A stretch of DNA of 61,208 bases, counting the filler, from a candidate division TA06 bacterium SM23_40 (lineage in GTDB: Bacteria; LJUI01; SM1-40): assembly GCA_001303705.1 (NCBI GenBank). It is 5 parts of 5 records of this genome, joined end to end, with 100 filler letters (N's around TTAATTAATTAA, not from the genome) between each part and the next. Parts side by side here need not be neighbours in the genome. Positions count along the whole stretch, not along the records: positions 32,925 to 38,019 come from LJUI01000172.1; 4 more parts are not named here. The stretch is one strand, 5' to 3'. Made by a program: the position numbers and the translations under genes. The notes beneath the pieces are model-generated. The model saw only the letters and a list, made by a program, of their open reading frames with translations, was not told where the DNA came from and ran no database searches. Positions 1-61,208 of this stretch are shown one piece after another; within the stretch, counting starts at the first letter, position 1, and every line of letters begins with the position of its first letter.

Positions 1-44
1 CGAGGCCCTTCGGTCTTCTCCGCCGTCTGCTTCCGGTCGAATGA
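1..44 (+). CDS. 3' end of an upstream gene (partial, ...RPFGLLRRLLPVE*)
   Basis: Frame 3 is open up to TGA at 42-44, which overlaps the next ATG (ATGA). The rest of the cluster uses the same coupling. Confidence 0.4.
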   Translation, partial: RPFGLLRRLLPVE

Positions 45-1078
45 GGCGGGACGGGAAGAGCGGGACTGATGCCCGGAAGGTATCGCTCATACGTTGCCAG
101 AAGTGCGTGCTGCCCATCAGCTTTCCCGGCGTCTCGCTCGATGAGCAGGGAGTGTGCAACCACTGCCGCGAGCGTGATCGGAAGGGCTCGGATGAGGGGG
201 CGAGGCGGCAGGTGCGGGAGCGGTTTGAACAATTGGCCGGCGAGGTGAGGGGGAGGCAGACCTACGATTGCCTGGCGGCATACAGCGGAGGAAAGGACAG
301 CTCATACACTCTCTATCTGCTTCGTGTCCGGTTTGGGCTCAACGTGCTCGCCGTCACCTTCGACAACGGATTTCTCGCGCCGCACGCGGTGGTTAACGCG
401 GAGAGGGTCGTTCGCAGGCTGCGCATCGATCATCTCATCTACCGGCCACGGTTCGATGTTCTGCGCAAGGTCTTCGTTGCTGCAGCGAGGGAAGATCTCT
501 TCTCGAAGAAGACGCTCGAGCGAGCGAGCAGTGTGTGCACGGCATGTATGTCGTTCGCCAAGTTCGGATTCATGCGCCTGGCGGTCGAGCGACAGATTCC
601 GTTTGTCGTGTACGGGTGGTCCCCGGGGCAGGCTCCGCTCACCGCTGCCCTGTTCAGGCACAACGGCCCCCTGCTGCGTCGAATGCAGGACGCAGTCAAG
701 GGCCCTCTGGAGGGGGCGACGGGCGAGGACCTCTCTCCGTACTTCCTGGAGGAAGGGCACTTCGCGACAGGGGAGTGGCCGTACAACGTCAGCCCTCTGG
801 GATTCATGGACTATGACGAAGAACAGGTCCTGAGTGTCATCGGCTCGCTCGGTTGGGAGCGTCCCTCCGGGGTCGACGCCAACTCGACGAATTGCCTTCT
901 CAATTCGTTCTCGAACCAGGTGCACCTCGAGAGACTGGGTTTCCACCCCTACGCACTCGAGCTCGCGAACCTTGTGCGCGAAGGCATCCTGTCGCGCGAC
1001 GAGGCAGTCGCTCGCCTCGAGGCCCCGGAAGATCCAGAGACAGTGATAACGGTCAGAAAGAGGTTGGGACTCGATTGA
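41..1078 (+). CDS. PP-loop ATP pyrophosphatase, N-acetyl-sugar amidotransferase (WbpG/LPS biosynthesis)-like
   Basis: N-terminal CxxC...CxxC (RCQKC, GVCNHC), PP-loop SGGKDS, AVTFDNGF, CTAC and STNC; sits in a polysaccharide cluster. Confidence 0.75.
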   Translation: MRRDGKSGTDARKVSLIRCQKCVLPISFPGVSLDEQGVCNHCRERDRKGSDEGARRQVRERFEQLAGEVRGRQTYDCLAAYSGGKDSSYTLYLLRVRFGLNVLAVTFDNGFLAPHAVVNAERVVRRLRIDHLIYRPRFDVLRKVFVAAAREDLFSKKTLERASSVCTACMSFAKFGFMRLAVERQIPFVVYGWSPGQAPLTAALFRHNGPLLRRMQDAVKGPLEGATGEDLSPYFLEEGHFATGEWPYNVSPLGFMDYDEEQVLSVIGSLGWERPSGVDANSTNCLLNSFSNQVHLERLGFHPYALELANLVREGILSRDEAVARLEAPEDPETVITVRKRLGLD

Positions 1079-1145
1079 CGGAAAGACAGGGCGTTGCGAA
1101 GTCGATCTCACGCGGAGTATCGACGCAGCCAGTGCCGAACAGGAG

Positions 1146-2396
1146 ATGGTGATGGTGTACACGCTGATGCTACTGATGATGATGAATATGTGGCTCGTGC
1201 CTGTATCCGAGAATGTAGAAGTCCAGATCGCCGCCACGAACGATCCCAATGCTACGCTCGGCATTCCCAGGCACAAGGTCCATGTGTCGCAGAGCAATCC
1301 GGGTCAGTGGTGGGTGCTGTATGGCAAGCCGAGCGGCAACCTCAAAATGAGCACCGATAGGGGACAGACATGGACGGGCCTCGAACCGGATGCGATCACC
1401 GTCTGGGAATGGCTCGACTATCACGCCGAGATGGCGGGAGATGATGAAGGGAATCTCCACTTTACCTTCCCCGAACCGGCCGCCCACACACAGCTATACA
1501 GGCGGATGGACGCGCCGGCGCGGACTCGGAGCGACCTCCGTGCGGCGGTGACCCTGGCCGATCTGACGCCGGGCAATTGGAACCGCGGCTCGATACTCGT
1601 TGATGGCAGCACGGTGTGGGTATTCAGTCGATCGTCATATGCGGCGGCGGGGAATGTGCGGTACCACCGATCTACGGATGGAGGCATCACCTGGTATGCG
1701 ACACCGGAGGATTCCGGGTATGTGCGGCAGACCGGATGCTCGAATGTACGGATAGGGTCTGTAGAGTACATGGGCAAGCCGACGGTAGTCATCTGGTACG
1801 ACGGTGAGGGGTACCGCTACTACGTGCGGGAAGGGTCGAATTGGGTGGGGCATCCGGATTCGACGATCTACTGGGGCACATGCACGCGCCAGTTCAGTAT
1901 CTCGGTCATCGCCGACAGCACCTTTCATATCGTGTGGCAGGATACGGATGACTCCGGCCTGCTCCGGCATGCGTGGAAGCATTTCTCCGGTGGCACCGGC
2001 GAGTGGCATTACGGGATCGTCGACGAGAACCCGGGAAATGGCAATTTTCTCCCGATGCTCACCCGGTCGGGGACGACGCTCTACGTCGTCTACTCGCGCC
2101 TGGTCGGACAGAGGTACGAGCGTGCGATCTGCTACAGAGTGTGGAACGGAAATAACTGGAGCATCGTACCCCTCAGAGTGTCGCGGCTGAGCGATAACTG
2201 CCTCCACCCCAACGCTCCGCCGAGCGTGCCGCCGGAAGCGAACCATATCCCGGTCGTCTGGACCGCGGGTGCGAATGCGCCGTACAGAGTGATGTGCGGC
2301 AGAATGCCCGTCACACCGGTTCGAAGCATAAACGGGGCGACGTCGGGCTCAGGAGCTCGGATCCCTCGGAAAAAGCCAGAGAATGATCATGGATGA
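1146..2396 (+). CDS. secreted BNR/Asp-box beta-propeller protein (sialidase-like fold), function unknown
   Basis: Hydrophobic N-terminus, two Asp-box-like motifs (STDRGQTW, STDGGITW), Trp/Tyr-rich beta strands; RBS AGGAG. Confidence 0.55.
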   Translation: MVMVYTLMLLMMMNMWLVPVSENVEVQIAATNDPNATLGIPRHKVHVSQSNPGQWWVLYGKPSGNLKMSTDRGQTWTGLEPDAITVWEWLDYHAEMAGDDEGNLHFTFPEPAAHTQLYRRMDAPARTRSDLRAAVTLADLTPGNWNRGSILVDGSTVWVFSRSSYAAAGNVRYHRSTDGGITWYATPEDSGYVRQTGCSNVRIGSVEYMGKPTVVIWYDGEGYRYYVREGSNWVGHPDSTIYWGTCTRQFSISVIADSTFHIVWQDTDDSGLLRHAWKHFSGGTGEWHYGIVDENPGNGNFLPMLTRSGTTLYVVYSRLVGQRYERAICYRVWNGNNWSIVPLRVSRLSDNCLHPNAPPSVPPEANHIPVVWTAGANAPYRVMCGRMPVTPVRSINGATSGSGARIPRKKPENDHG

Positions 2397-3282
2397 GCAT
2401 CCGTTCCATTTCTCGTGCAATGGATCGAGGATCTTCGCGATCCTCCACTCACCAGAGCAGAGGGCCGGTGGGGAGTCGGGAAAAGGGTACATCTTCTGCG
2501 CGCCGCTCGGTGAGGAGCAGGTACGGACACGGCGCATATTCACCACCTTCGCGCGTGAACTCGCGCGGCGCGGGTCCTGGGTACTGCGGTTCGACTACCG
2601 GGGCGAAGGTGACAGCGATGGCCACTTCGAGGACGCGAGCCTCGAGACACGGGTCGAAGACGTGCGTGCGGCGATCTCGGAACTTCGTCGGCGGGCAGGT
2701 GTCGAGCGAGTAGGGTTGCTGGGTTTGCGGTTGGGAGGAACGCTCGCCCTGCTCGCCGGTGCGGAGCGCGGGGAGGTAGAGGATCTCGTTCTCTGGGCGC
2801 CGATCGTCGACATCTACGGCTACCTGTACAGTGCTCTCCGGGCGAATCTTGCCACGCAGACCCTCGTCTATCGCGAGATTCGAGCGACGAGGGACGAACT
2901 CCTCGAACGTTGTCGCCGGGGGGAGCCGGTGAACGTCCAGGGGTTTCTCTTCACCTGGGCGCTGTTCGAGCAGGCGAGGGCGATCGATCTCTCACAACAT
3001 GCGCAACAGTATCGTGGCCGGTCGCTCGTGATCGACCTTGCCAGGTCAACAAGAGACGTGGGCGGGGACGGCAATCGGAGCGAGGCACGATGCCTCTATG
3101 AGTGGCTCGCGGCGAGCGGCGTGAGCGATCTGATGTCGATCCAGCGCGAATTCTCGTGGGAGGAGACGCCGACGTGGAACCCGAGGCCCGAAAGGCTCTT
3201 CTCACAAACTCTGGAATGGGTCGACGCCTGTCGACAGCCGAAGAAGGTTGAATATGGAACACCCCGTCCAGTTTCTGAGTGA
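2383..3282 (+). CDS. alpha/beta hydrolase, 'exosortase A system-associated hydrolase 2'-like
   Basis: PLGEE, LRFDYRGEGDSDG, and nucleophile elbow GLRLG (no Ser). Confidence 0.8.
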   Translation: MIMDEHPFHFSCNGSRIFAILHSPEQRAGGESGKGYIFCAPLGEEQVRTRRIFTTFARELARRGSWVLRFDYRGEGDSDGHFEDASLETRVEDVRAAISELRRRAGVERVGLLGLRLGGTLALLAGAERGEVEDLVLWAPIVDIYGYLYSALRANLATQTLVYREIRATRDELLERCRRGEPVNVQGFLFTWALFEQARAIDLSQHAQQYRGRSLVIDLARSTRDVGGDGNRSEARCLYEWLAASGVSDLMSIQREFSWEETPTWNPRPERLFSQTLEWVDACRQPKKVEYGTPRPVSE

Positions 3283-4183
3283 GGCCGGTCACCGGTTGAT
3301 GGGAATCCTGCACGTTCCTCACGGACCGGGGCGGCCGGCGGGGTATGGCCTCGTCCTGCTCAACATCGGGCTCCACTACCGCGTCTGCCACAACCGCCTG
3401 TTTGTGAAGCTGGCGAGAGCTCTGTCGCGAGAGGGATACCACGTCCTCCGCTTCGACACACACGGCGTCGGGGACAGCGAGGGTGAGATCGAGGCTGGAT
3501 CTGTCCTGGTCCACTTCGATCGCGTCCAGAGAGGACTCTTCGTCCCGGACACCCGCGCAGCGCTCGACCACCTGTCCCGGGAACTGGGGCTGGAGCGGTT
3601 TGTTCTCGCCGGGTTGTGCGGCGGGGCGCTCACGGCAATCCACACTGCTGCCGAGGATCGACGTGTACAGGGAGTCATCTTCATCGCAGGGCCGATGACT
3701 GTGACATCTCCCACCGAGGACCGGGAGTTCCACCCGTGGGAGGCCGGTCAGTGGCTCGCTGGATACAGGGCGAGGCTCCGTAACCCTCGTGCATGGGCGC
3801 GCCTCGTCTCCGGGAAGAGCGACTATGGGATGATGGTCAGAGCGCTCGCCGTCAAGATGCACCATCGCTGGTGCCAGATGTGGACCGGGTCCGCACTGGG
3901 CCGGCCGGGAGCAGCGCCGGGCGGACACTTCAATACGCACTATCTCGACTCATTCCAACGCTTCGTGGGGAGGGGAGGGAAGGTGTTGTTCGTCTTCCCC
4001 GAGCTCGATAAGACGGCAGAGGAATTCGAGATCTATTTCGACAAGCCAATACTCACGCAAACGCGCGCGTTCGAGGGGAAGTACGAGATCCTCAGGATCG
4101 AGCGTGCCAATCACTCATTCACGCTCGCAGAGTCCCAGGAGCGACTGAGGGATGGTGTTCTGACGTGGCTTCGCACAGCATGA
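3254..4183 (+). CDS. alpha/beta hydrolase, 'exosortase A system-associated hydrolase 1'-like (Cys at elbow)
   Basis: LRFDTHGVGDSEG, GLCGGA, C-terminal ANHSF His; overlaps the preceding hydrolase gene. Confidence 0.8.
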   Translation: MEHPVQFLSEAGHRLMGILHVPHGPGRPAGYGLVLLNIGLHYRVCHNRLFVKLARALSREGYHVLRFDTHGVGDSEGEIEAGSVLVHFDRVQRGLFVPDTRAALDHLSRELGLERFVLAGLCGGALTAIHTAAEDRRVQGVIFIAGPMTVTSPTEDREFHPWEAGQWLAGYRARLRNPRAWARLVSGKSDYGMMVRALAVKMHHRWCQMWTGSALGRPGAAPGGHFNTHYLDSFQRFVGRGGKVLFVFPELDKTAEEFEIYFDKPILTQTRAFEGKYEILRIERANHSFTLAESQERLRDGVLTWLRTA

Positions 4184-5178
4184 GGCGATCGGTCGCCGTC
4201 TGTATTGTTAACTGGAACGGCGGTGACCTGATCCGACAGTGTATCAGGTCGGTCCGTGGTGGGCGCGATCTTCACCGCGAGGTCGTTGTCGTCGACAACG
4301 CATCGCGCGACGGGAGCCCGGATCGGATCGCCCTCGAGTTTCCCGATGTGCGGCTCATCCGAAACCGGGAGAACATAGGGTTCGCCCGGGCGAATAACCA
4401 GATGCTGCGCCAACTCACCGCCGACTACTTCCTCCTCCTCAATCCTGATGCGGTCCTCATGCCCGGCGCACTCGAACGCATGGTCGAGTTCATGGATGCT
4501 CATCCGCGCGCCGGAGCGTGCAGTCCGCTCGTCGTCGACGAAAGTGGTGGAGACCAGTGGGTTCCCACTCGATTTCCGACGGTGTGGGGCGAGCTCTGTT
4601 ACTGCGCCACGTTCCTCCTGGCCCCGCTCTCCTGGGTACTTTGCCGCTGGAGGGCATATGGCCGCGAGCGAGTGTGGAGGAGCGTGTGCGGAGACGGACG
4701 GCAGGGGATCCGGGTCGATGTTCTCAACGGGGCATGCCTCCTCGTCCGTCGCCAGGCACTGGTCCAGATCGGGCCGCTCGAGGAGCGCTTCTTCCTCTTC
4801 TCAGAGGAGGCCGACTGGTGCCGGCGCATGCAGCTGGCAGGATGGGGTCGGTACTGGATCCCGTCCGCGACGGTCGTGCATCTGGTTGGCAGGAGCCGGG
4901 CCCATCTCCCGGAGGCGAGCGGGGCGGTCCACTTCTATCGGAGCCGCGTGCTCCTGTTCGCGATCCACCGCGGCCGGCTCCAGGCGGAGATCGTGCACAG
5001 TCTCTATCGCCTCTCCTGGCGGTGGAACATACTGGTCGGGATGGTCGGCGGAATGGTGCGGCCGGGGCGGCGGGCGGCGGACGAGCGGATCGCGCATTAT
5101 CGAACTCTGGCCAGTGAACTGAGCCGCAGCGACGGCGATACGCACAGGATAGGCCGGCAGACGAGGCAGGGGCGGTAA
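4180..5178 (+). CDS. glycosyltransferase family 2
   Basis: IVNWN, VVDNASRDGS, NIGFARANN, LLLNPD, GACLLVR and EEADWC; ATGA overlap at 4180. Confidence 0.92.
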   Translation: MRRSVAVCIVNWNGGDLIRQCIRSVRGGRDLHREVVVVDNASRDGSPDRIALEFPDVRLIRNRENIGFARANNQMLRQLTADYFLLLNPDAVLMPGALERMVEFMDAHPRAGACSPLVVDESGGDQWVPTRFPTVWGELCYCATFLLAPLSWVLCRWRAYGRERVWRSVCGDGRQGIRVDVLNGACLLVRRQALVQIGPLEERFFLFSEEADWCRRMQLAGWGRYWIPSATVVHLVGRSRAHLPEASGAVHFYRSRVLLFAIHRGRLQAEIVHSLYRLSWRWNILVGMVGGMVRPGRRAADERIAHYRTLASELSRSDGDTHRIGRQTRQGR

Positions 5179-6680
5179 TGAGGGAATTTCTCAAGGGAAT
5201 CGGCAAGCATTCGGTTGTCTACGGCCTGGGGGATATGCTCTCCAAGACGGTGGGGTTCTTCCTCATCCCTCTATACACGCGATACCTGGAGACGTGGGAG
5301 TACGGGACGCTCGAGGTGATGTTCGTCACGCTCAATATCGCCGCGATCTTTGCCCTCCAAGGGATGGCGAGCGCGCTGATTCGCGCTTACCTCTTCGACC
5401 ACACTGACAGCGAAGCAACACAGCGCCAGGTGCTGAGCACGGGGTTTTTCTATCTCGCCGGGTCATGTGCGTTCATCTACGGCGGCCTCATCTTCTGGGC
5501 GCCGGCCATATCCCGGCTCCTGTTGCGCTCGACGGAATGGGCAGGCCTGTTGCGCTGGGTCTTCCTGACTGGCTTCCTGACGACGGTGTCGTACGTATCG
5601 TTCGCCTATCTCCGTGCCCGCGTGAAGTCCGCGGCGTTCGTCAGCATCAAGCTCTTCTCTGCTGTGCTCAACATTTCGCTCAACATCTATCTGGTCGTCG
5701 TCGTCGGTCTGGGGTTGGCGGGGATCATCTACAGTAATTTTATCGCAGCGCTTGCCGTCTTCATCATCGGGCTCGTGGTGCTCCGCCACCAGCTCGTACT
5801 CCGGATCGATATCGAGAAGCTACGCGGCATGCTCAGCTACGGACTGCCTCTCGTTCCCACAGGTCTGGCGCTCTGGATCCTGGCGGTCTCCGACCGCTAC
5901 TTTCTCCAGTTCTTCTCTACACAGGGGGAGGTCGGCCTCTATTCGCTGGGAGATAAATTCGCGCATATCTTCAGCGTGATGCTCGTCCACCCATTCACCC
6001 TCGTCTGGTCGGCGTTCTATTTTCCGCTCGCGCGCCAGCCTCACGCACGTGAGACATTGGGGCGGTTCCTCAGTTACTTTGTCGCGGCCGCGGGGTTCGT
6101 CGGAATCGGTGTGGCTGCGGGCTCAAACATCCTCATCCGCCTCGCGGCGCCGCCGGAATACTGGCGGGCCCGGGGGGTCGTTGCGCCGCTCGTCGCCTCC
6201 GGTGCTCTCTTCGCGGTGATTCTCGTCCTCGATGCCGGGATCGGGATCACGAAAAAGACGAAGTACCTGCCCCCCATAGTCATGAGTGCAGCCGCGGTCA
6301 ACATGGGGCTCAACGGGCTCCTCATTCCGCGGTGGGGGATGATGGGAGCGGCCTGCGCCACGCTGGGATCGAACATGGTCTACTGCACCATCGCCTATGT
6401 GGTGAACCAACGTCTGTACCCGGTGCCGCACGACTGGGGCCGCCTCGTGAGGGCAGGAGGAACGTTCATTCTGTTGTTGGCGACCACATATCTCATCGAC
6501 ACGGGTAGCATGGGCCGCGACGTCGCCCTTGCGGCCGGCCTCGTCGCGGCCTACCCGATACTCCTTTTTATCTCTGGATTCTTCACCGAGGACGAGCGAA
6601 GAGCGGCGGTGCAGTCTGCCGTTGCCGCCGCCGGCAGCCTGACCAGGCTCGCCGCGCCGATCCGCGCCCTGTGGGGGTGA
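5178..6680 (+). CDS. wzx: Wzx-type oligosaccharide flippase
   Basis: Multi-pass membrane protein with LIPLYTRYL, SDRYFL, VGLYSLG and LIPRWGMMGAA, typical of MOP-family flippases. Confidence 0.88.
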   Translation: MREFLKGIGKHSVVYGLGDMLSKTVGFFLIPLYTRYLETWEYGTLEVMFVTLNIAAIFALQGMASALIRAYLFDHTDSEATQRQVLSTGFFYLAGSCAFIYGGLIFWAPAISRLLLRSTEWAGLLRWVFLTGFLTTVSYVSFAYLRARVKSAAFVSIKLFSAVLNISLNIYLVVVVGLGLAGIIYSNFIAALAVFIIGLVVLRHQLVLRIDIEKLRGMLSYGLPLVPTGLALWILAVSDRYFLQFFSTQGEVGLYSLGDKFAHIFSVMLVHPFTLVWSAFYFPLARQPHARETLGRFLSYFVAAAGFVGIGVAAGSNILIRLAAPPEYWRARGVVAPLVASGALFAVILVLDAGIGITKKTKYLPPIVMSAAAVNMGLNGLLIPRWGMMGAACATLGSNMVYCTIAYVVNQRLYPVPHDWGRLVRAGGTFILLLATTYLIDTGSMGRDVALAAGLVAAYPILLFISGFFTEDERRAAVQSAVAAAGSLTRLAAPIRALWG

Positions 6681-6687
6681 TACGAAA

Positions 6688-8625
6688 GTGCCCGGATTGT
6701 ACGGATTTATGAGGCGCGAGCCAGTGCCTGAGGAGGCCAATCGAGAGCTCCTCCGGCGCATGGGGTCTGCCCTGAGACATGGACCGACCTATACCCTGGA
6801 CTGGCATTTTGATGAGCGCACCGCGATAGCGACGATTGCGCCTCGGCCGGGAGGAGATACAGCACTCGCATGGGACGGCGACCGGACGGTCTGTGTCGCT
6901 CTGGCAGGTACGTGTTCGTACGCGGGCGGGAATGGAGGGCGAGAAGGGAGGGCGACGCCTTCGGCTCTGGTCCGGACGTGGAGACGTGAAGGTGAGTGCA
7001 TGGCTCCCGGGCTGCGCGGCGAGTTCGTGGTGGGCATCCTCGATGCCGGGAAGACGGAAATCACGCTCATCGTCGGTCCATTCGGCCTGCGCCGCCTGTA
7101 CTATGCCGTCACTCCGCACATTGTGCTCTTCGCACCAGAGGTGAAGGCGATCCTCGCCTGCCGAGAGGTAGAGCGGGAAGTCGATGATGTTGCGATCGCA
7201 GACCTCGTGAGTCTCTCCTATGTCCTGGGTGAAAGGACACTCTTTCGCGCAATATCTCGTGTTCCGGCCGGGACGATGCTCAGGATCAGTCCGGCCGGCG
7301 TCGATCAGAAAACGTACGTACAGCCTGGGTATGGTGGGAGGGTGGATGCAGCTGGCGAGGAGGAGGCGGTCGGGGAGGGTGAAGCGGTGGTGGAGGTGAT
7401 CCGCCTCCTCCGCCAGGCTGCGGCACGGCAGGTTGCAGGCGCGGCCAGGGTCGGTGTCTCTCTCAGTGGGGGACTCGATTCCCGGCTCGTCCTCGCTCTG
7501 GCCCGTGAGGAGGCGAGCGACGTCGGCGCGTATACATTTGGCACCTACCGCAATGAAGAACGAAAGATCGCGCAGACGGTGGCCGAGGCTGCGGGAGCCG
7601 ATGACTACTCGTGGCTCCCGTTGCGGGCTGACCGCCTTCCCGAAGAGCTGACCGCCGCGGTCTGGATGACTGACGGGATGATCGAGGCGACCTCCGGTCG
7701 TACGCTCAACTCGATACGCGAGCAGGCGGGGAGGCGGGACATGCTTCTCGTCGGCCTGTACGGGGAGAGCATCCTGGGGGGAGACAAGTTCACGGACGAG
7801 GAGATACGCACCGACCTCTCTCTGGACGAGGAGCTCGCCGGGATCGAGCGGGGGCTCGGCCTCCAGCACAACCTGCCACTCTGGCAGCACATCTTCGATG
7901 CAGGCGTAATCCGGGCATTCGAAGATCGAGTGCGCGGAGATATCGCTAAAGAATATGCGCGTTCGCGTGGGGTCTCACCCTTCTTCTCGGATCGAAAGGA
8001 CCACTTCTTCCTGATGCACCGCGCCCGGCGCTATCTCGGCGAGGCGTGTCTGGAGAGTTACTTCGCCTCTGATGGGTTCCTCTTCTTCGACTACGATCTG
8101 GTCTCCTATCTTCTTTCGCTCCCACCGGCAGTACGCGCGAAACACCGTCTCTATGCACAAGTCATGGCCCGGGCCTGCCCTGTCCTGGCGGGCATCCCCT
8201 GGCAGCGAACCGGAGCACCTGTGTATGCCCGGGCACCTCGAACGCGGCGGTGGCGGCGAGTGGTGTCGGGTCGATTCCGGGATCTGACCCGGAAGGCGAG
8301 TCTGGGAGGAATCGACCTGCCCGATCCCTCGCGGGCCACGGACTTCGATCGCTGGTATCGCGTCTCACATCTCTTCCGCCGGTTTGTCCGCGATGCGCTG
8401 CTCGATCGTGGAGCAGTCTGTCGTCCGTGGTACAGACCGGGAGGGGCTGAGAGACTCCTCCGCTGGCAGGATGCGGGAAAGAATTACTCATTCCTCATAT
8501 CGAGACTTCTGGCGCTCGAGCTCTATTGGCGCGAGCTCGGCAGGCGGGGACTGGACGGGGAGGTCGATCCGGGGACGGCGAGATCCGAGCGAGGAATGAT
8601 GAAGGGAGGAACGACCAGGGTATGA
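6688..8625 (+). CDS. asparagine synthetase-like amide ligase lacking the N-terminal catalytic Cys
   Basis: Ntn-like N-domain (FGLRRLYY, FAPEVKAIL) plus PP-loop LSGGLDSR; starts MPGLYG instead of MCGI. Confidence 0.82.
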   Translation: MPGLYGFMRREPVPEEANRELLRRMGSALRHGPTYTLDWHFDERTAIATIAPRPGGDTALAWDGDRTVCVALAGTCSYAGGNGGREGRATPSALVRTWRREGECMAPGLRGEFVVGILDAGKTEITLIVGPFGLRRLYYAVTPHIVLFAPEVKAILACREVEREVDDVAIADLVSLSYVLGERTLFRAISRVPAGTMLRISPAGVDQKTYVQPGYGGRVDAAGEEEAVGEGEAVVEVIRLLRQAAARQVAGAARVGVSLSGGLDSRLVLALAREEASDVGAYTFGTYRNEERKIAQTVAEAAGADDYSWLPLRADRLPEELTAAVWMTDGMIEATSGRTLNSIREQAGRRDMLLVGLYGESILGGDKFTDEEIRTDLSLDEELAGIERGLGLQHNLPLWQHIFDAGVIRAFEDRVRGDIAKEYARSRGVSPFFSDRKDHFFLMHRARRYLGEACLESYFASDGFLFFDYDLVSYLLSLPPAVRAKHRLYAQVMARACPVLAGIPWQRTGAPVYARAPRTRRWRRVVSGRFRDLTRKASLGGIDLPDPSRATDFDRWYRVSHLFRRFVRDALLDRGAVCRPWYRPGGAERLLRWQDAGKNYSFLISRLLALELYWRELGRRGLDGEVDPGTARSERGMMKGGTTRV

Positions 8626-10088
8626 AGCGTCTGTTGCTTATCAGCTATGCCTTCCCGCCGATGGCTGCGGTGGGAGGCCATCGAACGGTCAAGTTCGCCA
8701 AGTTCCTCCCTGAATTCGGGTGGGAGCCGACAGTCCTGACCGTACGCTCGGGGTTCAACTACGCCTACGACCCCAGCCTGCTCGACGATCTCCCGGGATC
8801 ATTGAAAGTGCTGAGGACCCCGTCTATGGAGCCGCTCCGCTGGTGGGAGGGTCGAAAAGGGAGGGAGACCGAGTATGCATCAGGCGAGGAGGTCGACCGG
8901 TGGGGGAGTTCGCTCCCTACGGGATCGGAAACGGAATGTTCTTGCAGCGCGGTCGGGGGCCCGGCGAGAGATATGGGGAGAGCAGCGCGCGGGATCAAGC
9001 AGCTGGCCCGGGACCTTCTCACCACGCCTGATGAGCAGGTGTGGTGGATACCGTTTGCGGTGGCGGCCGGGCTGAAGGCAGTCGCGGACGGCATCGACGT
9101 CATCTATACCACAAGTCCTCCCCACTCCACGCATCTCGCCGGTTGGCTTCTCTCATTGCTCACCGGAAAGCCGTGGGTGGCAGATTTTCGGGATCTATGG
9201 ACGTCGAACATCCATTTTCTCCCGTCGCGGCGCGGCGGGAAGAGGGAGAGGGTAGAGCGATGGCTCGAGGCGCGTCTGTTGCGTGATGCTGCAGCGATCA
9301 TCACTACTTCTGAGAAGTCGCGCGAGCTGCTCTCTTCGCAGATAGGTGGGAATGGACGGGCAGATCGCGAGGCCCGCACCCGGTGGTTCACTATCACGAA
9401 CGGATTCGATCCGGACGATTTCGCTGATGCCGTAGAGGAGGGAGGTCGAGGCGTACAGCCCGGCTCGCTCAGTCCACGCGACTGGGGCCTCCTGCGCGAG
9501 AGGGATGGCGGCAGGTTCATCATCACCTTTCTCGGCAGCCTGTACGGCGACCGGCGCCCTGACCTGCTCCTTGCCGGTCTGAGGGAGTGGTTCCGCACCG
9601 AGCCCGAGGTACGGCCATTCGTGCGGGTGAAGCTTGTGGGGAATAAGTCCCCGGATATCGAGGGCCGGCTCAGTCTCGGTGAGCTCGTGGGATCGATCGA
9701 CATATCTGGTCACCTGCCGCACCGCAAGGCCCTCGCGTTATTGAGGCGCTCGAACCTGTTGCTGCTGTTGCTGGGCGGAGGAGAGGAGAACGGGGGGGTC
9801 ATACCTGCGAAGCTTTTCGAATATCTCTATGTCGGGCAGCCCATCCTGGCGCTGGTGCCGGAGGGAGAGGCAGCTATGCTTGTCCGGCTGCTTGCCCGTG
9901 GAAGCGTGGTCACCGAAGAGAGTCCGCAGGCCGTTGCCCGTGAGCTGCGGTACTGGTATCGCGCCTGGCGGGGGGAGATCGATCCGCCTCCTACGGATGG
10001 CGGGGGCCTGCTCTCTCTCTATGAGCGAAGGAACTGTACGTCCATGCTGGCGAGGGTGCTGGAGTATGTACGAAAAGACAATAGATAG
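8622..10088 (+). CDS. glycosyltransferase family 4
   Basis: LISYAFPP, TTSPPHS, WVADFRDLW, ITNGFD and PAKLFEY; ATGA overlap. Confidence 0.9.
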   Translation: MKRLLLISYAFPPMAAVGGHRTVKFAKFLPEFGWEPTVLTVRSGFNYAYDPSLLDDLPGSLKVLRTPSMEPLRWWEGRKGRETEYASGEEVDRWGSSLPTGSETECSCSAVGGPARDMGRAARGIKQLARDLLTTPDEQVWWIPFAVAAGLKAVADGIDVIYTTSPPHSTHLAGWLLSLLTGKPWVADFRDLWTSNIHFLPSRRGGKRERVERWLEARLLRDAAAIITTSEKSRELLSSQIGGNGRADREARTRWFTITNGFDPDDFADAVEEGGRGVQPGSLSPRDWGLLRERDGGRFIITFLGSLYGDRRPDLLLAGLREWFRTEPEVRPFVRVKLVGNKSPDIEGRLSLGELVGSIDISGHLPHRKALALLRRSNLLLLLLGGGEENGGVIPAKLFEYLYVGQPILALVPEGEAAMLVRLLARGSVVTEESPQAVARELRYWYRAWRGEIDPPPTDGGGLLSLYERRNCTSMLARVLEYVRKDNR

Positions 10089-11532
10089 TAGCCCGGGCCT
10101 CGGATGGCTCTGTTCGCGGGAGGGCGCGCGCATTGCAGTTCCGCTCTGCCTTGCAATCCTGGCGCTGGTGATCGGTGTCTCTCTCGCGGGGTCACCCATC
10201 GTCGGGTATGCAGCGCTGGGGGCTTCGGCCCTTGCGCTCCTCGTAGTCATCCTGCTGCACGATCCATTCTGGGGGCTCGCCGCATACATGGTGACGTTCT
10301 ATGTGCGGCCTGGGGAGCTCGTGCCCGCCCTGGCTCCGCTGCATATCGAGCGGGTGGTGGGGCTGCTGGCGCTGGCCGCGCTCATCTGGCATCGACGTAC
10401 AGGGGAGCGGTGGGAGGCACTGAACCATCGCGTCACGCTCATGATGGCGGGTTTCCTCGGCATCATGGCGCTCTCTGTCGTCACGGCATACTGGAAGACG
10501 CTGGCTATCCTGGAAACGATCGAATTCGCCAAGATCCTGGTGGCCTATCTCCTGATCATCGGTCTGGTGAACAGCGAGAGGAGAATGGGGGCGTTTGTCT
10601 GGATCTACCTGGTGCTCATCGGCTGGACCGCCGGGTCATCCCTGTGGGGGTTCTTCTCGGGCGCCAACCGGGGGTTTGCCATGGGGATCGACAGGGCGCG
10701 CGGCCTCGCGCTCGCCTGGGGTCATCCCAACTCCCTGGCGATGACGCTTCTCGCCGCGGTCCCCTTTCTGTACCTGCTCATCCCCGTGGAGCGACGACGG
10801 CCTGCACGGCTAGTCCTCATATTGATCTTTGCGCTCTCGTTGCTGACGATCATGTACACCGGTTCGCGGGCGGGAATGCTCGGCGTCCTCGTCGCGGCGG
10901 TCGCACTCTGGTGGCGGACAGGGAGGCGGCCGGCGATGTTCGTCGGCATTACAGTCGCACTCCTGTGTGCGGCGCTGCTGATGCCATACCAGTACCAGAT
11001 GAGGATGGTATCGATCCTCGACTATCAGCAGGATCCGTCATCTCTCGGCAGGATCGACTCCTGGATCTCCGGCCTTCACATGTTCCTCGACAGGCCGCTC
11101 CTCGGGGTAGGGCCCGGCAATTTCGGCATCGCGCACGGCCTGGCTTACTCCTCTCCCTGGCGTCCGAGCTGGCTCGAGGCCCACAGCATCTACATTCAGC
11201 TGCCGGCAGAACTGGGCCTGGTCGGGCTCGTCTGGTTCGCGGGCATACTCTTCGTTGTCGCACGTGTGAACCGGAAGACGAGGCAGATGCTCGTAGCCGG
11301 AGGGAACGTGTGGAGCTGGCACTACCGGCTGGCAGTCGCGCTCGACATCAGTCTCGTCGTCCTTCTGTTCACCGGGCTGTTCGGGCATAACCTGTACAGG
11401 CCGACCTACTATTTCATCGCGGGGATGTCGGTGGCGCTGGCGTATATCGTCCGTCAGGTCGCAGCCGGGGGGCCTGCAAGTGCGCAGAATAGTGCGCAGG
11501 GAATGAGCAACAAACGTTGGGAAGTGACGTAA
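10066..11532 (+). CDS. O-antigen ligase/Wzy polymerase family membrane protein
   Basis: Many TM segments with HPNSLA, TGSRAG, PLLGVGPGNF and AHSIYIQLPAELG (Wzy_C motifs). Start codon inferred. Confidence 0.88.
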   Translation: MYEKTIDSSPGLGWLCSREGARIAVPLCLAILALVIGVSLAGSPIVGYAALGASALALLVVILLHDPFWGLAAYMVTFYVRPGELVPALAPLHIERVVGLLALAALIWHRRTGERWEALNHRVTLMMAGFLGIMALSVVTAYWKTLAILETIEFAKILVAYLLIIGLVNSERRMGAFVWIYLVLIGWTAGSSLWGFFSGANRGFAMGIDRARGLALAWGHPNSLAMTLLAAVPFLYLLIPVERRRPARLVLILIFALSLLTIMYTGSRAGMLGVLVAAVALWWRTGRRPAMFVGITVALLCAALLMPYQYQMRMVSILDYQQDPSSLGRIDSWISGLHMFLDRPLLGVGPGNFGIAHGLAYSSPWRPSWLEAHSIYIQLPAELGLVGLVWFAGILFVVARVNRKTRQMLVAGGNVWSWHYRLAVALDISLVVLLFTGLFGHNLYRPTYYFIAGMSVALAYIVRQVAAGGPASAQNSAQGMSNKRWEVT

Positions 11533-13004
11533 TGAGCGACCATACCACGCGAATCATCAGATCGGTTGTCCATCCCCTGTGGGCGTTGAAGGACGGAAGC
11601 AGACACCTCTCCTACCTTCGCCTGTACGAACAGACGCAGCACTGGTCGCGCGAGCGCCTGGAGGAGATGCAGTGGCGCCGCCTGGAGAAGCTCCTCTCTC
11701 ATGCGTACGAGTTCTCTCCATTCTATAGGGATCGGTTCCGGAGGTGGGGGCTCGAGCCCCGAGACATCCAATCCCCGGACGATCTTCGCCGTCTCCCTGT
11801 GCTGACGAAGGAGGATATCCAACAGTCAGGACAGCACATGGTCTCGACATCGAGCAGGCGGGAGGAGCTGATCCCGGACATGACCGGGGGCTCGACGGGA
11901 AGGCCGCTTCGCTTCTGCCGTGACCGGTTTGCTGACTCGCACCGCCGCGCGGCGACGTTCCGGCACAATAGGATGGCCGGCTGGAATCTGGGGGATAAGG
12001 TCGGTGTGGTGTGGGGTGCACGGCGCGATCTCGTGGGGCTGCGGGGATGGAAGGCAGAGGTGAGGAGCCGGCTGCTCGAGCGGCAGCGGGTGCTCGACGC
12101 GTCTTCCATGGGCCCTCGGGAGATGGCCAGATTCGGGGAGATCCTGACCCGGTTTCGCCCGACAGTCCTCTTCGGGTATGCCAAGGCGATGGCGATCTTC
12201 GCGCGGTTTCTCAGCGAGACGGGGATCGACGGCATCCATCCCCAGTCAGTCGTTACATCGGCCGAGATGCTGGAGCCCGGTGAACGGCTCCTCATCGAGC
12301 AGGCCTTCGGCTGCCCGGTCTATGACCGGTACGGATGTCGTGAGGTGGGCCTGATCGCAAGCGAATGCGAGTATCGCGGGGGACTCCATATCAACGCAGA
12401 GAGTCTATACGTCGAAATCATGAGCAACGGTGTGCCCGCCAGGCCCGGAGAGCTCGGGCATGTCGTCATCACCGATCTGGTCAATTACGCGATGCCGATG
12501 ATCAGGTATCGGATCGATGACCTGGCCTCGCCTGCCGCCGCATCGTGTAAGTGCGGCCGAGGTCTGCCCCTCATCGATAAAATCGCAGGGAGGACGACGG
12601 AGTTCATCGTCCTGCCGGACGGCCGGCTCGTCTCCGGCGCCTCGCTCACCATCTATCTTGTGGCCAGGATCAAGGGCATCGGGCAGGCACAGCTCATCCA
12701 GGAAGATCCGACAACAGTGAGAGTCCGCGTCGTGCCGGATCACGAGTTCGGCGACGCGACGATCGATTCGTTCTGTGCGCAGGCGAGGGAGATCATGGGA
12801 GATGGCATCTCGTTCCGGTTCGAGCTATGCGACCGTATCGAGAGGGAATCCTCGGGCAAGTACCGGTTCTGCATCTCGAACGTGGCCGGAGACAGGTTCT
12901 CTGCAGGGATCCCTTCATATGATGGCCGTATAGACGACCGGTCCGCGTCGGGCGGGGAGAGGCCGACCGGGGATTCCGTCGAGGCGGACGGAGAGGGGAG
13001 ATGA
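11532..13004 (+). CDS. CapK/phenylacetate-CoA ligase-like adenylate-forming enzyme (copy 1)
   Basis: LPVLTKED, TGGSTG, YGCREVG, MPMIRY, GRTTE and SGKYR; TAATG overlap. Confidence 0.88.
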   Translation: MSDHTTRIIRSVVHPLWALKDGSRHLSYLRLYEQTQHWSRERLEEMQWRRLEKLLSHAYEFSPFYRDRFRRWGLEPRDIQSPDDLRRLPVLTKEDIQQSGQHMVSTSSRREELIPDMTGGSTGRPLRFCRDRFADSHRRAATFRHNRMAGWNLGDKVGVVWGARRDLVGLRGWKAEVRSRLLERQRVLDASSMGPREMARFGEILTRFRPTVLFGYAKAMAIFARFLSETGIDGIHPQSVVTSAEMLEPGERLLIEQAFGCPVYDRYGCREVGLIASECEYRGGLHINAESLYVEIMSNGVPARPGELGHVVITDLVNYAMPMIRYRIDDLASPAAASCKCGRGLPLIDKIAGRTTEFIVLPDGRLVSGASLTIYLVARIKGIGQAQLIQEDPTTVRVRVVPDHEFGDATIDSFCAQAREIMGDGISFRFELCDRIERESSGKYRFCISNVAGDRFSAGIPSYDGRIDDRSASGGERPTGDSVEADGEGR

Positions 13005-14479
13005 CGGTGATCGGTGAGTGTCTCGATCGGTTCGGCCATCTGGCCTCGAAACACGTGACCTATCCCCTGTGGCTGGCGCGGGAGGGCGAGAGCAGAGTCC
13101 TCCGCTACATGCGCGAGTTCGAGGAGGTGCTGTCGTGGCCGCGCCTGAGGATCGAGGATCTCCAGACGAGACGACTCCGGGCGATCGTGCGCCATGCATA
13201 CGAGACGACTCCCTATTATCGTGACCGGTTCGACCGCGCCGGCGTGAAGGTCGAGATGATCAAGGATCCCACGGATCTCCGCCTCATTCCCCGGCTGACA
13301 AAAGAAGATCTCAGGCACCACGCCCACGATCTCATGTCGCGGCATTATCCCCTGGGCAGTCTCTTCAGGAGCGCAACCGGGGGCTCGACGGCGACACCCA
13401 TCCGGTTCTACCAGGATACCGACAGTGTGCTCCGCCGGGTCGCCCACACGCATGTCTTCAATCGCTGGTACGGTCTTGATCTCGGGGAGAAGATGGCGCT
13501 CCTGTGGGGAGCGGCGCAGGATCTGACGGCGATCGATTCCATCAAAGATAGGGTGAAGGAGCGATATATATTCCGCCGCATGATACTTCCCTGCGCGCGC
13601 CTTGATGAGGGGATGCTCGATCTATATGTACGGCGGCTCAGGGAGTTCCGTCCCACTCTGCTCCGCGGATATACGAACAGTCTGTTCGCCCTCGCCCAGT
13701 ACATTCTGGCAACCAAGAGCGAGGTGCCGCTGGAGGCGGTGGTCAGTGCCGCTGAGCCACTCTACCCCTTCCAGCGGCCTGTCATCGAGGAGGCGTTCGG
13801 AGCTCCGCTCTTCGAACAGTATGGCTCTCGCGAGGCAGGCCTGATGGCGAGCGAGTGCCAGGCCCACGGACCGCTCCATGTCGATGCGGCGAGCATCTGT
13901 CTGGAGATCGTCGATCGCGGGGGAAAGGCCGGTAAGGACGATCGTATTGCGACCTCCGATGCGGGGGCTTCGCGCGAGGGAGAAATTCTCGTGACCGATC
14001 TCTTCAACTACGGGATGCCGCTCCTGCGCTATGCCATCGGGGATCTCGGGCGCTGGGACGGCGATGGATGCGGCTGCGGGGCCGGGCTTCCGGCGCTGGC
14101 CCAGGTATCGGGCAGAGTGACGGATTCGATCCTGACGCCGGACGGGACGCTCGTCTCCGGCGCCGCCCTGACCGTCTATCTCGTGGCAGACCGCCCGGGG
14201 TTCAAGCAGCTCCAGGTGGTTCAGGAGAGACTCGAAGGGGTGACGGTTCGTATCGTCCCTTCTGAATCGTACACGGAGTCCGATATGGAATACTTGAGAA
14301 GACAATTGCGGCGGTTCCTGGGCACATCGATGAAGATCGACTACAGATTCGAATCCGAGATACCGAAAGAGGCCTCGGGGAAGTATCGCTACGTTGTCTC
14401 GAGCCTCTGGTCGAGCAGGGCGGAGAGTCCGGGCGCTGCCGATCAGGGCGATGCCGCTACACAAGGAGGAGAGAAGTGA
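13001..14479 (+). CDS. CapK/phenylacetate-CoA ligase-like adenylate-forming enzyme (copy 2)
   Basis: LTKED, TGGSTA, YGSREAG, MPLLRYAIGD, GRVTD and SGKYR. Confidence 0.88.
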   Translation: MTVIGECLDRFGHLASKHVTYPLWLAREGESRVLRYMREFEEVLSWPRLRIEDLQTRRLRAIVRHAYETTPYYRDRFDRAGVKVEMIKDPTDLRLIPRLTKEDLRHHAHDLMSRHYPLGSLFRSATGGSTATPIRFYQDTDSVLRRVAHTHVFNRWYGLDLGEKMALLWGAAQDLTAIDSIKDRVKERYIFRRMILPCARLDEGMLDLYVRRLREFRPTLLRGYTNSLFALAQYILATKSEVPLEAVVSAAEPLYPFQRPVIEEAFGAPLFEQYGSREAGLMASECQAHGPLHVDAASICLEIVDRGGKAGKDDRIATSDAGASREGEILVTDLFNYGMPLLRYAIGDLGRWDGDGCGCGAGLPALAQVSGRVTDSILTPDGTLVSGAALTVYLVADRPGFKQLQVVQERLEGVTVRIVPSESYTESDMEYLRRQLRRFLGTSMKIDYRFESEIPKEASGKYRYVVSSLWSSRAESPGAADQGDAATQGGEK

Positions 14480-16974
14480 GAGTTCTCGTGCTTGACGAGG
14501 AACTCCCAGTTCCACCCGATGCCGGGAAGCGCATCCGGACGCTGAGCCTCCTCTCGCGGCTCGCGCGGAAGAACGAGATCACGTTTCTCGCTCCGGGCGA
14601 TCTTCGGCGTTCGAGCGAGGCGGTCGAGACGCTCCGGTCGGTGGGTCTCCGCGTTATCCTCGTGCCCGTTGCGGGGACGAGCGCGAACGCGAACGCGGAC
14701 GGGGAAGCTCCTGACCAGGGGGGGATCCGGTTTCTCTCGCGCCTGTTGCTGAATATGGGTGAACGCTATCCGTATTCTGTGGTCCGTCATTTCAGCCGGG
14801 AAGTGGAGCGTGCGGCAGTCAAGGCATGGAGCAGCGGGGCATACGACCTCGTCCACTGCGAGTGGACACCTTTCGCTCCCCACCTCCGCCAGCTCGGCCG
14901 CGCTCCCGCGGTCATCATGTGCCACAATGTCGAGTCTGAGATCTGGGGGCGGCAGGCGAGGTATGGATCGAGTTACCTGGCGAGAGCATATTCGTTCTTC
15001 CAGTGGAGGAAGATGGATCGGTTCGAGCGAGAGGCGTTCCGCGAACTCGGGCCTGCGATCGTGGTCTCCGAGCGAGATGGGCAGATACTCCGCAATCGAT
15101 ATGGAGCGACGGTTCTCGGCGTCGTGGAGAACGGTGTCGACACGGACTACTTCACTCCGCACCCCGAGGGGGAGCAGGATGGCGAGGTGGTCTTCGTCGG
15201 ATCGATGGACTGGCGGCCCAACCAGGACGCTGTCAACTACCTCCTCGATGAGATATGGCCGCGTCTCCGGGTGGAGCACGGCGGTCTTCATCTCACGATC
15301 GTGGGGAGGCGTCCTCCGCGGTCGCTCGTCGAACGGTGTGCTCGCACCTCTGATGTCGACTGCACCGGCAGAGTGGACGACGTGCGCCCGTACCTGGAGC
15401 GCGCAGCACTCGTCGTCGTCCCCCTTCGTATCGGCGGGGGGAGCAGGATCAAGATCCTCGAGGCGATGAGTGCGGGGAAGGCGGTGGTTGCGACACGCGT
15501 GGGGGCGGAGGGTCTTGAGGTGGAGCCGGGAAGGCATTGTATCGTGGCCGATAGCCCTCGTCAGTTTGCCGATGAGGTCGGTGCCCTGCTCGTGTGCCGC
15601 GAGCGGCGGACCCGGCTGGGAGATGAAGGTCGCCGGCTCGTGACGGAGCGATACGGATGGGATCGGATGGCGGGGCATCTTCATAGCATGTGGGAGAAGG
15701 CGCTGCGGCAGGACCACAACGGTAACCGCGCGCGGAGAGCGCCACGGAGCGGCGGAAGCGGTGGCCGGCAGTCGGTTCGGGTTTCGTGCCGGGCAGCGAA
15801 GATGCAGGGCGAACGGGTCGGCGCGGTCAGCGTCATGCATCTCCGGGCGAGCGAGTTCGTGGGCGGGCCGGAGAAGTTGATATTGGAGCAGTGCAATGGC
15901 GACAGAGCGGGGAGATATCAGTTCATCGTCACATCGTTCACTGCCCGGAGCAACGGCGACGGGAACGCTCTATTGCGTGCCGCCGCAGAACGCGGCCTCT
16001 CCATCGCTTCGATACAGAGCCGCTGGCGTTTCGATCCATCTGTTGTGCAGCAATTGGCCCGCCTCATCGAGAAGGAAGTCGTCGATATCATCTGTGCGCA
16101 TGGGTACCGGGCTCGCCTGACTGCCTATGCGGCAAGAATCCTCACGGGGAGGCCGGTCGTGGCGGTATGTCATGGCTGGACGGGCGAGGATGCGAAGGTG
16201 CGGATATATGAAACCGTCGATCGAAGAATGCTCCGGTATGCAGACCACGTCGTGGCTGTCTCCCGCTCTATGGAGCGGCAGATACTCGGTCTGGGCGTGG
16301 AGGACGAGCGTATCTCCGTCATTCCCAATTCGATCGAGCTCGCCCGTCGCGGTGCTGGCCAGGGTAATGGGCGGTCCGGCCGCGAAGGGAGACGGGGGCT
16401 GAGGGCCGATCTCGGCATCGGGGAGCGCATACCCCTCATCATCAGCGCCGGCCGGCTCAGTCCGGAGAAGGGTCACCGATTCCTCCTCCGCGCAGTACCC
16501 GCCGTTCTCGAGCAGATCCCGGAGGCCCACATCGCGGTCCTCGGTGAGGGGCCGGAACGCGGGAACCTCGAGGCGATTGCACAGGAGCTGGGCATCGAGG
16601 GCCATCTCTCGTTCCCGGGATTCCGGAGCGATCTGGACGAACTGTGGGAGGAAGTCGACCTATTCGTTCTCCCCTCTCTTTCCGAGGGATTGCCCCTGGT
16701 CATCCTGGAGGCTATGGGCGCAGGGGTCCCGTGCGTGGCGACAGAGGTGGGGGGCGTGCCGGAGGTGATCCGGCACAGGGAGACAGGGATGGTAGTCCCG
16801 GCCGGCTCTCCTTGTGCCCTTGCTCATGCCATCCTCGAGGTGATGAGCGATCTGGAATTGAGGTCGAGGCTCGGCAGGGGAGGCAGGCGCCTGGTGAGGT
16901 CGCGCCATGCATGGTCGAGGAACAGAGAACTTCTGGGGAAGGTCTATGAGCGAGTACTGGCGAAAAGGCGGTGA
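14476..16974 (+). CDS. double-domain glycosyltransferase (two fused GT4 modules)
   Basis: Module 1 has NGVDTDYF, FVGSMDWRPN and GGGSRIKILEAM; module 2 has GGPEK, GRLSPEKG and EGLPLVILEAM. GTG start overlaps the previous stop. Confidence 0.88.
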   Translation: MRVLVLDEELPVPPDAGKRIRTLSLLSRLARKNEITFLAPGDLRRSSEAVETLRSVGLRVILVPVAGTSANANADGEAPDQGGIRFLSRLLLNMGERYPYSVVRHFSREVERAAVKAWSSGAYDLVHCEWTPFAPHLRQLGRAPAVIMCHNVESEIWGRQARYGSSYLARAYSFFQWRKMDRFEREAFRELGPAIVVSERDGQILRNRYGATVLGVVENGVDTDYFTPHPEGEQDGEVVFVGSMDWRPNQDAVNYLLDEIWPRLRVEHGGLHLTIVGRRPPRSLVERCARTSDVDCTGRVDDVRPYLERAALVVVPLRIGGGSRIKILEAMSAGKAVVATRVGAEGLEVEPGRHCIVADSPRQFADEVGALLVCRERRTRLGDEGRRLVTERYGWDRMAGHLHSMWEKALRQDHNGNRARRAPRSGGSGGRQSVRVSCRAAKMQGERVGAVSVMHLRASEFVGGPEKLILEQCNGDRAGRYQFIVTSFTARSNGDGNALLRAAAERGLSIASIQSRWRFDPSVVQQLARLIEKEVVDIICAHGYRARLTAYAARILTGRPVVAVCHGWTGEDAKVRIYETVDRRMLRYADHVVAVSRSMERQILGLGVEDERISVIPNSIELARRGAGQGNGRSGREGRRGLRADLGIGERIPLIISAGRLSPEKGHRFLLRAVPAVLEQIPEAHIAVLGEGPERGNLEAIAQELGIEGHLSFPGFRSDLDELWEEVDLFVLPSLSEGLPLVILEAMGAGVPCVATEVGGVPEVIRHRETGMVVPAGSPCALAHAILEVMSDLELRSRLGRGGRRLVRSRHAWSRNRELLGKVYERVLAKRR

Positions 16975-18016
16975 GATCCCGTTTATTTCGGTGATCGTGC
17001 CCGTGCGGAATGAGGAAGCCTCGATCGGGACGACTCTCGATTCCCTTCTCGCACAGACGTATCCGCGCGATCACTTCGAGATCATCATCGTCGATGGCTA
17101 CTCTTCCGATCGAACGGAAGCGATCGTGCGCGACGCAATGAAGAGAGACCGTATCGTGCGGCTCCTCCGGAATCCCCGTCGCCTGTCGAGCGCGGCGAGA
17201 AACGTCGGCGTACGGGCATCACAGGGGGATGTCGTCGTCGTCATCGACGGACACTGCCGTGTGCCGAGGCGCGATCTCCTCTGGGTGGTGGCGCAGTGTT
17301 TCGAGATGAGCGGCGCCGACTGTCTCGGCCGGCCGCAGCCGCTGTTCGATAAGGGCAACAGTCGGTTCCAGGAGGCGATCGCCCTCGCCCGCGCGAGCTG
17401 GCTGGGGCACAGCCAGAAATCCCACATCTACGGCAAGAAACGAGGATTCGTCAGCCCCGTAAGCGTCGGGTGTGCATACCGCCGGGAGGTGTTTGAGGAG
17501 ATAGGGATGTTCGACGAGCAGTTCGATGCCTGCGAGGATGTGGAGTTCAACTACCGTGTGGAGCGGGCGGGACACGTGAGCTACATCGACCCGCGGCTCG
17601 CCATTGCCTACCGCCCCAGAAATACGCTCGGCGGATTCATCCGACAGATGATGCGCTACGGGCGTGGCCGCTGTCGGTTCCTCAGGAAGCATCCCGAGGC
17701 GATCGACCTCGATGTGCTCGTTCCTCCGGCATTCGCTGTGGGGCTGGGGATCGTCTTCGCAGCGTACAGGACGGACCCTCTCCTGGGAATGGTGCTGGCT
17801 GCGCCATACGCAGGATATCTCGGGATCGTAATGGCCGAGTCGATCGCGGTCGCCGCGGCCAGGAGCTGGCGCTATCTCCCGTACCTGCCAGTCATCTTCG
17901 TTGCCACGCACGTCGGACTGGGGATCGGTTTCCTGCTCGAATGTCTTTCACGCTACGAAGACGATATGTTTCGGATCCCGGATACCGTCACCGATCACAC
18001 CGCGGGGGGAGAATGA
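16946..18016 (+). CDS. glycosyltransferase family 2 (ExoA-like)
   Basis: ISVIVPVRNE, IVDGYSSD, VIDGH, EDVEFNYR and QMMRYGRG; C-terminal TM helices. Confidence 0.9.
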   Translation: MSEYWRKGGEIPFISVIVPVRNEEASIGTTLDSLLAQTYPRDHFEIIIVDGYSSDRTEAIVRDAMKRDRIVRLLRNPRRLSSAARNVGVRASQGDVVVVIDGHCRVPRRDLLWVVAQCFEMSGADCLGRPQPLFDKGNSRFQEAIALARASWLGHSQKSHIYGKKRGFVSPVSVGCAYRREVFEEIGMFDEQFDACEDVEFNYRVERAGHVSYIDPRLAIAYRPRNTLGGFIRQMMRYGRGRCRFLRKHPEAIDLDVLVPPAFAVGLGIVFAAYRTDPLLGMVLAAPYAGYLGIVMAESIAVAAARSWRYLPYLPVIFVATHVGLGIGFLLECLSRYEDDMFRIPDTVTDHTAGGE

Positions 18017-18140
18017 GACGAGTGAGTCACTGGATCGGGGCGATACGTGAGGTGCCCCTATGAGAGGCCTGGATCGCGATCGGCCTGGTATTGGGATGCG
18101 GGTGGGCCCGGACGGACGAGGAGGGGGGAGGTGGGCGAGC

Positions 18141-18230
18141 ATGGATGGCCGACAAGGAATGGATAGCCGGCAAGCAACGGAAGAGGCGGCCGCGAAGAAG
18201 AGACTGCGGATTCTCTTCATCATCGATGAG
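18141..18230 (+). CDS. 5' fragment of a probable glycosyltransferase, truncated by the contig end
   Basis: ...KKRLRILFIIDE resembles a GT4 first strand; start uncertain. Confidence 0.5.
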
Positions 18231-18330
18231 NNNNNNNNNNNNNNNNNNNNNNNNNNNNNNNNNNNNNNNNNNNNTTAATTAATTAANNNNNNNNNNNNNN
18301 NNNNNNNNNNNNNNNNNNNNNNNNNNNNNN
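18231..18330. other. artificial contig-joining linker
   Basis: N-run + TTAATTAATTAA (stops in all six frames) + N-run. Confidence 0.98.
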
Positions 18331-18701
18331 CCGGCCGGGCCGATCTCGCGATCGCGCAGTTCCAGCGAGCTGTCGAGCTCGAGCCGAATCGTTTCGAGAA
18401 CTACGCCAATCTCGCGAGGGCCTATCACCTGGCGGGAAGAGAAGAACTGGCGATGGATGCGCTCGAGGCGGCGGTGAGGCTATCGCCGGGATTCGTTGAG
18501 GGGCGTTTCAGCCTCGCCGGGCTGTACCTGAGACGCGGGATGGCGGAGGAGGCAGTCGCCGAGTACGAGAATGTCATCAGGATAGCCCCCAGAAGCCCCT
18601 ATGCAATAGAGGCACAGATGAGGCTGCAGCAGCTGTACAAGATGCGCGAGGAAGGCGGCGAAGGCCCGGCCGGGAGTGTTGACACGGGAGTGGGACCGTA
18701 G
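18331..18701 (+). CDS. TPR-repeat protein, C-terminal part (5' truncated)
   Basis: AIAQFQRAVELEP, YANLARAY, ALEAAVRLSP and AVAEYENVIRIAP follow the TPR pattern. Confidence 0.85.
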
Positions 18702-18707
18702 TACAAT
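18679..18707 (+). promoter_or_regulatory. sigma70-type promoter for the S8 protease gene
   Basis: TTGACA-N17-TACAAT overlapping the end of the TPR gene. Confidence 0.7.
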
Positions 18708-18878
18708 GAAATCAGTCCATCTGTCTCTTTGCGGATCAGATGCGGTGCTCGTCTCTCCGGTGGCAGGAGATGGAGGTGCGTCGGCCCGGGAGAGATCCGA
18801 TAGGGGATCCGGCCAGGAACTCGAGTTGATGTTGAATCGGGCGGCGGACTCGAACGGACCATGTAGGGGAGGGGAACG

Positions 18879-20114
18879 ATGAGACGGGTATCAGGGATGT
18901 TGGCTGTGGGGGTGGCAGTGATATGTGCTGCTCACACGGGTCATGCGATAGTCGGTGGAACCGATGCCCTGTGGGAAGAGTTCTTCGCCGCCGGGGCTGC
19001 TTACGTGCCCGGCGAGATGCTGGTCAAGTTCAACGAGCATATGGAGGATGACGCGATTAAGGCGCTGATGAATCAGGTCGGCTCGATCATCCTGGACGAC
19101 AGCCCGTGGGTCGATTTCCTCGTCATATCGGTGCCCGAGGACATGACAGTACTGGAGGCTGCCGACTGGTTCGGGGCACGGTCCGAAGTCATCTATGCCG
19201 AGCCGAACTACATCGGGCACGTCTTCTTCACGCCCAATGACCAGTACTATTGGCAGCAGTGGGGTCCCGGCTGCATCGGGGCAGAACAGGCGTGGAACCA
19301 CGAGCAGGGTAACCACTCTGTCACCGTGGCGGTCCTGGACACGGGAGTCGATCTCGACCATCCGGATCTCGATTTCAATGTGGATACATCGATCGACTAT
19401 GATTTCGTCAACGGGGATGATCAGGCGAACGATGACTTCGGTCATGGGACGCACTGCATAGGAATCGTCGCAGCCGAGATCGATAATAGTATCGGGGTCG
19501 CCGGCCTGCAACAGGTGAGGATCATGGCGGTCAAGGTAGCTAACGTGCTCGGCATGGCTACCGCAGGGTGGATCGCCAAGGGCATCAACTATGCAACAGC
19601 CAACGGCGCGGATGTCATCAGCATGAGCTTGGGGATGACCTCCAATTCGAGCGCGATACGCGACGCCTGTCTGGGCGCCTGGAACGGCGGCGTGCTCGTC
19701 GTGGCGGCTGCAGGGAATTCGAACACGTCCACCAGGACTTATCCTGCTGCCTACTCCACCGTCATAGGCGTTGCCGCGCTGGAGACGTGCACGCAGCGCG
19801 CCGGGTACAGCAACTATGGTTGGGAGAACGTGGAGCTGGCGGCGCCCGGGAGTAATGTCTACTCGACCATGCCCACATACCCATGGTTCACGCTCTGGCT
19901 CCTTGGGTACAGCCGCAACTATGATTCGATGAGCGGGACGTCGATGGCGTGTCCCCATGTGGCGGCTGTGGGAGCTGCCTATTTCTGCTATATGCCGACG
20001 ATGACTAATGTCGCAGTCCGCACCCATATGAGAGCTAACGCCGACGACCTCGGGGCTCCCGGGCCAGATGAGTATTATGGGTACGGACGGGTCGACATGT
20101 GGCCCACTGACTGA
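18879..20114 (+). CDS. secreted subtilisin-family (S8, thermitase-like) serine protease with propeptide
   Basis: Signal peptide; catalytic motifs AVLDTG, GHGTH, AAAGN and SGTSMACPHV. Confidence 0.95.
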   Translation: MRRVSGMLAVGVAVICAAHTGHAIVGGTDALWEEFFAAGAAYVPGEMLVKFNEHMEDDAIKALMNQVGSIILDDSPWVDFLVISVPEDMTVLEAADWFGARSEVIYAEPNYIGHVFFTPNDQYYWQQWGPGCIGAEQAWNHEQGNHSVTVAVLDTGVDLDHPDLDFNVDTSIDYDFVNGDDQANDDFGHGTHCIGIVAAEIDNSIGVAGLQQVRIMAVKVANVLGMATAGWIAKGINYATANGADVISMSLGMTSNSSAIRDACLGAWNGGVLVVAAAGNSNTSTRTYPAAYSTVIGVAALETCTQRAGYSNYGWENVELAAPGSNVYSTMPTYPWFTLWLLGYSRNYDSMSGTSMACPHVAAVGAAYFCYMPTMTNVAVRTHMRANADDLGAPGPDEYYGYGRVDMWPTD

Positions 20115-20339
20115 GATGAAGCAACCGCGCGGCCTGCGGGAACCGCGCCTGAGCGGACCGGCGTCCACGGCCGGCACAGACAACGGTCTTTCGCGGGCGG
20201 GGGTGTGCCTCGCCCGCGACAGCATATACTGCTCATACATCACATCCCGCTGGTTCTGGAGACCGTCGAGCAGCCTCTGCGCCCCGAACAGTCGGACAGG
20301 AGCTACTCGCCAGTCTCTCGCCCATTGGGGAGGTAGGCC

Positions 20340-21392
20340 ATGTGGGAGCGGGTTATACAGGCAATATCAGACCACCACCGGTTCGTGATTACAACGCATC
20401 TCAATCCGGACGGCGATGCTATAGGCTCGGAACTCGCCCTCGCCGAATTCCTCGCCGATCTGAGCAAAGAAGTGAGGATCATCAATGTCCACCCTGCGCC
20501 GCACAGCTATCAGTTTCTTCCAGGCAGTGACCGCATCCTGCTGTTCGATTCCGACGAGGCGCGGGACTGGCTGAGGCGCGTCGATGCGGCATTCGTTCTC
20601 GACATCAGCACGTGGGCACGGTTGGGTGCTCTTGGTAATCTGCTCACCGAGAGGGCGGTGCCGACTATCTGCATCGATCACCATCCAAGTCCTGACCATG
20701 GACCCGGCTCCGCCGCGGATGTCAGTGCAGAGGGCCCGATACTCGTCGTCGACGTCGGGGCATCTGCGACCGGAGAGCTCGTCTATGACCTGATTATGGG
20801 GGTGAAGGGGACCCTCTCGCCGAGTCAGGCGGAGGCGATCTACGTCGCACTTCTCACGGACACCGGATCATTCCGGTTTCCCAATACCACGGCGCGCACG
20901 CATCGAATCGCTGCTGATCTGGTGGAGATGGGGATCGACCCGGCGCGGATCTACGACTGCATCTACGGGCGGTCGTCGATGCCGAGATTACAGCTTATGG
21001 GCCGGGCCCTCACGTCGATCGAGACGCGATGCGATGGGAAGATCGCCTACGTTGCCGTCACCCAGAGGATGCTCGAGGAGACCGGAGCTCAGCCGGATGA
21101 TACCGAGGGATTGGTCGATCTGGCGCGCCGGGTCGAAGGGGTCGAGATCAGTCTCTGTTTTGTCGAGCAGGGGGATGGGAAGGTCAAGCTCTCTGTGCGC
21201 TCGCCGGGTGTTGTCCGTGTGAATGGGCTTGCCCGGCAGTTCGGGGGCGGGGGACATGCCTATGCGTCGGGCGCCTTGCCTGAGGGCGAGCTCGATGCAG
21301 TGATCGAGGAGGTGATCGGCGAGGCCTGCCGTCTGGTGAGAGAGACGCATTACGAGCGGGAGAGATGTGGGGAAGGAGCCGCCGGAGAGTGA
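20340..21392 (+). CDS. nrnA: DHH/DHHA1 phosphoesterase, NanoRNase A / pAp phosphatase
   Basis: HLNPDGDAIGS, IDHH, TDTGSFRF and GGGHAYASG. Confidence 0.88.
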   Translation: MWERVIQAISDHHRFVITTHLNPDGDAIGSELALAEFLADLSKEVRIINVHPAPHSYQFLPGSDRILLFDSDEARDWLRRVDAAFVLDISTWARLGALGNLLTERAVPTICIDHHPSPDHGPGSAADVSAEGPILVVDVGASATGELVYDLIMGVKGTLSPSQAEAIYVALLTDTGSFRFPNTTARTHRIAADLVEMGIDPARIYDCIYGRSSMPRLQLMGRALTSIETRCDGKIAYVAVTQRMLEETGAQPDDTEGLVDLARRVEGVEISLCFVEQGDGKVKLSVRSPGVVRVNGLARQFGGGGHAYASGALPEGELDAVIEEVIGEACRLVRETHYERERCGEGAAGE

Positions 21393-21489
21393 CCGCCGGG
21401 GGAGGAGCGCGCCGTTGCGAATGTACGAGACGGGCCAGAACGTCATTCTGGCCCGTCTATCATAGGGAAATCGTGCCGGTGTGCAGTCC

Positions 21490-23115
21490 TCATTCCCTCC
21501 CAGGTTCTGTCTCGATCGCCGCCGTGCCGGAATCGCTGAATGAGAGAAACGCGCGGAGCGAGAGATCGAGTTCATCGAACGGCGACCCGAGCGTCGAGAG
21601 CTGGACCCATCCAGACTGCCCCTTCCAGAACTGCCTGCCGGTGGCGGCCGGCGTGTCCTGATCGGCTGAGACGAACGGGCCGTACCCGTTCGCATCGGTC
21701 CACGTCAACACGACATGGAAATCGCCGCTTGTCATCGAGACGTTCGTCCCTACGACGATCCGCTCAGGGGGCGAGCTCGCCTGAATCGTGTACGGTCCGG
21801 CGAGCACGGTATCGGGCAGTCCGGCTGCGTCAGAGTAGATATACATGTCAGCGGAGTTGTACATGTTGTCGTAGTAGTCGATCCAGCAGCCGATCGATTC
21901 GATCGTCGCGGGGTAATGCATCGGTGTTATCCGGGCGGCCACGGCGAAGCCGGTGTCCGATGCAGCGATCGAGTTCTCATATGTGCCGTCGTCATAGTAC
22001 TCCCAGAATACCGTCGCCTCTCCGACCCAGAACGGATTGCCGAACATATCCACCTTGTAAGTCTCGAACGGCGATGCCGGGACGACCCTGCCGAAGGAGA
22101 TCCCCGGCGTATTGAGCGGTGCCGCATTAGGCACCTTCATGCCGATATGTCTCGAATAGAGGCCGGGCCCTGTGTTCTCCATGGCATGGGTGTCGACCAT
22201 CCTAGGCTTGTACCCGGTGCTATCCTTGGCCACCGCACCGATCACGGTAAAGGTCCATTGCAGGCTGTTGATCGTGTTTACATATTCCCACTTCACATCG
22301 AGGTACAGGGAGTCACCGGGCATGTACTCACTCGTATCAGTGCTCACCTCGACCATCCTCAGATAGGCCGTATCAGGGGGATGAAACCAGTTGAGGTATC
22401 GGGCCATCAGCTCGTCGGAATCGAAAGGGGCACGGTCCAGATTGGATTCCAGCCCGCCGAATTCGAAGGAGACGCCGAGTGTGCGCGAGCCGTCAAGACG
22501 GTTGAGGTAGGCGACGCCGTGTGTGGCTCCGTCTTCGACGTTCGTGAACAGGCGGTGGTCATCGTGTGTCGGCGGGTTGTAGGTCTCGAGATGATCCATG
22601 TACTCGTTTTCGCCGACATACGAGAAGAAGAGCGTTTCGGTGAATGTCCCCGCTATCCCTTCGAGGAAGAACAGATCCGCTTCTCCGTCGTCGATCCCGT
22701 TTATGCCGAAACTCGGCCCGAACTCATGGCCTCCGATGAGGGGATCCCAGTACCAGCAATCTCCGCATTCCAGGTACACGCGTCCGCCTACGTCGAGATA
22801 CTCCTCGATCTTGATTGCCTCCGGCGACCACGCAGGCACGATATAGTTGTGTGGATAGATGCCGAGACAGACGAAGAGGCCCTGGAACTCCTCGAGGTTG
22901 AACGGCAGGATGTCGAGAGTGATGAGCCCGCTGCTTCCGTTAGCGACGAGCGCGTCGAGGATCGCCTGACCACTTCCCGGCAGGATGTCCGGTTCCCAGA
23001 TCAGGTACTCGACTTCGGCTGATGGCTGCCGCTCTGGAGCGGGGCCCGTCTCGCACAGCGCTCCCGTCACTGCCGCAAACAACATGACGGCTGAAAAAGC
23101 AGCAATTCCTTTCAT
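21490..23115 (-). CDS. secreted multi-domain hypothetical protein
   Basis: Signal peptide and RBS GGAGGAG; acidic; alpha/beta domain (GGRVYLECGDCWYWD), Ig-like middle and C-terminal beta-sandwich (YDDGTYEN). Confidence 0.75.
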   Translation of the reverse strand: MKGIAAFSAVMLFAAVTGALCETGPAPERQPSAEVEYLIWEPDILPGSGQAILDALVANGSSGLITLDILPFNLEEFQGLFVCLGIYPHNYIVPAWSPEAIKIEEYLDVGGRVYLECGDCWYWDPLIGGHEFGPSFGINGIDDGEADLFFLEGIAGTFTETLFFSYVGENEYMDHLETYNPPTHDDHRLFTNVEDGATHGVAYLNRLDGSRTLGVSFEFGGLESNLDRAPFDSDELMARYLNWFHPPDTAYLRMVEVSTDTSEYMPGDSLYLDVKWEYVNTINSLQWTFTVIGAVAKDSTGYKPRMVDTHAMENTGPGLYSRHIGMKVPNAAPLNTPGISFGRVVPASPFETYKVDMFGNPFWVGEATVFWEYYDDGTYENSIAASDTGFAVAARITPMHYPATIESIGCWIDYYDNMYNSADMYIYSDAAGLPDTVLAGPYTIQASSPPERIVVGTNVSMTSGDFHVVLTWTDANGYGPFVSADQDTPAATGRQFWKGQSGWVQLSTLGSPFDELDLSLRAFLSFSDSGTAAIETEPGRE

Positions 23116-23231
23116 CTATGTTATCTCCTCCTCCGTTACCTCACCCATATCAGCCCGCTCCGCTCGTGCCGAAGCAGCACGTCTAATCCCGGGCGGGATC
23201 TGAGTCTTCCTTCCTGCAGGTGCAGTATGCG

Positions 23232-23260
23232 AGCATACCACAATTTGGTGCCTGTGTCAA
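23232..23260 (-). promoter_or_regulatory. sigma70-type promoter
   Basis: TTGACA-N17-TATGCT on the minus strand, upstream of 23115. Confidence 0.65.
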
Positions 23261-23279
23261 GTGCTTTGGTGTCGTCCGT

Positions 23280-25118
23280 CTAGGGCATCTGTTTCGTAAA
23301 CGCGAAGCTGTCCTCGTCGAGGACGAAACCGGGGTGATTCCCGATGCGTCCGAAATAGGTATACTCGCCCGGCGGGGCGTAGGCAGGGACAGCCTGCGTG
23401 AGGTGCGGTTGCCGCGTCTGCCCCGGGAGCAAGGTCACGGTCACCGGGCCCACGACAGGTCCGTAGGGGTTGCCGTTCGGCAGCTCAACATCCGCCCACG
23501 CCTCGATACTCACTGTGTCGGTCGTGTGATTGGTGAGCGTGGCCACGAACCCGAAGCTCCCGCCCCCGGGCGGGATGACGATGGGGATCGTGTCCGGAGT
23601 AAGCGATACCGTGACGGGAGGGATGGTAGGCACGAGCGCCACGTCAACAGTCGCGGGATTCCCCTCGGTGACGATGATGTTATCGATCGTCTGAGTCTCG
23701 TAGCCGCTCTTGGTGACTTCGAGCGTATAGGTTCCCGGCGTGAGGAGCCACCGATATCGACCGTACAGAGGCTCGCTCGTGCGGGGCGTGACCTCAGGTC
23801 CGTACACCTCGAGCACGCTCACCGTGGCCTCGAGCGGGTCCCCCGTGTAGTAGTCGGCGATCTGTCCTGTGATGCTCGTGCCCCGAACCCGATCGAGCAG
23901 ATAGACGATGCCGGGCCGGATCTTGCTGTACGCCTCGTACAGGTCTTCCCCCGGTATGATGAAGTAGGGATAGGGGAGCGTCTCGACCATGAAGTCGAAA
24001 CAGCCGAGCTCACCATAGTACCAATTGCCGCTCATTCCCGACCATCCTGAGTTCGGTTCCCACGTATAGTGGCTGGTCGAATAGAGGCGCTCCATTCTGA
24101 TCGCCATCTGTTGGGCGATATCCGAAATGGCACCATCGTCCGGCGCGGGTCCATTCAGATCCCAGGGATAGAAGACGAGCTCTCCGTAGCTGTGGTAGGA
24201 GATTGATAGCGACGGTCGGATTGCCTGGGCCAGATCGCGAAGGGCCTGGTTCTCGCTCTCGGAAAAAGGAGATGCGCCCCTGAAGTCATAGTCCCATGGC
24301 TCGCTGCTCCCGCCATAGATCCAGTTGAAATCGTAGTTCCGGTTGAGGTCGATCCCCTCAGTGGGACACGTCCACCAGTTATTGCAGACATACTCGAAGA
24401 GTATCTGGTTGTTATTGATGTCCCGTGCGTTCTTGCGCCAGTAGAGGCTTATGCTATCGGTGACGGCGAAATGGCCGTCTGGATTCATGAGTGGCACAAA
24501 CCAGATCTCTGTGTTATCGATCCAGTCCATCACCTGGGGATTGGAGTGGTAGTCGCCGAGGAGCTCGTTGATGAGGAACATCGAGGCCTCGAGCCCCATC
24601 ACCTCACAGGCATGGTGGACGCCGATATAGAGGACGACGGGCTCGTCTTCGTCGAGCTCGACGTTGTCGGATACTTTCATCGCCCATATAGTCCACCCGA
24701 GCTGGGTGGTCGTTCCGATGCTGTCGAAGGCGGCTATGCCGGGGTAGATCGTGGCGAGAGATTCGAGCTCGGCCACCATCTCCTCATACGAATGGTACTC
24801 AGGGTCGAGCGGGAGACGAGCAGCTTCGATCTCGGCAGGGGAGGCCAGGATGCTGACCTCAAAGCCGGCCGACTCGAGCGCGCTGACCTGATCCTGAGTG
24901 GCGAGGAAGTCGGCCCAGCGGACTCCTGCCTCGCTCGCCAGGATCATCCCCATCGATTCGAGTCTGGGGAGCTCGGAGAGATGATCGATGAGTTCGACGC
25001 GGATCAGCCAACGGTCTTTTTCGCCTCGCTCCGTCGGCCGTGCGTTCGTCCAGGATGTGAGAATCGCCGTTGCCAGAATCGACACGACGATCAGTCTCCA
25101 GATGTTGCATCTGGGCAT
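23280..25118 (-). CDS. secreted M14 zinc carboxypeptidase (carboxypeptidase T-like) with regulatory-like and C-terminal Ig-like domains
   Basis: HHACE (HxxE), NPDG, WRKN, GIDLNRNY, SYHSY and MVE; signal peptide; RBS AAGGGAGG. Confidence 0.92.
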   Translation of the reverse strand: MPRCNIWRLIVVSILATAILTSWTNARPTERGEKDRWLIRVELIDHLSELPRLESMGMILASEAGVRWADFLATQDQVSALESAGFEVSILASPAEIEAARLPLDPEYHSYEEMVAELESLATIYPGIAAFDSIGTTTQLGWTIWAMKVSDNVELDEDEPVVLYIGVHHACEVMGLEASMFLINELLGDYHSNPQVMDWIDNTEIWFVPLMNPDGHFAVTDSISLYWRKNARDINNNQILFEYVCNNWWTCPTEGIDLNRNYDFNWIYGGSSEPWDYDFRGASPFSESENQALRDLAQAIRPSLSISYHSYGELVFYPWDLNGPAPDDGAISDIAQQMAIRMERLYSTSHYTWEPNSGWSGMSGNWYYGELGCFDFMVETLPYPYFIIPGEDLYEAYSKIRPGIVYLLDRVRGTSITGQIADYYTGDPLEATVSVLEVYGPEVTPRTSEPLYGRYRWLLTPGTYTLEVTKSGYETQTIDNIIVTEGNPATVDVALVPTIPPVTVSLTPDTIPIVIPPGGGSFGFVATLTNHTTDTVSIEAWADVELPNGNPYGPVVGPVTVTLLPGQTRQPHLTQAVPAYAPPGEYTYFGRIGNHPGFVLDEDSFAFTKQMP

Positions 25119-25200
25119 CGTCGTTCCTCCCTTTCCGCGGACGGAGAGCGATCCAGCTCTCCACAACCCCGCTCCGGCCGTGGATCATGTATGTGACGGT

Positions 25201-25563
25201 TCAAGATTCCGGTAGCATTCTCGTCAGCCACCAGCAGATCAGAAAGAGCTTCCCGATTATAAGATAAGGGACACCGATCATGAACAGGGCGATGATCTTC
25301 ATCCGTCCAGCGGGTGAGAAGCCGCCGGCGGCGAGAAGGAACGCCCCGATCATGATGACGGCACCGCCGATGCCTTCCCATCGCCAGGCCAGCCCAGAAC
25401 CTCCTATCGGGATGATGAGAAGGAGAAAGATCGGCAGCGCAGGATCACGGAGGCCTACACCGAGGGCGAACAGGAAAGCGGATGCATTCCAGAGTAAGGC
25501 GGAGACGCGTGCCAGCCGGCGGATCCGCCTTGCCAGTGGAGCAGATATCTCGATGCGTGCCAC
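25201..25563 (-). CDS. small membrane protein of unknown function (about 4 TM)
   Basis: Hydrophobic segments and LAWRWEGIGG motif; has its own promoter; GTG start inferred. Confidence 0.6.
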   Translation of the reverse strand: MARIEISAPLARRIRRLARVSALLWNASAFLFALGVGLRDPALPIFLLLIIPIGGSGLAWRWEGIGGAVIMIGAFLLAAGGFSPAGRMKIIALFMIGVPYLIIGKLFLICWWLTRMLPES

Positions 25564-25661
25564 CGTGCCCCCCGAGAGACAGCAACTCCTCAGCGCAGCT
25601 AGCAACGCGGAGGAGCGTATTGTGGATGTCCGTTCGACCGCTTCGCACGCCTCAGCAGTTT

Positions 25662-25690
25662 ATTGTACACCAGCCAGTCCATTCAGTCAA
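25662..25690 (-). promoter_or_regulatory. sigma70-type promoter
   Basis: TTGACT-N17-TACAAT on the minus strand. Confidence 0.6.
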
Positions 25691-25858
25691 GGTGGTTCTC
25701 GAGGCGGATGAACGGCGCACTCTCTGTGCATCGGGCCATGCATCGGGCTGGCGCGCAGGGCGCGGAGAGCCCGGATCGGTTGGGGCGCCGCCGTCCCCCG
25801 AGGAAGAGCACGCCTCGCGGCCCGCGCTCCTCATGGGACTATTGGTGATGAAAAAAGG

Positions 25859-25887
25859 TTGACGCCCCGGCGAACCGTGTATATGGT
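25859..25887 (+). promoter_or_regulatory. sigma70-type promoter upstream of lepB
   Basis: A-tract followed by TTGACG-N17-TATGGT. Confidence 0.55.
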
Positions 25888-26172
25888 TAAAGGGCAGGAA
25901 CTCCCGCGGCCTCTGTTCGTTTCATCAGAGTGAGGGTCGCGGGGCGGTCTGTCTGCGTAATCGGGCAGGCCAATACCAGCGGTGTGTGGAATTCAGGCCA
26001 GGTCCGGGCTGTGAGGTGGATAGACCGTGTGTCGGCTTCGTGGATAGATCGCGTGTCGACTTGATCGAGGGGATCGTCCCTGCTGCAGGAAACCGCGGTC
26101 CGGGACTATTCGCGGAACCCAGTGTGCAAGTCCGCCCGGGAGAGGACGTGGCGAAGCTGAGAGGTTATAGAG

Positions 26173-27060
26173 ATGAGTAAGAGTAGAGACAAGGGCAGGG
26201 ACAGAAAACGTCGGCATGAGGATGAGGCCGCCGACAAGCACAGCCGGCGAGCTGGCGCTGGGAGGCGCTCAATACTGAGGGAGTATGTTCAGTCATTCGC
26301 GATAGCGATATTCCTGGCGCTTCTGATCCGCGGCTTTGTCGTACAGGCATTCAAGATTCCGTCGGGTTCGATGGAACAGACGCTTCTGATCGGCGACTTC
26401 CTGTTAGTCAACAAGTTCCTCTACGGTAGTAACTTTCTGTTCGGACGTGAGAAGATGTTGGCGATTCGGGATCCGGTCCCCGGCGACATTCTTGTCTTTC
26501 GCTATCCCTATGACCCTGACGTGCCTCAGCCGGCACACAACTATAGGCGGATCGTCGGTCCCATCTTTTGGAACAGATCCACAAACTGGTTCCATTTCTA
26601 CTCGCCCCGCGACTATATCAAGCGATGTGTCGCTGTCGAAGATCAGACGATCGAGATACGCGATAAGCAGGTCTATGTCGATGGAGTCTTGGTCGCGTCG
26701 GATCACACTCGTCATGCGGACAGACGCATCATACCCCCATTGGCCGTCGCCGATGACAGCGTCTCCCAGGTTCGTTTCCAGAGGGCCTGGGAATCGGGGG
26801 AGTTCCTCCAGGCCACCTCGATGACGCGCAGTGTTCGCGACAACTTCGGTCCGGTGACGGTTCCGGCCGGGCAGATCTTCGTCATGGGTGATAACCGCGA
26901 CAACTCTCTCGACAGCCGGTTCTGGGGGCCGCTCGACAAGAATCTCGTCAAGGGAAAGGCGATGATCATCTACTGGTCGTGGAATCATCACAGAGTGAGG
27001 CCGTGGTTCGCGATCTGGAACAAACTGCGCTGGAGCAGGATAGGTACCTTGATACACTAA
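26173..27060 (+). CDS. lepB: signal peptidase I
   Basis: FKIPSGSM (Ser), YIKR (Lys) and MGDNRDNSLDSRFWG. Confidence 0.96.
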   Translation: MSKSRDKGRDRKRRHEDEAADKHSRRAGAGRRSILREYVQSFAIAIFLALLIRGFVVQAFKIPSGSMEQTLLIGDFLLVNKFLYGSNFLFGREKMLAIRDPVPGDILVFRYPYDPDVPQPAHNYRRIVGPIFWNRSTNWFHFYSPRDYIKRCVAVEDQTIEIRDKQVYVDGVLVASDHTRHADRRIIPPLAVADDSVSQVRFQRAWESGEFLQATSMTRSVRDNFGPVTVPAGQIFVMGDNRDNSLDSRFWGPLDKNLVKGKAMIIYWSWNHHRVRPWFAIWNKLRWSRIGTLIH

Positions 27061-27194
27061 GATAGACTCCAGGAGGGAGGACCAGGGAGGTGTGACACCT
27101 GGGAATTCTGACCGACAGATAGACCTCGCCGGCATGGTGAGGTCTTTCTTGTGGTTACGGGATTCTCCCGGCAGCGCCGAAGGGGGAAAGATGC

Positions 27195-27223
27195 TTGACA
27201 AAGACCTATGGGTCATGTATATA
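27195..27223 (+). promoter_or_regulatory. sigma70-type promoter of grpE-dnaK-dnaJ
   Basis: TTGACA-N17-TATATA, with inverted repeat GACC-N4-GGTC in the spacer. Confidence 0.55.
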
Positions 27224-27335
27224 GGAGTTGACAAGTCGGATTTAGCGCACGACGGTACTCTTCAGGCGAGAACAGGACCGAGAGGGATGATTGCACCTCT
27301 CGGGCGTGCACCATAAGCCCACGGATCACGGGGAG

Positions 27336-27998
27336 ATGGAGAGAGAGAAAGAGGGGCTCGAGCCCCAACGGGCAGAACCGGAGGATCCCGAATCGGAACG
27401 GAGCGACGTGATCTACGATCTGACCGGGGGGTCGGCGGGGACCGAGGTTGAAGCGAAGAGCGAGAGGGACACGACAGAGGGCGTGGAGTCGGAGATCGAT
27501 CGGTTGCGACGCGAGCGGGATGAGTACTTCGATCAGTATCTTCGCGCCATGGCCGATCTCGAGAATATGAAGAAGCGCGTCGCGCGGGAGCGCGCCGAAT
27601 ACGAGCGGTACGCCACGGAGAATCTGCTGCGCGAGCTGCTCACCGTGGTCGATAACCTCCGACGTGCGATCGATGTAGGACGGGAGTGCCACGATTTTGA
27701 GCCATTCTTCGAGGGTGTTGAGCTGATAAGCCGCCAGGTGCTGGAACTCCTCGAGAAGGAAGATCTACAGCTATTCCATTCCGTTGGCGAGGAGTTCGAT
27801 CCGTCCCGCCACGATGCGATCTACACTGTCGAGAGCGATGAGCATCCCCCTGACACTATCGTCGAGGAGCTGGCCCCAGGCTATCTCATAGGGGAACGAG
27901 TCCTGCGTCCAGCTCAAGTCGTGGTGTCAAAGGCAAAGCAGGAGTCCGTTCCGGACGGGTCCGGGGGCCCGGGGGATGCCGCGGAAGAGAATAGATGA
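27336..27998 (+). CDS. grpE: nucleotide exchange factor GrpE
   Basis: ADLENMKKR, VVDNL, FDPSRHDA and GYLIGERVLRPAQVVV; directly upstream of dnaK. Confidence 0.95.
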   Translation: MEREKEGLEPQRAEPEDPESERSDVIYDLTGGSAGTEVEAKSERDTTEGVESEIDRLRRERDEYFDQYLRAMADLENMKKRVARERAEYERYATENLLRELLTVVDNLRRAIDVGRECHDFEPFFEGVELISRQVLELLEKEDLQLFHSVGEEFDPSRHDAIYTVESDEHPPDTIVEELAPGYLIGERVLRPAQVVVSKAKQESVPDGSGGPGDAAEENR

Positions 27999-28082
27999 CG
28001 CAGCTGATGGGTCGGCGCGACGCGTCGATCCATAGTGAGGTCTGATGAAAGATCTGATTCAGAAGAAGGAGGTAGGGTGACA

Positions 28083-30035
28083 ATGGCGAAAGTGATCGGC
28101 ATCGATCTTGGGACCACCAACTCGTGCGTTGCCGTTGTAGAGGGTGGCGATGCTGTGGTCATTCCCAACCCCGAAGGCGGACGCACAACCGCTTCGATTG
28201 TCGCATACAGTAAATCAGGTGAGCGCCTTGTGGGGCCGCTGGCGAAGCGGCAGGCGATCACGAATCCTGAGAATACGGTCTATTCGATCAAGCGCTTCAT
28301 GGGGCGCAGGATCAATGAGGTGCCGGAGGAGATCGGCCTCGTCTCGTACAGGGTGGAGGCCGCTCCCAACAACGATGTGCGGGTGAAGGTCGGCGATAAA
28401 CACTATTCGCCGCCGGAGATATCGGCCATGCTCCTCCAGTATTTAAAAAAGGCTGCGGAGAGCTACCTGGGCGAGCCGGTCCAGCAGGCCGTGATCACCG
28501 TGCCGGCATACTTCAACGACTCTCAGCGCCAGGCGACAAAGGACGCGGGGAAGATTGCCGGCCTGGAGGTGTTGCGGATCATCAACGAACCGACTGCGGC
28601 AGCCCTCGCCTACGGTCTGGAGAAGAAGACCCAGGAGAAGATTGCGGTCTTCGACCTCGGGGGAGGGACCTTCGACATCTCGGTCCTCGAGATCGGAGAA
28701 GGGGTGTTCGAGGTGCTCGCCACGAACGGTGACACCCACCTGGGAGGGGACAACTTCGATCAGAGGATCATCGACTGGATGGCCGACGAGTTCAAGAAGG
28801 AGCATGGGATTGATCTGAGGAAGGACATGATGGCGCTCCAGCGGCTCAAGGAGGCCGCGGAGAAGGCGAAGTGTGAACTCTCTACGACCATGCAGACGAA
28901 TATCAACCTACCGTTCATCACTGCTGATGCTTCGGGCCCCAAACATCTCGATCTCATGCTGACGAGGGCCAAGCTCGAAGGGTTGGTTGAGGATCTGGTG
29001 GAGCGCACCAAGAGCCCGTGCAAGCAGGCACTGACCGACGCAGGCGTCACTCCCCAGGACATCAAGGAGGTGATCCTCGTTGGCGGGCAGACGAGGATGC
29101 CGAAGGTCTTTGAAACAGTCAGGGAATTCTTCGGCAAGGAGCCACACAAGGGCATCAATCCCGATGAGGTCGTGGCCATGGGTGCCGCGATACAGGGCGC
29201 GGTCCTCGCCGGGGAGGTCAAAGATGTGTTGCTGCTCGATGTCACGCCCCTCTCCCTGGGAATTGAGACCCTGGGTGGAGTGATGACGAGGATCATCGAG
29301 CGGAACACGACGATACCTACCCGCAAGAGTCAGTTATTCACGACAGCGGCGGACAGCCAGCCGGCGGTCTCTGTCCATGTACTCCAGGGTGAGCGCGAAA
29401 TGGCTGCGGACAACAGGACGCTCGGTCGATTCGATCTGGTCGGTATCCCTCCCGCACCGAGAGGGGTTCCGCAGATCGAGGTCACCTTCGATATCGACGC
29501 GAACGGTATAGTCCACGTTTCGGCCAAGGATCTGGGCACGGGAAAGGAACAGCGCATCGAGATCAAGGTCTCCAGCGGGCTGAACGAACACGAGATCGAG
29601 CGGATGGTCCAGGAGGCTCAGGTCCATGCCGCCGAGGACAGGGCGAAGCGGGAGTTGATCGACGTCAAGAATCAGGCCGACACCTTCATCTACACCACGG
29701 AGAAGACGCTGAAGGAGTTCGGGGAGAAGGTGTCGACAGGGGACCGGGCGAACATTGAGAATGCTGTTGCGGAGTTGAAGGAGGCGGCCGGGGGGGACGA
29801 CAAGGGTCGGATCAAGAATGCCATGGAGAAGCTCCAGCAGGCGTCATACAAGCTCTCCGAGGCGATGTATGCGGGCGCCAGTGGATCAGAGGGCGGGCCG
29901 GAGGGAGCGGCCAAGCCGCCTCCCGGCGGTGCACAGGCTCCCGGGGGAAGGGCCGGTGGGCCGACACAGGAGGGTGGCGGGGCGGTCGACGCTGACTTCG
30001 AGGTGATCGAGGAGCAGGACGACGAGAAGCAGTAG
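28083..30035 (+). CDS. dnaK: chaperone DnaK (Hsp70)
   Basis: [25 protein letters not shown] and [11 protein letters not shown]. Confidence 0.99.
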
Positions 30036-30102
30036 CTGAGTGCAGATGCCCGGTTACAGGGACACATTGGTACAGGGCATCCCCAATCTCCAGCAGAGCG
30101 GA

Positions 30103-31254
30103 ATGGCAAAACGGGACTACTATGAGGTCCTGGGCGTCTCGCGCGATGCCGGCGAGGACGATATCAAGCAGGCCTACCGTCGGCTTGCGAAGAAGTATCA
30201 TCCCGATGTCAACCGGGACAACCCCAAGGAAGCCGAAGAGCAGTTCAAAGAGGTCTCCGAGGCGTACGAAGTCCTTATGGACAAGGAGAAACGCCGGGCG
30301 TACGACCAGTACGGTCACGCGGGGGTCTCGGATGCCTTCGGTAAGGGCGGATTCAGCTGGCAGGATTTCTCTCGCTATAGTGATATCGAAGATATCTTCG
30401 GGGGCCTGTTCGGCGGCGGGAGTATCTTCGATATGTTCTTTGGTGGGAGGACGAGTACTCGCCAGCGCCGCGCGGCGACCCGGCAGATGCGCGGTGCCGA
30501 CCTGCGGGTCAGGGTCACGGTGACTCTGGAGGAAGTGGCGAGCGGCGTGGAGAAAAAGATCAGACTCCGTCGGCTGGAGAAATGTTCTGTCTGCGGCGGG
30601 ACCGGGGCCAAGGCTGGATCGGAGGCGAGCATCTGTCCGACATGCAAAGGATCCGGGGAACTGCAGCAGGTATCTCGCTCCGTCTTCGGACAATTCATCA
30701 ATGTCTCGACCTGCCCTCACTGCCGCGGTGAGGGCAGAGTGGTCAGTGATCCCTGCGGGACGTGCGGGGGAGAAGGCCTCGAGCGCCGTGAGGCAACGCT
30801 CGCAGTCAAGGTCCCGCGCGGGGTCGGCACCGGCAACTACATCCCGCTTCGCGGGGAGGGTGATGCGGGGCGGAGGGGAGGGCCGTCGGGTGATGTCATC
30901 GTCCTGATAGAGGAGAGGCAACACCCCCTGTTTGAACGTGATGCAGATGACTTGCACATCGATCTGCCTGTTGCCTTCTCTATCCTGACGCTCGGTGGGA
31001 GGGTGGAGGTCCCGACACTCTCCGGCAGGGCGAAGATGAAGATCCCGGCGGGAACGCAGTCCGGCCGCATCTTTCGCCTCCGGGGGAAAGGGCTTCCCCG
31101 GCTGGGTGGGTACGGGGTGGGCGATCAACTCGTCAGGGTAATGGTCTGGACACCGCAGCGCCCGTCAGGCCCCTTGAAGAAAGAGATCGAGAAGCTGAAG
31201 GAGCTGGAAGAGGGCCAGGTACCGCCTCCAAGCCGCGGCCTGTTCGAAGAGTGA
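30103..31254 (+). CDS. dnaJ: chaperone DnaJ
   Basis: J-domain HPD, G/F-rich region and four CxxCxGxG repeats. Confidence 0.98.
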
Positions 31255-31438
31255 TCCAACCTCTGTTACCCTTCTCACCGCCCGTCTCAGGTTCGGTTCC
31301 GGCACATCTTCGCATCTTCGGTGGTTCCGTTCGTAATGGCGACAGTCGAGAGCTTATCCGTGCGGGCTTCAGCAGTCCTCCAGTTGTGCGGCTTCGCGCG
31401 CGCGAGGATAGAGGGCTCAAGACGGGGTGCGGCTGACC

Positions 31439-32182
31439 ATGGTGCCAACGTTCTACGCACCACCTGAACAGATTGCCAATGGCCGCGTCGCGCTCACCGG
31501 CGACGAAGCCCATCATGCGGTCCACGTCCTGAGGAGACGGGTCGGCGACGTCATCACTGTTGTCGACGGACAGGGTATGGAATTGGATGTGCGCGTGACG
31601 AGATGCTCCTCGTTCGGTGTTGATGGTGAGATCGTGGGGAAGCGGCGCAGGCCCCGCGATCCCATTGCGTTCGTCACGCTGGCTCAGGCCATACCCAAGG
31701 GGCAGAGGATAGATGTGGTCATCGAGAAGGCGACGGAGATCGGAGTCAGCGCCATTATCCCTATGATGACAGCCAGGACAGTTTCGGATGTCGATCCCTC
31801 GTCCCCCCATCGGACGGCACGCTGGCAGGCAATCGCCACCAGCGCAATGAAACAGTCGGGAAGGGCCATTCTGCCGCAGGTATCGCCCCCGACTGAATTC
31901 GCTTCGGTGCTGGAACTGGTCCCCGACTATACGATTGCCCTTCTCGCGACCCCGAAAGAGCGGGTGCGGACCCCGACGAAGGCCCTGGCACGCCTCCGCC
32001 CGGGCAAGCATCGGGTGCTGATCCTCGTCGGGCCGGAAGGGGATTTCTCGGCCGACGAGGTGGCCCAGGCCACGGTTGCCGCGGTCGAACCCGTCACGCT
32101 CGGGCCGCGGCTGCTGCGCGCCGAGACGGCGGGCATCGTACTCGTGGCTCTCGTGCTGCACGAGCTGGGGGAACTCGCCTGA
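31439..32182 (+). CDS. rsmE: 16S rRNA m3U1498 methyltransferase
   Basis: HHAVHVLR, EKATEIGV, KQSGR, VGPEGDF and LRAETA. Confidence 0.95.
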   Translation: MVPTFYAPPEQIANGRVALTGDEAHHAVHVLRRRVGDVITVVDGQGMELDVRVTRCSSFGVDGEIVGKRRRPRDPIAFVTLAQAIPKGQRIDVVIEKATEIGVSAIIPMMTARTVSDVDPSSPHRTARWQAIATSAMKQSGRAILPQVSPPTEFASVLELVPDYTIALLATPKERVRTPTKALARLRPGKHRVLILVGPEGDFSADEVAQATVAAVEPVTLGPRLLRAETAGIVLVALVLHELGELA

Positions 32183-32315
32183 TACGCCGCGGTGGCGATC
32201 CGTAAGTTACACTTTGATAGGTTGTTATGGGCACAAGCTCATCCTATTCCTGAGTAGTTTTCTCGATATCCCGCGCGATTTTGCGCCGAAGAGGTCAAAA
32301 AGTCGCGATCGAAGT

Positions 32316-32344
32316 TTGACATTTCGCCTCTTTTCGACTATAAT
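32316..32344 (+). promoter_or_regulatory. consensus sigma70 promoter of rpsU
   Basis: Perfect TTGACA-N17-TATAAT. Confidence 0.85.
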
Positions 32345-32408
32345 AAACGTAGCTTGTCATACGCGATAGAGCGAAAATTTCGAAGGAGATGGGGGTGACT
32401 TCAGACCG

Positions 32409-32603
32409 ATGGCTGGAATTAGGGTGAAGGACGATGAGTCCTTCGAGAGCGCCCTAAGGAGGTTCAAGAAGGCTTGTGAGAAGGCCGGCATCCTGAGCGA
32501 GGTGCGGAAGCACCAGCACTTCGAGAAGCCCAGCGAGCGACGGAAGAAGAAGCAGCTCGCCGCAAAGCGGAAGCTTGCCCGTCGCCAGCAGAAGGCATCG
32601 TGA
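32409..32603 (+). CDS. rpsU: 30S ribosomal protein S21
   Basis: [12 protein letters not shown]...[12 protein letters not shown]. Confidence 0.97.
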
Positions 32604-32824
32604 AGGTTCTCGTTCTTGCTCGGTCTGCTCACAGGGTCGCCCTCTAGTTAGTTCCTAAGGGTAGTGCGGCGCGTGGATCTTCTCATCACATTCGGCCCAC
32701 GTGTATCCAAGGCGGGCCAACGGCGTTGCTGTACCCCATTTGGAAACCACTCCTGCATCAGGTGGGTTAGTCAGTTGTGGCGGAGGGCTTCGCTGACCGA
32801 TCGCACCACTCGATAACGAGAGAC

Positions 32825-32924
32825 NNNNNNNNNNNNNNNNNNNNNNNNNNNNNNNNNNNNNNNNNNNNTTAATTAATTAANNNNNNNNNNNNNNNNNNNN
32901 NNNNNNNNNNNNNNNNNNNNNNNN
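32825..32924. other. artificial contig-joining linker
   Basis: N-run + TTAATTAATTAA + N-run. Confidence 0.98.
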
Positions 32925-33151
32925 CACAACGCAGCGATCGGCACACATCTCTATCGGCAGATGAACGGGCACTTCAGATCGATCGAGCGCGGCCGGTGCA
33001 AAGAACGTTTACACAAGCCCTCCGACCGATAGCAACATCGTAGGCATAGCCTGTGTCAGGCGCCTTTACACACGGAACCGTACCGGCATCCCCACACGCG
33101 CCAGCCGATCGGTACCGCATATGAGGGAGCACATGAGAGAACCCGGGCGCG

Positions 33152-34543
33152 TCAGATCGGCTCGAACCGTGCCGTGAAGTGCCGCAGAAACGGGGCTTCA
33201 TAGGTCATCCGCAGCCCCCTGAGCTCGTCCTTTCGCTTCACGATCTCGGCGAAGACCTGGACCACATAATCGAGGTGCGCCTGCGTGTATACACGCCGGG
33301 GAACTGCCAGCCTGACGAGCTCGAGCAGCGGGTAGACCGTCTCACCTGTCTCAGGATCGACCTTCGTGAATGCGACCGTCCCCAGCTCTACGGCGCGGAT
33401 ACCCCCTTCGATGTACAGCGCTGTGGTCAATGCCTGGCCGGGGAACTTCGACTGAGGGATGTGCGGGAGAAAGCGCTTGACATCGATGTACACAGCATGT
33501 CCCCCGATGGGCTGCAGTACGGGCACTCCCACACCAGCCAGCTTCTCGCCGAACATCCGTACCTGGGCAACCCGGTAGGCCAGGTGGCGTTCGTCCACGG
33601 CCTCCTCTAATCCGATCGCCATCGCCTCGAGGTCGCGTCCGGCTAGGCCCCCGTAGGTGGGAAAGCCCTCGTACAGGATGAGAAGGTTCCTCATCGCCTC
33701 GGCGAGGTCATCGATGTTCGTGGCGATGAACCCGCCGATGTTGACGAGCCCGTCCTTCTTGGTGCTGATCGTGCATCCGTCCGCATAGGAGAACATCTCC
33801 CGCACGATCTCCGGTATCGTGTGCGTGCCGTATCCCGCCTCCCGCTCCTTGATGAAATAGGCATTCTCCGCGAACCGACAGGCATCGATGAACAGAGGGA
33901 TGTTGTGCGGTCTGAGCAGTTCCTTGAGGGAGCGGATATTCTCCATGGAGACAGGCTGGCCCCCTCCGGCGTTGTTCGTCACGGTGAGCATGCAGATCGG
34001 TATGACTTCCGGACCGACCTCCTTGATGAACTCCTCGACCCTCTCGAGGTCGATGTTCCCCTTGAACGGATGATAGGTCTCGGGATCGGTCCCTTCAGGG
34101 ATCATGAAATCTACGGCGGTCGCGCCTATGTGCTCGATGTTTGCCCGTGTCGTATCGAAGTGGGTGTTACTCGGAATCTGACTGTCAGAGTGGGCGATCG
34201 TGGCGAACAGGATGTGTTCGGCAGCCCTCCCCTGATGCGTGGGAAGAATATGTTTGAATCCGAAGAGCCGCTGGACTGTCTCAGTGAGTCGATAGAAGTT
34301 GCGGCTGCAGGCGTAGGCCTCGTCGCCCATCATGATCCCCGACCACTGGCGATCGCTCATTGCCGACGTTCCGCTATCAGTCAGCAGATCGACGAAGACC
34401 TTTTCCGCCGGAATCCCGAAGACGTTGTACCCCGCGGCCTCGAGAATCGCCTGCCGCTCCTCGCGAGTCGTGGCCGCAATGGGCTCCACCACTTTGATCT
34501 TGTAGGGTTCAGGCATCGGTGCCCCATTGTCGGTCACACTCAT
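33152..34543 (-). CDS. tnaA: tryptophanase (PLP beta-eliminating lyase)
   Basis: DLLTDSGT, THQGR and PLP-lysine STKKD. HFDTT, EGFPTYGG and LRHFTARF match tryptophanase rather than tyrosine phenol-lyase (FTTT, GMPSYGG, LRFF). Confidence 0.9.
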   Translation of the reverse strand: MSVTDNGAPMPEPYKIKVVEPIAATTREERQAILEAAGYNVFGIPAEKVFVDLLTDSGTSAMSDRQWSGIMMGDEAYACSRNFYRLTETVQRLFGFKHILPTHQGRAAEHILFATIAHSDSQIPSNTHFDTTRANIEHIGATAVDFMIPEGTDPETYHPFKGNIDLERVEEFIKEVGPEVIPICMLTVTNNAGGGQPVSMENIRSLKELLRPHNIPLFIDACRFAENAYFIKEREAGYGTHTIPEIVREMFSYADGCTISTKKDGLVNIGGFIATNIDDLAEAMRNLLILYEGFPTYGGLAGRDLEAMAIGLEEAVDERHLAYRVAQVRMFGEKLAGVGVPVLQPIGGHAVYIDVKRFLPHIPQSKFPGQALTTALYIEGGIRAVELGTVAFTKVDPETGETVYPLLELVRLAVPRRVYTQAHLDYVVQVFAEIVKRKDELRGLRMTYEAPFLRHFTARFEPI

Positions 34544-35076
34544 CCTCCCTTCAATGATTCGAAGACGATGAAATCGACACGATGGACGATGATCGCCTCC
34601 GGTGTCCGTTTCGATCTATCTCCTTCGTGCGCATGAACGGCGATCACATGGATCACCTCGGGCGGGAGATCGTGCTTGGTCGCCAGGCCCATCCCGCTGA
34701 ACGGATGCCGCAGCAGCTCACCATGCCGGCTCTTTCCGAATCCGGCTCCGCTCCGTTCGTACTCCAGCAACTTGCCCACGTCGTGCAGCAGGGCTCCCGC
34801 GACCAGAACCTCAGTATCCAGAGAGAGGTGATCGGCGAACAGATCGGCCATCACTCTCGCTGTGTCGAAGGAGATACGACAGACAGCTCTTGTATGCTCG
34901 ACGATATTGACGGGACAGTCGGGAATGAGCAGCGTAAAGGGGATCTCCGCGAGATCCCCGATCGACCACCCGCCCAGCTCGATAGCGTCCAGCCACACCG
35001 CCTCCACTTTCGACCTGAGGCCGGCATCCTCGATCAGATCGAGCTCAGGAAACAGGGTCGCAATCTCATTGGCCAT
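34540..35076 (-). CDS. HD/HDIG-domain metal-dependent phosphohydrolase
   Basis: EHTRAV, ALLHDVGK, LRHPFSG, HVIAVH and HRVD; stop overlaps the tnaA ATG. Confidence 0.88.
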   Translation of the reverse strand: MANEIATLFPELDLIEDAGLRSKVEAVWLDAIELGGWSIGDLAEIPFTLLIPDCPVNIVEHTRAVCRISFDTARVMADLFADHLSLDTEVLVAGALLHDVGKLLEYERSGAGFGKSRHGELLRHPFSGMGLATKHDLPPEVIHVIAVHAHEGDRSKRTPEAIIVHRVDFIVFESLKGG

Positions 35077-35086
35077 CACTACCCCC

Positions 35087-35857
35087 TCAGCCCTTCGGCC
35101 CGTCGTACTCGAAATCCCGCGGGTGGATGACACGCATCGGCTTCTCTCGCGTCTGTTCCTCCCGGATCTGGGCCACGAGCCCGGCCACGCGGGCAATGAT
35201 GAAGAACGCATTCCCCAACTCAGCGGGAAATCCCATCTCACAGAGGACGGCGGCGATCGCCCCATCGACGTTTATCGGCAGCTTCTTCCCTGAGTGTTCC
35301 TCGAGCGCCGCCTCGATCGCCCGGGCCATCTCGATATAGTCACCGGAGACGCCCAGCTCGTCAGCGAGACTGAAGAGCTTCACCTTGCGGGGATCGACCG
35401 GATGGATCCGATGCCCGAATCCCGAGAGCCGCTTCTTCTGCGCCGCACTCTCTTCGACCAGCTCACGCGCCACCTCAGCGGACGAGCGACCTGACGCTCG
35501 TCGCCGCTCCACTGCGCCGGCCAGTAGCTTCATACAGGCCTCCACGGCGCCTCCGTGGAACCGCCCGATCGACAGGATGCCGCTCGCCAGGGCGGCCGTG
35601 AGCGGCACGCCGGTACTCGCCACGGTCCGTGCCGCGATCGTCGACGGAGGAGACGCTCCGTGATCGACCGATGAGACGAGGATCGCATCCATCAGCGCGC
35701 CGTGGGCCGGTGTCGGTTCTTCACCCTTCAACAGGAGGTACACGACCTGTGCGAACGTCGCCTTGCCCATCAGATCTTGAATCGGGCGGCCTCGCACACT
35801 GACCTTCCCCGGGCCGATCTCGGTGATCGCTGTCTTCCACTTCGTGCCCTCTGCCAT
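35087..35857 (-). CDS. citryl-CoA lyase-like protein (short citrate synthase family member)
   Basis: 256 aa with WKTAIT, DHGASPPS, HGGA, GFGHRIH..DPR and PINVDG. Confidence 0.85.
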   Translation of the reverse strand: MAEGTKWKTAITEIGPGKVSVRGRPIQDLMGKATFAQVVYLLLKGEEPTPAHGALMDAILVSSVDHGASPPSTIAARTVASTGVPLTAALASGILSIGRFHGGAVEACMKLLAGAVERRRASGRSSAEVARELVEESAAQKKRLSGFGHRIHPVDPRKVKLFSLADELGVSGDYIEMARAIEAALEEHSGKKLPINVDGAIAAVLCEMGFPAELGNAFFIIARVAGLVAQIREEQTREKPMRVIHPRDFEYDGPKG

Positions 35858-35972
35858 CCTACCTCTCCCGTACGGTGACCATGCTCCTCTGTGCCATGAC
35901 CATGTGTCTCGCTATCTCTCGTTCACGCGGCGTCCGTAACATCCGTGTCGGGCCGCGGCGGACTTCTCCACC

Positions 35973-36839
35973 CTAGCCCAGGGCGTCCCCGAGAAGCCGC
36001 GGTACGTCGAGAAAGGTCTTCGCCATCTTTGCGCCCGCCGCCTCGAGTGCCTCGAGCTTGCTCTTCGCCGTCCCCATCTCCCCCTCGATGATCGCCCCGG
36101 CATGCCCCATCCGCTTGCCGCGCGGCGCAAACACCCCGCCCACCATCGCGATTACGGGCTTGGATACTTCGGGAATCGTGGGTGCCGCCATCTCCTCGTA
36201 CACGCCGCCGATCTCGCCCACGAGGACAACCGCATCGGTATCGGGATCCTGATCGAAGAGTTCGAGCACCTCGCTGAAAGTCGTTCCAAGGATCGGATCG
36301 CCTCCCAGCCCCACGCAGGTCGACGCCCCATACCCCGAGTAGGTCAGGGTATCGGCCACATAGTAGGTGATCGACCCCGACCTCGATACGGTGCCGATCC
36401 GCCCCGGGCTGAATGCGACCTCCGGGAGAATGCCGAGGAGCCCCTGCCCGGGAGAGATCACCCCGGGAGTGTTGCCGCCGAGAACCATCGCCCCGTGCGC
36501 CGCAGCCTCGTGACGAATGATGAGCATATCGTGAACCGGGATATGTTCGGGGACGATGATGACGAGCTTGATGCCCGCCCTGATCGCTTCGAGTGCACCA
36601 TCGAGGACGAAGCGCGCCGGCAGAAAGAGCACGCTCGTATCGGCCCCGTGTTCGGCCACGCACTCCGCCACTGTATCGTACACCGGAACGCCGTGGACCT
36701 CGCTCCCTCCCTTGCCGGGAGACGTACCGGCCACGATCCGTGTGCCGTAGTCGAGCATCCGCTTCGTATGGAACGTGCCCGAACCGCCGGTGATGCCCTG
36801 TACGATCGCCTTCGTCTCTCTGGTCACCAGAATCGCCAC
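35973..36839 (-). CDS. succinyl-CoA synthetase alpha-like subunit (possible citryl-CoA synthetase small subunit)
   Basis: VQGITG, PGKGG, SRSG, GLGGD, GEIGG and phospho-His motif RMGHAGA; GTG start. Confidence 0.88.
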   Translation of the reverse strand: MAILVTRETKAIVQGITGGSGTFHTKRMLDYGTRIVAGTSPGKGGSEVHGVPVYDTVAECVAEHGADTSVLFLPARFVLDGALEAIRAGIKLVIIVPEHIPVHDMLIIRHEAAAHGAMVLGGNTPGVISPGQGLLGILPEVAFSPGRIGTVSRSGSITYYVADTLTYSGYGASTCVGLGGDPILGTTFSEVLELFDQDPDTDAVVLVGEIGGVYEEMAAPTIPEVSKPVIAMVGGVFAPRGKRMGHAGAIIEGEMGTAKSKLEALEAAGAKMAKTFLDVPRLLGDALG

Positions 36840-36994
36840 TCGTCACATCCCTCCTCGCTCCACTGCTCGATACTCCATTCGATCCCCAACATACCCAGGC
36901 ATCTTCACGACGCGTGCGGCACCCGCCTGCCCTTCCTTCCCGTCTCGCCTCTCACTATCGACCATCACACAAGGCTTCCTATCGTGGACACCAG

Positions 36995-38019
36995 CTACTC
37001 TCCCTTCGCCAGCGCCACGGCGCGCTCCACCACGTCTTCGATGGGAGTCTCGATCCCGTGTATCTCGACCCGCTCGAACAGATCGGGCCGCCGCTTCTTC
37101 GCCTCCTCGAAGATGACCATTCCCTCCCGCCACATGTTCCCGGTCATGCGCATCGCCATCGGCTTCGACAGCCCGTGCTTCTCGAGAAACATCACCACTC
37201 CCTTGGCGAAGTCATCGCAGCGCGAGATCCCCCCGAACCGGGCACCGAAGATCGCCTTGACCTGGGGATTCTCGTCCAGGAGCTCGAGCATCTTGGCGAT
37301 CCGCTCAGGGGTTGGTCCGCCGCCCGAATCCATGAAGTTGGCGGGACGGCCGCCATAGTAGGTGACGAAGTCGTTCCCCATGATCCCGAACCCGGCCCCG
37401 CCGGGGAACATCCCGATATCCCCATCGAGGTCCAGATAGGGAATGCCGTTCTCACACGCCTCCCGTTCCCGATCCGTGAGCTCCCCCTCCTCGTGGCGCT
37501 CGCCGATTCCCATCGCCGCCAGCTCGGGATGGCGGAAGAGCGCATCCTCGTCGACGCTCATCCTGGCATCGCCGCAGACAAACGATCCCTCGGCCGTCTC
37601 TATGAGTGGATTGACTTCCAGGAGCTTCGCATCGGTGGCGAGAAAGACCTCGTGGAGCCTGGCGAGGAGCGAGCCTACCTGCTGGACCGGCTTTCCCGCG
37701 AGCCCCATCTTCTTCGCCAGCTCGACTCCTTGATGTGAGTACAGCGTCTCGCGCGGCATGAGAGAGAGACGGTGGATCTGGTCGGGATGGGCCCTTGCCG
37801 TCTCCTCGATCTCCACGCCTCCCTCGGCCGAGGCGATCGCCACGACACGGTAGGTGGTGCGGTCGATCGTCACCCCGAGATAATACTCCTTCGCGGTATC
37901 GAGGCGCTCCTCGACGAGGAGCCGCTCCACCAGATGGCCCTTGATGCGCCGCCCGAGGAGTTCAGTGGCAGCCTTCTCGGCATCGTCCGGCGAGGGCGCG
38001 AACCGGATCCCTCCCGCCT
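36995..38019 (-). CDS. succinyl-CoA synthetase beta-like ATP-grasp subunit (5' truncated; possible citryl-CoA synthetase large subunit)
   Basis: AGGIRF, EGGVEIE, EVNPL, DALFRH, GAG, PANFMDSGGG and FGGI; runs off the contig end. Confidence 0.88.
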
Positions 38020-38119
38020 NNNNNNNNNNNNNNNNNNNNNNNNNNNNNNNNNNNNNNNNNNNNTTAATTAATTAANNNNNNNNNNNNNNNNNNNNNNNNN
38101 NNNNNNNNNNNNNNNNNNN
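38020..38119. other. artificial contig-joining linker
   Basis: N-run + TTAATTAATTAA + N-run. Confidence 0.98.
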
Positions 38120-38789
38120 AGATGCCGCCGAAGAAGTGCGCGTCGACGGACGTGTCGAACAGAAAGCGCCAGTAGAACGTAAGTCGGGGCCGGAGCATCT
38201 CCGTGAGATTCTGCTCGATATACGCGAACAGAGGCTCGAGCGTCGTGCCTTCGAAGTCCTTCACCCGTGGAACAAGGACCCTCTGTCCCATCCTGGTCGG
38301 ATCCGAGTAATCGTATTCTTCGACATAGAGCACATCCTGCAACTTGACGACCGCCCGGTCCCATCGCGTCTGCCCGTACTGGCTGCGCGGGAGGACAGGC
38401 CTGGGCTCACCGGGGAGCGGCCCGAGGAGTTCCCGGAGCCGGTCTTTCAATTCCCCGAGATATCCGCGATACTCGCGCCGCTCGGGGGAGCCCATCTCGT
38501 CCAGCTCTTCTTCAAACGCCGCGATCATGTCGTACACGGGCTGACGCGCCCGTTCTGCCGCCGCCGTCTCGGCCAGGATGATCTCAGGGTCACCGCGCCC
38601 GAAACTCTCCAGCATCATCTGCCTGTACTCGACTGTGGCTCTGAATACAAAAGACCCCCATCCACGGACGAATATCGGGCCGAGCACGATGATCAGGGCG
38701 GCGACCATCAGTACGATCGAGCCGACCCCGAGACCGGTGAACGACCGATCCAGAAGTTTCCTCGTTCCGAGCTGCGTCTTACTCTCCAC
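38120..38789 (-). CDS. pstA: phosphate ABC permease PstA, N-terminal part (3' truncated)
   Basis: Overlaps the pstC end; first TM helix, long soluble insert, then FLFD...GGI. Confidence 0.7.
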
Positions 38790-39972
38790 CCAGCATCCTC
38801 CTGGTCCGCCTCATCACCAACTCGCTCGCCAGATTGGCGACAAATGAGATGGCGAGGAGGCAGAGGGCCATCGCGAAAAGCACGTGGTAGCGAGCCGAGC
38901 CGGTGACATGGTCGGCCTCGCCCATATCGCCCGCAATCGTGGCCGTCAGCGTTCGAACCGGCTCCAGATAGTTGAACCACGGCTCAGGAATCTGCGCCGC
39001 GTTGCCAGAGGCCATCCATACGACCATCGTCTCCCCCACAGCGCGCATCACTCCGAGGATAACAGCGGCAAGGATTCCACTGCTTGCCGCAGGGATCACA
39101 ACCCGCAGGACAGTCTCCGCTCGCGTGGCGCCGAGTGCATAGCTCCCCTCACGCAGCTCGCGCCCTACAGCCTGAAGTGCATCCTCAGATACGCTCACAA
39201 TGGTCGGCAAGGCCATTATCCCCAGAATGATCGAGACGTTGAGCGCGTTGGTGCCGCTCGTAACCTCCACACCCCGGATCCCCCCGGAAAGCCGGTACAG
39301 GAGCCAGAGCCCGGGCCCGACGATTGCCACTATGGTGGCTGTGCGCCCGGCGAGCAGAAAGCGGCCCGACACCCGACGGCTGACGAGCCCGCCCGCCACT
39401 ACGGCCCCCAGCAGGATGATCGGAACTCCGACCAGCCATATCGCGACGGAGAGAAGCCCCGGTCCCCGTGTCTGCAGGAGCGGAGCGAAGACCACGAGGG
39501 CAAAGAACCCGTAAGCAACTGATGGGATGGCTGCGAGGATTTCGATGACGGGCTTGACGACTTGCCGCACCGCGAAGGGAAGCACGAAGCTCAGGCAGAC
39601 GGCAGCAGATACCCCCATGGGTACGGCCACGACTACTGCCCCGAGCGTCACCAACCCACTCCCGATGAACATAGCGAGGGCTCCGAACTCGGGCGGGTCC
39701 GCTGAAGGATACCACGCGATGCTGGTGAAGAACTCCTTGAACCCTCGCAGAGTGAAGAACGGCAACGCATCCTTGAATATGAAAATGAAGATAAACAGAA
39801 CCGCGACCGTTGAGACCGAAGCGATGGCAAACAGAAGACCCTCCCCGAGAAGAGAGCCCAGGCGCCGGAAGCGCCTGGACCTCTTCGTAAGGAGCAACTC
39901 GGATCGTGTGAGCGCCGCTGGGCTCCTGGTTTCCGCGATCGTCGCAGTAGGAGAGTCGTCTCTATTCCCCAA
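38779..39972 (-). CDS. pstC: phosphate ABC permease PstC
   Basis: EILAAIPSVAYG, IMALPTIVSVSEDAL and RAVGETM; TTG start uncertain. Confidence 0.93.
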   Translation of the reverse strand: MGNRDDSPTATIAETRSPAALTRSELLLTKRSRRFRRLGSLLGEGLLFAIASVSTVAVLFIFIFIFKDALPFFTLRGFKEFFTSIAWYPSADPPEFGALAMFIGSGLVTLGAVVVAVPMGVSAAVCLSFVLPFAVRQVVKPVIEILAAIPSVAYGFFALVVFAPLLQTRGPGLLSVAIWLVGVPIILLGAVVAGGLVSRRVSGRFLLAGRTATIVAIVGPGLWLLYRLSGGIRGVEVTSGTNALNVSIILGIMALPTIVSVSEDALQAVGRELREGSYALGATRAETVLRVVIPAASSGILAAVILGVMRAVGETMVVWMASGNAAQIPEPWFNYLEPVRTLTATIAGDMGEADHVTGSARYHVLFAMALCLLAISFVANLASELVMRRTRRMLGGE

Positions 39973-39996
39973 CGTCGCCTCCCGCCCGTGCGCGCA

Positions 39997-40857
39997 TCAA
40001 TACTGAGTCAAAGGAACGAATCCGATCGCCTCGATTATCTCCTGTCCCTTCTTGCTCATGTGCAGGGTCACGAACCCGTGCACGTGGCTACCCAGCTTCG
40101 GATATCTGTTTGTGAACATGTACAGCGGCCGTGCGATCGGGTATTTACCGCTCGCAACGGTATTGCCCGTGGGAGCGACACCGTTGACCGTGAGAGCTTT
40201 GACTGTCCGATCCACAAACCCCAGCCCCACGTAGCCGATGGCGGCCTGCGTGCTCTGTACCCGCTGGCGTATAGCGCCGTTACTGCCGACATACTCGACC
40301 CCGGCCGCTATCTTCTCCTTCCTCATCACGATGTTCTCGAACGTCTCATAGGTACCGCTATTCGTGTCACGGCTGATCACAACGATCTTCTTCTCGGGGC
40401 CGCCGACTTCATTCCAGTTCGTGATCTTGCCGAGATAGATATCTCGCACCTGCTCCAGTGTGAGGTCGCTCGCAGGATTGCTGGGATGAACGATGACCGC
40501 CAGCCCGTCCATGGCGACCACGTGAGCGACGGGAAGGACGTCCTTCTCCACCGCGGCCTTGAACTCGGATTCCTTCATGAACCGGGACATGTCGGCGATA
40601 TGGCAGGTGCCGTTGATGAGACTCTTGGCCCCGTTCCCGCTACCCGACTCGCTGACCGTGATGTTGACCTCGGGGTACTTCTCCATGTAGTACTCCGCGA
40701 ACGCCTTCGCGATAGGTCCCACAGTCGTGGACCCATCGATGACGATCTCGTGCCCTTTGTCCTCAGCGGCACTAGCGCCGCCCACGAACATGCTCAAGCT
40801 CGAGACCACGACCATCAACGCAAGGGCCTTTCCCAGCTTCGAGAATACGCTTCGCAT
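39997..40857 (-). CDS. pstS: phosphate-binding protein PstS
   Basis: Signal peptide; DGSTTV, SGSGNG, RDTNSGT and YPIARPL. Confidence 0.95.
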   Translation of the reverse strand: MRSVFSKLGKALALMVVVSSLSMFVGGASAAEDKGHEIVIDGSTTVGPIAKAFAEYYMEKYPEVNITVSESGSGNGAKSLINGTCHIADMSRFMKESEFKAAVEKDVLPVAHVVAMDGLAVIVHPSNPASDLTLEQVRDIYLGKITNWNEVGGPEKKIVVISRDTNSGTYETFENIVMRKEKIAAGVEYVGSNGAIRQRVQSTQAAIGYVGLGFVDRTVKALTVNGVAPTGNTVASGKYPIARPLYMFTNRYPKLGSHVHGFVTLHMSKKGQEIIEAIGFVPLTQY

Positions 40858-40904
40858 CGTCTTTCCTCCCTGGCGCGTGGATCCATTCCCACGTTACGCC
40901 GTAA

Positions 40905-40943
40905 TGTTAGAATCCTGTTAGGACAGGGTCAGATCCTTGTTAG
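40905..40943 (-). promoter_or_regulatory. PHO-box-like array upstream of pstS
   Basis: CTAACA/CTGACC/CTAACA/CTAACA on the minus strand at an exact 11-bp period. Confidence 0.75.
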
Positions 40944-40959
40944 GACAGCCGGCCTGCCC

Positions 40960-42123
40960 TTAGAACTTCGTCTGCAGATCGACTTGCACTCGCTGGTAGT
41001 GTCTTGACTGGTCGTCGGAGCCGATGCCGAGTTCGTTCACGAAATACGTCGCGCCAGCAGTGACGTTCTTGCCGATCTGGTACCCGAAGCCCAACTCGAA
41101 CCCCTTGCTGTTGGTTCCGCCGCCTCCAAAGTCCGAGTCGGTGTACGCCCCGATCACCGCATCCCTCATGAGCTCCCGGTAGTCGCCATAGAGCTTCCAG
41201 TCACCGCGCTTGTTCGTCGTGCCAATAGAGGCACCGGCCAGCCAGCCATAGTCCTCGTCGTTAGCGTCGTCGACACCCAGATTCATCACATAGTCACCGT
41301 GGAGGGCGACCGGGACCCCCTGGATCTTGAACTTGAGTTCAGCGAACGGCTCCAGCTCTTCGTAGTCCTGTGTGTAGATCGTGTTCGCGCCCTGGACAAC
41401 GACGCTGTTGCCGAATTCGTCACTAGCGTCGTAGAAGGTCGGGAAGTGTTCGGCCTCCGTGAACTGATAGTAGCTCCCGCCGACGACGAGCACGGCATCG
41501 CTGAAGGCCTCTCCGTCGCCGAGAGGAAGCTCAAACTCGAGCCCACCCTGTGCTCCCAGGAGCCGGGAGTCATCGTCCTGCGAACGCTCCTCCACCCAGA
41601 AGCCACCGCCAGACGCGAGGATGCTGACCTTCCCAAGGTCCCGGCCAAAGCTCGCAGCAAGCCCTTCCAGTGTCAGGTCGCCGTCCCAGACGAGCTCTGT
41701 CTTTCCCGGGGTCCGGAACGGATTCCTCATCTTGCCACCGAACAGATGGAATCCACGGAAGCACCCCGGATGCCAGTCGATGTAGACAAGGTCGAGCCAG
41801 ATCTCCTTGGTGCTGAACCCGCCATCGAGCGTCTGGTTCGTGGAGACCGGATCGTCCCCTCCGCTCGCGAGCCGGAAGACCAGATCGAGGTCGCCGCCGA
41901 CTGCCGCCGTGAGCCCTATCCGGGCCCTGATCCGCTCGCGATATCTGCTGTCTGCACCCTCCTCGTCGATGTACTCGAACCTGTACCGCAGATCCCCACT
42001 CGGCATGACGCTCTCGGTCCACGGGGCGGCCAATACCTGCACCGTGCCCACCGACAGCAGCACAGCTACCAGCACGCCCGAGCATATCAGGCTCGGGAAC
42101 CCACTCAACGAGGACCTGTTCAT
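40960..42123 (-). CDS. putative outer-membrane porin (phosphate regulon)
   Basis: Signal peptide, GDLRYRFE, RIRAR, DPVSTNQTL, DSDFGGG and C-terminal Phe; lies between phoR and pstS. Confidence 0.82.
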   Translation of the reverse strand: MNRSSLSGFPSLICSGVLVAVLLSVGTVQVLAAPWTESVMPSGDLRYRFEYIDEEGADSRYRERIRARIGLTAAVGGDLDLVFRLASGGDDPVSTNQTLDGGFSTKEIWLDLVYIDWHPGCFRGFHLFGGKMRNPFRTPGKTELVWDGDLTLEGLAASFGRDLGKVSILASGGGFWVEERSQDDDSRLLGAQGGLEFELPLGDGEAFSDAVLVVGGSYYQFTEAEHFPTFYDASDEFGNSVVVQGANTIYTQDYEELEPFAELKFKIQGVPVALHGDYVMNLGVDDANDEDYGWLAGASIGTTNKRGDWKLYGDYRELMRDAVIGAYTDSDFGGGGTNSKGFELGFGYQIGKNVTAGATYFVNELGIGSDDQSRHYQRVQVDLQTKF

Positions 42124-42324
42124 AGGACCTCCTTCGGTTGCGCCACCTCCTGGCATCTGTTGCGATCTCTCTTCCCACCTCCTGGCATCATAGCAGCCCG
42201 CCCCGGGGCCGGGTACACACTCTTCAGCCTCCCCTCCGGGCACGACACCGCCCCACCCCTCCCCTCAATGTCCCAGCCCCGGAGCTCTACTGCTTCGGGC
42301 TGCAGAGCAAATATAGGTGGAGTT

Positions 42325-42352
42325 TGTTTGGCCTTTGTTAGACAGGCCTTAG
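42325..42352 (-). promoter_or_regulatory. PHO-box-like array upstream of the porin gene
   Basis: CTAAGG/CTAACA/CAAACA on the minus strand at an 11-bp period, followed by -10-like TATATT. Confidence 0.6.
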
Positions 42353-42393
42353 AAGTGTATGAAATGGGGGAGGCCAGCCGAAGAGAGTGCAGA

Positions 42394-44157
42394 TTACGCA
42401 GCCGGCAGATGTATGACGAAGGTGCTGCCCTTGCCCGGAGAGCTCTGTACAGAAATCGTCGCTCCGTGCACCTGGGCGACGTGTTTGACGATCGCAAGGC
42501 CCAGGCCGGTGCCGCCGAGCTTCCGGCTCCGAGCGTTATCGACGCGGTAGAACCGCTCAAAGATCCTCGGAAGGTGTTGCGCTCCGATCCCACACCCTTC
42601 ATCCCGAACCCGGATCACGATTTCGTCAGCTTCCTTTGTGGCGCTCACGAGGATAGTCCCACCCTCCTCGCTGAATTTGATGGCATTGTCGATGAGATTG
42701 ACGACGGCACTCTCGAGAAGAGCCACGTCGATCCTGGCCGTGAGACCTCCCTCGAACGTCGTCTCGATCGAGATATCTTTCGCAGCGGCCTCACTCTCAC
42801 ACGTCCGGATGGCGGCGCGAACCACGGGCTCGATTGAGCCCTTTTCCAGTTCAAGCTCCCGCCTCTCCTCCTCCTGCTCAAGTCGGGAGATCATGAGCAG
42901 ATCTTCAATGATCGCGTTGAGGCGGTCAGCCTGGCGGGCGATCATCTCCAGGAAACGCTCAGCGTCCCGGGGCCTCTCGAGCGCCCCACTCCCGATCGTC
43001 TCGGCCGCCCCTCTAATAGAGGTGATCGGAGTCTTGAGCTCGTGCGAGACATTTGCGACGAAGTCCCGCCTGACACGCTCAAGCCGGCGTAGCCTGGTGA
43101 CATCGTTGAGGACGATGACCGCTCCCGCCCTTCTCCCGTCTGCGTCACGTAAGGCCGCACCGTGAGCCTGGAGAAAACGATCGGGCGCACCTGCTACGAA
43201 GATGTCACCCTCGGTAGGTTCAGCCGAGGTGAGGGCACGCCCCACAAACGCCTGGAGTTCCACATTACGGAGGACCTCTTCAATGGCTCGACCATCCGCC
43301 GAATCGGGGTCGACGCCGAGCAGCCGACCGCAGGCAACGTTCATCTCCACGACACATCCACTCGAATCTACGGCGAGGACTCCCTCCTGCATGCTCGAGA
43401 GGATCGCCTCACGTTCATTGCGCTCTCTCGTCGTGGTGCGAAGTCGCTCATCGAGCCGAGCTGCCATCTCGTTCAACGACTCGGCAAGGGCCGCGATCTC
43501 TGCGATCTCGGAGATGGGGAGTCGCCGCCCGAGCTCGGCCCGCCCAAACGACCGCGCACCTCTCCCAAGCTCGCCCAGCAACCGGCTAACCCGCCGCGAG
43601 ACAACGAGACTGACTGCTGCGAAGAGCCCCACGACTACGAGCATGAGCACGGTGATCCTGACATATATGGACCTGAGTGCACTGGCCACAAACCCGGGAG
43701 GAACTGAGGTCCTCACTGCCCCCACGATCTCGCCGTCGACTTCCAGCGGGACGGCAGTGTACATCAGTTGCATCTGCCGCGTCTGGCTGTACCGCATCGA
43801 TGAGCCTGCCTGCCCGCGGAGCGCTCTCGCAATCTCCGGCCGATCGCCGTGGTTCTCCATCCGCAGCGGATCCTCGTCGGAGTCCCCGAGAACATTGCCC
43901 GCGAAGTCCACGACCGTTATGCGGGTCGAGGATTCTCTTCCCAACTTCTTGCACAGTGCGTCGATGCGGGCTGGATCGGAGAGCCCGACCAGCTGCTCCT
44001 TGATGAGACGCGCCCGGGCCTCGAGATCCTGGGACGTTGCATCGACATAGAGAGCGCGAAAGAAACGGGGCGTGAGTCCGACGATTGCGAGGAAAGCCAC
44101 GATAATCGTGAACAGGTAGAAGACGTAGAGCTGCCAGAGAAGCCGACGTCTGCGCAT
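42394..44157 (-). CDS. phoR: sensor histidine kinase PhoR
   Basis: 2 TM, HAMP and PAS regions; FVANVSHELKTP, NLIDNAIK and GGTGLGLAIVKH. Confidence 0.92.
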   Translation of the reverse strand: MRRRRLLWQLYVFYLFTIIVAFLAIVGLTPRFFRALYVDATSQDLEARARLIKEQLVGLSDPARIDALCKKLGRESSTRITVVDFAGNVLGDSDEDPLRMENHGDRPEIARALRGQAGSSMRYSQTRQMQLMYTAVPLEVDGEIVGAVRTSVPPGFVASALRSIYVRITVLMLVVVGLFAAVSLVVSRRVSRLLGELGRGARSFGRAELGRRLPISEIAEIAALAESLNEMAARLDERLRTTTRERNEREAILSSMQEGVLAVDSSGCVVEMNVACGRLLGVDPDSADGRAIEEVLRNVELQAFVGRALTSAEPTEGDIFVAGAPDRFLQAHGAALRDADGRRAGAVIVLNDVTRLRRLERVRRDFVANVSHELKTPITSIRGAAETIGSGALERPRDAERFLEMIARQADRLNAIIEDLLMISRLEQEEERRELELEKGSIEPVVRAAIRTCESEAAAKDISIETTFEGGLTARIDVALLESAVVNLIDNAIKFSEEGGTILVSATKEADEIVIRVRDEGCGIGAQHLPRIFERFYRVDNARSRKLGGTGLGLAIVKHVAQVHGATISVQSSPGKGSTFVIHLPAA

Positions 44158-44160
44158 AGG

Positions 44161-44847
44161 CTACTCCCTGAACCTGTATCCTACCCCGCGCACCGTCTCG
44201 ATGTATTCGCCCGCCGATGCGAGTTTCTTGCGCAGCCCCACGATCTGCACGTCGACTGACCGATCGCTCACCGGATAGTCCATCCCCCTCACCGCATCGA
44301 CGATCTGATAGCGCGTGAAGACCCAGCCAGGGTGGCGCGCGAGGTGTGCCAGGATGCTGAACTCTGTGTATGTCAACTCGAGGGGCTTGCCCTTGACCGT
44401 TACTCTGTGTCGCACAGGATCGATGACGATGTCATCCACCTTGATGACAGCGTCCTTGTCCCGGGGCTGCATGGCCTTTCTCCGGAGAACCGCCCTGATT
44501 CGCGCAATGACGACCTTGGGACTGAACGGCTTGGTGATGTAGTCGTCCGCACCCAGCTCAAGACCGGTCACTATGTCCGATTCATCGCCCTTGACGGTAA
44601 TCATGATGACGGGAATGTTCTCCGTCCGGTGATCTCTCCTCAGGGCTTTGCAGACCTCCAGGCCGTCCACGCCGGGCAGCATCAGATCGAGGAGCACTAT
44701 GTCGGGAAGGTCGGCTCTCACCTTGCCGAGCCCCTCCTCCCCGGATCCTGCCCCCGTCACCCGGTACCCTTCCTTCTCGAGGTTGTAGCGGAGTATCTCC
44801 TGGATATCTTCTTCGTCTTCGATAATAAGTACGTGCTCTCGAGGCAT
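44161..44847 (-). CDS. phoB: OmpR-family response regulator PhoB/PhoP
   Basis: LLDLMLP, GADDYITKPF and winged-helix IETVRGVGY; linked to phoR and pst. Confidence 0.9.
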   Translation of the reverse strand: MPREHVLIIEDEEDIQEILRYNLEKEGYRVTGAGSGEEGLGKVRADLPDIVLLDLMLPGVDGLEVCKALRRDHRTENIPVIMITVKGDESDIVTGLELGADDYITKPFSPKVVIARIRAVLRRKAMQPRDKDAVIKVDDIVIDPVRHRVTVKGKPLELTYTEFSILAHLARHPGWVFTRYQIVDAVRGMDYPVSDRSVDVQIVGLRKKLASAGEYIETVRGVGYRFRE

Positions 44848-45021
44848 AGCATATCTCCTGCTCAGTTCCCTGTACTCTATACAATCGCATTATTAGGATA
44901 TCGCTAGGATTTGTCAAGAAATGAGATTCATATGAGCGGAATGGATCCTGCTCGTCTCGTCGTGCGCACCTGATGTCGCATCGACTTTTTCGTAAATTTC
45001 GGACCAATTGTAATTTCCCTG

Positions 45022-45050
45022 TTGACAGGAATTCTGATAACTACTATAAT
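45022..45050 (+). promoter_or_regulatory. consensus sigma70 promoter of the Lol-like operon
   Basis: Perfect TTGACA-N17-TATAAT; RBS AAGGAGG 12 nt downstream. Confidence 0.85.
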
Positions 45051-45075
45051 GACAACGTCTACAAGGAGGGCAACC

Positions 45076-45558
45076 ATGATGGAACAGGAAAGGCCTAGTG
45101 AACTAACGTCTTACGTCGAGCAGTGGGGGATGCTCTTCGAACAGCTTGGAGCTACCCGTATGATGGGCAAGGTGCTGGGGTGGCTGCTCATCTGCGATCC
45201 CCCGGGGCAGACCGCCAGGCAAATCGCAGACGCCATCGGGGCGAGTATAAGCTCGATTAGCATCGCCACCCGCGCCCTGACCCAGGCAGCGATGATCGAA
45301 CGGGTAGGCGTGCCCGGAGAGCGCAGCGCCCGCTTCCGCGTCAGGCCCGGCATGTGGTCGAGACTCATCAAAGTACGCATGGGGCACCTCGCCACGATGC
45401 GCGAGCTGGCCGACGAGGGACTGAGGCTTCTCGATTCTCCGGACGCCGGACGTGCGCTGAGACTCAGGGAGATCCAGAGCTACTGCGAGTTCATCGACAG
45501 GGAACTCCCCGCGCTTCTCGCCCGGTGGGAGGAGGAATGGAAAGGAGGGAAGTCATGA
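45076..45558 (+). CDS. GbsR/MarR-family transcriptional regulator
   Basis: FEQLGATRMMGKVLGWLLICDPP followed by a winged HTH. Confidence 0.85.
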   Translation: MMEQERPSELTSYVEQWGMLFEQLGATRMMGKVLGWLLICDPPGQTARQIADAIGASISSISIATRALTQAAMIERVGVPGERSARFRVRPGMWSRLIKVRMGHLATMRELADEGLRLLDSPDAGRALRLREIQSYCEFIDRELPALLARWEEEWKGGKS

Positions 45559-46823
45559 CTGCGGAAAGAGATCGGCGAAGGTACCCGTGCCGGGCGGCCG
45601 GCCTGTATCTGCTGGCGCTCGCCGTGGTTCTCACGCCTCTCCTCGCGGGAACCGCCGCATCAGAGACCCACGTGAGACGCGAAGCCGGCGTGGAGAAGAG
45701 CACCGCCTCCGGAACAGAGGGCCGTTCAGAGCAGTATGTACGAGCGGGGGACGTGGAGACGCCCGGCGCAGGGACTTCCTCAATAGGGAGCATGTCTGCG
45801 CAGGCCGCGCAGACGCAGAGCGCACAGGCTTCCCCGAAACAGAAGAACCCTGCGCACGCCGCTGCTGGCACCACAGGGATACCTAGTGAGGCCGAGGCGC
45901 CCTGCACAGATACCGACAACGCCAGCGCACAGATGTCTTCACCGGGAGAGACCCCACCGACAGACACCGACAACGCCGGCGCACAGACGTCCTCCGAGGG
46001 AGAGACGCCACCGACAGACACCGACAACGCCGGCGCACAGCTACCTCCCGACGAGGAGACGACGACGCCAGCCGAGCCGGAAACAGAAAGCGCACGGACC
46101 CCTTCGCAAACCGAACCACCCGCGCCGGAGATGGGCGAGGCACCCGATGTGACGCGCCTGTTGAGGCGACTCGACGAGATGTACGAATCCTCGGGCACTT
46201 CGGCGCAGGTCGAGATCACGATTGTCAAGCCGGACAAGACCAGGACGCTGCGGCTCCGCGCGTGGAGCAAGGGAGACGACAAGGCCCTCATCGTCATCGA
46301 CGCGCCTGCCCGCGATGCGGGGACCGCTACGCTCAAGGTGGGCAGGAACCTCTGGAACTACCTGCCCAAGATATCGCGCACCATCCGCGTCCCTCCCTCG
46401 ATGATGATGGGATCGTGGATGGGGACTGATCTGACCAATGATGACATAGTTCGCGAGTCGTCCTACGAGGAGGACTATACCTCGGAGCTCGTGGGGATGT
46501 CGGCCGACCCTCGAGGATGGAAGGTTCGGCTCGATGCCCGCCCCGACGTTGCCGGTCTCTGGAACCGCGTGGAGATCGTCTTCTCCACGGATGAGGGACT
46601 CCCTGTACAGGCTCAGTTCTTCGATCGGAAGGACCGTCTCTCGCGTACCATGCGCTTCGAAGAGGTAAGGCAGATCGGCCGCAGGCAGGTGCCCACGGTC
46701 ATGACCGTGATACCCGAGCGCGAAGAGAACGAGTACACAGAGCTCCGCTATCTGTCTATCGATTTCGACATCGAAGTCGATGATGATATGTTCAGCCTCT
46801 CCCAGTTGGAACGGAGGCGCTAG
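45555..46823 (+). CDS. LolA-like 'outer membrane lipoprotein-sorting protein' with a long low-complexity N-terminal linker
   Basis: Signal-like segment; PARDAGTATLK, WNYLPKI, SWMGTDLTNDD and C-terminal FSLSQL. Confidence 0.85.
   Translation: MTAERDRRRYPCRAAGLYLLALAVVLTPLLAGTAASETHVRREAGVEKSTASGTEGRSEQYVRAGDVETPGAGTSSIGSMSAQAAQTQSAQASPKQKNPAHAAAGTTGIPSEAEAPCTDTDNASAQMSSPGETPPTDTDNAGAQTSSEGETPPTDTDNAGAQLPPDEETTTPAEPETESARTPSQTEPPAPEMGEAPDVTRLLRRLDEMYESSGTSAQVEITIVKPDKTRTLRLRAWSKGDDKALIVIDAPARDAGTATLKVGRNLWNYLPKISRTIRVPPSMMMGSWMGTDLTNDDIVRESSYEEDYTSELVGMSADPRGWKVRLDARPDVAGLWNRVEIVFSTDEGLPVQAQFFDRKDRLSRTMRFEEVRQIGRRQVPTVMTVIPEREENEYTELRYLSIDFDIEVDDDMFSLSQLERRR
45906..46040 (+). repeat. coding tandem repeat, 54-nt (18-aa) unit, about 2.5 copies
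   Basis: ACAGA(T/C)ACCGACAACGCC at 45906, 45960 and 46014; encodes TDTDNAxAQ. Confidence 0.9.
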
Positions 46824-46847
46824 AGCCCCAGAACCAGGGAGGAGGAC

Positions 46848-48089
46848 ATGGTATCCAGAAGCACCTTACGAATTGCATGGCGTAATCTCGGGCGCAACCG
46901 CAAGCGCACCATTCTCGCGCTCTCGGCGATAGCCGTCGGCCAGTTGGCCTTTCTCAGTGTCGCCGCCCTCATGCGTGGCTTCGGGGAACAGTATCTCGAT
47001 TCGATAACCGGTCCCATGGTGGGCCACATACAGATCCACGCACCACGGTGGAGAGATGACCGGTCCATCGACGTGACGCTGCGGCACGTTTCAGCCACCA
47101 TCGCCGAGGTCTTGCAGGACCCGGACGTCGAACGCGCATCTCCCCGCATCTACGCCCCTGCCCTCGCAGCACTGGAAGTGGAAGGATTCATGAGCGTAGT
47201 CGTCGGCATCGATCCTGCCGCCGAATCACACCCCCGTGGGCTTGTCCCAGGCGAGCACCTTTCAGGCCAGCTAGGAGAGCATCGCGTCCTGGTCGGCGCG
47301 GCGCTCGCACAGAAGCAGACCATCGAGCCCGGCATGGAGATCGCGATCGTGGGACAAGACGTGGATGGGTCCATCGCCAACGATCTGTTCACGGTATCGG
47401 GCGTCATCCCGTCCGCGATCGATATCGTCCACAGTCAGGGCATCGTCATGTCCTTAGAAGACGCTCAGGAGCTCTTCCTCATGCCGGATCAGGCGCACGA
47501 GATCGTCATTCACCTAAGCAATCCGGACCGCATTGGCGATGTAGTTGCGCGTCTCTCCTCTCTCCCGCTCCTTCGGGATGCAGAGGTGCTCCCATGGCAG
47601 GAGATCCTTCCCCAATTCGTGTCTATCCTCAAGCTTATGGAGGGCTATATATTCGTGGTTCTGTTCATCGTCTTCCTCGCGGCAGCGGCCGGTATCGCAA
47701 ACACCATGTTGATGTCGACCTTCGAGCGCACCCACGAATTCGGCATGCTCCTCTCCCTCGGGTGCGGCCCGGGCCGCCTTTCGAGGATTATCGCGACAGA
47801 AGCCTTGCTCCTCGGGCTGGCGGGCGTGTCCATAGGAACAGCACTGGGAGTAGGGCTGGTCGCCCTCACCTCCGGATCTGGAATAGACTACGCCGCCCTG
47901 GGAGGCAGCGCATCCTCGTACGAAGCCGCCTTTGCGGGGATCACGATGTCATCCCATACCTTCCCGAAGACGTACGTGAGTGATGTAGCCGTGGGAGTGA
48001 TCGCAGTGCTCCTCACTTCGCTCCTCTCTGTCACCTGGCCTGTACTGCATATCGTGCGTCTCGAGCCGATGGAGGCAATGCGATCATGA
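46848..48089 (+). CDS. ABC permease, LolC/E (FtsX/MacB) family
   Basis: IAWRNLGRNRKRT and ERTHEFGML; 4-TM layout with a periplasmic domain. Confidence 0.9.
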   Translation: MVSRSTLRIAWRNLGRNRKRTILALSAIAVGQLAFLSVAALMRGFGEQYLDSITGPMVGHIQIHAPRWRDDRSIDVTLRHVSATIAEVLQDPDVERASPRIYAPALAALEVEGFMSVVVGIDPAAESHPRGLVPGEHLSGQLGEHRVLVGAALAQKQTIEPGMEIAIVGQDVDGSIANDLFTVSGVIPSAIDIVHSQGIVMSLEDAQELFLMPDQAHEIVIHLSNPDRIGDVVARLSSLPLLRDAEVLPWQEILPQFVSILKLMEGYIFVVLFIVFLAAAAGIANTMLMSTFERTHEFGMLLSLGCGPGRLSRIIATEALLLGLAGVSIGTALGVGLVALTSGSGIDYAALGGSASSYEAAFAGITMSSHTFPKTYVSDVAVGVIAVLLTSLLSVTWPVLHIVRLEPMEAMRS

Positions 48090-49327
48090 GAGTGTCGATC
48101 ATCACGAAGTTCGCCGTTCGCAGTCTCGGACGAAACGTACGCCGCACACTACTCTCTGTCGTCGGTATCGGTATCGGCTGCGCGGTGGCGCTCTTCCTTA
48201 CCGCCTTCATGCGAGCCAGCAACCAGATGCGAGTCCGGGCGATCGCGGAGAGCGGCTTCGGGCACGCGAGGATCGTCCCCATCGAATGGGAGCGGACCCG
48301 CGATAATGAGCTTCGACTCCCGGATTGGGAAGTCGCACTCGAGACTGCCAGATCCACCGATGGCGTGAAGGTGGCTGCCCCTCACGCACGTGTCACAGCG
48401 CTCCTCGCCTTCGGCACGAGAGTCGCAGGGGTAGAGATGGTCGGTGTCGATCCTCCGGCAGAACAACAGACGAGCCGTCTCGTGCTTGCTGTCAGTGCGG
48501 GAAGGTACCTCCGCACCGGAGACCGGGGCGTTACGGTAATAGGAAGCACCATTGCCGAGCGTCTCGATGTCGAGCTCGACGATGATCTGCTTCTCACCGT
48601 CGTCAGAGGCGATGGGGAGATGGAATACGCTATGCTTCGGATCGTCGGCATCATCAACACGGGCAGTCGGGAGATCGACGGGTCCATATGCCACATCACC
48701 CTCGAGGACCTCGAACGGCTCACCGGCGTTGTGGGAGCGGGAGAGATAACGCTCACGTTCGACGACCCCAGGAAAACCGATCGCCTGGCAGCTCAACTCG
48801 AAGAGAGGGTGCCGGAGGGGGATGCCGTCCTCACGTGGAAGCAAGTGGTGCCCGCGCAGGGCGCTGACTATGAGAGCGACCGTGCTTTCATGAATCTCCT
48901 TATGGGCATTGTAGTCGTTGTCGTAGTCCTCGGGATCACGAGCGCGCAGCTCACGGCGATCCTCGAACGAAAGCGCGAGTTCGCGGTACTGATGGCACTG
49001 GGGATGAAGGGCCTTCAGGTGATCCGCCTCGTCCTCGTCGAGACCGTAACGCTCGGAATACTGGGCGCGGCCGCCGGGCTGTTACTGGCCCTGCCCCCTG
49101 TGTACTACACCGCCACCAGGGGTCTCAATTTCGCCGCGATCCTGGGGGGAGACTCTGCGATCTCGGGAGTGCTCTTCGACCCGATCTTCTACTCAGATAT
49201 GGGGGTCTGGATGATTCCCTATGCGCTGTTCGTGGCACTCATCTCCACGCTCATCGCAGCTGTATGGCCAGCCTGGTATGCATTCAATACAGATCCGACG
49301 TCGGCTCTCAGTCTTCGGGAGGCATAG
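48086..49327 (+). CDS. ABC permease, LolC/E (FtsX/MacB) family, second subunit
   Basis: RSLGRNVRRT and ERKREFAVLMALG. Confidence 0.9.
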   Translation: MRVSIITKFAVRSLGRNVRRTLLSVVGIGIGCAVALFLTAFMRASNQMRVRAIAESGFGHARIVPIEWERTRDNELRLPDWEVALETARSTDGVKVAAPHARVTALLAFGTRVAGVEMVGVDPPAEQQTSRLVLAVSAGRYLRTGDRGVTVIGSTIAERLDVELDDDLLLTVVRGDGEMEYAMLRIVGIINTGSREIDGSICHITLEDLERLTGVVGAGEITLTFDDPRKTDRLAAQLEERVPEGDAVLTWKQVVPAQGADYESDRAFMNLLMGIVVVVVVLGITSAQLTAILERKREFAVLMALGMKGLQVIRLVLVETVTLGILGAAAGLLLALPPVYYTATRGLNFAAILGGDSAISGVLFDPIFYSDMGVWMIPYALFVALISTLIAAVWPAWYAFNTDPTSALSLREA

Positions 49328-49329
49328 CG

Positions 49330-50049
49330 ATGAACAACACGCTCGTAGATGTTAAGAACGTGACAAAGGATTACCGCGCCGGCAAGGTTATCGTCCATGC
49401 TCTCCGCGGCCTCGACCTAGCCATCCACGAGGGAGACTTCATGTCCATCGTCGGCCCGAGCGGCAGCGGCAAGACCACACTCCTCAACCTCGTCGGCGCG
49501 CTCGATACCGCCACCAGTGGAGAGGTGAGCGTCTTCGGCAACGATCTCTCTACAATGGGCCGCAGGCGACGCGCCGACCTTCGCCTGAAATCGCTCGGTT
49601 TCGTCTTTCAAGCATACAACCTCATCCCGGTGTTGACCGCGCGCGAGAATGTCGAATTCGTCCTCGAGCTACAGGGCGTGGGCAGCGAGCGCCGCGACAT
49701 CGCATTCTCCACCCTGGACGACCTCGGAATGGGTGACCTTGCCGACCGCCAGCCAAACGAGCTTTCCGGCGGACAGCAGCAGCGCGTAGCAGTGGCCCGG
49801 GCTGTGGCGTCACGCCCGAGGCTCGTCCTTGCGGACGAGCCGACGGCCAACCTCGACAGCGAGAACGCCGAGGCGCTGCTCCAGATGATGAGGCATCTCC
49901 GCGACGAGCAGGCCATGACGTTTGTCTTCTCGACCCATGATCCCCTTGTCGTCTCGTATGCGTCACGCGTCGTGACACTGCGGGACGGCAGAGTAGTGAG
50001 CGATGAACTGAAGGACCCGACCTCGGACGCCCACGAGGCAGGCAATTAG
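49330..50049 (+). CDS. ABC ATP-binding protein, LolD-like
   Basis: GPSGSGKTT, LSGGQQQR, LADEPTANLD and STHD. Confidence 0.94.
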   Translation: MNNTLVDVKNVTKDYRAGKVIVHALRGLDLAIHEGDFMSIVGPSGSGKTTLLNLVGALDTATSGEVSVFGNDLSTMGRRRRADLRLKSLGFVFQAYNLIPVLTARENVEFVLELQGVGSERRDIAFSTLDDLGMGDLADRQPNELSGGQQQRVAVARAVASRPRLVLADEPTANLDSENAEALLQMMRHLRDEQAMTFVFSTHDPLVVSYASRVVTLRDGRVVSDELKDPTSDAHEAGN

Positions 50050-50062
50050 CCGGGGGCATTCG

Positions 50063-51352
50063 ATGCGTCTGATAAGAATCGGAAAGCTGCTCCTTGGCAC
50101 GACCACGGCGATCTGTCTTTGCGCCTCGGTGCCTGCCTCACACTCGTTCGAACTCTGGTCGAGTAGCGATGGCAACATCCACTATTCCCTCGACGCCTCC
50201 CTCAAGTCGACTTCTCTTCTCGCACGCGCACCCGATGACTCGCTCCTCTACCCGGAGCGCTGGAGCGGCGCCTCTCTGTGGCGAATGCGTCTCGCCTTCG
50301 AAGCGCGGGCCGGCTCGTGGCTCAACGCCGAGGTAGCCTATGAGCAACGCGCCCGCACTATCTCGGAACGCTCTGGCGCAGGAGGCGGCGCGGGTATCCT
50401 CGCGTCTGAGAGCCGCGCGCCCTACCGTATTGCACAGGTCGACGAGGCGCTTGTGGAGATCGGCAGCACGTTCTCGTACAGACACGAACTGGACCGGGCC
50501 TTCGTGGCGGCCTATTTCGGGAGGGCCGAGATCGCGGCGGGCAGGCAGGCGATCGGCTGGGGGCGCGGCGTGCTCTTCAGCGCAGTCGACATCCTTGCTC
50601 CGTTCACCCCCCTGGAGAGCGATCGAGAGTGGCGCCGCGGCATCGATGCCGTACGCGGGAGCATTCTCCTCACCGACCTCATCTCCTTCGATGCTGTAGC
50701 GGCGATAGGCGAGTCGCTCGACACATCCTCATTTGTGGGACGCCTGCGCGGATATGTCGGCAACCTCGACGGCGAGCTCTTCGTCGGCAGGCGGTACGAG
50801 GACTACCTGTACGCGGCCACGGCCTCCGCGCCGGTGTGGGAGGCCGAACTGCACGGCGAGGTCGCCCTGTTCAACACACCTGAAGACGTCCCGGACGGGG
50901 GCACCTTCGGGCGCGACGACCTCGTTGCCAAAGCGGTCATCGGGGGATCGTACAGCTTCGATATAGGAAGCGGCATTCTTGCCTTCGCCGAGTACCACTA
51001 CTCCGGATTCGGGGTACCAAAGATAGAGGACCTGGGGACACACCTGCAGGAGGAGGCATTCCGGGAGCGGTTGGCTCGCGGCGATACGCAGATTCTCGGC
51101 CGACACGCCGTAGCGTTTCAGGCCACGTATGGGATCGGGGCCCTCCTCTCCCCCAGCGCCTCCTGGATACTGAGCCCGGCAGATGGTTCAGGTGTCCTGA
51201 TCCCGGGGGTCTCGTGGATCTTCTCAGATAATCTGACCCTCACCGCCAGTGCCTACCTCCCTCACGGCGAGGAACCCCACGACGGCCAGCTCACGAGCGA
51301 ATACGGCGGCACCCCGGCCAGCGGACTCCTCCAGATCAGCTTCTACTATTGA
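50063..51352 (+). CDS. exported protein, probable outer-membrane beta-barrel
   Basis: Signal peptide; LDRA, GRQAIGWG and GIDAVR motifs; amphipathic strands and aromatic C-terminus. Start uncertain. Confidence 0.65.
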   Translation: MRLIRIGKLLLGTTTAICLCASVPASHSFELWSSSDGNIHYSLDASLKSTSLLARAPDDSLLYPERWSGASLWRMRLAFEARAGSWLNAEVAYEQRARTISERSGAGGGAGILASESRAPYRIAQVDEALVEIGSTFSYRHELDRAFVAAYFGRAEIAAGRQAIGWGRGVLFSAVDILAPFTPLESDREWRRGIDAVRGSILLTDLISFDAVAAIGESLDTSSFVGRLRGYVGNLDGELFVGRRYEDYLYAATASAPVWEAELHGEVALFNTPEDVPDGGTFGRDDLVAKAVIGGSYSFDIGSGILAFAEYHYSGFGVPKIEDLGTHLQEEAFRERLARGDTQILGRHAVAFQATYGIGALLSPSASWILSPADGSGVLIPGVSWIFSDNLTLTASAYLPHGEEPHDGQLTSEYGGTPASGLLQISFYY

Positions 51353-51461
51353 TCGATTCACCCTCGTAATACTACTAATCGATTCACCGTCCCACTACCA
51401 TTGATCGATTGGCAGTCCTATCACTATTGATCGATCGACCGCCACATCAGCTCCGATCGAT
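51343..51461. repeat. non-coding array of five ATCGAT cores at an exact 26-bp period
   Basis: ATCGAT starts at 51352, 51378, 51404, 51430 and 51456. Confidence 0.85.
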
Positions 51462-51618
51462 CGGGGATGCATGCGTAATCGGTGCGTGCGATCGGCTTCG
51501 AGGCAAGGCCATTCTCTAGCGATCAGGAAGACCTGCCTTGGAGGAACCGGCTTAGTAGTCAAGGCGAGGTGACCGTACAGAATCTGATGGGCGCGAAAAA
51601 TCCGATAGGAAGTCGATG

Positions 51619-52341
51619 TCACAGCCAGAAGTGATAGTAGAAGTCGACCTTCTCGATCGAATAGCCGCACTTCTCATACAGGTTACAGGCAGGGACATTC
51701 GCCTGCTGTGTGACGACCTGTCCATACCTGAACCCACGGGCCATGAACCACTGCTGGGCGGAGCGAACCAGAGTCTCCCCGTATTCCCTTCCTCTGTAGT
51801 TGCCGTCGACGGCAATCAGGCCGATTTCTCCGCGCTCGCCCTTACTCCCCAGCGTCACCATCCCGACAACTGACTCGCCGTCCCGGATCACGAGCACGGC
51901 GTCCGCGAGCATCCCCTTGAGACAATTGTGTATCCACGTGGTGTACAGCTCGACGAACTTCTTCCTGGGGATCCTGGGGTCCACAGCGAACCGAGAATAC
52001 TCCCCGCTCTGAACGCCCAGTGCTTCCAGATCCGATATCCGCATCGAGGGCTGATACGGCTCGACGGCCGCGGCGGGCACGAACTGTGTCGACACAATGG
52101 TGCTGAAGTCGATGAAGAACGTTGTTTTCTTGTCCGCGAGGAACCCGCCCAGGGACTGCGCAGCAGGCTGGGAACTGCGGCTGGTACTGTCCGAAGGCCA
52201 GTATACCAGCTTCACATTCTCCTCTCTCAGCGTCGATAGAACCCGCGCCAGCTCTTCGCTGTCGAGCCGCGGCGCCGTTATGAAGGCGACTCTGAATCCG
52301 AAGAAATCAGTGTCCCAGTCGAGTATCCGATACATTCCCAT
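51619..52341 (-). CDS. GNAT acetyltransferase, dTDP-fucosamine acetyltransferase (WecD)-like
   Basis: LDWDTDFFG, SRF..DP, LYTTWI, IGLIAV...RG and VVTQQANVPACNLYEKCG. Confidence 0.85.
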   Translation of the reverse strand: MGMYRILDWDTDFFGFRVAFITAPRLDSEELARVLSTLREENVKLVYWPSDSTSRSSQPAAQSLGGFLADKKTTFFIDFSTIVSTQFVPAAAVEPYQPSMRISDLEALGVQSGEYSRFAVDPRIPRKKFVELYTTWIHNCLKGMLADAVLVIRDGESVVGMVTLGSKGERGEIGLIAVDGNYRGREYGETLVRSAQQWFMARGFRYGQVVTQQANVPACNLYEKCGYSIEKVDFYYHFWL

Positions 52342-52702
52342 GTGCTCTTTCACCTGCGTCGCGGCCCATTCCTGCTCGCTTGCCGGCCGACCCCTGCACG
52401 CTCCCTGCGGGACGATGACGAATAAAGCCATCTTCCCTGCCATCCTCGTCCCAACAAGCTGCGAGCTGAGGGGACAGCCCAATGCCGGATGAGAGCCAGC
52501 CGATCCGTCAATCGTCACTCACTGCGTTATGGCCACCCCCGGTACTCACTCTGTTACCGGTGACGGCCCGGGGCAATGGCACTGCTGCTTCATTCTCCGC
52601 CCCGGCGACTAGACTCCGGGCACCGACCTGACGGCGGCCGCCTCCGGCTCACGGGCAGAATGTATACTGATGCCGAAGAGTCAGTGCAGGTCCCCCTACG
52701 GC

Positions 52703-53311
52703 CTACTTGACGAGACGCAGGGCAGCGGCGATATCTCCGGCAATCATCCTCCGCTTGCTCTTCTCGATGAAAAAACTGGGGCCTGCCTGCAGGTACGACG
52801 GGAAGACCCTCTTGCCCTGAAAGAAGTACTCCTGACCCCGGATCTTGTACGTGGAGCCAGCAGGTATCACCCTTCCCTCGCCCGCCCTCTTTGCTATATA
52901 GTTGACCGCTTTGATCGCAACATCGCCCATCAGCATCAGTACCTTCGTCTTTGGAAAGAGTCCCAGTTCCTTTTCCAGCAGGGAGGAACACTCCTTGATC
53001 GTCGCGGCCTTTATACCGTATCCGGTCTTCCCGCATTTCACGGCTGTTGTGAGGTACACGCCCAAACCGACAACGTCCTCCAAGGACGAGACGTCTTCAC
53101 CGGCATCCCTGAATGCCTGGACCGTCGTCTGGGCAAACAGAGGATCGCCTTTCGAGTAGTAATAATCGCCAGAGTCCTCAGGGGCAGCCTCCGAGATCAT
53201 CACGATCGATATATCACCGGGGTTCACGTCCACACCGGGAATGACATAGCACTCGTGCTTCACATCCGTACAGGGGAACTCTTCGCACTTCACCCGCTTG
53301 CTCACCCGCAT
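52703..53311 (-). CDS. uracil-DNA glycosylase-like superfamily protein
   Basis: IVMISEAAP, VYLTTAVKC, IKECSSLLEKE and LMLMGDVA follow the UDG fold pattern. Confidence 0.7.
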   Translation of the reverse strand: MRVSKRVKCEEFPCTDVKHECYVIPGVDVNPGDISIVMISEAAPEDSGDYYYSKGDPLFAQTTVQAFRDAGEDVSSLEDVVGLGVYLTTAVKCGKTGYGIKAATIKECSSLLEKELGLFPKTKVLMLMGDVAIKAVNYIAKRAGEGRVIPAGSTYKIRGQEYFFQGKRVFPSYLQAGPSFFIEKSKRRMIAGDIAAALRLVK

Positions 53312-53550
53312 TTCTCAATGTCCTCCCGAATCTGATCCAGGACGAGGTTTTCCCCCGACTACGGCAGGCTCCCTTGTGCCAGGCATGCGATCGGTATGGA
53401 CCCTTTAGGGCGCGTCATCCCTGGAACAACTCGTGCAGGTGCACAAATCTCTGTCTGTATCCGGCAAGAGTCGCTCAACCTCACCGGACCAGGGCCTCCT
53501 TTCTACAGTCAATCGGCTGCCCGTCGAGAGCCTCGCCACAGCACACTTCA

Positions 53551-54417
53551 CTACCAGAGCCCGGCAACCTCGGCTCTCTCCTGTCTCGGGACGAGGGCAA
53601 TCGCATCGTTGGGGCACGCCGCCCTGCACACCCCGCACCCGAAACACCGCTCCGGCGCGATGTACACCTTGGAGAGTGCGGACGAATAGAACTGCGCCCC
53701 GAACTGGCACTGACTCATACAGGACTTGCATCCCGTGCACAGATCCCAGTCTACTTCGCAGACGTATTCCGCCCGGAAGAACGTAGCTACACCATCCTTC
53801 TCGATGTACGCTTTGTACGCCCCGCAATCGCGATCGCAGTTGCACAACCCGATGATATAGGGAGTCACGCCTGTCCAGATGCTGTGGACCAGCCCCTCGT
53901 CATCGTATGCGCGGAAGATCTGCTTGGCCTTCTCCTTATCGAGCACCTCCAGGGACGAAGCGGCATCGGGAAACGTGCCCAATATTCCCTTCGGGTCGAT
54001 CCCGAACCCGAAGCAGTATCGTTGGTCTGTCTTGCCCGTATAGATGTAGCGGCATCCACAGGGCAATCTCGTGATCGAGTTCACCGCATCTATCACTTCT
54101 TCCACGTCCTCGATCGGCAGCACTTGACCGAAATGAACGATCTTCCGCGCCCGCACGATCTCTTCTTCTGTGCGCTCAACCTTGGGAGTGTCGGCTGACG
54201 CTGCAGGTGGTGACTCGTCCCGCTTCCCCGGTATCCTCCCGAACGCGGGCAGCACAAACTCTTCCAGAAAGCGGCTCACCCACTCAACCCGTGTCAAGGC
54301 CCCGGCAATCTTCTTCTGCGGAGATGAGAGCTCCTCGTGGAGCAGTCCATCCGAGTAGTTCTTCATCTGGAGATACCACTTCTTCCCCTCACCATGCTCA
54401 GTGCAGAACTCACACAT
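53551..54417 (-). CDS. 4Fe-4S dicluster (ferredoxin-domain) protein
   Basis: CTGCKSCMSQC and CFGCGVCRAACP, plus MCEFC, CGCR and CNCDRDC. Confidence 0.88.
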   Translation of the reverse strand: MCEFCTEHGEGKKWYLQMKNYSDGLLHEELSSPQKKIAGALTRVEWVSRFLEEFVLPAFGRIPGKRDESPPAASADTPKVERTEEEIVRARKIVHFGQVLPIEDVEEVIDAVNSITRLPCGCRYIYTGKTDQRYCFGFGIDPKGILGTFPDAASSLEVLDKEKAKQIFRAYDDEGLVHSIWTGVTPYIIGLCNCDRDCGAYKAYIEKDGVATFFRAEYVCEVDWDLCTGCKSCMSQCQFGAQFYSSALSKVYIAPERCFGCGVCRAACPNDAIALVPRQERAEVAGLW

Positions 54418-54526
54418 CTCGATCCCCCTTCCCGCGCTGCCAGCGCGTCGCCCAATGGCAGAGTCCGGGAGCGATTACAGGGACTTCGCATTCAATGCTT
54501 ATTTCCAGCGCCGGCACCCTTCAGCC

Positions 54527-54609
54527 TCACCGGCCTGCTCACTTGCACAGTTCATCACCGGCCTGCTCACCTGCGCACTTCATCACCAGTCTGCTCACCT
54601 GCGCACTTC
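54527..54609. repeat. tandem repeat, 3 x 28 nt
   Basis: TCACC(G/A)G(C/T)CTGCTCAC(C/T)TGC units at 54527, 54555 and 54583. Confidence 0.9.
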
Positions 54610-54688
54610 GGGCTTGACGAGGCCGTCGCAGCCTCGCCCGATAGGCCTGCGCCGCCGGCCCCCAGACGCCCTGAGCCGTCAGGTCATC

Positions 54689-54716
54689 ATGGTACCGCTG
54701 GTACGGAGACTGTCAA
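54689..54716 (-). promoter_or_regulatory. possible sigma70 promoter for the 4Fe-4S gene
   Basis: TTGACA-N16-TACCAT on the minus strand. Confidence 0.45.
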
Positions 54717-55263
54717 CACCATTCTCGGCCACCCAGATCCGAGTCGAGAACGATACGCCTTTCTTGCCCCCGATTATCCGGAGCTCACTGAATGCCTGGA
54801 GGCCCGACGGCAGGGAGAGATCGAGAACCAGGGTGCCGGCACGAAATATCCACACAGGTCCGTGCCGGCAGCCGGACATCGGGGTCACCGGGGTATCGGA
54901 TTTCAGCATCATGGGGGACTTGACAATTGGCGATTCCCGGGTCATGGTTTATGGTTACCCTGAGTGCCGGGTCGTGAACAGATCGAGCTTCTCTGCTCAT
55001 CTATTCTGATGTAGGGCAGCTCTTGCAACGAAGATGCTCCTCGGCAGCGAAGCTCGGTTGGCGCAGTACCTCCCTGGAGTGCTCGCCGAGGAACAGCGCC
55101 ATTCCCGCCTATGCCGGCGGCGTACCCGGCGTATCGACAGCAGTGGGTGGCCCCGGATCTATTGGGTCTGGGAGGTAGTACCCGAGAGGCCGGCCATCAT
55201 ACAAACATGGCAGACTGGCAGGCGTTTCGCTGCCCGGCCCTCGTGGGAGAGATTATCCATAGC

Positions 55264-55294
55264 GGGCCCGAGCGGCAGAGCAGCTCGGGCCTTT
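55264..55294 (+). terminator. GC-rich hairpin with a short T tract (possible terminator or attenuator)
   Basis: GGCCCGAGC/GCTCGGGCC stem followed by TTT. Confidence 0.45.
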
Positions 55295-55382
55295 CCGTCT
55301 CTATAAGCCCTCAGCACGAGGAAGAGTCTTCACAACGGGGGACTCCCAACGGGAGATGCACCGCGGACAAGAGGAGAACTCC

Positions 55383-55733
55383 ATGAGACTGCTGGCGACC
55401 CTGGCGTGTGCAATCTCGATTGTCGGGATTACGGCAACCGTCTCCGCGATGGTCTGGCCGGTGCCGAGCCCGCAGTGTCCCACCATCCAGGCAGGGATCG
55501 ACTCGGCGGCTGCCGGGGACACGGTACTCGTGGCCGACGGAACCTACACCGGCACGGCGAACCGCGATCTCGATTTCTCGGGCAAGGCGATCGTGGTGAT
55601 GTCGGAGAACGGACCCGAGGTGACGATCATCGACTGCGAGGCGCTGGGCCGCGGGTTCTTCTTCCATGGCGGGGAGGACGCAAGCTCGATAGTAAAAGGC
55701 TTCACCATTCAGAACGGAGCGGTTGGCGACGGC
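55383..55733 (+). CDS. secreted protein with a pectin lyase-like beta-helix N-terminus (3' truncated)
   Basis: Signal peptide; PTIQAGID, GDTVLVADGTY, GPEVTIIDC and GFTIQNG. Confidence 0.85.
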
Positions 55734-55833
55734 NNNNNNNNNNNNNNNNNNNNNNNNNNNNNNNNNNNNNNNNNNNNTTAATTAATTAANNNNNNNNNNN
55801 NNNNNNNNNNNNNNNNNNNNNNNNNNNNNNNNN
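55734..55833. other. artificial contig-joining linker
   Basis: N-run + TTAATTAATTAA + N-run. Confidence 0.98.
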
Positions 55834-56015
55834 AAGGTTGCGGACATTGCCCTCCCGGGAACGCAGCTAGGTAATAATGGTTATTCGGTTCTGGGCATGC
55901 TCGCTCCCGGAAAGGCGCTTCCAAGGACGTACCCATGTAGTGAAGGTTCTTGGGTTCGTGACAAGCCGGCTTCCAGGGACGCACCTAAGTAATGGAGGTC
56001 TTTCAGTTCCGGACA
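55834..56015. repeat. degenerate tandem array, 46-nt core with 52-bp period, truncated by the contig start
   Basis: Gap-free alignable cores at 55852, 55918 and 55970, with partial copies at the contig edge and at 55904. Confidence 0.7.
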
Positions 56016-56183
56016 AAGGGCGGCCACACCAGAATCCGTTACTGCAGGTGGGTAGATGGGGCGCCCTGCTCATATTGTGTCCAGAAGCCCGCTATTGGGA
56101 GCGTTGAGAGTCGAACGGTTATCAGTAACCTACAGAACCTACCAACGTCCCCGGGGGTGGGACCCGGGTTGTGGGTAAAGGGC

Positions 56184-56212
56184 TTGACAGGAGGGGGCGG
56201 ATTGTCTATCCT
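56184..56212 (+). promoter_or_regulatory. sigma70-type promoter of the TonB-dependent receptor gene
   Basis: TTGACA-N17-TATCCT. Confidence 0.7.
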
Positions 56213-56232
56213 GTTTGGGCTTCTTATGGCGG

Positions 56233-56272
56233 CGTTTACGCGGGCAGTTGATCGTTTACGCGGGCAGTTGAT
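56233..56272 (+). repeat. perfect 20-nt tandem duplication
   Basis: CGTTTACGCGGGCAGTTGAT x2. Confidence 0.95.
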
Positions 56273-56293
56273 CCAGCGCGAAGAGAGTTTAGT

Positions 56294-59068
56294 ATGGAGG
56301 ATTTGATCCGCCGCATTCACTGTATGTTGCAGTCACAACGCCTTCCTCGCCAACGAACTCGTTCAGATCCGGCGGCCGCTTTGAGCTGGACGCCCACTGG
56401 GTCTTCGGTTGCCTGCCAACGAGCCGATCCTGATGTACCGGCCGCCTGGCGAAGCACCCGCCCTGATCGGCTGGCCACTCCTCATGCCCGCGCCCTCCCG
56501 GCCATCGTCATTCTTCTCTTCCTCCTTCTATCGTATTCCCACGCTGCCACCACCGGCAAGGTCATCGGTTTGGTGACTGATGCCGATACCGGCGAGCCGC
56601 TACCCGGCGCGAACATCATCGTTGTCGGCACGACGAGCGGCGCGATGGCGAATCCATCGGGCCACTACATCATTACGAATGTGCCGGTCGGCGAGCGTTC
56701 GGTGCGGGCGGAGATGATCGGGTATCGCCCGGTCGTCGCAGAGGGGCTGCTCATCGTGCCCGATCGGACGGCGATCGCCAACTTCGAGCTCGAGCAGACG
56801 GCCATAGAACTCGACATCGAGATCACCGTGGTTGCGGAGCGGCCGCTCGTCAGGCCAGACGCGACCTCGAAGCTCGCGGTCGTGACCGGCGATGAGATCT
56901 CGGAGATGCCGGTGAAAGAGTTCTCCGAGGTGCTCGCGCTGCAGGGGGGATTCACCACAGACTCGAGCGAGGAGATCCACGTGCGGGGCGGGCGGACTGG
57001 CGAGATCGCGTATATGATCGATGGCATGTACGTGGAGGATCCGCTGTACGGAGGGTTCGGAAGCCAGCTGAACAGCGATGCGATCGAAGAGCTGGTAGTG
57101 ATGAGCGGGACGTTCAATGCGGAGTATGGCGACGCGCTCTCCGGTGTGGTCAACGTCATTACCAAGGATGGCGGCTCCCGGTTCAGCGGCAGAGTCGAAT
57201 ATACGAGCCCGATATTGAATGACTCGCCGTATCGGAAGAAGGACTGGCTGGGTTCCAGTTCGGACGTGCATCGCGATTCCGGCGGTCGGTCGCTGTACTC
57301 GGTCCCCGATCTCGAAGACGACCACGATCTCCTTGTTCCGCTGCTGGGGGAGTTCTCCGGGTTCATCGGGGGACCGGTGCCGGGCGTCAAGCGGCTCCGT
57401 TACTTCGCGGCGAGCCGGTACTATAATGAAAACGGGTACCTGCCGTTCGGGTACGAGATGGAACGCGATCTCCAGGGGAAGCTCACCTACCTCGTCGCGC
57501 CGGGGGTGAAGTTCGGTGCATCGCTTCAACGTACGAACAAGCGGTACAAGACGTACAGCCATGCGTGGAAGTACCGCCAGGAGGGAGCGCCGGAACGGCG
57601 CCGCACCTCGAACAGGTTGACGCTCACCTGGAACCAGGCGCCGACCGCGCGGATGTTCTACTCCCTCGGTCTCAGCCGGTTCAAGCAGGAGCAGCGGGTG
57701 TGGGTCCCGGGTCAGGGAGCAGGCGAGGAGTACACCGCTCCCAAGACGGACAACAACAGCGAGTTCTATATCGACGGGTACAGTCTGCTCGATCGGCATG
57801 CGGCATCGCTCACCTATACGTTCAAGGGCGACCTGACGTGGCAGGCGACCGATCACCACGAGATCAAGACCGGGATCGAGCTCAAGCGACACGACCTGTC
57901 GCAGAATGAACGTACCCGTCTCGGAGCGCTCGCTCCCGTCGAATTCCAGGAGTACGACCGGGAGCCGCTGGAAGGTGCGGTCTACCTTCAGGACAAGATG
58001 GAGTTCAACTATGCCGTGCTGAATGCGGGGCTACGGTTCGACTACGTGGATGCCGCAGACGAGATGTGGGACGATGAAGAGGATCCCGATAGTCCCATCG
58101 AGAGCGTGCCGGCGAGGTTCCAGCTCAGCCCTCGGCTCGGCCTGGCGCACCCGGTCACCGAGCGGACGGTGCTCCACTTCGCCTACGGTCACTTCTTCCA
58201 GAACCCCACGTATGACGATCTGTACTACAACCACCTGTACCATACGGCACCGTACAGCAATCCCGATTCGATCCCGGAGCTGGCCCTCGTAGGGAATCCC
58301 TCGGTGAAGGCACAGAAGACGGTGGCCTACGAGGTTGGGCTGCAGCATCAGTTGACGGCTGATTGGGCGGTCGATGTGACTGCCTTCTACAAGGATATCA
58401 CGGATCTCCTGGCGACGGAGGAGGTGCGTCGGTTCCCGTACCACTACATCGTGTACACCAATCTCGACTACGCGAACTCCAAGGGGATCGATCTGTCGCT
58501 CCGGAAGCGGCTCACTCACTATGTGTTAGGTTCGCTCAACTACACCTACTCGGTGTCGAAGGGGAGCAGGTCTTTCCCCCGCCAGGGGTTCTTCGATGTG
58601 TACTCCGGGCAGGAGGAGCGACACCGGGAGTACTTCCTCGACTTCGATCGGACGCACGATATCGGGCTCAATCTGGAGGTGAGGTTCCCCGAGCGCTTCT
58701 TCCTGAGGCCGCTGGCGTCGAGCGGGGTCGTTCTGCTTGCAGATTTCGCGAGCGGGCTCCCGTATACGCCATACGTGTCGCCGGGGATGGAGGTGGAGGT
58801 CAACTCGGCGCGCATGGACTGGACGGGTACCGTAGATCTGCGGGGGTACAAGCGGTGGCGGTTCGGGCCGCTGACATACTCGGTCTTCGGCCAGGTCGAT
58901 AATCTCTTCGATCGCCGGAATCCACTCTTCGTCTATTCGAGGACCGGCAAACCGTGGGACTCGGGGAGTGTGGGGGAGGGCGTGGAGAAGACGCCGGACT
59001 TCCTGAAGAATCCGGCGCATGTGGGAGCCCCGCGCACGGTCCGGGCCGGTCTGAGTGTCGCGTGGTAG
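56294..59068 (+). CDS. TonB-dependent receptor with an N-terminal carboxypeptidase-regulatory-like domain
   Basis: TGEPLPGANI, plug motifs HVRGGR and FNAEYG..SGVVN, GLRFDY, SPRLG and C-terminal Trp. Start uncertain. Confidence 0.93.
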   Translation: MEDLIRRIHCMLQSQRLPRQRTRSDPAAALSWTPTGSSVACQRADPDVPAAWRSTRPDRLATPHARALPAIVILLFLLLSYSHAATTGKVIGLVTDADTGEPLPGANIIVVGTTSGAMANPSGHYIITNVPVGERSVRAEMIGYRPVVAEGLLIVPDRTAIANFELEQTAIELDIEITVVAERPLVRPDATSKLAVVTGDEISEMPVKEFSEVLALQGGFTTDSSEEIHVRGGRTGEIAYMIDGMYVEDPLYGGFGSQLNSDAIEELVVMSGTFNAEYGDALSGVVNVITKDGGSRFSGRVEYTSPILNDSPYRKKDWLGSSSDVHRDSGGRSLYSVPDLEDDHDLLVPLLGEFSGFIGGPVPGVKRLRYFAASRYYNENGYLPFGYEMERDLQGKLTYLVAPGVKFGASLQRTNKRYKTYSHAWKYRQEGAPERRRTSNRLTLTWNQAPTARMFYSLGLSRFKQEQRVWVPGQGAGEEYTAPKTDNNSEFYIDGYSLLDRHAASLTYTFKGDLTWQATDHHEIKTGIELKRHDLSQNERTRLGALAPVEFQEYDREPLEGAVYLQDKMEFNYAVLNAGLRFDYVDAADEMWDDEEDPDSPIESVPARFQLSPRLGLAHPVTERTVLHFAYGHFFQNPTYDDLYYNHLYHTAPYSNPDSIPELALVGNPSVKAQKTVAYEVGLQHQLTADWAVDVTAFYKDITDLLATEEVRRFPYHYIVYTNLDYANSKGIDLSLRKRLTHYVLGSLNYTYSVSKGSRSFPRQGFFDVYSGQEERHREYFLDFDRTHDIGLNLEVRFPERFFLRPLASSGVVLLADFASGLPYTPYVSPGMEVEVNSARMDWTGTVDLRGYKRWRFGPLTYSVFGQVDNLFDRRNPLFVYSRTGKPWDSGSVGEGVEKTPDFLKNPAHVGAPRTVRAGLSVAW

Positions 59069-59351
59069 GGGAGGGTGCGGACGGGGGGCGCGTGGGCAGC
59101 CTCCGGTGCACGGAGGGGGCTGACTCAGGGTCGGTTGTGTGTGGCCTGAGGGGGCGGGTAACGTCCAGCGCGGGTTGGGTCATGCCGTGCGTGGCGTGAG
59201 CAGACCGACTTCACATGATACGGGGCAGGCGGCGGCACAGATTCGAGCAGCAGTCCGAATTGGATGATCCCGGCACGGCGTTGGATGGCCAGGAGACATA
59301 ACCTTTCAGTCTGAAGTCGATAAGAGACGAGGATCATACGGGGAGGGAGTC

Positions 59352-60818
59352 ATGAAGACGGCGACGGTCTTGCTGGTGTTGCTGGTTGCGGTAACGGCGA
59401 GCGGCCAGATCATGTTCGAGCGGACCTACGGTGGCTCGGCCTGGGACGTGGGTAGTTCGGTCGGTAGAACAGACGACGGGGGGTATATCGTTGCTGGAGA
59501 AACCTATTCCTTCGGCTCAGGCGGCGCGGATGTCTATCTGATCAAGACAGACGGACTGGGCGACACCCTCTGGACGCGCACCTACGGCGGCTCGCAGGAT
59601 GATATCAGCTATTCGGTCGAGCAGACGGGCGACGGAGGGTACATCATCGCGGGATATACCGACTCGTTCGGTGCGGGCGAGGAGGATGTATATCTGGTCA
59701 AGACGGACGGAGCAGGCGACACAGTCTGGACGAGGGCCTTCGGCGGCCCCGAACCTGACTTTGGGAATTCGGTGGAGGCGACGGACGATGGAGGGTGCAT
59801 CGTCATTGGGATCACGAGTTCCTTCGGCGCAGGCAGCTATGATTTCTATTTGATCAAGACGGACGGAGCGGGGGACACGTTGTGGACGCAGACCTTTGGC
59901 GGCTCAGAGTATGATTATGGCAGTTCGGTTAAGCAGACGAGCGATGGGGGGTACGTCGTTGCCGGACACGTCAACTCCTTCGGAGTAGGGAGCGAGGATA
60001 TCTATTTGATCAAGCTAGATGCTGCGGGGGACACGTTGTGGACACGGACCTACGGCGGGTCGGGCCCGGATGGGGGCCGTTCAGTTGAGCAGACGGATGA
60101 CGGTGGGTACATCATCGCCGGAGATACCCGCTCCTTCGGTGCAGGGGTGTGGGATGTGTATCTGATCAAGACGGATGCTGTGGGGGATACGAGCTGGACG
60201 CGCGCCTTCGGCGGCCTGGACGATGAGCAGGCGTATTCGGTTGACCAGACGGAGGATGGGGGGTACATCCTCGCAGGTTACACGAAATCATTCGGTGCGG
60301 GCCAGGAGGATGTCTATCTGATCAGAACGGACGCTGCGGGCGATACGCTGTGGACGAGGACCTTCGGCGGCTCAGACATTGATTACAGTTATTCCGTCCA
60401 GGCGACGGACGATGGGGGATACATCATCGCTGGAAGGACTCGTTCCTTCGGCGGGGGCAACGCCGATGTCTACCTGATCAAGACCGACCCTGATGGATAT
60501 GTGCGGGTCGGCGGGGATCGCTATGAGATCCCTCGGTCTCGATATCTGTACCTTTCCCAGAATCGTCCCAATCCGTTCGGGTCGAGCACAACGATATCCT
60601 ATTCGCTCGCAGCCGCGGCACAGGTCAGGTTGGCCGTGTACGATATCCGCGGTGCTCGTGTGCGGGAACTGGCCTCCGGGACCGCACCCGCTGGTTCACA
60701 TCAGGTGGCGTGGGATGGACGTGACGAGCGGGGGAGGAAGGTTGGCTCCGGCATCTACTTCTGCCGGCTGGAGGCGGGCGAGCGCAGCGCGACGAGACGC
60801 ATGGTTTTGTTGCGATAG
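59352..60818 (+). CDS. secreted 7-repeat beta-propeller protein with a C-terminal FlgD-Ig/T9SS-like sorting domain
   Basis: Signal peptide, seven 52-aa repeats, then QNRPNPF...YDIRG...WDGRD...SGIYF. Confidence 0.9.
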   Translation: MKTATVLLVLLVAVTASGQIMFERTYGGSAWDVGSSVGRTDDGGYIVAGETYSFGSGGADVYLIKTDGLGDTLWTRTYGGSQDDISYSVEQTGDGGYIIAGYTDSFGAGEEDVYLVKTDGAGDTVWTRAFGGPEPDFGNSVEATDDGGCIVIGITSSFGAGSYDFYLIKTDGAGDTLWTQTFGGSEYDYGSSVKQTSDGGYVVAGHVNSFGVGSEDIYLIKLDAAGDTLWTRTYGGSGPDGGRSVEQTDDGGYIIAGDTRSFGAGVWDVYLIKTDAVGDTSWTRAFGGLDDEQAYSVDQTEDGGYILAGYTKSFGAGQEDVYLIRTDAAGDTLWTRTFGGSDIDYSYSVQATDDGGYIIAGRTRSFGGGNADVYLIKTDPDGYVRVGGDRYEIPRSRYLYLSQNRPNPFGSSTTISYSLAAAAQVRLAVYDIRGARVRELASGTAPAGSHQVAWDGRDERGRKVGSGIYFCRLEAGERSATRRMVLLR

Positions 60819-60873
60819 TATCATGTGACCCTATGAGGCAGCAGGCAGAACGGATTCTGAGAGAGGAGAGGAT

Positions 60874-61208
60874 ATGAGAACGTTGATACTTCTGATGGTT
60901 CTGCTGGTTCCGCTCGGTGCGAACGCGCAGACTACGTTCGAGCGCACGTACGGCGGTTCGGGTGACGACTATGCCTATTCGGTTGCCGAGACGGACGATG
61001 GTGGGTACATCGTCGCCGGATGGACCTGGTCCTTCGGCCCGGGCATACCGGATATCTATCTGGTCAAGACAGACGGAGCGGGGGATACGGTCTGGACGCG
61101 GGCCTACGGCGGCTCACTGGGTGATTTTAGCTATTCAGTTGAGCAGACGGATGATGGTGGGTATGTCGTCGCTGGATACACCTTTTCGTTCGGCGCGGGG
61201 GTCGCCGA
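60874..61208 (+). CDS. paralogous secreted repeat beta-propeller protein (3' truncated; absent from the ORF track)
   Basis: MRTLILLMVLLVPLGANAQTTFERTYGGSGDDYAYSV... with the same 52-aa repeat; RBS present. Confidence 0.9.
   Translation, partial: MRTLILLMVLLVPLGANAQTTFERTYGGSGDDYAYSVAETDDGGYIVAGWTWSFGPGIPDIYLVKTDGAGDTVWTRAYGGSLGDFSYSVEQTDDGGYVVAGYTFSFGAGVA

Follow-up and report, generated by a model that had tools for sequence, protein, structure and literature searches.

Five genes that fill a single 5,095-bp contig (positions 32925-38019) encode a SucCD-like ligase of a separate clade, a stand-alone protein of the citryl-CoA lyase family (CCL), an HD-domain protein and a tryptophanase-family protein. 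The acid-site motifs of the ligase are changed and invariant. We propose, with a probability of about one half, that the two ligase subunits make up an ADP-forming homocitrate-CoA ligase and that the CCL acts as a homocitryl-CoA lyase; with further genes located elsewhere in the genome, they would run the upper alpha-aminoadipate pathway in reverse. Every substrate, stereochemistry and direction named below is predicted from the genes, their families and motifs, and the co-occurrences and mutual exclusions that were observed.

In the proposed route, HICDH would convert 2-oxoadipate, CO2 and NADH to homoisocitrate, from which a homoaconitase (HacAB in the source genome, a Lys4-type enzyme in most relatives) would form cis-homoaconitate. 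A second hydratase, HacA2 in the source genome and PrpD in most relatives, would then give (S)-homocitrate, the form that a Si-type citrate-synthase fold would require. The ligase would use ATP and CoA via a phospho-histidine to produce homocitryl-CoA, and the CCL, as a proposed (S)-homocitryl-CoA lyase, would split this into 2-oxoglutarate and acetyl-CoA. The likely feed is lysine, with an omega-aminotransferase followed by an aldehyde dehydrogenase as entry steps. The first-pass annotation suggested amino-acid fermentation rather than carbon fixation, and a role in amino-acid catabolism rather than CO2 fixation is probable.

Gene layout and the ligase

The window, that is the whole stretch of 61,208 nucleotides that was analysed, consists of five contigs joined by N spacers. 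As had been described, the five genes are co-directional, all on the minus strand, and the last three are tightly packed: from ligase beta onward the intergenic gaps are 155, 115 and 10 nt, the last between the CCL and HD genes, followed by an ATGA overlap of the HD and tryptophanase genes (Table 1). About 55 codons at the start of the beta gene are missing from this contig; the full-length protein (P0006) has 395 aa. A further contig, L365, is 99.4% identical to the module contig and adds two genes to the operon, an aldehyde dehydrogenase (ALDH) gene directly upstream of the module and the LeuC/HacA-family gene hacA2, which starts 264 nt after tnaA.

Table 1. Features of the module contig, in window positions
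Feature	Position	Strand	Remarks
sucC-like ligase beta, clade 1	36995..38019	-	5' end cut by contig end
sucD-like ligase alpha, clade 1	35973..36839	-	GTG start; GHAGA phospho-His motif kept
CCL-family protein, citrate-synthase fold, 256 aa	35087..35857	-	PRK06224 models above cut-off
HD-domain protein	34540..35076	-	PF01966
Tryptophanase-family beta-eliminating lyase	33152..34543	-	PRK13238 subfamily above cut-off
Spacer up to contig end	32925..33151	-	compared with contig L365

The ligase motifs that had been quoted, GMFPGGAGFGIMGND, GARFGGISRC and SRSGSITYY, are all present as given. Compared with E. coli SucC (NC_000913.3), N264 is replaced by Gly and I318 by Arg in clade-1 beta. Since GMFPGGAGFGIMGND was kept in 119 and GARFGGISRC in all of the 120 best beta homologues, none of which contains NGAGLA, these changes are not due to chance. 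In clade-1 alpha, GGNTPG is found for GPNCPG and SRSGSITYY for SRSGTLTYE, and the ATP-grasp residues of beta are kept. In quick IQ-TREE and FastTree trees, which held no CcsAB or AclAB rows, beta formed a clade of its own with 99% support, and both subunits, which lack the NGAGLA, NIFGG and SRSGTLTYE motifs, fell outside canonical SucCD. Identity to the canonical SucCD copies is about 38-40% for beta and 51% for alpha. The search for a separate canonical sucCD was positive in the source genome and, together with the separate clade, bears out the view that this ligase is not an ordinary SucCD; a second sucC match was found in 12 of the 13 genomes examined.

Full-length beta scored just under the SucC cut-offs, with 359.8 bits for a cut-off of 370 and 349.6 bits for one of 375.55; the canonical SucC of the same genome reached 524 bits on the SucC model. 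Alpha passed the SucD cut-offs, with 366 bits for a cut-off of 353 and 357 bits for one of 336, and is therefore labelled SucD by automatic pipelines. Those homologues that come with a source name are annotated as succinyl-CoA synthetase, a label that would constitute an annotation trap.

The lyase and its metabolic setting

The third gene indeed encodes a stand-alone CCL-family protein with its catalytic residues kept. It scored below the cut-offs of citrate-synthase models, and at 256 aa, compared with 370-440 aa, it is not a full-length citrate synthase. Its best PDB match is Ccl of Hydrogenobacter thermophilus (6hxp, E 7e-57). In an alignment of 55 rows, 93% or more of the rows keep each of the residues H66, H101, H149, R157, D198, R223 and R242. 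The citrate-type arginines are retained, and the alignment revealed no residue change pointing to 2-oxoglutarate, which counts against the homocitrate reading. As PRK06224 members also lie beside CoA-transferases in unrelated contexts, membership in this family does not fix the substrate.

Besides the canonical sucCD, the source genome contains an aconitase, an IDH with a SANV motif and a eukaryote-type citrate synthase. The idea that ligase and CCL replace citrate synthase was dropped, since the PF00285 search located a Si-type citrate synthase on contig C182; a full-length citrate synthase was present in 9 of 13 relatives. Of the reductive TCA enzymes, OGOR-like genes, MDH, IDH and aconitase were found, and tblastn detected no clear Sdh/Frd. 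That TCA needs are met separately in the source genome argues for a homocitrate substrate.

HacA and HacB are present in the source genome, and the loop of a second dehydrogenase (GYRSPIVRMR) matches that of S. pombe HICDH (GYSSPIVALR). The whole protein, however, scored about equally as NAD-IDH and as HICDH and lay below the AksF cut-offs, which counts against the homocitrate reading, as does the lack in this 90% complete genome of a PH1423-type aminotransferase and of a saccharopine-dehydrogenase-like gene. A DRE-TIM synthase (PF00682) was not matched in the source genome. LysX, LysA and the lysine aminotransferase LAT were over cut-off in none of five genomes. Lysine biosynthesis by the alpha-aminoadipate pathway is thus not indicated, homocitrate synthase being absent from the source genome and from the 151 genomes surveyed below, and LysX from the five.

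Distribution of the module

The search within the phylum of the source genome returned this genome alone, and co-occurrence was taken from 151 genomes of one phylum that does not include it, in counts uncorrected for relatedness. A clade-1 ligase was detected in 108 genomes and a CCS-like clade-3 ligase in 11, with 32 ligase-less. Among the 108, CCL was found in 107, a HICDH with the fungal motif in 106 and PrpD or HacA2 in 106, with all three in 103, as against only 4 of the 32 ligase-less genomes. The pairing of ligase and lyase read from the contig thus holds at the genome level, and the tracking of CCL, HICDH and PrpD or HacA2 by the ligase argues for the homocitrate reading. Against it count CCL in 11 of the 32 ligase-less genomes, three ligase-positive genomes of the 151 without HICDH, and G006 and G008, in which ligase and CCL are present and a HICDH orthologue is absent (the G006 scaffold has N gaps, and its ligase follows sdhAB).

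Neither homocitrate synthase nor PrpB was over cut-off in any of the 151 genomes, with controls detected, which also favours homocitrate. As predicted beforehand, none of 105 PrpD-positive genomes had a HacA2 orthologue, and the 16 genomes in which one occurred were without exception PrpD-negative. The restriction of HacA2 to PrpD-negative genomes is a further argument for the homocitrate reading, although the 16 may represent one event. In PMC5690661, aconitase-family enzymes are assumed to be limited to anti eliminations, which counts against HacA2 in place of PrpD; the same paper describes an aconitase-family enzyme that replaces PrpD in the 2-methylcitrate cycle.

Clades 1 and 3, which are sisters with moderate support, never occurred together (108 and 11 genomes, overlap 0). 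Clade-3 operons have the order beta-alpha-CCL(-HD)-homoaconitase(-HICDH), and their homoaconitase scored 755 on TIGR00139 against a cut-off of 530. That a clade exclusive with clade 1 lies in homoaconitase operons supports homocitrate as substrate. Thirteen of the 17 HICDH-positive ligase-less genomes had HMG-CoA-lyase-like matches and no PrpD orthologue, and in most of 14 regions fetched, one of them cut by a contig end, an operon of HMG-CoA lyase, CaiB and HacAB was found. The same operon is carried by the two clade-1 genomes that have neither PrpD nor HacA2, and in these the ligase has lost otherwise invariant residues. The homocitrate reading gains from this occurrence of the CaiB operon both in PrpD-less ligase-less genomes and where the clade-1 ligase erodes.

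With slightly less than even confidence, we suggest that ATP- or CoA-linked homocitrate cleavage evolved at least three times in bacteria, in (S) and (R) versions that would both give a CO2- and NADH-consuming lysine catabolism keeping the C5 skeleton. The (S) route would combine a lyase of the citrate-synthase fold, PrpD or HacA2, and a SucCD-derived or CCS-like ligase, and the (R) route CaiB, an enzyme of the HMG-CoA-lyase fold and HacAB. Both would resemble a one-carbon-longer analogue of the citrate-cleavage arm of the reductive TCA cycle.

Conservation of the neighbourhood was surveyed in 93 clade-1 loci within the fetched flanks. Physical linkage proved weak, with CCL in 4, HD in 15 and the tryptophanase-family gene in 10 loci. 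None of the 93 had a PrpD or HICDH gene in its flanks, which counts against the homocitrate reading. A class III aminotransferase (best PDB match 7vno) was near the ligase in 39, a D-2-hydroxyacid dehydrogenase in 19 and ALDH in 6 loci. The proximity of aminotransferase and ALDH, together with the lack of LysX and LysA in the five genomes, supports the homocitrate reading. No cultured carrier of the module was among the matches listed in plasmid searches with HICDH, HD, HacA and CCL, in which four regions were examined.

Alternative readings, related systems and accompanying genes

The same enzymes might instead work in the synthetic direction, joining acetyl-CoA and 2-oxoglutarate to homocitryl-CoA, keeping the thioester as ATP and supplying 2-oxoadipate for lysine synthesis or oxidation. 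The overall reaction of ATP-citrate lyase is near equilibrium, and by analogy the same would be expected here; the missing homocitrate synthase and the failure to find LysA in G000 or G101 also fit. Since neither the LysX result nor the adjacent non-acylating ALDH, an oxidative step, agrees with synthesis, we regard it as rather unlikely. Alternatively, another intermediate may be handled by the same architecture: either the ligase could activate homoaconitate, with the CoA ester then hydrated, perhaps through HD or HacA2, or another 2-oxoacid could be shortened. The Hac and HICDH families are broad, HD has no assigned role in the homocitrate reading, and TrpB2-like and Tna genes are recurrent neighbours. 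The substrates of PrpD, however, are free acids, in keeping with hydration ahead of activation. Although the fungal and Thermus homoaconitases end at homoaconitate according to PMC3556520, the Lys4-type homoaconitase is over its equivalog cut-off and the dehydrogenase loop is of the HICDH type, which makes another intermediate unlikely.

Citrate had been the substrate favoured by the first-pass annotation, which named homocitrate only among the acids to assay. In a heterotroph, a two-step cleavage by citryl-CoA synthetase and lyase could yield acetyl-CoA and oxaloacetate, starting for instance from glutamate via reversed IDH. The resemblance of CCL to H. thermophilus Ccl, its co-occurrence with the ligase and the two genomes that keep both without HICDH are compatible with this. 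Citrate is nevertheless symmetric and has no need of homoaconitase, HICDH, PrpD or HacA2, all of which track the ligase, and the TCA enzymes are separate. Clade 1 also lacks the CcsA signatures (GGGGS loop, ANFTD.GNPPA, second Arg of VVRRNG), having GGAGFG, ANFMDSGGGP and MRMTGN at these sites, beta is nearer to SucC (E 2e-65) than to CcsA (E 7e-22), and no Citrate_bind domain (PF16114) was matched on it. Citrate cleavage is accordingly judged quite unlikely. Lower still we place a succinyl-CoA synthetase isoenzyme or a ligase of a dicarboxylate such as glutarate, unrelated to the lyase. In its favour are the SucD scores of alpha, the place of the pair behind sdhAB-like genes in L007, and the rarity of CCL next to a ligase that more often neighbours the D-2-hydroxyacid dehydrogenase. 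Against it, canonical SucCD is retained, the acid-site changes are invariant, and clade 1 is never found with clade 3 and decays in genomes that have the CaiB route.

The homocitrate reading places the module beside several known systems. It shares with CcsAB and Ccl of H. thermophilus (6hxq, 6hxp) the design of an SCS-fold ligase and a stand-alone CS-fold lyase, but differs in its SucCD-nearer ligase, in its partners and in the citrate synthase left intact in the genomes; clade 3 has the CcsA signatures in common with that system, except the second Arg of VVRRNG. From SucCD (E. coli, T. aquaticus 3ufx), of which it keeps the fold, ATP-grasp residues and phospho-His motif, the clade-1 ligase is set apart by its clade, its acid-site motifs, the sub-cut-off beta and its coexistence with the canonical enzyme. 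Homoaconitase-family and HICDH-motif enzymes are common to the module and the upper alpha-aminoadipate pathway of fungi and Thermus; in the module genomes, ligase and lyase would take the position of the missing homocitrate synthase, LysX was not detected, and the pathway would probably run in reverse. The 2-methylcitrate cycle (PrpC, PrpD or AcnD/PrpF, PrpB) likewise has a PrpD-family dehydratase that acts on the acyl-derived arm of a CS-fold product, but the module is accompanied by a decarboxylating dehydrogenase in place of PrpB. In malate thiokinase MtkAB with malyl-CoA lyase, an SCS paralogue likewise provides a lyase with an activated hydroxy acid; the malyl-CoA lyase fold differs from the CS fold, and the module ligase lies in a different clade, far under the MtkA cut-off (278 vs 604).

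Among the open-access papers listed in literature searches, none described the module, and the term homocitryl-CoA did not occur in those listed for it. If true, the homocitrate reading would add an undescribed lysine/2-oxoadipate route in bacteria known so far from metagenome bins, with two new enzyme activities, a homocitrate-CoA ligase and a homocitryl-CoA lyase, that are concealed by the annotations SucCD and 'citryl-CoA lyase'. Pairs of SCS-like ligase and CCL are open to misreading as markers of rTCA carbon fixation. A reversible ATP-coupled link between 2-oxoglutarate plus acetyl-CoA and 2-oxoadipate might also interest adipate pathway engineering.

The HD protein, with a putative role, is of a family that travels with the module: its gene adjoins CCL in 9 of 11 clade-3 operon regions, and at 6 of 12 loci it precedes homoaconitase. 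The tryptophanase-family protein scored under the TnaA and TPL equivalog cut-offs and lacks the TPL-type Arg motif. To judge from the spacing, its gene would be co-transcribed, and the protein probably takes no part in the ligase chemistry.

The module and its SucCD-derived ligase

The gene order reported in the first-pass annotation was borne out: a SucC-like beta subunit, a SucD-like alpha subunit, the lyase P0003, an HD protein and the tryptophanase-family protein Tna all lie on the minus strand, separated by 155, 115 and 10 nt, the last pair overlapping at an ATGA. Five contigs with N spacers between them make up the window, and the module occupies one of these, C154 (window 32925-38019). 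The beta gene runs off the end of this contig; its full-length counterpart P0006 has 395 aa and is 99% identical. A metagenome contig (L365), which matches C154 at 99.4% and C68 at 99.96% identity, carries the order aldehyde dehydrogenase - beta - alpha - CCL - HD - Tna - HacA2, in which CCL is the citryl-CoA-lyase family and HacA2 a LeuC/homoaconitase-family large subunit missing from the source-genome assembly. The dnaK-dnaJ and pst/pho genes that flank the module in the window come from different contigs, so they do not adjoin it in the assembly.

That the ligase differs from succinyl-CoA synthetase, as had been claimed, is upheld. Quick trees of both subunits place it in a clade of its own (clade 1; 99% support), to which neither E. 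coli SucCD and MtkAB nor the canonical SucCD of this genome belongs. The best 120 homologues span 63-99% identity; the motif GMFPGGAG[FY]GI[ML]GND occurs in 119 of them, GARFGG[IV]S[RK]CDD in all 120 and NGAGLA in none. Clustering of clade 1 at 50% identity gave about three or four clusters, and a species-genome scan retained 80 loci, 13 of them at 60-76% identity and the remainder at 35-43%. A check for a separate canonical sucCD located it on contig C67, beside OGOR-like genes; its SucC scored 524 bits on the SucC model, compared with 360 for P0006 (cut-off 370). Since it preserves the GHAGA motif and the residues of the ATP-grasp site, the clade-1 ligase should be an active ADP-forming enzyme, with an acid site that appears altered from its motifs. 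Upstream of the canonical sucCD/OGOR-like operon lie an ALDH fragment and putative GTPase-like and carbamate-kinase-like genes (L001:32-2820; named from sequence appearance alone). Among the 50% representatives are many more SucC paralogues that have diverged and differ in their acid-site motifs (P0140-P0272), and plasmid SCS paralogues that served as outgroups (L491, L492) adjoin oxalate and sulfoacetaldehyde catabolic genes.

P0003 exceeds the PRK06224 cut-offs and fails the citrate-synthase models. Its best PDB match is H. thermophilus Ccl, and its His/Asp/Arg set is conserved over 55 aligned rows. The CCL family label leaves the substrate unfixed, because a 47% homologue adjoins a CoA-transferase on an Agrobacterium plasmid. 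The genome has a separate eukaryote-type Si-citrate synthase (L123:1279-2685, contig C182; TIGR01793 above cut-off), and a similar full-length match occurs in most related genomes.

Linkage across loci and genomes

Neighbours were counted in the flanks (median 9.4 kb) of 93 clade-1 loci, among which the same species may recur; PrpD (2-methylcitrate-type dehydratase) and HICDH (homoisocitrate dehydrogenase) were found in none of the 93.

Joins between contigs, and genes neighbouring clade-1 ligase loci
Feature	Position or occurrence	Remark
N spacers between contigs	window 18231-18330, 32825-32924, 38020-38119, 55734-55833	contain TTAATTAATTAA
Class III aminotransferase	39/93 loci	
D-2-hydroxyacid dehydrogenase	19/93 loci	
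Asparaginase-II-like	18/93 loci	e.g. L011:6783-7796
HD	15/93 loci	
Tna	10/93 loci	
ALDH	6/93 loci	
CCL	4/93 loci	
HacA2	3/93 loci	

Conservation of the neighbourhood, which had been put forward for survey, is found in part: local linkage is loose, and linkage by genome is tight. As the source genome is the sole member of its phylum at 80% completeness, co-occurrence was scored in 151 genomes of another phylum, that of G005 (locus titled Ca. Zixiibacteriota). Clade 1 was present in 108: in 106 it matched at E below 1e-100, and in two more the copy is cut by a contig end. In raw counts that ignore kinship, 107 of these 108 have CCL, a HICDH-like orthologue occurs in 106, PrpD or HacA2 likewise in 106, and 103 combine all three; the corresponding figures for the 32 genomes without clade 1 or the CCS-like clade 3 are 11, 17, 4 and 4. 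A 29% PrpD match in one genome (G137) was scored negative. Ligase, CCL and HICDH are all missing together in fifteen genomes, and a fungal-type homoaconitase orthologue (E below 1e-125), present in 95 of the 151, occurs in none of the fifteen. AcnA and IDH are kept in both of the two module-less genomes tested and ordinary aconitase and IDH also in three module-positive ones, which sets the module apart from the TCA cycle. The module is real and conserved.

Eleven genomes without clade 1 carry the clade-3 ligase (about 520 aa, ending in a Cys-rich C-terminal extension) in beta-alpha-CCL operons (n=11), nine with HD. In the regions read, a homoaconitase over the TIGR00139 cut-off then follows, with a HICDH-like gene close by in most. 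Clade 3 shares CcsA signatures and sits on a long branch next to clade 1 (support for the grouping 88-95%); the two never occur in one genome among the 151. In the clade-3 beta subunit at L207:10123-11688 the Cys-rich extension is ferredoxin-like. Thirteen HICDH-positive genomes having neither ligase give HMG-CoA-lyase-like matches, and most of the 14 regions fetched, one of them cut by its contig end, hold an operon of HMG-CoA-lyase-family, CaiB and HacAB genes. Here CaiB takes the place of the ligase and the DRE-TIM lyase that of CCL. The three activating systems would be interchangeable. New are an activating enzyme derived from SucCD, the third of its kind, and the mutual exclusions by which all three systems are linked to a single chemistry. 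No account of the module was found in the literature searched, subscription papers and supplements being outside its scope.

In the PrpD-less genomes of L509-L512, a conserved cluster comprises class III aminotransferase, ligase, D-2-hydroxyacid dehydrogenase (3/4), asparaginase-II-like, HD, TrpB2-like and HacA2 genes; most also include genes for a membrane protein and for an unassigned 364-aa protein. Tna or TrpB2 recurs at similar positions, and the asparaginase-II-family protein near the ligase may act on a substrate other than asparagine.

Substrate and direction

The two-step citrate cleavage originally proposed holds for the mode of action, as the module works like CCS/CCL with a ligase and a lyase, yet it is not a member of that system, and homocitrate is the most likely substrate. 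CCS/CCL is treated as an rTCA marker in PMC9802188. The dehydrogenase loop GYRSPIVRMR resembles GYSSPIVALR of S. pombe HICDH, and the IDH-motif Asn that the genome's other paralogue keeps is absent from it; whole-protein scores are ambiguous. Neither homocitrate synthase nor PrpB exceeded its cut-off in any of the 151 genomes, and weaker DRE-TIM matches occurred in 51. The leading reading, to which we give about even odds (0.5), is a ligase-lyase pair that acts on homocitrate and serves aminoadipate catabolism in reverse; homocitrate chemistry in either direction is more probable than not. Against this reading, both enzymes occur in G006 and G008 with no HICDH orthologue (both assemblies are gapped or fragmented), the ligase comes after sdhAB in G006, and CCL is retained in 11 ligase-less genomes. 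HICDH orthologues were also found outside the 151-genome sample, in G012, G010 and G009.

Lysine breakdown is favoured by the aminotransferase, the upstream ALDH, saccharopine-dehydrogenase-like genes in four of five genomes and LysX in none of the five. The best PDB match of the aminotransferase, the commonest neighbour, is 7vno, which we take to be PH1423. PH1423 is tabulated as an ornithine/lysine aminotransferase in PMC9986279. The source genome shows neither a PH1423-type aminotransferase nor a saccharopine-dehydrogenase-like gene; LysA is missing there too, which speaks for synthesis. The reaction should be reversible, and the synthetic direction is conceivable.

Stereochemistry and the proposed second hydratase

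Aconitase-family enzymes handle (R)-homocitrate. From established chemistry, a Si-type citrate-synthase fold would be expected to act on (S)-homocitryl-CoA. According to PMC3556520, fungal and Thermus homoaconitases interconvert homoaconitate and homoisocitrate only and M. jannaschii HacAB performs both steps; the methylcitrate cycle, according to PMC5690661, meets the same stereochemical problem with PrpD or AcnD/PrpF. In 6 of the 12 loci read, PrpD is the next gene after homoaconitase, and it is missing in CaiB-only genomes, a placement and an absence that the stereochemical reading predicts. HacA2, expected beforehand to mark clade-1 genomes without PrpD, marked 15 of 17; it occurs in none of 105 PrpD-positive genomes and in one further, fragmented CCL-positive genome, and lies inside the ligase cluster in four of its bearers. 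The two exceptions, with clade 1 and neither PrpD nor HacA2, have the CaiB operon and clade-1 copies without otherwise invariant residues. It is proposed that HacA2, though of the aconitase family, would supply (S)-homocitrate where PrpD is missing. HacA, HacB and HICDH were found in the source genome, and PrpD, CaiB and HMG-CoA lyase were not found there, which fits the HacA2 type.

In CaiB-operon genomes, the clade-1 copies at L506:6599-8696 and L507:259-1458 have eroded CoA-binding and loop motifs, possibly through decay. L478:1489-3087 and similar frames (about 540 aa) of HacA2-bearing genomes encode a HacA that is extended at its N-terminus by about 115 residues.
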